From Sorangium cellulosum So ce56 (GTDB taxonomy: Bacteria > Myxococcota_A > Polyangia > Polyangiales > Polyangiaceae): a DNA stretch of 32,000 nucleotides. Positions 1-32,000 of the stretch are shown here, piece by piece. The notes below the pieces were generated by a model. The model had not been told where the DNA came from and made no database searches. It saw nothing but the letters and a program-made list of their open reading frames with translations. The position numbers were made by a program, and so were the translations under genes. The number at the start of each line of letters is the position of its first letter. The first letter of the stretch is position 1. Location of the stretch: positions 8,234,212-8,266,211 of the forward strand of contig NC_010162.1 of the NCBI RefSeq assembly GCF_000067165.1, written 5' to 3'.

Positions 1-377
1 CCCGCGGCCTCGGCCCCCGCCGCGCCGCCCTTCTTGGGCAGGTCGAAGAGCGCCGACAGCTCGACCTTCTCCTGCTTCTTCTGCTCCAGGAGCCGGTTGA
101 CCGCGCGAAGCACGCGCGTCTTCGCGGGGCCGCTGATCGGCTTGCCCTGCAGCGCGGCGTTCAGCGTGCGGTCGGTCACGGGACGACCGCTGCGCGGCTT
201 CTTGGCGCTGGCCGCCTCCTTCTTCTTGGCGGCGTCCTCGCTGCCACGCGCCAGCCGCTTGGTCAGGCGGATCGCCCGATCCTCCGGCTGCAGCCGCTCG
301 ATCTTCACCGACGCCGCGATGATGCGGCGGGGGTCGATCTTCTTTTCCTTCAAGAAATCTTCGATCTTGGTGCCCAT
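1..377 (-). CDS. Lys/Ala-rich conserved hypothetical protein (3' end cut by window edge)
   Basis: Absent from the ORF track because it runs off the window. Reverse complement from ATG 377-375 reads MGTKIEDFLKEKKIDPRRIIAASVKIERLQPEDRAIRLTKRLARGSEDAAKKKEAASAKKPRSGRPVTDRTLNAALQGKPISGPAKTRVLRAVNRLLEQKKQEKVELSALFDLPKK... with no stop down to position 1 and G/C in almost every third position. Track ORF 34..483(+) is its Ser/Arg/Cys-rich antisense shadow. Confidence 0.6.
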   Translation of the reverse strand, partial: MGTKIEDFLKEKKIDPRRIIAASVKIERLQPEDRAIRLTKRLARGSEDAAKKKEAASAKKPRSGRPVTDRTLNAALQGKPISGPAKTRVLRAVNRLLEQKKQEKVELSALFDLPKKGGAAGAEAA

Positions 378-492
378 CGTCGTCACTTGCCCCGAAAGGG
401 CGGCGACCCTATCACGCGCGGCGCCGCCGTGCATCTGCGACGTTACCTCTGCGACGTTTACCCTTTGCGCCGCCCTGGGGTAGCTTGTCACG

Positions 493-1344
493 GTGACCCT
501 CCTGCCTGAGCTCGACGAAGCCGCGCGTGTCATTCTCGAACGAATTCCAGCCCCTCCGCGCGTCGGTGTGGTGCTCGGATCAGGGCTCGGCGGCTGGGGC
601 GACGAGCTCGCCGAGCTGGTGAAGGTGCCCTACGCGGACATCCCCGGCATGCCCCGTCCGGCCGTCGCCGGGCACCCTGGCTTCCTGTGCGCCGGCCGCG
701 TCGGGGACGTGCAGGTCGCCTGCCTGCAGGGGCGCGCGCACGTTTACGAGGGGCACCCGCTGGCGAAGGTGGTGTTCGGCGTGCGGGTGCTCGCCCGGCT
801 CGGCTGTCGCGCCGTGCTCCTGACCAACGCGGCCGGCGGAATCAACCCGGGGTTCGCCGCCGGCGATCTCATGCTGCTCACCGATCACCTGAACCTGATG
901 GGAGCGAACCCGCTGGTCGGGCCGAACGACGAGGCGCTCGGCAAGCGCTTCCCCGACATGACCTACGCGCACGATCCCAGGCTGCTCGAGCTCGCGAAGA
1001 CGGCGGCGAGCGACGCGGGCGTCGCCCTGCGCGAGGGGGTCTACGCCGCGCTGCTCGGACCGACGTACGAGACGCCCGCCGAGATCCGGATGCTGCGCAC
1101 GCTCGGAGCCGATGCGGTCGGGATGAGCACGGTCCCGGAGATCATCGCGCTCAGGCACATGGGCGTGCCCGCCGCGGCCATCTCGTGCGTCACGAACCTC
1201 GCCGCGGGGCTGACCAAGCGCGAGCTCGACCACAAGGAGGTCGAGGAGACCGCCCGGGAGGCGCGCGCCCGGTTCACGGCGCTGCTCTCGGCGTGGGTCC
1301 GCCGCGTCGGCGCCGACGTCGCGGCCGGGAGCTTTGCGTCGTGA
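493..1344 (+). CDS. punA: Purine nucleoside phosphorylase (trimeric PNP/PunA type)
   Basis: 283 aa. Family hallmarks are VLGSGLG near the N-terminus, GRxHxYEG, LTNAAGG, GPxYETPAE and GMSTVPE. GTG start at 493. The stop overlaps the next gene's start (GTGA at 1341-1344). Confidence 0.9.
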   Translation: MTLLPELDEAARVILERIPAPPRVGVVLGSGLGGWGDELAELVKVPYADIPGMPRPAVAGHPGFLCAGRVGDVQVACLQGRAHVYEGHPLAKVVFGVRVLARLGCRAVLLTNAAGGINPGFAAGDLMLLTDHLNLMGANPLVGPNDEALGKRFPDMTYAHDPRLLELAKTAASDAGVALREGVYAALLGPTYETPAEIRMLRTLGADAVGMSTVPEIIALRHMGVPAAAISCVTNLAAGLTKRELDHKEVEETAREARARFTALLSAWVRRVGADVAAGSFAS

Positions 1345-1805
1345 GCCGCCCTCCGCGCGACGCCGGCGACGCGCTCGCCTCGGCTGAAGCGGCGCAGACG
1401 ATCGACTGGGACGCGCTCGACCAGGCCGCCCTCGCCGTCCGGACGCGGGCGCACGCGCCGTACTCCAGCTACCGGGTGGGCGCGGCGATCCTCGTGCGAT
1501 CCGGCCGCGTGTTCACCGGCTGCAACGTCGAGAACGCCTCGTACGGGCTCACCATCTGCGCAGAGCGCTCCGCCATCGTGCAGATGGTCGCGGCCGGCGA
1601 GCGCGATCCGATCGCGCTCACCGTCGCCACCAGCGGGCCCGTGCTCGGCAGCCCGTGCGGTATGTGCAGGCAAACCCTCGCCGAGTTCGCCGTGGATTTC
1701 CCGATCCGCCTGATCGCCGCCGAGGCCGGCGGCGTGGCGCCGCGGACCACCTCGCTGTCGGCGCTGCTCCCCGAGGCGTTCGGGGCGGCCGCGCTCTCGC
1801 GCTGA
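1341..1805 (+). CDS. cdd: Cytidine deaminase
   Basis: Tail of track ORF 687..1805. From GTG 1341 it gives 154 aa with the zinc deaminase signature CAERSA ... PCGMCRQ and the APYSxYxVGAA motif. The 4-nt overlap with punA indicates translational coupling in a nucleoside-salvage operon. Confidence 0.9.
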   Translation: MSRPPRDAGDALASAEAAQTIDWDALDQAALAVRTRAHAPYSSYRVGAAILVRSGRVFTGCNVENASYGLTICAERSAIVQMVAAGERDPIALTVATSGPVLGSPCGMCRQTLAEFAVDFPIRLIAAEAGGVAPRTTSLSALLPEAFGAAALSR

Positions 1806-1839
1806 TCGCCCCGAGCGCCCTCCAGGGAGCGCCGATGGC

Positions 1840-4800
1840 TCACTCGATCGAGAGCGCCTCGGCCTGATCGATCTGCGACAGCGCCGCGGCGAGCGCCTCC
1901 CGCGCGCGCTCGAGCGAGACGCGGTCCTCACCCCACTTCGAGCGCGCCTTCTGCAGGCGGGCGCGCTCGACGGCCAGCTGCTCGGTGAGCTGCTCGCCGT
2001 GCGCCCGCAGGGTGTCGCGCTCCTCGGTCCGCTGCGAGAGCTGAGCGCCGAGCTCGCTCCCACGCCGCTCCGCCTCGGCGAGCCGGCCCTGGAGCGCCTC
2101 GATGGATTGCGCCCGCTCGGCGAGCTCGCCCAGCAAGCGCTCGCGCTCCGCGGCGGCCGCGGAGAGCTCGCCCGCGCGCTGCTCCAGCTGCCGATCGAGC
2201 TCCTGCGTCCGGGCCTCGAGGTCCGCGATCTGGCTGCGCGCTTGCCCGAGCTCCGTGGAGAGCCCGCGGGCGACCTCGTCCAGCTCGCGCCGCTGCGCCG
2301 CCCAGGCGGCCTCGCGCTCGGCGGTCTCGGCCTGGTGCGCCGCGCGCGTGTCGGCGAGCGCCTGCGCGTGCGCGGCCTCGAGCTGCGCCTGCCGCTCGGC
2401 GGCGCGCGCCTCGAGCTCGGCCACCCGCTTCGCGTGGGCCTGCTCGGCGTCGCGGACGGCCTGCTCGCGCTCGTCGATGAGCTCGCGCTCCCGCGCCGCG
2501 AGCTGCGTTGCGAAGCTCTCTCGCGCGGCCGCGAGCACCCTCGCGTGCTCCTCCGTCTGCTGCGCGATCGCCCGCGCATGCTCCTCGGCCTGCCCCTCGA
2601 GGGCGCGCGCGTGCTCGCCCCGCAGCGACTCCAGCGCGGACGCGTGCTCGCGATCCCGCCGTCCGTTCTCGTCCGCGTGCTCGCTCCGGAGCCCCTCGAG
2701 GGCGCGCGCGTGCTCGCCCCGCAGCGCCTCCAGCGCGGACGCGTGCTCGCCCCGCAGCGCCTCCAGCGCGGACGCGTGCGCGGCCTGCTGCTTCTCGAGC
2801 GCGGCGGCGTGCTCGTCGCGCGCCCCCTGGAGCGCGGCGGCGTGCTCCGCCTGGGCGCGCTCCACGGCGGCGGCGTGCTCGCTCCGCGCCGCGTCCAGCG
2901 CGGCGGCGTGCTCCCGGTCGCGCCGCTCCGTCGCGGCCTCGTGCTCGCGCCGCAGCGCCTCGACGGCGGCCTCGTGCTCGCGCCTCGACGCGTCGAGCGC
3001 CCCGGCGTGCTCGGCCCGCAGCCCCTCCATGGCGGCGGCGTGCTCGGATTTCGCCCCCTCCGCCGCCGCCGCATGCTCGGCCCGGAGGCGGTCGAGCGCC
3101 GTGGCGTGCTCGCCGGTCAGCTTCTCGATGGCGCCGGCGTGCTCGCCGGTCAGCTTCTCGATGGCGCCGGCGTGCTCGCTGGTCAGCTTCTCGATGGCGG
3201 CGCGGTGCTCGGCGGCCTGCTGCTCGCGCCGGGCGGCGTGCTCGGCGTTGAGCCGCTCCACCTCCGCCCGGTGCGCCGAGGCCGCCTGCTCGAAGCGCTC
3301 GCGCTCCGCCTGCGCGCTCTCCTCGAGCTCGCGCTGCGCCGAGGCCTCGACGGCGGCGATCGCTTGCGTCTTCTCGTCCGCCGCCGCGCGCAGCGCCTCC
3401 GTGTGCGCCGCCTCCGCGTCCATCAGCGCCTGCCGGGCCGACGAGAGATCGGCGTCGCGGGCCGCGATCTGCCCCTGCAGCTTCTCCGCGCGCGCCTTGA
3501 AGTCGTCCGCGCGCTTCGCGGCGAGCTCCTTGTCCGCGCGGAGCGACGCGACCTGTCCGTCGAGGTCCTCGCTCGCGCGCTCGAGCTCCAGGATCCTGTC
3601 GACCTGATCGGCCTTCTCTCGCTCGAGCGACAGCGACTGATCCCGGAGCTCCAGCAGCTCCTTGTCCTTGCGCGACATCTGGTCGCGGAGCGCGAGGATC
3701 TCTTTGTCCTTCTTGTTGAGCGCCTCGCGCAGATCCAGGAACTCGCGGCTCGACACGCCGCCGGGCCTGGAGCCGGCGCCGGCGCCGGACGCGAGCTTCA
3801 CCTTGAGCTCGTCGAGCTCGCGCCGCAGGCGGGCCGCCTCCTGGCTGCCGTCGTTCGCCGAGGAGAGCTCGCCCTCGAGGCGGAGCGAGGTCGCGCGCGC
3901 AGCCGCGACTTCCTTGGTGAGGCGGACGATCTCTCCCTTGGACCTGTCCAGCTCGCCACGCAGACGCTCGATCTCGGCCGTGTCGGCGTCGGAGCGAGGC
4001 GGCGCGGGGGGCGCAGGGGTCAACCGCCCGCGCTCGGAGATCGGAGCCCGGTACGCGGCACCGCGCTCGGAGACCGGAGCCCGGTACGCGGCACCGCGCT
4101 CGGAGACGGGAGCCCGGTACGCGGCCACCGGCGACGAGCTCACGGGCGGCGGCGCCGAGGCCGGCACGGGCGTCTTCGTGGGCGCCAGCGTCCGAGACGA
4201 CGGCGCAACCGAGGGCCTGACGTCGGTGCGCTCCTCCTCCTCGTCGCGGATCAGCCGGGTGAACGCGCCGCCGATGAACTCCTCGATGTCCTCGTCCGAC
4301 TTGCGGGCGTCCGACCGCGCCGCGGCGCCCTGCGGGGGCCTCGGCGGAGCTGAAGCCCGGGCACGATCCTGCGCAACGGCGGCAGGCGGCGCCGGCGGCA
4401 CGGCAGACGGTGTGGCGGCAGGCGGCGGCGCCGCGGACGTCGGCCTCGGCGCGGCAGGCGGCGGCACCGCGGACGGCGGCCTCGGCGCGGGCGGCGGCGG
4501 TACCGCGGACGGCGTGGCGGCGGCAGGCGGCGGCGGCGCCGCGGACGGCGGCCTCGGCACGGGCGGCGGGACCGACGGCGCAACGACGGGCGGAGGCGCG
4601 ACGCTCCCGGGCGTGCCGTCCGAGCCCACGGCGGCCGTGATGATCGTGGGATCGCCGGAGTCCTCGTCGATGTCGGCCTCGAGCACCTCGGCCTCATCGA
4701 TCATGATCGGATCGGCCTCCGCGTCGTCCCCGTCGATCGGGACGTAGTTGCGGATGTGCTCGAGGAGCTCGCCGAACGCGATCGGCTTGTGGATGTAGTC

Positions 4801-5103
4801 CTCCGCGCGCGTCCTGAGCTTGCGGTGCTGCTCGAACGTCTCTTCGCTCGACTCGCTCGACATGATGACGAGCGGGACGTCCTTGAGCTGCACGTCCTTC
4901 TTGAGCTTGTTGCAGACCGAGAAGCCGTTCATGCGCGGCAGCTCGATCGACAGCAGGATGAGGTCGGGGCGCTCGGCCGCGGCCGCCTGCAGGCCGACGT
5001 TGCCGTCGTCGACGACCTGAACGGTGCAGCCGAGGCGGCCCAATTCCGTGCGGAGCTCCCCGGCAAACGCCGGATCGCTCTCAAATACGAGGACTTTCGT
5101 CAT
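1840..5103 (-). CDS. FrzS/AglZ-like protein: N-terminal pseudo-receiver domain, Pro-rich linker, long coiled coil
   Basis: Track ORF 1840..5157. I prefer ATG 5103 (MTKVLVFESD...) because the upstream 18 codons would overlap a good promoter match. Residues 1-120 form a CheY-like receiver (VLVFESD ... DLILLSIELP ... VIMSS ... YIHKP) with Ser where the phospho-acceptor Asp should be. Next come a Pro/Ala-rich segment, three AAYRAPVSERG repeats and about 700 aa of Glu/Ala/Arg/Leu-rich helix. This architecture matches the Myxococcus motility proteins FrzS and AglZ (from memory). Confidence 0.85.
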   Translation of the reverse strand: MTKVLVFESDPAFAGELRTELGRLGCTVQVVDDGNVGLQAAAAERPDLILLSIELPRMNGFSVCNKLKKDVQLKDVPLVIMSSESSEETFEQHRKLRTRAEDYIHKPIAFGELLEHIRNYVPIDGDDAEADPIMIDEAEVLEADIDEDSGDPTIITAAVGSDGTPGSVAPPPVVAPSVPPPVPRPPSAAPPPPAAATPSAVPPPPAPRPPSAVPPPAAPRPTSAAPPPAATPSAVPPAPPAAVAQDRARASAPPRPPQGAAARSDARKSDEDIEEFIGGAFTRLIRDEEEERTDVRPSVAPSSRTLAPTKTPVPASAPPPVSSSPVAAYRAPVSERGAAYRAPVSERGAAYRAPISERGRLTPAPPAPPRSDADTAEIERLRGELDRSKGEIVRLTKEVAAARATSLRLEGELSSANDGSQEAARLRRELDELKVKLASGAGAGSRPGGVSSREFLDLREALNKKDKEILALRDQMSRKDKELLELRDQSLSLEREKADQVDRILELERASEDLDGQVASLRADKELAAKRADDFKARAEKLQGQIAARDADLSSARQALMDAEAAHTEALRAAADEKTQAIAAVEASAQRELEESAQAERERFEQAASAHRAEVERLNAEHAARREQQAAEHRAAIEKLTSEHAGAIEKLTGEHAGAIEKLTGEHATALDRLRAEHAAAAEGAKSEHAAAMEGLRAEHAGALDASRREHEAAVEALRREHEAATERRDREHAAALDAARSEHAAAVERAQAEHAAALQGARDEHAAALEKQQAAHASALEALRGEHASALEALRGEHARALEGLRSEHADENGRRDREHASALESLRGEHARALEGQAEEHARAIAQQTEEHARVLAAARESFATQLAARERELIDEREQAVRDAEQAHAKRVAELEARAAERQAQLEAAHAQALADTRAAHQAETAEREAAWAAQRRELDEVARGLSTELGQARSQIADLEARTQELDRQLEQRAGELSAAAAERERLLGELAERAQSIEALQGRLAEAERRGSELGAQLSQRTEERDTLRAHGEQLTEQLAVERARLQKARSKWGEDRVSLERAREALAAALSQIDQAEALSIE
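2518..3243 (-). repeat. 22 tandem, strictly phased 33-bp repeats encoding 11-residue units starting Glu-His (Ala-His in one unit)
   Basis: On the + strand GTGCTC (the complement of GAG-CAC, Glu-His) recurs every 33 nt without slippage. The starts are 2545, 2578 (ATGCTC), 2611, 2644, 2677, 2710, 2743, 2776 (GTGCGC, Ala-His), 2809, 2842, 2875, 2908, 2941, 2974, 3007, 3040, 3073 (ATGCTC), 3106, 3139, 3172, 3205 and 3238. Units 3106-3138 and 3139-3171 are identical 33/33, as are 2710-2742 and 2743-2775. Confidence 0.95.
4031..4129 (-). repeat. 3 x 33-bp tandem repeat encoding AAYRAP(V/I)SERG
   Basis: Units at 4031-4063, 4064-4096 and 4097-4129 (cgctcggaga[t/c][c/g]ggagcccggtacgcggc[a/c]accg) differ at 1-3 positions. 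They lie between the Pro-rich linker and the coiled coil of the 1840..5103 gene. Confidence 0.95.
4375..4600 (-). repeat. Degenerate GC-rich repeats encoding a Pro/Ala-rich linker (PPPxAPRPPSAxPPP...)
   Basis: Recurrent ggcggcg[g/a]c[a/g]ccgcggacg[g/t]cggcctcggc blocks on the + strand. Translated on the - strand they give PPPVVAPSVPPPVPRPPSAAPPPPAAATPSAVPPPPAPRPPSAVPPPAAPRPTSAAPPPAATPSAVPPAPP. Boundaries are approximate. Confidence 0.5.
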
Positions 5104-5137
5104 GTTCCGGGGTGTGCGCGGGTTCGGAGGGGAAACC

Positions 5138-5167
5138 AAGATATCGGCCCCCTTCAACGAGTGTCAA
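5138..5167 (-). promoter_or_regulatory. Candidate sigma-70-type promoter for the pseudo-receiver/coiled-coil gene
   Basis: On the - strand: TTGACA (5167-5162), an 18-nt spacer, then TATCTT (5143-5138), about 35 nt upstream of ATG 5103. It sits in one of the few less GC-rich patches. This is a pattern match only. Confidence 0.3.
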
Positions 5168-5333
5168 ACACGAGGCTGGCAGCGCAGCTCAGATCGCGCG
5201 GCCGCCGCCCGCCTGCCAATCCTGCCGGCGGGGCGCCGAGCGGAAATCGCCCGGCCCGGGGGCGATACCGCACAATCCTACATGACTCTCGCCGGGGAGC
5301 AGGGAGACAGCGGAAGACCCGCGCGTTCGCCGA

Positions 5334-6503
5334 TCAGGGCGCGACGAAGTGGCCGGGCGCCTCGTCTCCGAAGCACAGCCCCATCTCACGGGCCGTGACG
5401 ACCGTGTCCGAGTCGAGCGGCACCGTCTTCGTCTTGCCGGCGACCTCCTCGAGGGGGACGAGCTCGATCCGGTTCGAGCGCAGCGCCACCATCCCGCTGC
5501 CGCAGTCCTCGACGAGGCAGCGCGCCGCGGCCGCGCCGAAGCGGAGGGCGAGCAAGCGATCCGCCGTCGTGGGGCCGCCGCCCCGCTGGAGGTGGCCGAG
5601 CACCATCGAGCGCGCTTCCTTGCCGGTGCGGGCCGCGAGCTCCTTGGCCACGCGCTCGGCCACGCCCCCGAGCACGGCGGTGCGGCGGAACGCGTCGCCC
5701 GCGTCCTTGATGATCAGCTCACCCCCTTGCGCGTACGCCCCCTCGGCCGCCACGACGATGGAGAAGCGGCGCCCGCGCGACTCCCGCAGGCGGATCTTCT
5801 CGGCGATCGCCTCGAACCGGAACGGGATCTCCGGGATCAGGATGGCGTCGGCTCCGCCGGCGATCCCGGCGTTGAGCGCGATCCAGCCCGCGTGCCGCCC
5901 CATCACCTCCACGACCATGATCCGCTCGTGCGCCTCGGTCGTGGTGTGGAGCCGGTCGAGCGCCTCGGTCGCGATGGAGACCGCCGTGTCGAAGCCGAAC
6001 GTGAGGTCCGTGCAGCAGACGTCGTTGTCGATCGTCTTCGGTACGCCGATGACGAGGGGCAGCCCGCGCTGGAGCAGCTGGTGCGCGATCCGCATGGATC
6101 CGTCTCCGCCCACCGAGATGAGCGCGTCGAACCCCTCCGCGCGAAACCGCCGCACGAGATCCTCGGATCGATCCCGCGGCACGAGCCCGTGCTCGCCAGG
6201 CGTCGGGTAGTGGAACGGATCGCCGCGGTTCGCGGTGCCCAGGATGGTGCCCCCGAGGTGCGCGATGCCCCGGACCCGCTCGCGATCCAGGCGGATGAGC
6301 CCGTCCGGAGCGTCGTCGAGCAACCCGCGGTACCCCTGCCGGATCCCCCACACCTCCCAGCCACGCTCGAGCGCGCCGAGCGTGGCCGCGCGGATCACAG
6401 CGTTGAGCCCCGGCGCGTCGCCTCCGCCGGTACTGATAGCGATCTTTCGTGCCGCCATGAGGCTCGCAGCATCGCGAGCCGCCCCCGGCGACGCAATAGA
6501 CAT
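5334..6503 (-). CDS. pfk: 6-phosphofructokinase (probably ATP-dependent)
   Basis: Track ORF 5334..6827; the N-terminal ~108 codons look like non-coding read-through. From ATG 6503 (MSIASPGAARDAASLMAARKIAISTGGGDAPGLNAVIRA...) the PFK motifs are present: GGGDAPGLN, GGDGS, PKTIDNDV and MGRHAGW. GGDGS rather than GGDD(T/S) favours ATP over PPi as donor (inference). An alternative start is ATG 6458. Confidence 0.9.
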   Translation of the reverse strand: MSIASPGAARDAASLMAARKIAISTGGGDAPGLNAVIRAATLGALERGWEVWGIRQGYRGLLDDAPDGLIRLDRERVRGIAHLGGTILGTANRGDPFHYPTPGEHGLVPRDRSEDLVRRFRAEGFDALISVGGDGSMRIAHQLLQRGLPLVIGVPKTIDNDVCCTDLTFGFDTAVSIATEALDRLHTTTEAHERIMVVEVMGRHAGWIALNAGIAGGADAILIPEIPFRFEAIAEKIRLRESRGRRFSIVVAAEGAYAQGGELIIKDAGDAFRRTAVLGGVAERVAKELAARTGKEARSMVLGHLQRGGGPTTADRLLALRFGAAAARCLVEDCGSGMVALRSNRIELVPLEEVAGKTKTVPLDSDTVVTAREMGLCFGDEAPGHFVAP

Positions 6504-6783
6504 CTCCTCGACCTGGCCTCGAAAGGCACGGATGCGCGTGGCGATTCGACGGAGCGACGGCGGCGGACGGCGGCGAACGCGGCCCGCTGGACGAGCCCGG
6601 GGAGCGCGGCGAGCGAGGAGCGCCTGCGCGAAGCGGCCTTCGCACCCGGCGCGCGTGCGCCGTGTGGTCGGGGCCGCCACGGGAGGGGGGTCGATCCGGA
6701 GGAGCGCAGGCATGACGGTCGCGAGCGCCGGCGACAGGGTATAGGGGCGTGCGCATGCGATCACCCCGGCTGCGTGCCCCTGT

Positions 6784-8013
6784 ATGAACCGCGCCACCCT
6801 GATCCGAGGCATCCAGGTCATCGTCACGCTGACGCTCGCGTCGTTCGCTTACGTCCTCTACAGCGAGATCCACGACAAGCAGGCGAGCCTCGCCGCCGCG
6901 TTCGCGCACGTGCGCCCGGGCTGGCTGCTCGTCGGCGCCGTGCTGGCGCTGCAAGAGGGCGTGTTCGGAGGCCTCAGGATCTGGACCCTCGGGCGCGTCC
7001 TCTGGCCCGAGCTCCGCGTCCGTACCGCGGTGACCTCGGAGTTCGTGCTGATGTTCTGCGCCGGGGTGACCCCCGGACAGGCCGGCGCGGCGCCGTCGCA
7101 GGCCGCCGTGCTCGTGCACGGCGGCATGCGGCTCGTCGACGTGGCCACGGCGGAGCTGCTCACCGCCTCGTGCACGATCACCTTCTTCCTCCTGTCTGCC
7201 GTGGTCATCTTCGTGCTGCAGCAGGGCGGGATGCTGGTCGTGCAGGCGGGCGCTCAGATCGAGTGGCTGCTCCTCTTCACCGTCGTGATGTTCGGCTCGG
7301 CCCTCGTCGCGCTCATCGCCGCGGCGGCGTACCCGCCGCTCCTCAAGGGGATCGTCCGCGCGCTGTCGGTGCCGCTCGGGAAGCTCCTGCGCGCGGCCCT
7401 GCGAGGCGCCCGGCGCGTGCCCCGGCTGCGGGCCCGCGCCGAGGCCGCGCTCGCCGCCCCCGGCGCCACGACCGCGCGCCTGCTGCTCGGCGTGGACGAG
7501 TTCCACCGCGGCTTCCGCATCTACATGCGCCGCGGAAAGCGCGCCTACGCCGCCGCGCTGCTGCTCACGTTCGGCTTCTTCTGCTCGCGGTTCGCCGTCG
7601 CCTACTTCATCCTGCTCGGGCTCGGCATTCCGACCTCGCCCTCGACGTTCGTCTCGGTGGGCCCGCCGATCGTGCAGGTCGTCCTGATCCAGACGCTGCT
7701 CAACTTCGCGCTCTACATGACCCCCACGCCCGGCGCGAGCGGCGTCGCCGAGCTCGGCTCGAACGCGCTCATGTCGCCCTGGGTCCACGGCGCGTTCGTG
7801 GTGCCGTACGTCGTCCTCTGGCGGGTGCTCACCCTGTTCCTCTGCATGTTCGTCGGGGGGGTCTACGTCTTCCGCTACCTCGGCACCGACGTGCTCGAGC
7901 AGCGCGTGAAGCAGACGGAGGCGGAGAAGCGCGCGCTCGCGGAGGCGGCGCGCGCCGGGAAGGCGCCGCTGGGTGGAGAGGACACCACCGACCGGCAGCA
8001 AGGCGTGGGGTGA
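6784..8013 (+). CDS. Polytopic membrane protein, UPF0104 / LPG-synthase-TM (flippase-like) family
   Basis: 409 aa with about 8 hydrophobic segments. The N-terminal layout (short charged head, TM, then ...RPGWLLVGAVLALQ...GLRIWTL...) resembles PF03706-type proteins as I remember them. The family assignment is tentative; the coding call is solid on GC3 and hydrophobic periodicity. Confidence 0.6.
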   Translation: MNRATLIRGIQVIVTLTLASFAYVLYSEIHDKQASLAAAFAHVRPGWLLVGAVLALQEGVFGGLRIWTLGRVLWPELRVRTAVTSEFVLMFCAGVTPGQAGAAPSQAAVLVHGGMRLVDVATAELLTASCTITFFLLSAVVIFVLQQGGMLVVQAGAQIEWLLLFTVVMFGSALVALIAAAAYPPLLKGIVRALSVPLGKLLRAALRGARRVPRLRARAEAALAAPGATTARLLLGVDEFHRGFRIYMRRGKRAYAAALLLTFGFFCSRFAVAYFILLGLGIPTSPSTFVSVGPPIVQVVLIQTLLNFALYMTPTPGASGVAELGSNALMSPWVHGAFVVPYVVLWRVLTLFLCMFVGGVYVFRYLGTDVLEQRVKQTEAEKRALAEAARAGKAPLGGEDTTDRQQGVG

Positions 8014-8038
8014 CGCGGGAATGGGGGTGGCGCGGTCG

Positions 8039-8074
8039 GCGCGGCTGGCGCAGGCCGGCCCGCGAAAGCCGCGC
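8039..8074. other. GC-rich inverted repeat between convergent genes (possible bidirectional terminator)
   Basis: gcgcggct (8039-8046) pairs perfectly with agccgcgc (8067-8074). The 20-nt interior contains the palindrome ggccggcc. It lies between the stop at 8013 (+) and the stop at 8086 (-). There is no U-tract, so function is uncertain. Confidence 0.25.
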
Positions 8075-8085
8075 CCGGCGCGGGA

Positions 8086-9570
8086 TCAGCGCGCGGAGAT
8101 CGGCACGGCCGCGAACTGGACGAGCTTCCCGCGCCGCACCTTGAGGAGGGCGACGGACCCGTCCTTGAGCTTGGCGATGGCCGCCCGGAGCCCGGCGACG
8201 TCCTTCACCGGGGCGCCGTTCACCTCGAGGATCACGTCGCCCACCTCGATCTCCTGGACCTTGCTGCCCGAGGCGAACCCGTCGACCCGCACGCCGCCGC
8301 CCGGGGCCTCGGAGACCTGGATGCCGAGCTTCTCGGCGCTCAGCTGGCGCTCGGGCCGGGCGCCCTGGCTCGGCCGCGCGCGGCTCGCCGCGTCGCCTTC
8401 CTCGTCCTGGAGCGCGTCCAGCTTGGCCACGACCTGTTGCTGCTTCTGGGCGCGCACCAGCGTCACCGCGATCTCCGAGCCGGGCGCGTTGCGCGCCACG
8501 TTGCGCCGCAGCTCCTCGGCGTGGTGGATGGGGACGCCGTTCACGTTCACGATCACGTCGCCCGGCTTGATGCCGGCGCGCGCGGCCGCGCCGCCCGGCT
8601 CGACCTCGGCGACGAGCGCGCCCCGAGGCCCGTCGAGCTGGAGCGCCGCGGCGAGATCGCGCGTGACGGGCTGGAACAGGAGGCCGAGCTTGCCGCGCTC
8701 GACGAAGCCCTTCTCGCGGAGCTGCGGGAGCACGTCCTTCAGCGCGTCGATCGGGATCGCGAAGCCGATCCCGTTCGCGCCCGCCCGGATCGCGGTGTTG
8801 ATGCCCACGACCTCGCCCCGCCAGTTGAACAGCGGGCCGCCGCTGTTGCCCGGGTTGATCGACGCGTCGGTCTGGATGAAGTCGTCGTACGGCCCCGCGC
8901 CGATCGCGCGCGCCTTCGCGCTGACGATGCCGAGCGTGACCGTGTGGCCGAGCCCGAAGGGGTTGCCGACCGCGAGCACGTGCTCGCCGACCCGCAGCTG
9001 CTCGCTCGCCCCGAGCGGCGCCACAGGCAGGCCGGTCGCGCCCTTCAGGCGGAGGAGCGCGAGATCGAGCTTGGGATCGCGGCCGACGACCTCGGCCTCG
9101 AACTCCCGCTCGTCGGCGAGCCGCACGCGGACGCCGGACGCGTCGTGGATGACGTGCTCGTTCGTCACGACGTAGCCGCTCGGGTCGATGATGAAGCCGG
9201 TCCCGAGCGCCGTCTGCGTCGGCTGCTGGCCCCGCGGGTTGAGCCGTCCGCCGCCTTGCGGACCGAAGAAGAACTGGAAGGGGTCGAGCCCTTCGGACCC
9301 CTTGACCTCATGCGTCGTCGTGATGTTGACGACCATCGGCTTGACCCGCTCCGACAGGGCGGCGACATCGAAGGTGGCCGGCACCGGCGCCGTCGTCGGC
9401 GGGAGCGTCACGGTCGCGACCGGCGGCGCCGCGGCCTGCGGCGAGGCGGCGGCCTGGGTGGAAGGAGGCGTGGCGTGGGCCTGTTGACCGCAACCGCCGA
9501 TGGCCATCGCCGCCGCCGTGAGCAGCGCGAGGGCCGAAGCGCGAGGGCGAGAGGAAACCGCTTGAATCAT
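8086..9570 (-). CDS. htrA: HtrA/DegP/DegQ-family periplasmic serine protease with two PDZ domains
   Basis: Track ORF 8086..9675. Start set at ATG 9570 (MIQAVSSRPRASALALLTAAAMAIGGCGQ...), which follows GGAG by 6 nt. The catalytic triad contexts are TNEHV (His), DLALLRL (Asp) and GNSGGPL (Ser). Two PDZ-like segments follow (GALVAEVEPGGAAARAGIKPGDVI and GVRVDGFASGSKVQEIEVGDVILEVNG). The signal peptide has a possible lipobox, IGGC. Confidence 0.9.
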   Translation of the reverse strand: MIQAVSSRPRASALALLTAAAMAIGGCGQQAHATPPSTQAAASPQAAAPPVATVTLPPTTAPVPATFDVAALSERVKPMVVNITTTHEVKGSEGLDPFQFFFGPQGGGRLNPRGQQPTQTALGTGFIIDPSGYVVTNEHVIHDASGVRVRLADEREFEAEVVGRDPKLDLALLRLKGATGLPVAPLGASEQLRVGEHVLAVGNPFGLGHTVTLGIVSAKARAIGAGPYDDFIQTDASINPGNSGGPLFNWRGEVVGINTAIRAGANGIGFAIPIDALKDVLPQLREKGFVERGKLGLLFQPVTRDLAAALQLDGPRGALVAEVEPGGAAARAGIKPGDVIVNVNGVPIHHAEELRRNVARNAPGSEIAVTLVRAQKQQQVVAKLDALQDEEGDAASRARPSQGARPERQLSAEKLGIQVSEAPGGGVRVDGFASGSKVQEIEVGDVILEVNGAPVKDVAGLRAAIAKLKDGSVALLKVRRGKLVQFAAVPISAR

Positions 9571-9734
9571 GAAATCTCCGTCGGGCAGTCGAAGGGTCCC
9601 GTCTTGCCATCGACGAACATGGGACCGACTGCGTTCATTCCGCCGCACCAATAACGCCGCAGCCTCGGCTGACAAGAGCGCTCTCCTCGGTCCGCGCGAG
9701 CGGGCGCCGCGCCTGCCTGCCCGTCCATGGCGGG

Positions 9735-9761
9735 ACGCGCGGCACGCGCGGCACGCGCGAC
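9735..9761. repeat. 3 x 9-bp tandem repeat (ACGCGCGGC) in the htrA/proC divergent intergenic region
   Basis: acgcgcggc at 9735-9743, acgcgcggc at 9744-9752, acgcgcgac at 9753-9761, then a decayed copy acgcagccg. Confidence 0.7.
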
Positions 9762-9844
9762 ACGCAGCCGCGCGGCGGCGTCCGTCGAGATTTGAGCCGC
9801 GCGCTCGGCAAGGCTGCTAGGGTGCGCGCTCCTGGAGGCGAGCG

Positions 9845-10702
9845 ATGGCGAGCGATGAGGGTCTGCTGCGAGGGCGCAAGATCGGGTTTCTTGGCGGCGG
9901 AAACATGGCCGAGGCGCTCATCCGCGGCCTCGTCCAGGGGGGCGCCGTGGGCGCGGAGCAGATCCGCGCGAGCGATCTCAAGAGCGAGCGGCTCTCCTTT
10001 CTCCGCGGGCGCTACGGCATCGAGACCACCGAGGACAACGAGGCGCTCTGCCAGTGGGCCGACGTCCTCGTCATCGCCGTCAAGCCGCAGATCGTCGATC
10101 GCATCCTCGCCCCCATCTCGTCGGGGCTCGGCCGCTCGGACGTCGTGATCTCGGTGGCGGCCGGCGTGCCGATCGACGCCATCGAGGCGCGCCTGCCCGA
10201 GGGAGCGCGCGTCATCCGCAGCATGCCGAACACCGCGGCGATCGCGCTCGCCGGCGCCACGGCGATCGCCGCCGGCAGCCACGCCACGAGCGAGGACGTC
10301 GAGATCGCGCGGACCCTGTTCCAGGCGGTCGGCCGCGTCGTCGTGCTCGACGAGTCGCTGCTCGACGCGGTGACCGGCCTGTCGGGCAGCGGCCCCGCCT
10401 ACGTCATGCTGATGATCGAGGCGCTCGCGGACGGCGGCGTGAAGGTCGGCCTCGGCCGGGACGCGGCGCTGCTGCTCGCGGCGCAGACGGTGTACGGCGC
10501 CGCCAAGCTCCAGCTCGAGACCGGCGAGCACCCCGGCCGCCTGAAGGACATGGTGACGAGCCCCGGCGGCACGGCCATCGCGGGGCTCCACACGCTGGAG
10601 GCAGGCGGCCTCCGCCGCACCTTGATCGACGCGGTCGAGGCGGCGTCCAACCGCTCGGCCGAGCTTGGCGCCCAGATGGCGCAGAAGCTCCGCCGCACCT
10701 GA
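9845..10702 (+). CDS. proC: Pyrroline-5-carboxylate reductase
   Basis: 285 aa. It has the Rossmann motif IGFLGGGNMAEALI and the C-terminal signature VTSPGGTAIAGL. GGAGG lies 6 nt upstream of the ATG. Confidence 0.92.
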   Translation: MASDEGLLRGRKIGFLGGGNMAEALIRGLVQGGAVGAEQIRASDLKSERLSFLRGRYGIETTEDNEALCQWADVLVIAVKPQIVDRILAPISSGLGRSDVVISVAAGVPIDAIEARLPEGARVIRSMPNTAAIALAGATAIAAGSHATSEDVEIARTLFQAVGRVVVLDESLLDAVTGLSGSGPAYVMLMIEALADGGVKVGLGRDAALLLAAQTVYGAAKLQLETGEHPGRLKDMVTSPGGTAIAGLHTLEAGGLRRTLIDAVEAASNRSAELGAQMAQKLRRT

Positions 10703-10728
10703 ACCTGACGAGGAGCGGCGCTGTCCCC

Positions 10729-10784
10729 GAGCGCTGAACACGAGCGCTGAACACGAGCGCTGACCACGAGCGCTGACCACGAGC
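10729..10784. repeat. 4.3 x 13-bp perfect-phase tandem repeat (GAGCGCTGA[A/C]CAC) between proC and rnpB
   Basis: Units at 10729-41 and 10742-54 read gagcgctgaacac. Units at 10755-67 and 10768-80 read gagcgctgaccac. A partial gagc follows. Each unit carries the palindrome AGCGCT. Confidence 0.95.
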
Positions 10785-10930
10785 AGGAGAGCAGCTGCGC
10801 CACGCGCGGTGTCACCGCCGGAGCTTGTCCTTGAACGTACAGGGCACGACGCTCCATGGCCTGCAGTCGCGCAGCCCGTTCTCCGACCTCAGGTGTTGGC
10901 GTTCGGCCGGCTCTTGACTATGTTCGCCGC

Positions 10931-11398
10931 GTCGCAGCGGGACAGGCGATCGCCGGCGGACGGGGAAACCCGGCCGCGGGAGGAAAGTCCGAGCTCCGCA
11001 GGGCAGGGTGCCGGGTAACGCCCGGTGAGAGCGATCTCGAGGAAAGTGCAACAGAGAACAGACCGCCGCGCCGCGCGCTTCGCAAGGGCAACGAGCCTCC
11101 AGCCCGGATGGGCTGGGCTCCGAGCCTCCGCTGGCTCGCCGCGCGGCAAGGGTGAAACGGCGGGGTAAGAGCCCACCGCGCCCTTGGCAACAAGGGCGGC
11201 ACGGCAAACCCCACCTGGAGCAAGGCCGCGTAGGGAGGCGTCTGCGACGGCGACAGCCGCCGCGGCAAGGGCTGCCCGCCCCAGGCCTCCGGGTTGGCTG
11301 CTTGAGGCGCGTGGCGACGCGCGTCCTAGAGGAATGATCGCCGGCGCGAGGGGGGCGACTCCCCGCGCAACAGAACTCGGCTTACGTCTCCTGCGACC
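10931..11398 (+). ncRNA. rnpB: RNase P RNA, bacterial type A
   Basis: Universal core blocks are present in order: GAGGAAAGTCCGAGCTCCGCAGGGCAGGGTGCCGGGTAACGCCCGG (10978-), GGAAAGTGCAACAGAGAACAGACCGCC, GGGTGAAACGGCGGGGTAAGAGCCCACCGCG, GGCAAACCCCACCTGGAGCAAGGCC, GGGTTGGCTGCTTGAGG and CAACAGAACTCGGCTTAC (11369-). P1 pairs gtcgcagcgggac (10931-) with gtctcctgcgac (-11397). P2 pairs ggcgatc with gatcgcc. The ends are good to about +/-5 nt. Confidence 0.9.
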
Positions 11399-11400
11399 AC

Positions 11401-11436
11401 GAAGCTCCGCCCCGGCGGGGCTTCGTGCTTTTGTGC
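11401..11436 (+). terminator. Rho-independent terminator downstream of rnpB
   Basis: gaagctccgc-cccg-gcggggcttc forms a 10-bp stem (one G-U pair) with a 4-nt loop at 11401-11424. It is followed by gtgcttttgtgc. It starts 2-3 nt after the predicted 3' end of RNase P RNA. Confidence 0.55.
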
Positions 11437-11464
11437 TCGCCTGCCGCTCACCTGTGGCAAGTCG

Positions 11465-12316
11465 CTACGCTGCCAGCGGCTGGAGGCGGTCGCGCAGCTT
11501 CTTCTTGGCGCGCGCCTCGAGCTGCCGGGCCCGCTCGCGCGACACGCCCAGGCGACGCCCGATCTCGGCGAGCGACAGCTCCTCCTCGGGATCCGCCATC
11601 ATCCGGGTCTCGACGATGTACCGCTCGCGCGGGTCGAGGTTCTCCACCGCCTGCGTCAGCCGCTCCCGGAGCAGGGCCCCCTCCTCGGCGCGCGAGAAGC
11701 GCTCCTCCTGGTCCTGATCGTCCGCGGGCAGCGTGTCGACCAGCGACCGGGCGCCGTCCTCGAACACCTTCGTGTCGAGCGAGACGTCCCGGGCCTCCAG
11801 CCGGTGAGCCATCTCCAGCACCTTCTCCGCGGGCGCGCCGAACTTCTCGGCGAGCAGCCGATCCCCCTCCTCCCCCTCGCCCACGAGGCCCGCGATGCGC
11901 GCCCGCTCTCGCCGCAACCGGAAGAACATCTTCGAGCGGAGCGGGCCCGAGCCCACGCCGACCAGGCTCCAGGAGTGGATGACGTGGTTCAGGATGTACG
12001 CCCGGATCCAGTAGGCCGCGTAGGTCACGAAGCGGTTTCCGCGGTCCGGGTCGTACTTGCGGATCGCGTGGACGATCCCGAAGTTCCCCTCGGCGATGAG
12101 GTCGGCGAGCGGGATCCCGTAACGCCGGTAGCTGATCGCTATCGAGACAACATGCCTCAGGTTTGCGAGCGCGAGCGCGGCTGCGGCCTGCTCGTCGCCG
12201 TGGTCCCGCCACCGTCGAGCGAGCTCGACTTCTTCCTCGCGCGACAGCTCCGGGATCTGCCGAACATGCGTGATGTAGCGCGAAACCGCGCTGGCCTGAT
12301 CTCGGGACGTTTGCAC
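11465..12316 (-). CDS. RNA polymerase sigma factor, sigma-70 family, RpoH (sigma-32)-like
   Basis: Track ORF 11465..12487. Start set at GTG 12316 (VQTSRDQASAVSRYITHVRQIPELS...), preceded by GAAGGAAA, giving 283 aa. Region 2 is DLIAEGNFGIVHAIRKYDPDRGNRFVTYAAYWIRAYI. LRSKMFFRLRRE resembles the RpoH box Q(R/K)(K/R)LFFNLR. The region 4 helix-turn-helix is LSLAEIGRRLGVSRERARQLEARAKKKL. Confidence 0.88.
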   Translation of the reverse strand: MQTSRDQASAVSRYITHVRQIPELSREEEVELARRWRDHGDEQAAAALALANLRHVVSIAISYRRYGIPLADLIAEGNFGIVHAIRKYDPDRGNRFVTYAAYWIRAYILNHVIHSWSLVGVGSGPLRSKMFFRLRRERARIAGLVGEGEEGDRLLAEKFGAPAEKVLEMAHRLEARDVSLDTKVFEDGARSLVDTLPADDQDQEERFSRAEEGALLRERLTQAVENLDPRERYIVETRMMADPEEELSLAEIGRRLGVSRERARQLEARAKKKLRDRLQPLAA

Positions 12317-12745
12317 AGGGTTTCCTTCGAGGTCCGAAGACCCCGGTTCGATTGGTGAGGCCGGCCGACGCCGGACCCCGTCTCCTGCTGTCGAGGTCGG
12401 CCGGGGCCGGGCCTCGATCGCGTTGATCGCTCCGCCGGCACTTGCCGCCGGAGTGGTTGGTTCGAGATTCCGAAGAGAGCAGCCCACCCAGGCTGCGATG
12501 CAGCTGGCATGCCGCCCCGGGCGGGCAGCTTGTACACCATGGCTGCGAAGCGCTGGCGCACGCGCCTCAGGCGCGCCCGAGCGAGGGACGAGCCAAACCG
12601 AAGGCGCTAGAGAGCCAGGAAGGCCGCGATGCTCCGGGCAGACGCGCTCACGCGGCCCGTGTGCATCTCGCGTAGGCCGCTCGGGGGACGAGCGGCGCGA
12701 GCCAGAACGGAAGCGACGCCCGCGAAGAGGGCGAGCGCCCGATCC

Positions 12746-12772
12746 GACGGAACTGACGGAACTGACGGAATC
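12746..12772. repeat. 3 x 9-bp tandem repeat (GACGGAAC/TC) just 3' of the Fe-S carrier gene
   Basis: gacggaact at 12746-54, gacggaact at 12755-63, gacggaatc at 12764-72. Further GACGGA copies start at 12774 and 12785, the last lying inside the CDS end. Confidence 0.7.
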
Positions 12773-12781
12773 GGACGGAGA

Positions 12782-13105
<324 letters not shown>

Positions 13106-13500
13106 CCTGGAATCTCCTCTGCGTGCTTTGTCGGCGGGGGACGGCAGGTCCTGTCTCTGACGGGGCGCTCGCCCCGCCGGAAGGCGAACCGTGCGGTGAG
13201 CCCGGCCGGCCGTGCCCTGGGGTGGGGTGCTCAGGGCTCGCCAAAGATACGCACCTTCAGCGATGTCCGCCAGTGCCTCAGCCGGAGCCGCGTCAGGCGG
13301 CGCCCTGGCCGCCCCTTCGTCCAGGGATGACCGCCAGCGCGCCGTTCGCCCCGCGCGCCCAGCCGCCAGTGCGCGCCCAGACGCGTCCACCCGGCCGCTC
13401 ATCCAGCAGCATGGCACTGCGTCCACGGATGAGCCCGCGGCAGGGACCGCCGCCATCGCCCGCTCGCAGGCGACGCTTGACGCCGGCAGGCAGGCCCGGC

Positions 13501-13534
13501 AGATTACAATCCGTTAATCCGGATTGATAGATTA
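13501..13534 (+). promoter_or_regulatory. AT-rich promoter/operator candidate immediately upstream of metH
   Basis: The sequence is agattacaatccgttaatccggattgatagatta. Candidate -35 TTACAA (13504-09), 18-nt spacer, -10 TAGATT (13528-33). The spacer holds the perfect palindrome AATCCGGATT (13516-25), which overlaps the arms of the inverted repeat CAATCCG(13507-13)/CGGATTG(13520-26), flanked by direct AGATTA copies (13501-06 and 13529-34). Confidence 0.3.
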
Positions 13535-13537
13535 AAT

Positions 13538-17317
<3,780 letters not shown>

Positions 17318-17434
17318 CGACGGGTGGAAGCGGCGATGAGCCCAAGGGCGCACGTCCCAGCCCAGGGACGGCGTCCGAGCGCGGCAGCGATCCAAAGCGG
17401 CCCGGGCGACGAACGTTGTGATAACAAGCTCCCC

Positions 17435-18241
17435 ATGTCCGAAGCCGACTGGTTTGCGCTGAACCGCGCCGCCTGGAACGCGCGCACCCGCGTGCACGTG
17501 GCCTCGAAATTCTACGATCTGGACTCGTTCCGGGCCGGCGCGAGCTCTCTCAAGCCGATCGAGCTCGAGCAGGTCGGCGATGTGCGCGGAAAGACGCTCC
17601 TCCACCTGCAATGCCATTTCGGGCAGGACACGCTCTCCTGGGCGCGGCTGGGCGCCCGCGTCACCGGGCTGGACCTCTCCGACGAGGCCATCACGGCGGC
17701 GCGCGGGCTGGCGAAGGAGCTCTCGGTGGACGCGCGCTTCGTCGAGGCCAACGTCTACGACGCCCCCGCGGCCCTCGGCGGCGAGACGTTCGATATCGTC
17801 TTCACCTCGTACGGCGTCCTCGGGTGGCTCCCGGACATGACGCGCTGGGCGCGCGCGGCCGCGGCGTGCCTGAAGCCCGGGGGCGTCCTGCACCTCGTCG
17901 AGTTCCACCCTGTCGTGTGGACCTTCGACAATGCATTCGAGCAGATCGCCTATGCCTACGATGGACACGGGGAGCCGATCGTCACCGAGGAGACAGGCAC
18001 GTACGCCGACAGGAGCGCGCCCGTGGTGCTGAAGGAGGTCGGCTTCAACCACGGGATCGGGACGGTGGTGTCGGCGCTCCTCGACGCGGGCCTCACGCTG
18101 GAGCGCCTGCGCGAGCTCGACTGGTCGCCCTACGACATCTTTCCGGACATGGTGGAAGGACCGCCAGGGCAGTTCCGCATGAAGAAGTTCGAGCGCCGAC
18201 TGCCGCTCGTCTATGCGCTCGCGGCGCGGCGGCGCCCCTGA
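17435..18241 (+). CDS. Class I SAM-dependent methyltransferase
   Basis: Track ORF 17324..18241, trimmed to ATG 17435 (MSEADWFALNRAAWNART...). Motif I variant is LLHLQCHFGQDTLSWARLGARVTGLDLS, with post-I acidic FDIVFTSYGVL and LKPGGVL. The substrate is unknown. Confidence 0.8.
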   Translation: MSEADWFALNRAAWNARTRVHVASKFYDLDSFRAGASSLKPIELEQVGDVRGKTLLHLQCHFGQDTLSWARLGARVTGLDLSDEAITAARGLAKELSVDARFVEANVYDAPAALGGETFDIVFTSYGVLGWLPDMTRWARAAAACLKPGGVLHLVEFHPVVWTFDNAFEQIAYAYDGHGEPIVTEETGTYADRSAPVVLKEVGFNHGIGTVVSALLDAGLTLERLRELDWSPYDIFPDMVEGPPGQFRMKKFERRLPLVYALAARRRP

Positions 18242-18286
18242 GCCCGTAGCGCACGACGCTGCGCCCCGCTCGAAGAGCGGCCGCCT

Positions 18287-18991
18287 TCAGGCGGCGATCG
18301 CGTTCAGCGGGCTCGTCCGGCCGAGGCCGCCGTAGAGGTCCTGGACGCGGCCGAGCCACACGAGGAGGGGATCGTCGGCTTTGAGGAAGGGGGCGGTGGC
18401 GATCGACCCCACCCAGAGCAGCAAGCCCGCGACGATGTAGTCCGCATAGCCAGGGTTCGCCCCCGCGAGGAACGGCGCACCGCCCTTGAGCGTGAGCCGG
18501 ACCGAATCGAAGCCGGCTCGCGCCGCGTCGAGCCGCTCCGCGCGCCCGCTGGCCAGCTCCTCCAGCGTGGAGCCGAGCAGCTTCTCCCGGGTCTGCCGGA
18601 AGTAGGCGCGATCTCGCTCGTGGGCGTGGTCGTGGATGTCCTTCACATAACCCATCAGAAGCGACCTGCCGGCGCTCACGAACAGGCTGGCCTCGACGAA
18701 GCGACAGAGCTCGCGCTCGGCCGGCGAGGCGAAGAGGGGTGGCCGGTCGGGATACGCCTTGTCGAGGTGGTCCGCGATCGCCCAGGAGTCGGAGACGGTC
18801 TTTCCGCCATCGTCGATGATCGGCACGGTCTTGTGCGCGCCGCCCTCGATCGCGGGGATGTCCGTGAGCCCGATCGGCACGGTGTCGAACGGGAGGCCCT
18901 TGTGGGCCAGCGCGTACTTGATCCGCCAGCAGAAGGGGCTCGGCCGGCGGTCGTCCCGCACCTGGAGATCGTAGAGTCGGATCGCTGTCAT
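18287..18991 (-). CDS. Glutathione S-transferase family protein
   Basis: Track ORF 18287..19090. Start at ATG 18991 (MTAIRLYDLQ...) or ATG 19003 (MAAAMTAI...). The N-terminal thioredoxin-like GST fold (PFCWRIKYALAHKGLPFDTV ... VPIIDDGGKTVSDSWAIADHLDKAYP) is followed by a helical C-domain. Confidence 0.8.
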   Translation of the reverse strand: MTAIRLYDLQVRDDRRPSPFCWRIKYALAHKGLPFDTVPIGLTDIPAIEGGAHKTVPIIDDGGKTVSDSWAIADHLDKAYPDRPPLFASPAERELCRFVEASLFVSAGRSLLMGYVKDIHDHAHERDRAYFRQTREKLLGSTLEELASGRAERLDAARAGFDSVRLTLKGGAPFLAGANPGYADYIVAGLLLWVGSIATAPFLKADDPLLVWLGRVQDLYGGLGRTSPLNAIAA

Positions 18992-19072
18992 GGCGGCGGC
19001 CATCTTCCGGTCGAGCTGCGCGCCGCGGCAAGCCCCTCGCACGGTCAGGGCGCCGTCGCTCCCCCGGCAGCG

Positions 19073-19102
19073 GCCGTCACTTGCCGTCACTTGCCGTCAT
19101 TT
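19073..19102. repeat. 3 x 10-bp tandem repeat (GCCGTCA[C/T]TT) spanning the stop codon of the DUF3025-like gene
   Basis: gccgtcactt at 19073-82, gccgtcactt at 19083-92, gccgtcattt at 19093-102. The TGA stop (complement of 19097-99) lies in the third unit. Confidence 0.8.
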
Positions 19103-19957
19103 GCACAGGACCCGCTCGTCCAGCGGGAGGCGCGGGCTGCGCTCCGGGCGCGCGAAGCTGTCGGGCGACCGCAGCACGTCGCCGAGGCGCGCGTCGGCCA
19201 GCGCCACGAGCGCGGCAGGCGCGGCGGGCAGCGGGCCGTCGCACGGGATGGGCTGCACCATCGCGTAGACCGTCGGTCCGCGCTGGAGGAGGCTCTCGTA
19301 CAGCGCGTGGCCGAAGACGAGCGCCGCGGCCTCGCCCCGCTGCACGGCGTCCCGCACCTCGCCGGCGCAGCGCTCCAGATCGGAGGCATCGCCGAGGAGG
19401 GGCGCCTCGCCCGCGTTGTTGTAGAGCAGCAGGAGCCCGCCCTCGTCGAGGAGCGCGAGCCCGTCCAGCTCGCGCGTGCGCGCCGGAGGGAGCGCCTCCG
19501 CGCCTGGATGGAGGCGCGCGGCGATCGCCCGGTGCTGGCGCGCGTGGAGCTCCGCCTTGGCGCGCGGGAAGGCGCCCCACACCAGCATGTTGAGGAAGTC
19601 GTGCCAGTTCCTCGGACGCGTCGGCACGCAGCCCTCGACGTGGATGCGCGCGTCGTAGAGCGCCGAGGGGTCGACGGGCCCGCGCCGCCCGCGCCGGCGA
19701 GGCCGCGGCTTTTGCTCCGCAAAACGCACGGGGAACCCCTCGCCGAGCGCCCGGTTGTAGTCCTCGACCGGCGGCCAGCCGGCGCACCCCGCGAACGCCT
19801 CGGCCAGGGGGCGGATGGGCCAGTAGAGCCGGCTCTTCTCGTGGAAGAGCGGCTCCCAGGGAACGGGGGTGCTCCCTGGCGCGCCGCTCGGGTGCGGCGC
19901 AGCTCGGCCGGCGGCGCTCACGCGGCGCAGCGTAGGAGCAGCGCGGCGAGAGCTCAA
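19097..19957 (-). CDS. DUF3025-like conserved hypothetical protein
   Basis: 286 aa. The central block TRPRNWHDFLNMLVWGAFPRAKAELHARQ resembles the DUF3025 signature as I remember it. The family call needs an HMM search and the start codon is uncertain. Good GC3 supports coding. Confidence 0.55.
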   Translation of the reverse strand: MSSRRAAPTLRRVSAAGRAAPHPSGAPGSTPVPWEPLFHEKSRLYWPIRPLAEAFAGCAGWPPVEDYNRALGEGFPVRFAEQKPRPRRRGRRGPVDPSALYDARIHVEGCVPTRPRNWHDFLNMLVWGAFPRAKAELHARQHRAIAARLHPGAEALPPARTRELDGLALLDEGGLLLLYNNAGEAPLLGDASDLERCAGEVRDAVQRGEAAALVFGHALYESLLQRGPTVYAMVQPIPCDGPLPAAPAALVALADARLGDVLRSPDSFARPERSPRLPLDERVLCK

Positions 19958-20266
19958 GCCGCGCGCAAGGCGGCGCCGGGGCGCGCGGATCGCGAGGCGG
20001 CGGCCACACGCCGGGACCAGGGCCGCCGGCCCGCCCGGCAGGCCCGCAGTCGACCGAGCGCACAGAGCGGGCCAGCAAGGCGCCGGTATCCCGAGACTCC
20101 CTGTTTCAACTCACCCAGCTTCCCTGGATATCCATGCTCGCCCTCATGCAGCCATCACGCAACGAGAGATCGCGCCAAGCCTGGAGTGATGGCCGTTCGC
20201 CAAGGACGTCGCCGCAGCGGATCCGCCCCCACGCCCGCCGCCCGCGTGTCATCCTGAGATAACGAG

Positions 20267-21148
20267 ATGGCTCGCCTCGAGGACCGCTTGCCGGAGAACG
20301 CCCCCGGCGATTACTTCGTCGACAGGTCGTGCATCGACTGCGACGTATGCCGCCAGCTCGCTCCCTCGGTGTTCGCGCGCGTGCCCGCCGTCGAGCAGAG
20401 CGTCGTCGCTCGCCAGCCCGGGACGCCGGACGAGCACCTCCGCGCGGCCATGGCGCTGGTGTCGTGTCCGACCGCCTCCATCGGCACCTCCGCACCGGCG
20501 CCGGGGATGGCCGCCGCGACCTTCTCCTTCCCCGAGCCGATCGACGAGGATGTCCATTATTGCGGCTATACCTCGTCGTCCTCCTTTGGCGCGGCGAGCT
20601 ACCTCATCGTGCGACCCGAGGGCAACGTGCTCGTCGACTCGCCCCGCGCCGCCAGGCCGCTCATGAAGCGCATCCGCGAGCTCGGCGGCGTCCGGACCCT
20701 GGTGCTCACCCACCGCGACGACGTCGCCGATCACCGGATCTTCCGCGACAACTTCGGGTGCGATCGCGTGATCCACGAGGACGACATCGACGACGGAACA
20801 GCGCTCGCCGAGGTGAAGATCAAGGGGCTCGACCCCGTGGCCCTCGCGCCCGATCTCACGTTGATCCCCGTCCCGGGCCACACGCGGGGCAGCGTCGCGC
20901 TCCTCTTCCGGGACCGATACCTCTTCACCGGGGACCATCTGTTCTTCTCCGGCGAGCTCGGGCGGCTCGACGCGTCGCGCGACGTCTGCTGGTATTCCTG
21001 GGCGGAGCAGATCCGCTCGATGGAGCGCCTCCTCCAGCACCGGTTCACGTGGGTCCTGCCCGGCCACCTCCGCCGGTACCGCGCCCCTTCCGAGGACGCC
21101 ATGCGCGCCGAGCTCGCCGAGCTCATCGATCGCATGAAGAGGGCGTGA
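20267..21148 (+). CDS. Ferredoxin-domain / metallo-beta-lactamase-fold fusion protein
   Basis: 293 aa. The N-terminal ~70 aa resemble a small ferredoxin (YFVDRSCIDCDVCRQLAP ... LVSCPTASIG, i.e. CxxCxxC...CP). The rest is MBL-fold with an atypical first motif LTHRDDVADH instead of HxHxDH, then PGHTRGS, TGDHLF and LPGH. Confidence 0.75.
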   Translation: MARLEDRLPENAPGDYFVDRSCIDCDVCRQLAPSVFARVPAVEQSVVARQPGTPDEHLRAAMALVSCPTASIGTSAPAPGMAAATFSFPEPIDEDVHYCGYTSSSSFGAASYLIVRPEGNVLVDSPRAARPLMKRIRELGGVRTLVLTHRDDVADHRIFRDNFGCDRVIHEDDIDDGTALAEVKIKGLDPVALAPDLTLIPVPGHTRGSVALLFRDRYLFTGDHLFFSGELGRLDASRDVCWYSWAEQIRSMERLLQHRFTWVLPGHLRRYRAPSEDAMRAELAELIDRMKRA

Positions 21149-21250
21149 CGCGCAGACAGGCCCACGCGCGCCTCGACGTGCGCGGGCATGCGCGCTTCGG
21201 CGAGCGGTCCGCCTCGGTCCGCGGGGCGCCGTGGTACGATCGCGTCCCTG

Positions 21251-22606
21251 ATGACGCCGGACCTCATCGTTCGCGGGTTGCGGGTGGTCACCGGGGGCGC
21301 CGTGCGGCCGGCCTCGGTGCACATCCAGGGCGGCACCATCGTCTCCGTCGCCGGCTACGACGAGCTGCCGGCGGGCTGCCCCGTCGTGGACGCTCAAGGC
21401 GCGGTGGTGATGCCCGGGCTGGTCGACGCGCACGTGCACATCAACGAGCCCGGGCGGACCGAATGGGAGGGCTTCGAGACGGCGACGCGCGCCGCGGCCG
21501 CGGGCGGCGTCACGTCGCTCGTCGACATGCCCCTCAACAGCATCCCGCCGACGACCACGGTCGCGCACCTCGAGAAGAAGGCGCGCGCGGCGGAGGGCCG
21601 GTGCCTCGTCGACGTGGGCTTCTGGGGCGGCGCCGTCCCGGGCAACGCGGGAGAGCTGGTCCCGCTGCTCGAGGCCGGCGCGCTCGGCTTCAAGTGCTTC
21701 ATGGTCGACTCGGGCGTGGCGGAGTTCGGCCACGTCGCCGAGGCGGACCTCAGGGCGGCCCTCGAGGTGCTCGCGGGCACGGGCGCGCCGCTGCTCGTCC
21801 ACGCCGAGCTCCCCGGCCCCATCGACGCGGCGCGCGCGGCGATCGCCGGCCTGGATCCGCGCACGTACGCCGCCTACCTGCGCTCGCGCCCGCGAGAGGC
21901 GGAGGACCAGGCGATCGCCCTGCTCGCGTCGCTCTGCCAGGCGACGGGCGCTGCGGCGCACGTGGTCCACCTCTCGTCGGCCACGGCGCTCGACATCCTG
22001 CGGCGGGCGCGCGACGGCGGCGCCGCGCTGTCCGCCGAGACGACGCCGCACTACCTGCACTTCGCCGCCGAGGAGATCCCGGACGGCGCGACGCCCTTCA
22101 AGTGCGCTCCGCCGATCCGGGAGCGGCAGAACCGCGAGGAGCTCTGGGCCGCGCTCGCGGGCGGCCTCATCGATCTCGTCGTCTCCGATCATTCCCCGTG
22201 CACCCCCGAGCTCAAGCGGCTCGAAGCCGGCGACTTCGACGCCGCCTGGGGCGGGATCTCGAGCCTGCAGCTCGGCCTGTCGATCGTCTGGACCGACGCC
22301 CGCCGCCGGGGCATCCCGCTCGAGCGGCTCGCGGACTGGCTGTGCCGCGGGCCCGCGAGGCTCGCCGGCTTGCGCCGCAAGGGGGAGATCGCGCGCGGGT
22401 TCGACGCCGATCTGGTGATCTGGGATCCCGACGCGAGCTTCCGGGTCGAGCCGCCGATCCTCCAGCACCGGCACAAGGTGACGCCGTACGCCGGGGAGGA
22501 GCTCCACGGCGTCGTGGAGGCCACCTACCTCCGCGGCGAGAAGGTCCATGAGCGCGGGAGCTTCCCCGCGGAGGCGAGAGGGCGATGGCTGAAGCGAGAG
22601 GGGTGA
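21251..22606 (+). CDS. allB: Allantoinase (cyclic amidohydrolase family)
   Basis: Track ORF 21188..22606, trimmed to ATG 21251 (MTPDLIVRGLRVV...). Motifs present are DAHVHINEPGRTEWEGF, GGVTSLVDMPLNS, GFKCFM (carbamylated Lys context), HAE, VVHLSS and VSDHSPC. Allantoinase is preferred over dihydroorotase or hydantoinase on these motifs and the neighbouring genes. Confidence 0.88.
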   Translation: MTPDLIVRGLRVVTGGAVRPASVHIQGGTIVSVAGYDELPAGCPVVDAQGAVVMPGLVDAHVHINEPGRTEWEGFETATRAAAAGGVTSLVDMPLNSIPPTTTVAHLEKKARAAEGRCLVDVGFWGGAVPGNAGELVPLLEAGALGFKCFMVDSGVAEFGHVAEADLRAALEVLAGTGAPLLVHAELPGPIDAARAAIAGLDPRTYAAYLRSRPREAEDQAIALLASLCQATGAAAHVVHLSSATALDILRRARDGGAALSAETTPHYLHFAAEEIPDGATPFKCAPPIRERQNREELWAALAGGLIDLVVSDHSPCTPELKRLEAGDFDAAWGGISSLQLGLSIVWTDARRRGIPLERLADWLCRGPARLAGLRRKGEIARGFDADLVIWDPDASFRVEPPILQHRHKVTPYAGEELHGVVEATYLRGEKVHERGSFPAEARGRWLKREG

Positions 22607-24138
22607 CGGGGCCGGCGTTCGCGGAGGCGCTCGATCTGGCCTCGGAGCGCCTGGGCGGCGCGGTGCTCGCGGCGAACGACGAGTTCTTCGCGCCGAAGGA
22701 GAACCTGCTCAAGGCAGGGAAAGCGGTGTTCCTCGAGCACGAGTACACCGATCGCGGGAAGTGGATGGATGGCTGGGAGACGCGCCGGCGCCGGACTCCC
22801 GGGTTCGACTGGTGCCTCGTCCGGCTGGGGCTGCCAGGGATCCTCCGCGGGGTCATCGTCGATACGGCGTTCTTCCGGGGCAATTACCCCGAGCACTGCT
22901 CCATCGAGGCGTGCGCGGCGCGGCCCGACGCGCGGGTCGAGGACTTGCTCGACCCACGGACACACTGGGTCGAGATCCTGCCGCGCTCGCCGCTGGCCGG
23001 CGACTCGCAGAACGCGTTCGAGCTGACCAGCTCTTCGCGGTTCACGCACCTCCGCCTGAACATCTACCCGGACGGCGGCGTGGCGCGGCTCCGGGTGCAC
23101 GGCGACGCCCTCCCCGACGTCCGCCGGCAGGGCCGCCCAGGCGCGGAGATCGACCTCGCGGCCGCGGAGAACGGCGGGCGCGTGCTCTCGTGCAGCGACA
23201 TGTTCTTCGGGGTGCGCCACAACCTCATCATGCCCGGCCGGGCGGCGAACATGGGAGACGGCTGGGAGACGCGGCGCCGGAGGGGGCCCGGGTACGACTG
23301 GGCGCTCGTGGCGCTCGCGGCTCAGGGCGAGATCGCGCGGATCGAGGTCGACACGAACCACTTCAAGGGCAATTACCCCGACAGCTGCATGATCGAGGGG
23401 ATCGACGCGGCGGGGCGGTCCGCGGCGGAGCTCGCCGGCGCGGGCGGGTGGCGGGAGATCGTGCCGCGGACGAAGCTCCAGGCGCACACGCGTCATCTCT
23501 TCGAGGAAGATCTCCGCGCGACGGGGCCGTTCACCCACGTGCGCCTGAACATCTATCCTGACGGCGGCGTGAGCCGGCTCCGGATCTTCGGCGAGGCGAC
23601 CCGGAGCGGGGCGGCCGAGCAGCGGCTCCGCTGGCTCAACGCGCTCACGGAGCCGGAGGCCGAGGCGGAGCTCCGCGTGGCGTGCGGCGCGTCGGCGTGG
23701 GCGTCGCAGGTGGCGGCGGCGCGGCCGTTCCGCGACGAGGAGCACCTCTCCGCTGCGGCGGCGCAGGCCTTTGCGCGGCTCGCGCCGGAGGACTGGCTCG
23801 AGGCGTTCCGCGCGCACCCCCGCATCGGAGAGACCAGGCCGCAGGCGGAGGCCGCGGAGGCGAGCGCGACGGCGAGGCGCTTCTCCAGCCAGGAACAGGC
23901 GGGGATGAGCGCCGCGGCGGTGGATACGCGGGAGGCGCTCGCGCGCTTGAACCGCGCCTATGACGAGAAGTTCGGGTTCATCTACATCGTCTGCGCCACA
24001 GGGAAGAGCGCGGACGAGATGCTGGAGGCGCTGCGCGCGCGGCTCGAGCACACGCAGGAGCAGGAGCTGCCCATCGCCGCGGACGAGCAGCGGAAGATCA
24101 CGGCGATCCGGCTGAAGAAGCTCCTGTGGGGCGGATAG
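22585..24138 (+). CDS. alc: Allantoicase (two repeats) fused to a C-terminal OHCU decarboxylase domain
   Basis: 517 aa. Residues ~1-345 hold two allantoicase repeats (NDEFFAPKENLL...GKWMDGWETRRRR...FRGNYPEHCSIE and SDMFFG...GDGWETRRRRGPGYDW...FKGNYPDSCMIE; RLNIYPDGGV(A/S)RLR(V/I) occurs twice). Residues ~350-517 (about nt 23630-24138) look like OHCU decarboxylase/UraD (WLEAFRAHPRIGE ... YDEKFGFIYIVCATGKSADEML). ATG 22585 overlaps allB by 22 nt; the in-frame GTG 22603 would give a GTGA stop/start overlap. Confidence 0.88.
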   Translation: MAEARGVTGPAFAEALDLASERLGGAVLAANDEFFAPKENLLKAGKAVFLEHEYTDRGKWMDGWETRRRRTPGFDWCLVRLGLPGILRGVIVDTAFFRGNYPEHCSIEACAARPDARVEDLLDPRTHWVEILPRSPLAGDSQNAFELTSSSRFTHLRLNIYPDGGVARLRVHGDALPDVRRQGRPGAEIDLAAAENGGRVLSCSDMFFGVRHNLIMPGRAANMGDGWETRRRRGPGYDWALVALAAQGEIARIEVDTNHFKGNYPDSCMIEGIDAAGRSAAELAGAGGWREIVPRTKLQAHTRHLFEEDLRATGPFTHVRLNIYPDGGVSRLRIFGEATRSGAAEQRLRWLNALTEPEAEAELRVACGASAWASQVAAARPFRDEEHLSAAAAQAFARLAPEDWLEAFRAHPRIGETRPQAEAAEASATARRFSSQEQAGMSAAAVDTREALARLNRAYDEKFGFIYIVCATGKSADEMLEALRARLEHTQEQELPIAADEQRKITAIRLKKLLWGG

Positions 24139-24234
24139 AGCCCCGGGGCGCGGCCCCCGAGGAGGGAGCGCGTCGGGCGGGTGAGCGCCGGCGCGTCGGG
24201 TGTCCGGACGATCGGGTGTCCGGGCGTGGGGCGC

Positions 24235-24672
24235 TCAGCGCGAGAGCTGGCCTCGCAGCGCGCCGTCGGGGAAATCGGCGGTGCGCACGGCGACGTAATA
24301 CCTCTCCGGATCTCCGAGCAACGCGCTCAGATCGTCGCGGGCCGCGCTCACGCAGCCGCTGGAGCTGCCGCCGGTCGGCGGCATCAGCGTGATGATCCCG
24401 CGGCCCGCGCGGCCGGCGGAGCCCTCGTGGATGCGCGCCGCGGTCGCCGGCGCGATGCCGGCCACCGCGAGGTCGAAGCAGACCTCGCCGCGCTCGAGAT
24501 CGAGCGTGACGCGCGCCGTGCCGCTCCCCTTCGGGTCGCCGGGGCCGGGCACTTCGTCTTGCCCCGTGAGCGCCGCCGTGAGCGAGCGGACCGGGCGCTC
24601 AGGCAACGCCGCGCGCGCCAGCGCCGTCGCGAGGAGGACGGCGCCCAGCGCGAGCATCGTGAGGTGTTGCAT
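24235..24672 (-). CDS. Secreted CHRD-domain protein
   Basis: C-terminal 145 aa of track ORF 24235..25077, from ATG 24672 with GGAGGGAGA upstream. The signal peptide is MQHLTMLALGAVLLATALARA. CHRD hallmarks are LTGQDEVPGPGD, GTARVTLD, ARIHEGSAG and YYVAVRTADFPDGALRGQL. Confidence 0.85.
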   Translation of the reverse strand: MQHLTMLALGAVLLATALARAALPERPVRSLTAALTGQDEVPGPGDPKGSGTARVTLDLERGEVCFDLAVAGIAPATAARIHEGSAGRAGRGIITLMPPTGGSSSGCVSAARDDLSALLGDPERYYVAVRTADFPDGALRGQLSR

Positions 24673-24683
24673 GTCTCCCTCCT

Positions 24684-24701
24684 GCACATCACGGGATGTG
24701 C
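24684..24701. promoter_or_regulatory. Perfect 7-bp inverted repeat abutting the CHRD gene ribosome-binding site
   Basis: gcacatc (24684-90), loop acgg, gatgtgc (24695-701). On the - strand the hairpin ends directly at AGGAGGGAGA-C-ATG. Confidence 0.3.
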
Positions 24702-25091
24702 GATTCGAGGGCTCCACGAAGAGCAAAGACGACGCCGCCCACGCGCCGCGAGCCGCCCCGCACGTCGGTCGATCGCGGGGGCGGCGAGGAGGCCGCGACG
24801 GACACGGCGACTCGCCCCGATCGCCGAGGCGCGCTGGAGAGGGAGAGAGGCGGACAGCGGACCCGGATCGGCGCACGACGCGGGGAATCGGCGTCGCCTG
24901 CGCGAGGTGGCGAGGCGGCCCGCGCTCCGCACGGGCGGACAGGCCGCGGGCGCGGCCAGAGCCGCGGTGGAGGCATCCGCATGAGCGCGCCCGGTCCGTC
25001 GCGGGCGGGGGCTCAGGGTTGACGACGAGTCCGCCTTCTGCCAGGAGACGGACGCGCGCGAGGCGCGCGGAGAGCACGGCGGAGGCACACG

Positions 25092-25208
25092 ATGAGCACA
25101 GAGATCTCGAAGACCGACAACGACGACTGGACCATGCCCAAGCTCATCGCGCTCGCGTTCACGACGCTCCTCGTGGCCTTCTCGGTCATCTACCTCATCT
25201 CTCCCTGA
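25092..25208 (+). CDS. Small (38-aa) single-pass membrane peptide, not in the ORF track
   Basis: GGAGG lies 6 nt upstream of the ATG. The product is MSTEISKTDNDDWTMPKLIALAFTTLLVAFSVIYLISP*, with 36 of 38 third positions G/C, matching the genome's coding bias. It has an acidic N-terminus plus one hydrophobic helix. Confidence 0.5.
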   Translation: MSTEISKTDNDDWTMPKLIALAFTTLLVAFSVIYLISP

Positions 25209-25265
25209 ACGGCGCGCGTTCGCCCGTTCCCCGGCGCGCGCCGGCCCCACGAAGGGCGGCGTGCG

Positions 25266-26597
25266 CTACAGCTTCCTGGCGCAGCGCACGCCGAGCGCGT
25301 CCGTCACATCGGTCGGGTCCCAGCCGGTCCGCAAGCGAGCGGAGAGGTCCTCCGGTCTGGGCTGCCACCAGCTGCCGCCGCGGATCACCCGCGCGGAGCC
25401 GCGCTCGACGTTCGCGCAATCACGGCACGGCTGGGGGTAGGTCCCCTCGAAGTCCAGGGTCCACTCCCACACGTTCCCCGCGAGGTCGGCCTGCCCCCAC
25501 CGGCCATCACCCCTCGGCGATTTCGATCCGACGACGGCGCTGCCCGTCATGTCGAACACGGCGTAGGTCGAGTTCGGAAACGCGTTGCCCCACGGATACG
25601 CCCGCTGCTCGCTCCCGCCAGCCGACGCGTAGTCCCACTCCGCCTCTGTCGGGAGCCGCCCGCCGTCCCAGGCGCAGAAGGCGAACGCGACGAACCAGCT
25701 GACGCAGCTGATCGGCTTGAGCTCGTTCCCGCCCGCGTCGTCGGTCCACGAGTGCAATCCCGGGTTGCACTTCAAGTCGTCCCTCAACGCCGCCTGGCTC
25801 GCGGGAAGACGGGAGTCCCACGCAGCGTCCCAGCCGCTCCGCAGGATCGCCGGGTGAGCTCCAGCGCCGGCCGCGGGTCGGCTCGCGGGATAGGCCTCGA
25901 CGAACTTGCGGAACCGTCCGACGGTGACCTCGTAGCGATCCAGGCGCAGGTCGCTCACCTCCGCCGGAGACGCCGCGTCGTTGCTCCGGTCGTACCGGCC
26001 ACCCGGAACGCGCGGGCTCGCGCAGCAGGGCTGGTTCCGCTCCGGCCCGCAGGTCTCGCCCGCCCCGGTCTCGCCCAGGCGGCAGCTCGGCGGCAGGATG
26101 CACCGGCCCGCGCCGCACCACCCAGCGCAACCGGCAAGACCCCACCGCCCGTCGCTGCCGCAGACCTCGATGAGATCGCCGGCGCACCGCGCCTCGTCGG
26201 GAGAGCACTCGACAGGGGTCCCCCCGCCCCCGCCTGTGTCACCGCCGCCGGCCGCTGCGCCGCCGGCCTCGCCGCCACCCGTCGCGCCACCACCCGTCGC
26301 GCTACCGCCAGTCGCCTCGCCACCGGTCGCACCGCCGCCGGTCGCACCGCCGCCGGTCGCACCGCCCCCCGTCGCGCTGCTGCCAGCCCCGCCGCCGCCA
26401 GCCCCGCCGCCACCGACCGCCGTGCCCGACCCACCACCTGCTCCGCCGCCAGCGGTGCCAGCGCCGCCGTCGCCATCGACGAAGCTCCGCACCCTCTGCT
26501 CGCAGCCCGGCCCGAGCGTGGCCATCGCGACGGCCAGCCAGCCAGCCCCGCGCCGGCGATCCCGAGCTTCACCCGAACGAATCCGTAGAGCGCCCAC
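25266..26597 (-). CDS. Lipoprotein with Gly-rich tether, Cys-rich module and FGE-sulfatase (SUMF1/EgtB/PvdO-type) domain
   Basis: 443 aa. The N-terminus WLAVAMATLGPGC carries a lipobox. An (ATGGG)n low-complexity tract follows, then a Cys-rich stretch (VECSPDEARCAGDLIEVCGSDGRWGLAGCAGWCGAGRCILPPSC). The FGE-fold motifs are LDRYEVTVGRFRKF, ISCVSWFVAFAFCAWDGGRLPTEAEWDYA, LAGNVWEWTLD, RGGSW and GVRCA. Confidence 0.8.
   Translation of the reverse strand: MGALRIRSGEARDRRRGAGWLAVAMATLGPGCEQRVRSFVDGDGGAGTAGGGAGGGSGTAVGGGGAGGGGAGSSATGGGATGGGATGGGATGGEATGGSATGGGATGGGEAGGAAAGGGDTGGGGGTPVECSPDEARCAGDLIEVCGSDGRWGLAGCAGWCGAGRCILPPSCRLGETGAGETCGPERNQPCCASPRVPGGRYDRSNDAASPAEVSDLRLDRYEVTVGRFRKFVEAYPASRPAAGAGAHPAILRSGWDAAWDSRLPASQAALRDDLKCNPGLHSWTDDAGGNELKPISCVSWFVAFAFCAWDGGRLPTEAEWDYASAGGSEQRAYPWGNAFPNSTYAVFDMTGSAVVGSKSPRGDGRWGQADLAGNVWEWTLDFEGTYPQPCRDCANVERGSARVIRGGSWWQPRPEDLSARLRTGWDPTDVTDALGVRCARKL
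26271..26375 (-). repeat. About 7 x 15-bp tandem repeats encoding (A/S)TGGG pentapeptides
   Basis: + strand units all end in gtcgc at 26281-85, 26296-300, 26311-15, 26326-30, 26341-45, 26356-60 and 26371-75. Units 26331-45 and 26346-60 are identical (accgccgccggtcgc). Confidence 0.85.
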
Positions 26598-26761
26598 CGT
26601 TCACCCTCACAGTCGCCCACCGACGGGCACCCGCCATCGTATCATGTGGGACACCTCCTTCACCCCGCCCGGCCGTCGACCTCGCGGCGCCTCCGGGCGC
26701 ACCGCGGACGGCAGCGCGCGTCGCGCTCCCCGCGCGGGACGGCGCTCTCGCGGATGCGCGC

Positions 26762-27103
26762 TCAGCTGCCTCGGTACGTGGTGTAGCCGTGAGGGCTGAG
26801 CAGCAGCGGGACGTGGTGGTGCTGCGCCGGGTCCCGGATCTCGAAGAGGATCGACACCGTGGGATAGAAGCTCTCGCATCCGAGCGCCGCGTAATAGGCG
26901 CCTGTGTGGAAGGTGAGACGGTAGCGGCCCTGGAGGGGCCGTTCGCCGGGCGGCAGCAGCCCCTTCTGCCGGCCGTCGCCGTCGGTCGTGCCCCGTCCGA
27001 CCTCCCGGTAGCCGCCGTCGTCGCCGACCTCCAGCACCACCAGCACGCCGCTCGCCGGGCAGCCCCGTGACGTGTCCAGCACGTGCGTCGTGATCGCGCT
27101 CAT
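26762..27103 (-). CDS. uraH: 5-hydroxyisourate hydrolase (transthyretin-like)
   Basis: C-terminal 113 aa of track ORF 26762..27685, from ATG 27103 with GAGGAGG upstream. The product is MSAITTHVLDTSRGCPASGV...HHHVPLLLSPHGYTTYRGS, with the HVLD start and the diagnostic C-terminal YRGS tetrapeptide. Confidence 0.92.
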   Translation of the reverse strand: MSAITTHVLDTSRGCPASGVLVVLEVGDDGGYREVGRGTTDGDGRQKGLLPPGERPLQGRYRLTFHTGAYYAALGCESFYPTVSILFEIRDPAQHHHVPLLLSPHGYTTYRGS

Positions 27104-27159
27104 CGGTCCTCCTCGCCGCTCGGGCCCTCCGCGAACCGGGCCATTCCGGTGCTCTCCTA

Positions 27160-28593
27160 TCACGCGCTCCGGCGCGCCACGATGGCCTGAAAGGATCGGC
27201 CCCTGAGCTCGTCCGGCGTGAGGCCGGTCCTCTCCGCCGCCTCGCCCTCCGTCATCGCCCCCGCGCCGATCGCGCGCAGGAAGAAGCCCAGGAGCCCCTG
27301 CCCCGTCGCGGCGTCGTCGAACACCGTCCCGGCGACGGTCGCCTGGGCGGCCCGCTCGACGAAGCTCCGCAGCCGCGCGGCGGCCGCATCGACGCCCTCC
27401 AGGAAGAACGCGTACGTGGCGGCGTAGCGGACCGGCAGCTCCGCGGGGTGGAGGTCCCAGCCCTGGTAGTAGCCGCCCTCGAGCGCGCGGCGAACCTGAC
27501 CGTACTTCAGCCGCCACGCGCCCACGACGGCGCGACGGTTCTCCTCGCTCTGCTGCGGCGTGAGCGGCGCGCCGCCGGGGCGCGCGCGGTGCGGGCCGAC
27601 GGGCAGGAGGTTGCTCGCGCCGTCGGAGAGCCAGAGCCCCGAGCCGGCCAGCGCGACCTGCATCACGTGCCGCGCGAAGTCGCACGCCGGGTGGGCGAGG
27701 TGCTGATGGGCGGCCGTGATCTCGCAGCTCGCGGTGTAGTCATAGGCCCCGAAGTGCGCCGCCACGCACCGCCCGCGGGCCGCCTCGACCAGCCCGGGCA
27801 GCGCGATCTCCCCGCGCGGGCCGAGGATCGACGCCGGCGTCTCGACCATCAGCTCGATCCGGATCGAGCCGGCCGGCAGCCGCAGCGCGCCCTCGAGCGC
27901 GTCGAGGGCGTCGGCCAGGGCGGCGACCTGCTCGGGCGCGACCACCTTCGGCAGCGTCACCGCGAAGGCGGGCGGGAGCGCGCCGCCCGACGCGGCGACG
28001 AGCGCCGAGAAGAAGACGTCGAGCGTCCTCAGGCTCCGCTCGGCGCACCCGTCGCCGAGCGGCTTGATCCTGATCCCGAGGAACGGAGGCAGGCTGCGCG
28101 CCGCCATGCCGAGGGCGACCTCGCGCGCGGCGGCGGCGGCGTGCGCGTCCTCCTCGTTTCCGGGGCGCACGCCGTAACCGTCCTCGAAATCGATGCGCAG
28201 GTCCTCCACGGGCTCGCGGCGGAGCTTGTCGAGCACGCGCGCGTGCACCGCGTGCGCGAGCCGCGCAGCCCCGGAGGCGCCCTCGGCCGCGCCTCCGCCC
28301 GCCTCGATCGCGGCCGCGAGCGCGAGGGCGTCGGCGCGCCCCTCCGGGAGCCCCTCGGCCCCAGGCAGGCCGATCGCCCGCGCGAAGGCGGCGAAGTCGG
28401 GCGCGTGCTCCTCGACGGCGCGGAGAGCCACCGCCCCGAGCTTCCGGGCCGTGTCGGCCTTGAACAGGTGGGCGCCGCCGTAGACGGTGTGGACCGGCTG
28501 GCGCGCGCCCGTGTGGTCGAAGACAGAACGCCCGCTGCGGAGGCGCGAGAGCGCGCCGCGCAGGGCTTCGGAGGAGAGGCTCGTCTGGAACAT
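27160..28593 (-). CDS. CitE/HpcH-aldolase / malate-synthase-like TIM-barrel protein of unknown specificity
   Basis: 477 aa, ending 57 nt upstream of uraH on the same strand. Its blocks occur in the order seen in CitE/HpcH-type lyases: LRIDFEDGYG (compare DLEDAV, or DFEDS of malate synthase A, from memory), GIRIKPL, TLPKVVAPEQVAAL, IELMVETPASIL and AHFGAYDYTASCEI. A ~170-aa helical C-terminal extension follows. The coding call is confident; the function is tentative. Confidence 0.7.
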   Translation of the reverse strand: MFQTSLSSEALRGALSRLRSGRSVFDHTGARQPVHTVYGGAHLFKADTARKLGAVALRAVEEHAPDFAAFARAIGLPGAEGLPEGRADALALAAAIEAGGGAAEGASGAARLAHAVHARVLDKLRREPVEDLRIDFEDGYGVRPGNEEDAHAAAAAREVALGMAARSLPPFLGIRIKPLGDGCAERSLRTLDVFFSALVAASGGALPPAFAVTLPKVVAPEQVAALADALDALEGALRLPAGSIRIELMVETPASILGPRGEIALPGLVEAARGRCVAAHFGAYDYTASCEITAAHQHLAHPACDFARHVMQVALAGSGLWLSDGASNLLPVGPHRARPGGAPLTPQQSEENRRAVVGAWRLKYGQVRRALEGGYYQGWDLHPAELPVRYAATYAFFLEGVDAAAARLRSFVERAAQATVAGTVFDDAATGQGLLGFFLRAIGAGAMTEGEAAERTGLTPDELRGRSFQAIVARRSA

Positions 28594-28766
28594 GGTGTGC
28601 CTTCAGCGGGTAGGGCGCACACGAGATGCCGCCTGACTCGGCACGTCAAGTGGCGCTCGCGCGCCTCGCGAGGAGGCGCCATGCTGCGACCCGCGCCGCT
28701 CGAGCGAGCGCGAGGAGCGCCGCGCGCAGCGCTCGGGGTGTATCCGTCGTTGGAGGACTTGAATCG

Positions 28767-31022
28767 ATGATGAGACGCCGAGACTTTCTTCGCGCCACCC
28801 TGGTGACCGCTGGTGCGGTGGTCGTGCCGACTGCCTGCTCCGATGATGGTGAAGCCACCGGCGCATGCGACGTGCACGAGGATGACGCGTTCTTCCCGCA
28901 GTCGGTGGCCTCCGGCGATCCGCGGCACGATAGCGTCGTGCTGTGGACCCGGCTCATCGATAGCAAGCAGCCGCAGTCGGATCTCAACCTGGCGCTCGTG
29001 GTCGCGCTCGACGAGGGGTTCACGCAGCTCGTGGTGCTCACACCGAGCTCCGACAACGTGGCCACGGCGGGATCGGGCAGCACGCAGCTCCGCGTGACCG
29101 CCCGGGCGGAGTCCGATCACTGCGTCAAGGTCAAGGTGAACGGCCTGAGCCCCGGCACCACGTACTATTACCGCTTCTACTACATGACAGGAGAAGGCTG
29201 CGTCAGCTCGCGCGTCGGGCGGACGCGGACGGCGCCCGCGCCGGACGCGGACGTGCCGGTGCGCTTCGCCTTCGTGTCCGGCCAGGACTACATCGGTCGT
29301 TACTACAACGCTTATGTGGCCCTGGCGAAAGAGGAGCTCGACTTCGTCGTCCACCTCGGGGGCTACATCTACGAGACGACCGGGAACCCGAGCCTCCAGG
29401 CGCCCCCGGGGCAGCGCGGCATCTCCTTCTCCGACGTGGACGGCGCCATCGCCTTCCAGCCGGCGGAGGGCGCGGCCTACCACGCCGCCAAGTCGCTGAG
29501 CAATTACCGGGAGCTCTACAAGGCGTACCGGTCCGACCGGGCGCTGCAGAGGGTCCACGAGCTCTTTCCCATGATCGCTGTCTGGGGCGATCACGAGTTC
29601 TCCGACGATTGTCACGGCGCGACGGCGACCTACCTGGACGGCCGAGAGCCGGAGACGGACGAGTACCGGCGCAAGGCGGCGAACCAGGCCTGGTTCGAGT
29701 ACATGCCGGCCGAATATCCGAATGATCCGAAGGGCGACGAGTTCCGCTACGACAGCGCGGTCGAGTACCCGGACGACATCACCATCTACCGGGACTTCCC
29801 GTTCGGGAAGCACGTCCACCTCGTGATGACGGATCTCCGCTCCTACCGCGCGGATCACCTGATCCCGGAGGACGCCTTCCCGGGGAAGGTCATCGTTCAG
29901 CAGCTGGAGCTCCTGGAGCTCGGGGAGAGCTCGACCAGCTTGCTGCCCTATACGAGCCGCTACATCCCGGACATCAACGGCGACAACTGGGATACCTACG
30001 AGACGGCGCTGGAGGATGCTGCGGACCTGTTCGACTTCGACCCGCTCCTCGGGTTCGCTCAGAACGAGTCGCCGCGCCCCATCAGCGCCAGCGTCGTCAA
30101 CGAGATCGTCGCGAAGCTGAACGAGCAGAGGCCAGAGGCCGAGCCGGTGCCCCTCATCAGCGCAACCGAGATGAGCTTCATGGACGTCGGGTTCGCCTAC
30201 GCCGATCTCGGAAAGACGGACTATTACAGCGCATTCGGGTCGCGTTACCTCGTCGTCAAGGAATCCTTCGACCCGATCTCGAGGCTCGCTGTCGAGGCCG
30301 ACGCGACGCGCGGGGTCGTCATGGGAGACGCGCAGAGAGCGTGGTTCAAGAAGACGATGGAGGAGTCCCGGAGCACCTGGAAGATATGGGGGAATGAATA
30401 CCCCCTTTCACAGCTCGTCCTCGCCCACACCACAGAGCCCGCCGAGCCCGAGCAGGAGCCGCTCACCCGGCACTTCTACCTGAGCTGTGACGGCTGGGAC
30501 GGCTTCCGCAAGGAACGGGACGAGCTCATCGAGATGCTCGCCACGGTCGAGGGCAACGTGGTGTCGATCACCGGCGATCTCGGCGCCTTCCTCGCAGGGA
30601 CGGCCGCTGTGGAGGGCGCCACGGCCAAGATCGTGGAGTTCGGCGGCGCCGCGATCTCGTCGGCCACGTGCCGCTCGGTGCTGACGAAGCAGCTGGCGAG
30701 CCATCCGACGCTGAAAGACGTCCTGGAGGCGGAGGACATCGACATCGACGACAGCATGCAGAAGGCCAATCCGTACCTTGCCTTCAGCAACGCCGCGAGC
30801 AACGGGTTCTGTATCGTCGAGGCGAACGCCGACGAGCTCGTCGTGAGCATGCACATGATCCCCGAAGGAGCGCTCGCCGCTCCCCTGTACGACGAGGCCG
30901 GCGCGGCGGCGCTCGACGAACAGATCACGATCGCGCGGTACAAGACGAGGGCGGCCGAGTCCGAGCTGTACTGGGAGGACGGGGGCACCTGGAAGCAGTG
31001 GATCCCGGACACCGCGAGCTAG
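28767..31022 (+). CDS. Tat-exported PhoD-like (alkaline phosphatase D family) protein, extended form
   Basis: Track ORF 28626..31022, trimmed to ATG 28767 (GGAGGA 9 nt upstream). The product starts MMRRRDFLRATLVTAGAVVVPTAC, a twin-arginine signal with a possible lipobox. The PhoD N-domain is FPQSVASGDPRHDSVVLWTRL. The metallophosphatase core is VRFAFVSGQDY, VVHLGGYIYE and AVWGDHEF. At 751 aa it is longer than typical PhoD. Confidence 0.85.
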   Translation: MMRRRDFLRATLVTAGAVVVPTACSDDGEATGACDVHEDDAFFPQSVASGDPRHDSVVLWTRLIDSKQPQSDLNLALVVALDEGFTQLVVLTPSSDNVATAGSGSTQLRVTARAESDHCVKVKVNGLSPGTTYYYRFYYMTGEGCVSSRVGRTRTAPAPDADVPVRFAFVSGQDYIGRYYNAYVALAKEELDFVVHLGGYIYETTGNPSLQAPPGQRGISFSDVDGAIAFQPAEGAAYHAAKSLSNYRELYKAYRSDRALQRVHELFPMIAVWGDHEFSDDCHGATATYLDGREPETDEYRRKAANQAWFEYMPAEYPNDPKGDEFRYDSAVEYPDDITIYRDFPFGKHVHLVMTDLRSYRADHLIPEDAFPGKVIVQQLELLELGESSTSLLPYTSRYIPDINGDNWDTYETALEDAADLFDFDPLLGFAQNESPRPISASVVNEIVAKLNEQRPEAEPVPLISATEMSFMDVGFAYADLGKTDYYSAFGSRYLVVKESFDPISRLAVEADATRGVVMGDAQRAWFKKTMEESRSTWKIWGNEYPLSQLVLAHTTEPAEPEQEPLTRHFYLSCDGWDGFRKERDELIEMLATVEGNVVSITGDLGAFLAGTAAVEGATAKIVEFGGAAISSATCRSVLTKQLASHPTLKDVLEAEDIDIDDSMQKANPYLAFSNAASNGFCIVEANADELVVSMHMIPEGALAAPLYDEAGAAALDEQITIARYKTRAAESELYWEDGGTWKQWIPDTAS

Positions 31023-31113
31023 GGCGCAGGATCCCATCGGCCGTGCTGGGCGGTCGGCGCTGCCGGCCAGCTCGGACGTCGGCACACGGCGCTGGGCACG
31101 AGCGACGGCGGCG

Positions 31114-32000
31114 CTAGCGCGCCAGCATCACCACGGTGCCGTCACGGCAGGCGATCGCCATCCGCTCCTCGCCGGCAGGGATGACGGCGACCGGCGCGGA
31201 GCAGACGCGCTCGGCCGCGATGGAGACATTGCCGTCCGCCTCGACGACGCCGGCGCGTCCGCCCGCGCGCACGAAGCCGACGCGGCCGGTGCGATCGATC
31301 ACCACCGGCGGGCTCGGCTTCGCGTCCACCGGGCCGAAGAAGCCGGAGAGCCCGCCGTCTGCGGGTGGGGACCCCGGAGGCCTGTCGATCGCGACCCGGA
31401 ACGCCAGGTCGCCCGACGCGTTGACCCCGAGGAGCAGCCCGGTCGTCGACAGGACCACGGCCAGGCCCCCGGCGCCGATGGCGGGCGGCCCGTCGAGCGC
31501 GCTGAAGGCCGCGCCGGCGCGGACCCCGGCGGTCCCTGTCGGCAGATCCAGCGCGACCAGGCGGCGGGCGTCGACGACCGCGAGCAGCGTGCGGGCGTCG
31601 GCGAGGGCAGCGCCGCGGCGAGGCACACCGCCGAGAGAGCCGAGCCGCCTCGGCGCGCCGGGCGGACGCCAGGTCAGCACCGCGCCCGACTCGGTGGTCA
31701 CGAGCGTGCCTTCAGGGCCCGCGAGCAAGGCGCCCGTCGCGCGATCCGCGATCTCGGCGCGGGCGCGCACGGTCCCGTCCGCGGCGAGCTCGACAAGGGA
31801 GCGCCCCAGGGCCGCCACGAGCCCGCCGTCGTCGAGCGCGAGGGGCGTCACGTCGGCGTCGCGCCCCCGGAGGCCGAGGGGGACGGCGAAGCGCACGCTC
31901 CCCGCAGGCGTGAGCCCGACGGCGACGCCGGACGAGGTGATCAGCGCGAGGGTGCCGTCGCTCGTGAGCACGGCGGGCGCGAGCGGCGCGCTGTCGCCGA
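31114..32000 (-). CDS. Gly/Ala/Val-rich repeat protein, probably beta-propeller-like (5' end beyond window)
   Basis: Track ORF 31114..31971 begins at an internal GTG, and the frame stays open to position 32000. Recurrent ~40-aa strand-like units (DGTLALITSSGVAVGL, DGGLVAALGRSLVEL, EGTLVTTESGAVLTW, RTLLAVVDARRLVAL, GGLAVVLSTTGLLLGV, GRVGFVRAGGRAGVV, RMAIACRDGTVVML) suggest PQQ/WD-like blades. No specific family was recognised. Confidence 0.55.
   Translation of the reverse strand, partial: GDSAPLAPAVLTSDGTLALITSSGVAVGLTPAGSVRFAVPLGLRGRDADVTPLALDDGGLVAALGRSLVELAADGTVRARAEIADRATGALLAGPEGTLVTTESGAVLTWRPPGAPRRLGSLGGVPRRGAALADARTLLAVVDARRLVALDLPTGTAGVRAGAAFSALDGPPAIGAGGLAVVLSTTGLLLGVNASGDLAFRVAIDRPPGSPPADGGLSGFFGPVDAKPSPPVVIDRTGRVGFVRAGGRAGVVEADGNVSIAAERVCSAPVAVIPAGEERMAIACRDGTVVMLAR

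What the first reader, a model, noticed from the sequence alone, without database searches (positions are those of the whole stretch)
2518..3243. 22 perfectly phased 11-residue Glu-His repeats: a hendecad 'histidine stripe' inside a motility-type coiled-coil protein
Over 726 bp the - strand codons GAG-CAC/CAT (Glu-His; Ala-His once) recur exactly every 33 nt with no indel: EHAARREQQAA EHRAAIEKLTS EHAGAIEKLTG EHAGAIEKLTG EHATALDRLRA ... EHARVLAAARE. Classical coiled coils, including FrzS and AglZ as generally described, are heptad-based. An 11-residue period (3 turns per 11 residues) is the hallmark of right-handed or untwisted helical bundles and of amphipathic 11-mer lipid-binding helices. 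With an 11-residue period, residues spaced 11 apart line up on one helix face. That would give a near-straight row of about 22 His, each next to a Glu. The row would run about 36 nm (242 residues at 1.5 A per residue). This suggests a pH- or metal-titratable seam or a periodic docking surface. I do not know of this being described for this protein family. Two unit pairs are identical at the DNA level (3106/3139 and 2710/2743). That implies recent duplication or gene conversion, so copy number may vary between strains and could be mis-assembled from short reads.
Basis: partly seen in the sequence, partly recalled or inferred. Interest (0 to 1): 0.7.

Follow-up and report, generated by a model that had tools for sequence, protein, structure and literature searches.

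The report
Histidine-cored 11-residue coiled coil in FrzS-like protein
A Sorangium homologue of the motility scaffold FrzS carries a long, conserved rod segment of 11-residue repeats in which a histidine sits in the middle of the helix-helix contact face every 1.6 nm; this coiled-coil variant has not been described for the family, and its function is untested.

Summary
Window 3243..2518 (- strand) encodes 22 gap-free 11-residue units, E-H-A-x-A-[LIV]-E-x-L-R-x, in a 1105-aa ORF (1840..5157).

The protein is a FrzS-type scaffold: pseudo-receiver, disordered Pro-rich linker, then about 700 aa of coiled coil.

Hydrophobic periodicity is 3.5 (heptad) in both flanks. It is 3.67 (11/3) over aa ~570-950, so the hendecad segment is longer than reported.

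The His row does not look like a surface stripe. His lies 1-3 degrees from the centre of the apolar face, which is hendecad core position a. Glu and Arg occupy the two flanks, as expected for a parallel coiled coil.

The array is old and appears to be under selection:
- 17 Sorangium species, Chondromyces apiculatus and one MAG keep 20-28 units with His in 93% of them.
- Other Polyangiaceae keep 0-11 units.
- A Myxococcus-type FrzS has none.
- Whole-unit gains and losses occur even between genomes 95% identical.

Best reading: a near-straight parallel hendecad rod with a buried polar His ladder that sets register and tunes stability. pH or metal control is possible but untested.

Similar His-hendecad arrays occur in unrelated proteins. 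The closest described concept is the histidine-zipper coiled coil.

Verdict: new variant of a known kind.

The parts
1840..5157 (-). ORF of the FrzS-like protein (1105 aa from TTG at 5157). The likely true start is the ATG at 5103 (aa 19, MTKVLVFESD), which matches the homologue consensus.
   Evidence: GC3 0.94; consensus starts MMTKVLVFESD
4750..5100 (-). FrzS-type pseudo-receiver domain (aa 20-136). The acceptor Asp is replaced by Ser70. Equivalents of FrzS His92 and Tyr102 are kept (H111, Y121).
   Evidence: 2GKG FrzS, E 5e-21; H111 and Y121 invariant; folded beta/alpha; PMC1974792
3988..4749 (-). Disordered acidic then Pro/Ala-rich linker (aa 137-390). It includes 3 x AAYRAPVSERG (DNA 4028-4130) and Pro/Ala 18/36-nt repeats (4380-4569).
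   Evidence: pLDDT < 50
3448..3987 (-). N-terminal heptad coiled coil (aa 391-~570). It includes the family-invariant motif SREFLDLREALNKKDKEIL (aa ~469-488), which is also present in Myxococcus-type FrzS.
   Evidence: (3.5 periodicity)
3244..3447 (-). Degenerate in-phase hendecads upstream of the array (aa ~571-638), with in-phase AH at aa 584 and 628.
2518..3243 (-). Core array: 22 perfect-phase hendecads, E-H-A-x-A-[LIV]-E-x-L-R-x (aa 639-880). His is at core position a.
2287..2517 (-). Downstream hendecads with His/Trp shifted by +4 residues (aa 881-957; H908, H930, H941, W952).
1843..2286 (-). C-terminal heptad coiled coil and conserved tail (aa 958-1105). The tail motif is KWGEDRVSLERAREAL (aa ~1074-1089).

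Best explanation
The block is the centre of a roughly 385-residue hendecad (11/3) section of the parallel coiled-coil rod of a FrzS-type polar scaffold. It lies between two ordinary heptad sections.

Within each unit the core positions a/d/e/h are His/Ala/Leu(Ile,Val)/Leu. The flanks k and i are Glu and Arg. The remaining positions are Ala or polar.

Because 11 residues make three turns, the helices run almost straight (slightly right-handed). Every 11 residues (about 1.6 nm) the imidazoles of the partner chains meet at the bundle axis. They are bracketed by Leu layers and by inter-chain Glu-Arg pairs.

The most economical role for a buried polar ladder is the one played by core Asn in leucine zippers. 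It would fix register and orientation in an otherwise degenerate, Ala-rich repeat, and keep the rod only marginally stable and non-aggregating. A side effect would be stability or bundling that depends on His protonation or on bound divalent metal.

Shown here: periodicity, helix propensity, the position of His on the apolar face, conservation, and family membership.
Inferred: parallel oligomer, burial of His, and the register/stability role.
Speculative: pH or metal switching.
For: - Periodicity: large aliphatic residues alone give a 3.67 peak over aa 639-880. Adding His raises the peak from 22.8 to 52.3. The flanks peak at 3.5. The sliding window shows 3.67 over aa ~570-950.
- Position of His: the hydrophobic moment computed with His excluded points to 97-101 degrees, and His sits at 98 degrees.
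- Position composition: E1 21/22, H2 22/22, A3 19/22, A5 19/22, position 6 LIVM 18/22, E/D7 18/22, L9 10/22, R/K10 12/22. Opposite charges on the two flanks favour a parallel arrangement (established g-e' rule for coiled coils).
- Helix: AF2 predicts continuous helix, with pLDDT about 80 single-sequence and about 75 with an MSA.
- Conservation: 477 units in 20 genomes have His 93%, E1 90%, position 6 LVIM 82%. Landmark units (two '..ERRDR', one 'E[HQ]VAALERQQA') are positionally conserved across Sorangium.
- Non-circular test: in relatives outside that clade, His-His spacing peaks at 11/22/33 (129/100/58 against a mean of 16.8 per lag).
- Hendecad geometry: PMC4786415.
Against: - No oligomer model or experiment was possible.
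- AF2 monomers fold the rod back into antiparallel helices (pTM 0.27-0.29). That cannot distinguish an artefact from an intramolecular bundle.
- Position 9 (h) is Leu in only about half of the units and position 5 (d) is Ala, so the core is weak for a stable bundle.
- His replacements are polar (Q, S, R, N, K, Y). That fits a polar core layer but fits a surface position equally well.
- There is no direct evidence on function. The neighbouring genes are housekeeping and give no hint.
Confidence: 0.6

Rival explanations
1. Metal-responsive His ladder. The axial His pairs or triplets, possibly with the adjacent Glu of the partner chain, form about 22 inter-helix Zn/Ni/Cu sites. The segment would then act as a metal-dependent zipper, a bundling switch or a metal buffer, as proposed for histidine-zipper coiled coils. 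This extends the best explanation rather than excluding it.
For: - His is at the axis-facing position every 11 residues, next to a 90%-conserved Glu.
- Histidine-zipper coiled coils are hypothesised to be metal scavengers (PMC8616854).
- Some relatives carry a second His at unit position 10 (lag 3/8 peaks).
Against: - There is no intrahelical i/i+3 or i/i+4 chelating partner for His: positions -4, -3, +3, +4 are L, R, A, L.
- The cytoplasm holds little free Zn or Ni.
- No metal-homeostasis genes lie nearby.
- There is no sequence match to solved His-zipper proteins.
Confidence: 0.15
2. Intramolecular or antiparallel histidine-zipper-like bundle. The array folds back on itself, or pairs antiparallel with a second chain, and the His residues of neighbouring helices interdigitate.
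For: - AF2 monomer models give three to four long antiparallel helices.
- Known histidine zippers are antiparallel hairpins (PMC8616854).
Against: - The break points differ between the two AF2 runs (aa 696-702 and 828-833 versus 666-681 and 835-856) and are not at conserved Gly/Pro.
- pTM is 0.27-0.29, and Foldseek finds no PDB match.
- Glu on one flank and Arg on the other would give like-charge contacts in an antiparallel pair.
- At 11-residue spacing, interdigitated His residues would be about 8 A apart, too far to stack.
- The flanking heptad segments argue for one continuous rod.
Confidence: 0.1
3. Neutral low-complexity spacer. The array would be an expanded repeat that only sets rod length, with His a frozen accident of the founder unit maintained by gene conversion.
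For: - There are identical or near-identical adjacent units in the window.
- Species-specific local duplications occur (L007, L008, L015).
- Whole-unit indels (-2, +1, +1) separate the window from a 95%-identical genome.
Against: - His is kept in 93% of 477 units (301 distinct), while positions 4, 8 and 11 vary freely.
- Units are positionally orthologous across species, so they are not homogenised.
- His at lag 11/22/33 persists in distant Polyangiaceae whose units have otherwise diverged (SHAxELA.., AHExAxA.., RHQxEhE.., KHAAE..).
- Array length is held at 20-28 units across two genera.
Confidence: 0.08
4. Amphipathic 11-mer (3-11) helix that lies on a membrane or lipid surface, as in apolipoproteins, alpha-synuclein or perilipins. 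This could help polar targeting.
For: - The only PDB sequence hit of the array is apolipoprotein A-I (E 0.022, in 11-residue register).
- Sub-threshold Pfam Apolipoprotein hits occur in other His-hendecad proteins.
- The FrzS coiled coil alone is sufficient for polar localisation (PMC9811614).
Against: - The array is net -16 (49 acidic, 33 basic), with Glu on one edge of the apolar face.
- The apolar face is narrow and Ala-rich, with a polar His at its centre.
- There are no Pro punctuations.
- The block is continuous with heptad coiled coils on both sides.
Confidence: 0.07

Closest known systems
FrzS (and its paralogue AglZ) of Myxococcus xanthus
   Same: - Best PDB hit is the FrzS receiver domain (2GKG, E 5e-21).
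- The acceptor Asp is missing, and the His92/Tyr102 equivalents are kept.
- The linker is acidic/Pro-rich.
- The 'LR(D/E)A(V/L)NKKDKEIL' motif, the long coiled coil and the C-terminal 'ERA(K/R)xAL' tail are colinear with a Myxococcus-type FrzS.
- Guzzo et al. 2015 (PMC4546325) state that relatives of Cystobacterineae hold a single FrzS-like copy.
   Different: - The Myxococcus-type FrzS pieced together from L081 has a heptad coiled coil and no His array.
- The Sorangium protein is about twice as long, because of a ~385-residue hendecad insert with a His ladder.
Hendecad (11/3) coiled coils, e.g. tetrabrachion RHCC, rotary-ATPase peripheral stalks, Scy/FilP-type bacterial cytoskeletal proteins
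   Same: - 11-residue periodicity of the apolar positions (a, d, e, h).
- Transitions to heptad segments within one rod.
- Slightly right-handed or straight geometry is expected (PMC4786415).
   Different: - Those cores are aliphatic.
- Here the central core position is an almost invariant His, and the repeat is a near-perfect tandem array of more than 22 units.
- The names of these examples come from my own knowledge, not from tool results.
Histidine-zipper coiled coils (Hartmann and Lupas; PDB 5LOS, CASP14 T1083/T1084/T1087)
   Same: - His- and Ala-rich helices with His in a strictly repetitive arrangement at a helix-helix interface.
- Function unknown, with metal scavenging proposed (PMC8616854).
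   Different: - Those are hairpins of two antiparallel helices in which the His residues interdigitate.
- No sequence similarity was detected.
- Here the spacing is 11 residues, inside a very long rod with charge flanks that favour a parallel arrangement.
Apolipoprotein A-I / alpha-synuclein type 11-mer amphipathic repeats
   Same: - 11-residue tandem helical repeats.
- Weak in-register match to apoA-I.
   Different: - Net acidic, with a narrow apolar face.
- No Pro punctuation.
- Embedded in a coiled coil.

Membership tests
FrzS/AglZ family (pseudo-receiver + coiled-coil polar scaffolds) | N-terminal receiver fold that lacks the phospho-acceptor Asp | tested here: met
   Pfam Response_reg E 5.5e-18. 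In the alignment to FrzS 2GKG, Ser70 sits in the column where FrzS has Ala (PMC4546325, PMC1974792). S70 is nearly invariant in 24 homologues.
FrzS/AglZ family (pseudo-receiver + coiled-coil polar scaffolds) | [quoted passage not shown] | tested here: met
   QHRKL...DYIHKP aligns with QHRKL...EYVAKP. H111 and Y121 are invariant in alignment A1.
FrzS/AglZ family (pseudo-receiver + coiled-coil polar scaffolds) | Extended C-terminal coiled coil and conserved C-terminal tail, colinear with FrzS | tested here: met
   3.5 periodicity in aa 400-565 and 960-1100. The NKKDKEIL motif and the ERAxxAL tail are colinear with the L081 FrzS.
FrzS/AglZ family (pseudo-receiver + coiled-coil polar scaffolds) | Polar localisation, and a role in type IV pilus or gliding motility through MglA/SgmX-type partners | not testable with these tools
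   No experimental data are available. The neighbouring genes are housekeeping.
Hendecad (11/3) coiled coil | Apolar residues recur with 11/3 = 3.67 periodicity on a continuous helix | tested here: met
   Fourier peaks at 3.67 and 11. AF2 predicts helix throughout.
Hendecad (11/3) coiled coil | Two or more helices packed as a straight or right-handed bundle | not testable with these tools
   Only monomer prediction was available, and no coordinates were returned.
Histidine-zipper coiled coils | Repetitive His at a helix-helix interface | tested here: inconclusive
   His is periodic and centred on the apolar face. The interface itself was not observed.
Histidine-zipper coiled coils | Antiparallel helical hairpin with interdigitating His, and homology to 5LOS-type proteins | tested here: not met
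   No PDB sequence hit other than apoA-I at E <= 10. No Foldseek hit. AF2 fold-back points are inconsistent between runs. The flank charges favour a parallel arrangement.
Apolipoprotein-type amphipathic 11/22-mer lipid-binding repeats | Wide apolar face with basic residues at the polar-apolar interface, often Pro-punctuated 22-mers | tested here: not met
   Net charge -16, Glu on one interface edge, 0 Pro.

The most novel reading that the evidence does not exclude
The His ladder would be a functional switch. About 22-35 axial His layers would make the FrzS-like rod zip, stiffen or bundle in response to proton or divalent-metal availability, and this would control assembly of the polar scaffold. 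The same 'His-hendecad' architecture, which recurs in unrelated bacterial, algal and fungal giant coiled-coil proteins, would then be a general and so far unrecognised class of conditionally stable straight coiled coil, distinct from the antiparallel histidine zippers.
Probability: 0.2. Interest if true: 0.8.

Novelty: new variant of a known kind. Interest (0 to 1): 0.55.

Why it matters
How the FrzS coiled coil finds the cell pole is an acknowledged open question (PMC9811614). In Polyangiaceae this rod contains a conserved, highly regular element that could be tested directly.

For coiled-coil structural biology, an almost invariant ionisable residue at the central core position of more than 20 consecutive hendecads is unusual. 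It recurs in at least 100 unrelated protein clusters. It offers a natural scaffold with an axial row of imidazoles at 1.6-nm spacing. That could inform work on pH- or metal-switchable assemblies and on protein design.

If instead the His only acts as a register-setting polar layer, the finding is a tidy but modest extension of known coiled-coil rules.

Tried and rejected
- The search with the FrzS receiver-domain sequence returned only 100-190-aa fragments and no full-length FrzS or AglZ. I instead pieced a Myxococcus-type FrzS from a frameshifted contig. M. xanthus AglZ itself could not be inspected, and the AglZ paper PMC515175 is not held.
- Pfam and NCBIfam give nothing for the repeat block.
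- The PDB sequence search gave only a weak apoA-I match. Foldseek of the AF2 model against the PDB gave nothing.
- AF2 could only be run on a monomer, and coordinates are not returned. I therefore could not measure crossing angles or His burial. The two models break the rod at different places, so I treat the fold-backs as artefacts.
- Some hits of the library search with the array are non-helical mucin-like or Cys-rich 11-mers that merely share a periodic His (P0158, P0167, P0178, P0165, P0154). I excluded them from the helical class.
- Literature searches for hendecad + histidine, 11-residue repeat + histidine, and Sorangium + FrzS found no description of this array.
- Genomic context is not informative.
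Full report
**1. What is there**

The window is high-GC (72%). Over 10.7 kb it is 94.9% identical to, and syntenic with, Sorangium sp. So ce726.

ORF 1840..5157 on the - strand (1105 aa, GC3 0.94) contains the finding. Translating 3243..2518 gives 22 consecutive 11-residue units with no indel. His is at position 2 in all 22 units, and Glu is at position 1 in 21. TRF finds the 33-nt period independently.

They are lag-33 exact runs of 44 nt at 3103-3146 and 40 nt at 2707-2746.

The consensus of the window's units is E-H-A-(A/R/G/S)-A-(L/I/V)-E-x-(L/A/Q)-(R/T)-x.

**2. The protein**

- Residues 20-136 are a receiver domain (Pfam E 5.5e-18).
- Its best solved relative is the FrzS receiver (2GKG, E 5e-21).
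- As in FrzS, the acceptor Asp is absent (Ser70 in the column where FrzS has Ala). [quoted passage not shown] They are invariant in 24 homologues.
- AF2 with a 24-sequence alignment predicts a folded receiver, a disordered linker (aa 137-390) and helix from aa 391 to 1100.
- A Myxococcus-type FrzS, pieced from a frameshifted contig (L081), is colinear with the window protein. The shared elements are the receiver, the acidic/Pro linker, the 'LRDAVNKKDKEIL' motif, the coiled coil and the 'ERAKKAL' tail. It has no His array.
- Guzzo et al. report that FrzS and AglZ arose by duplication within Cystobacterineae, and that relatives hold a single FrzS-like copy (PMC4546325). The window protein fits that single-copy FrzS-like lineage.

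**3. Periodicity and the place of His**

- Fourier analysis of large aliphatic/aromatic residues peaks at 3.5 in aa 400-583 and aa 881-1105, and at 3.67 (and 11) in aa 639-880.
- Counting His as part of the apolar set raises the 3.67 peak from 22.8 to 52.3.
- A sliding window shows 3.67 dominating from aa ~570 to ~950 and 3.5 on either side. The hendecad section is therefore about 385 residues, not 242.
- It includes degenerate in-phase units upstream (AH at aa 584 and 628). Downstream are units in which His/Trp is shifted by +4 (H908, H930, H941, W952).
- With His excluded from the calculation, the hydrophobic moment at 11/3 periodicity points to 97 degrees (Kyte-Doolittle) or 101 degrees (Fauchere-Pliska). 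His sits at 98 degrees.
- In hendecad nomenclature this gives a = His2, d = Ala5, e = Leu/Ile/Val6 and h = Leu9. The flanks are k = Glu1 and i = Arg10.
- The His row is therefore the centre of the contact seam, not a solvent-facing stripe.
- Opposite charges on the two flanks are what a parallel coiled coil needs. An antiparallel pair would put like charges together. This is an inference from the standard g-e' rule.
- Hendecads are expected to be slightly right-handed, because 3.67 exceeds the 3.63 residues per turn of a relaxed helix (PMC4786415).

**4. Conservation**

A scan of species-representative genomes found orthologues in 17 Sorangium species, Chondromyces apiculatus, other Polyangiaceae and many MAGs.

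| Group | Array | Calls |
|---|---|---|
| Sorangium (17 species) | 22-28 units; 18-25 in-phase His | 19, 20 (L008: 16-unit unbroken chain in 19/44; the register listing in 20 shows further in-phase units upstream) |
| Chondromyces apiculatus | 21 units, 20 His | 19, 44 |
| MAG L015 | at least 20 units, interrupted by an assembly gap | 19, 20, 44 |
| Polyangium, Byssovorax, Minicystis and other MAGs | 0-11 units | 19, 20 |

- Pooling 477 units (301 distinct) from 20 genomes gives His 93%, Glu1 90%, Ala3 81%, position 6 L/V/I/M 82%, E/D7 86%, Leu9 54% and Arg10 53%. Positions 4, 8 and 11 are variable.
- Most non-His units are one positionally conserved unit, 'EQVAALERQQA'.
- Two '..ERRDR' units are also positionally conserved. 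The array is therefore old and not simply homogenised.
- Whole-unit turnover is nevertheless ongoing. Against So ce726 the window differs by -2, +1 and +1 units. Other species show their own local duplications.
- A non-circular test supports the phase. In the coiled-coil regions of relatives outside the long-array clade, His-His spacings peak at 11/22/33. The counts are 129/100/58 against a mean of 16.8 per lag in genome loci, and 168/125/73 against 23 in metagenome homologues.
- In those relatives the rest of the unit has diverged (SHAxELAxAQS, AHExAxAAAKE, RHQxEhEE, KHAAE...) while His stays.

**5. Structure prediction**

AF2 on aa 560-960 without an alignment gives all-helix (pLDDT 81.5, pTM 0.27) with breaks at aa 696-702 and 828-833. 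The full-length run breaks at aa 666-681 and 835-856. The inconsistency and the low pTM indicate that a monomer is simply being folded back. Foldseek finds no PDB match. Oligomer modelling was not available.

**6. Mechanism**

Shown:
- A continuous helical segment with 11/3 apolar periodicity, embedded between heptad coiled coils.
- His at the apex of the apolar face.
- Acidic and basic flanks.
- Strong conservation of His and of array length.

Inferred:
- A parallel, near-straight bundle in which the imidazoles of partner chains meet at the axis every ~1.6 nm.
- The ladder acts as a buried polar layer. It would fix register and orientation in a degenerate Ala-rich repeat and limit its stability.

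Speculative:
- Protonation or metal binding of the ladder tunes rod stability or higher-order assembly.

FrzS coiled coils are sufficient for polar localisation. They form periodic structures when over-expressed in E. coli, by an unknown mechanism (PMC9811614).

**7. Rivals**

- Neutral spacer: contradicted by conservation.
- Lipid-binding 11-mer: the only PDB sequence hit is apoA-I (E 0.022). But the array is net -16, has Glu on one edge and no Pro, and is continuous with coiled coil.
- Antiparallel histidine zipper: this is a described coiled-coil flavour with repetitive His at the interface of antiparallel hairpins, and metal scavenging has been proposed for it (PMC8616854). There is no sequence or fold match. 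The 11-residue spacing and the charge flanks do not fit.
- Metal ladder: compatible with the anatomy but untested.

**8. Wider occurrence**

A full-library HMMER search with the array found 275 representative proteins at E <= 1e-3. Of the top 150, 108 hold at least 5 in-phase His in helical-type units, x-H-x3-[LIVM]-x2-[LIVA]-x2. The query pattern biases the hits toward this shape.

They include proteins that lack the FrzS receiver:
- A 4449-aa Volvox africanus protein.
- A protein with the fungal-type Mcp5/Num1 PH domain.
- A GA-module/DUF285 protein.
- A myxobacterial-looking family (P0152, P0156) with an unknown N-terminal domain. It shares both the array and the C-terminal 'KWGG.T.SLD.AR' tail with the window protein.

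A few hits are non-helical 11-mers and were set aside.

**9. Verdict**

It needs correcting on geometry (core, not surface) and on age (ancient array with local turnover).

It is a new variant of known kinds: the FrzS-like scaffold and the hendecad coiled coil. It has a conceptual neighbour in the histidine zippers.

Function remains inferred.

Noticed in passing
window 10934-11398 (+): Bacterial RNase P RNA class A, 237 bits, full model matched. The match spans 465 nt against a 367-position model, so it carries insertions.
   Followed up: no
window 4028-4130 (-): Three tandem 33-nt units (95% matches) encode AAYRAPVSERG x3 inside the disordered linker of the same protein. This is a second, unrelated 11-residue repeat.
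   Followed up: no
window 4380-4569 (-): 18/36-nt tandem repeats encode the Pro/Ala-rich part of the linker (PPPAAATPSAVPPPPAPRPPSAV...).
   Followed up: no
window 5103 vs 5157 (-): The ORF lister starts the gene at a TTG (5157). Homologues begin at MMTKVLVFESD, so the ATG at 5103 (aa 19) is the likelier start.
   Followed up: partly
P0152 / P0156; locus L082 5001-7217: A different protein family: an unknown ~320-aa N-terminal domain with no Pfam hit, a Pro-rich linker, 19-24 His hendecads and a C-terminal 'FVKWGG.T.SLD.AR' tail like the window protein's KWGEDRVSLERAR. The array plus tail looks like a shuffled module. Neighbours include a Ser/Thr kinase-receiver-SpoIIE protein and a PKS.
   Followed up: partly
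P0157 (Volvox africanus GLI67412.1), P0153, P0159, P0191, P0192: Long helical-type His-hendecad arrays occur in unrelated, mostly giant hypothetical proteins. They include a green alga protein, a protein with an Mcp5/Num1-type PH domain and a GA-module/DUF285 protein. 108 of the top 150 library hits are of this type.
   Followed up: partly
L015 (Polyangiaceae MAG), inside the array: A run of N interrupts the His-hendecad array and the reading frame is lost after it.
   Followed up: no
L081 6001-7900: The Myxococcus-type frzS on this ENA contig is split over three frames, with neighbouring genes also fragmented. These are probably indel errors of the assembly. The gene caller reports only 123-174-aa pieces.
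   Followed up: partly
coiled-coil regions of Polyangiaceae homologues (P0001-P0120, L016-L080): His-His spacing also shows minor peaks at 3, 8, 25 and 30 residues. This implies a second His at unit position 10 (the basic flank) in some relatives.
   Followed up: no
window 484-10702 vs L001-L017: The neighbourhood is syntenic across Sorangium genomes: purine nucleoside phosphorylase, cytidine deaminase, the FrzS-like gene, phosphofructokinase, a LPG-synthase-TM-like protein, an HtrA protease and P5C reductase. No motility genes are adjacent.
   Followed up: partly
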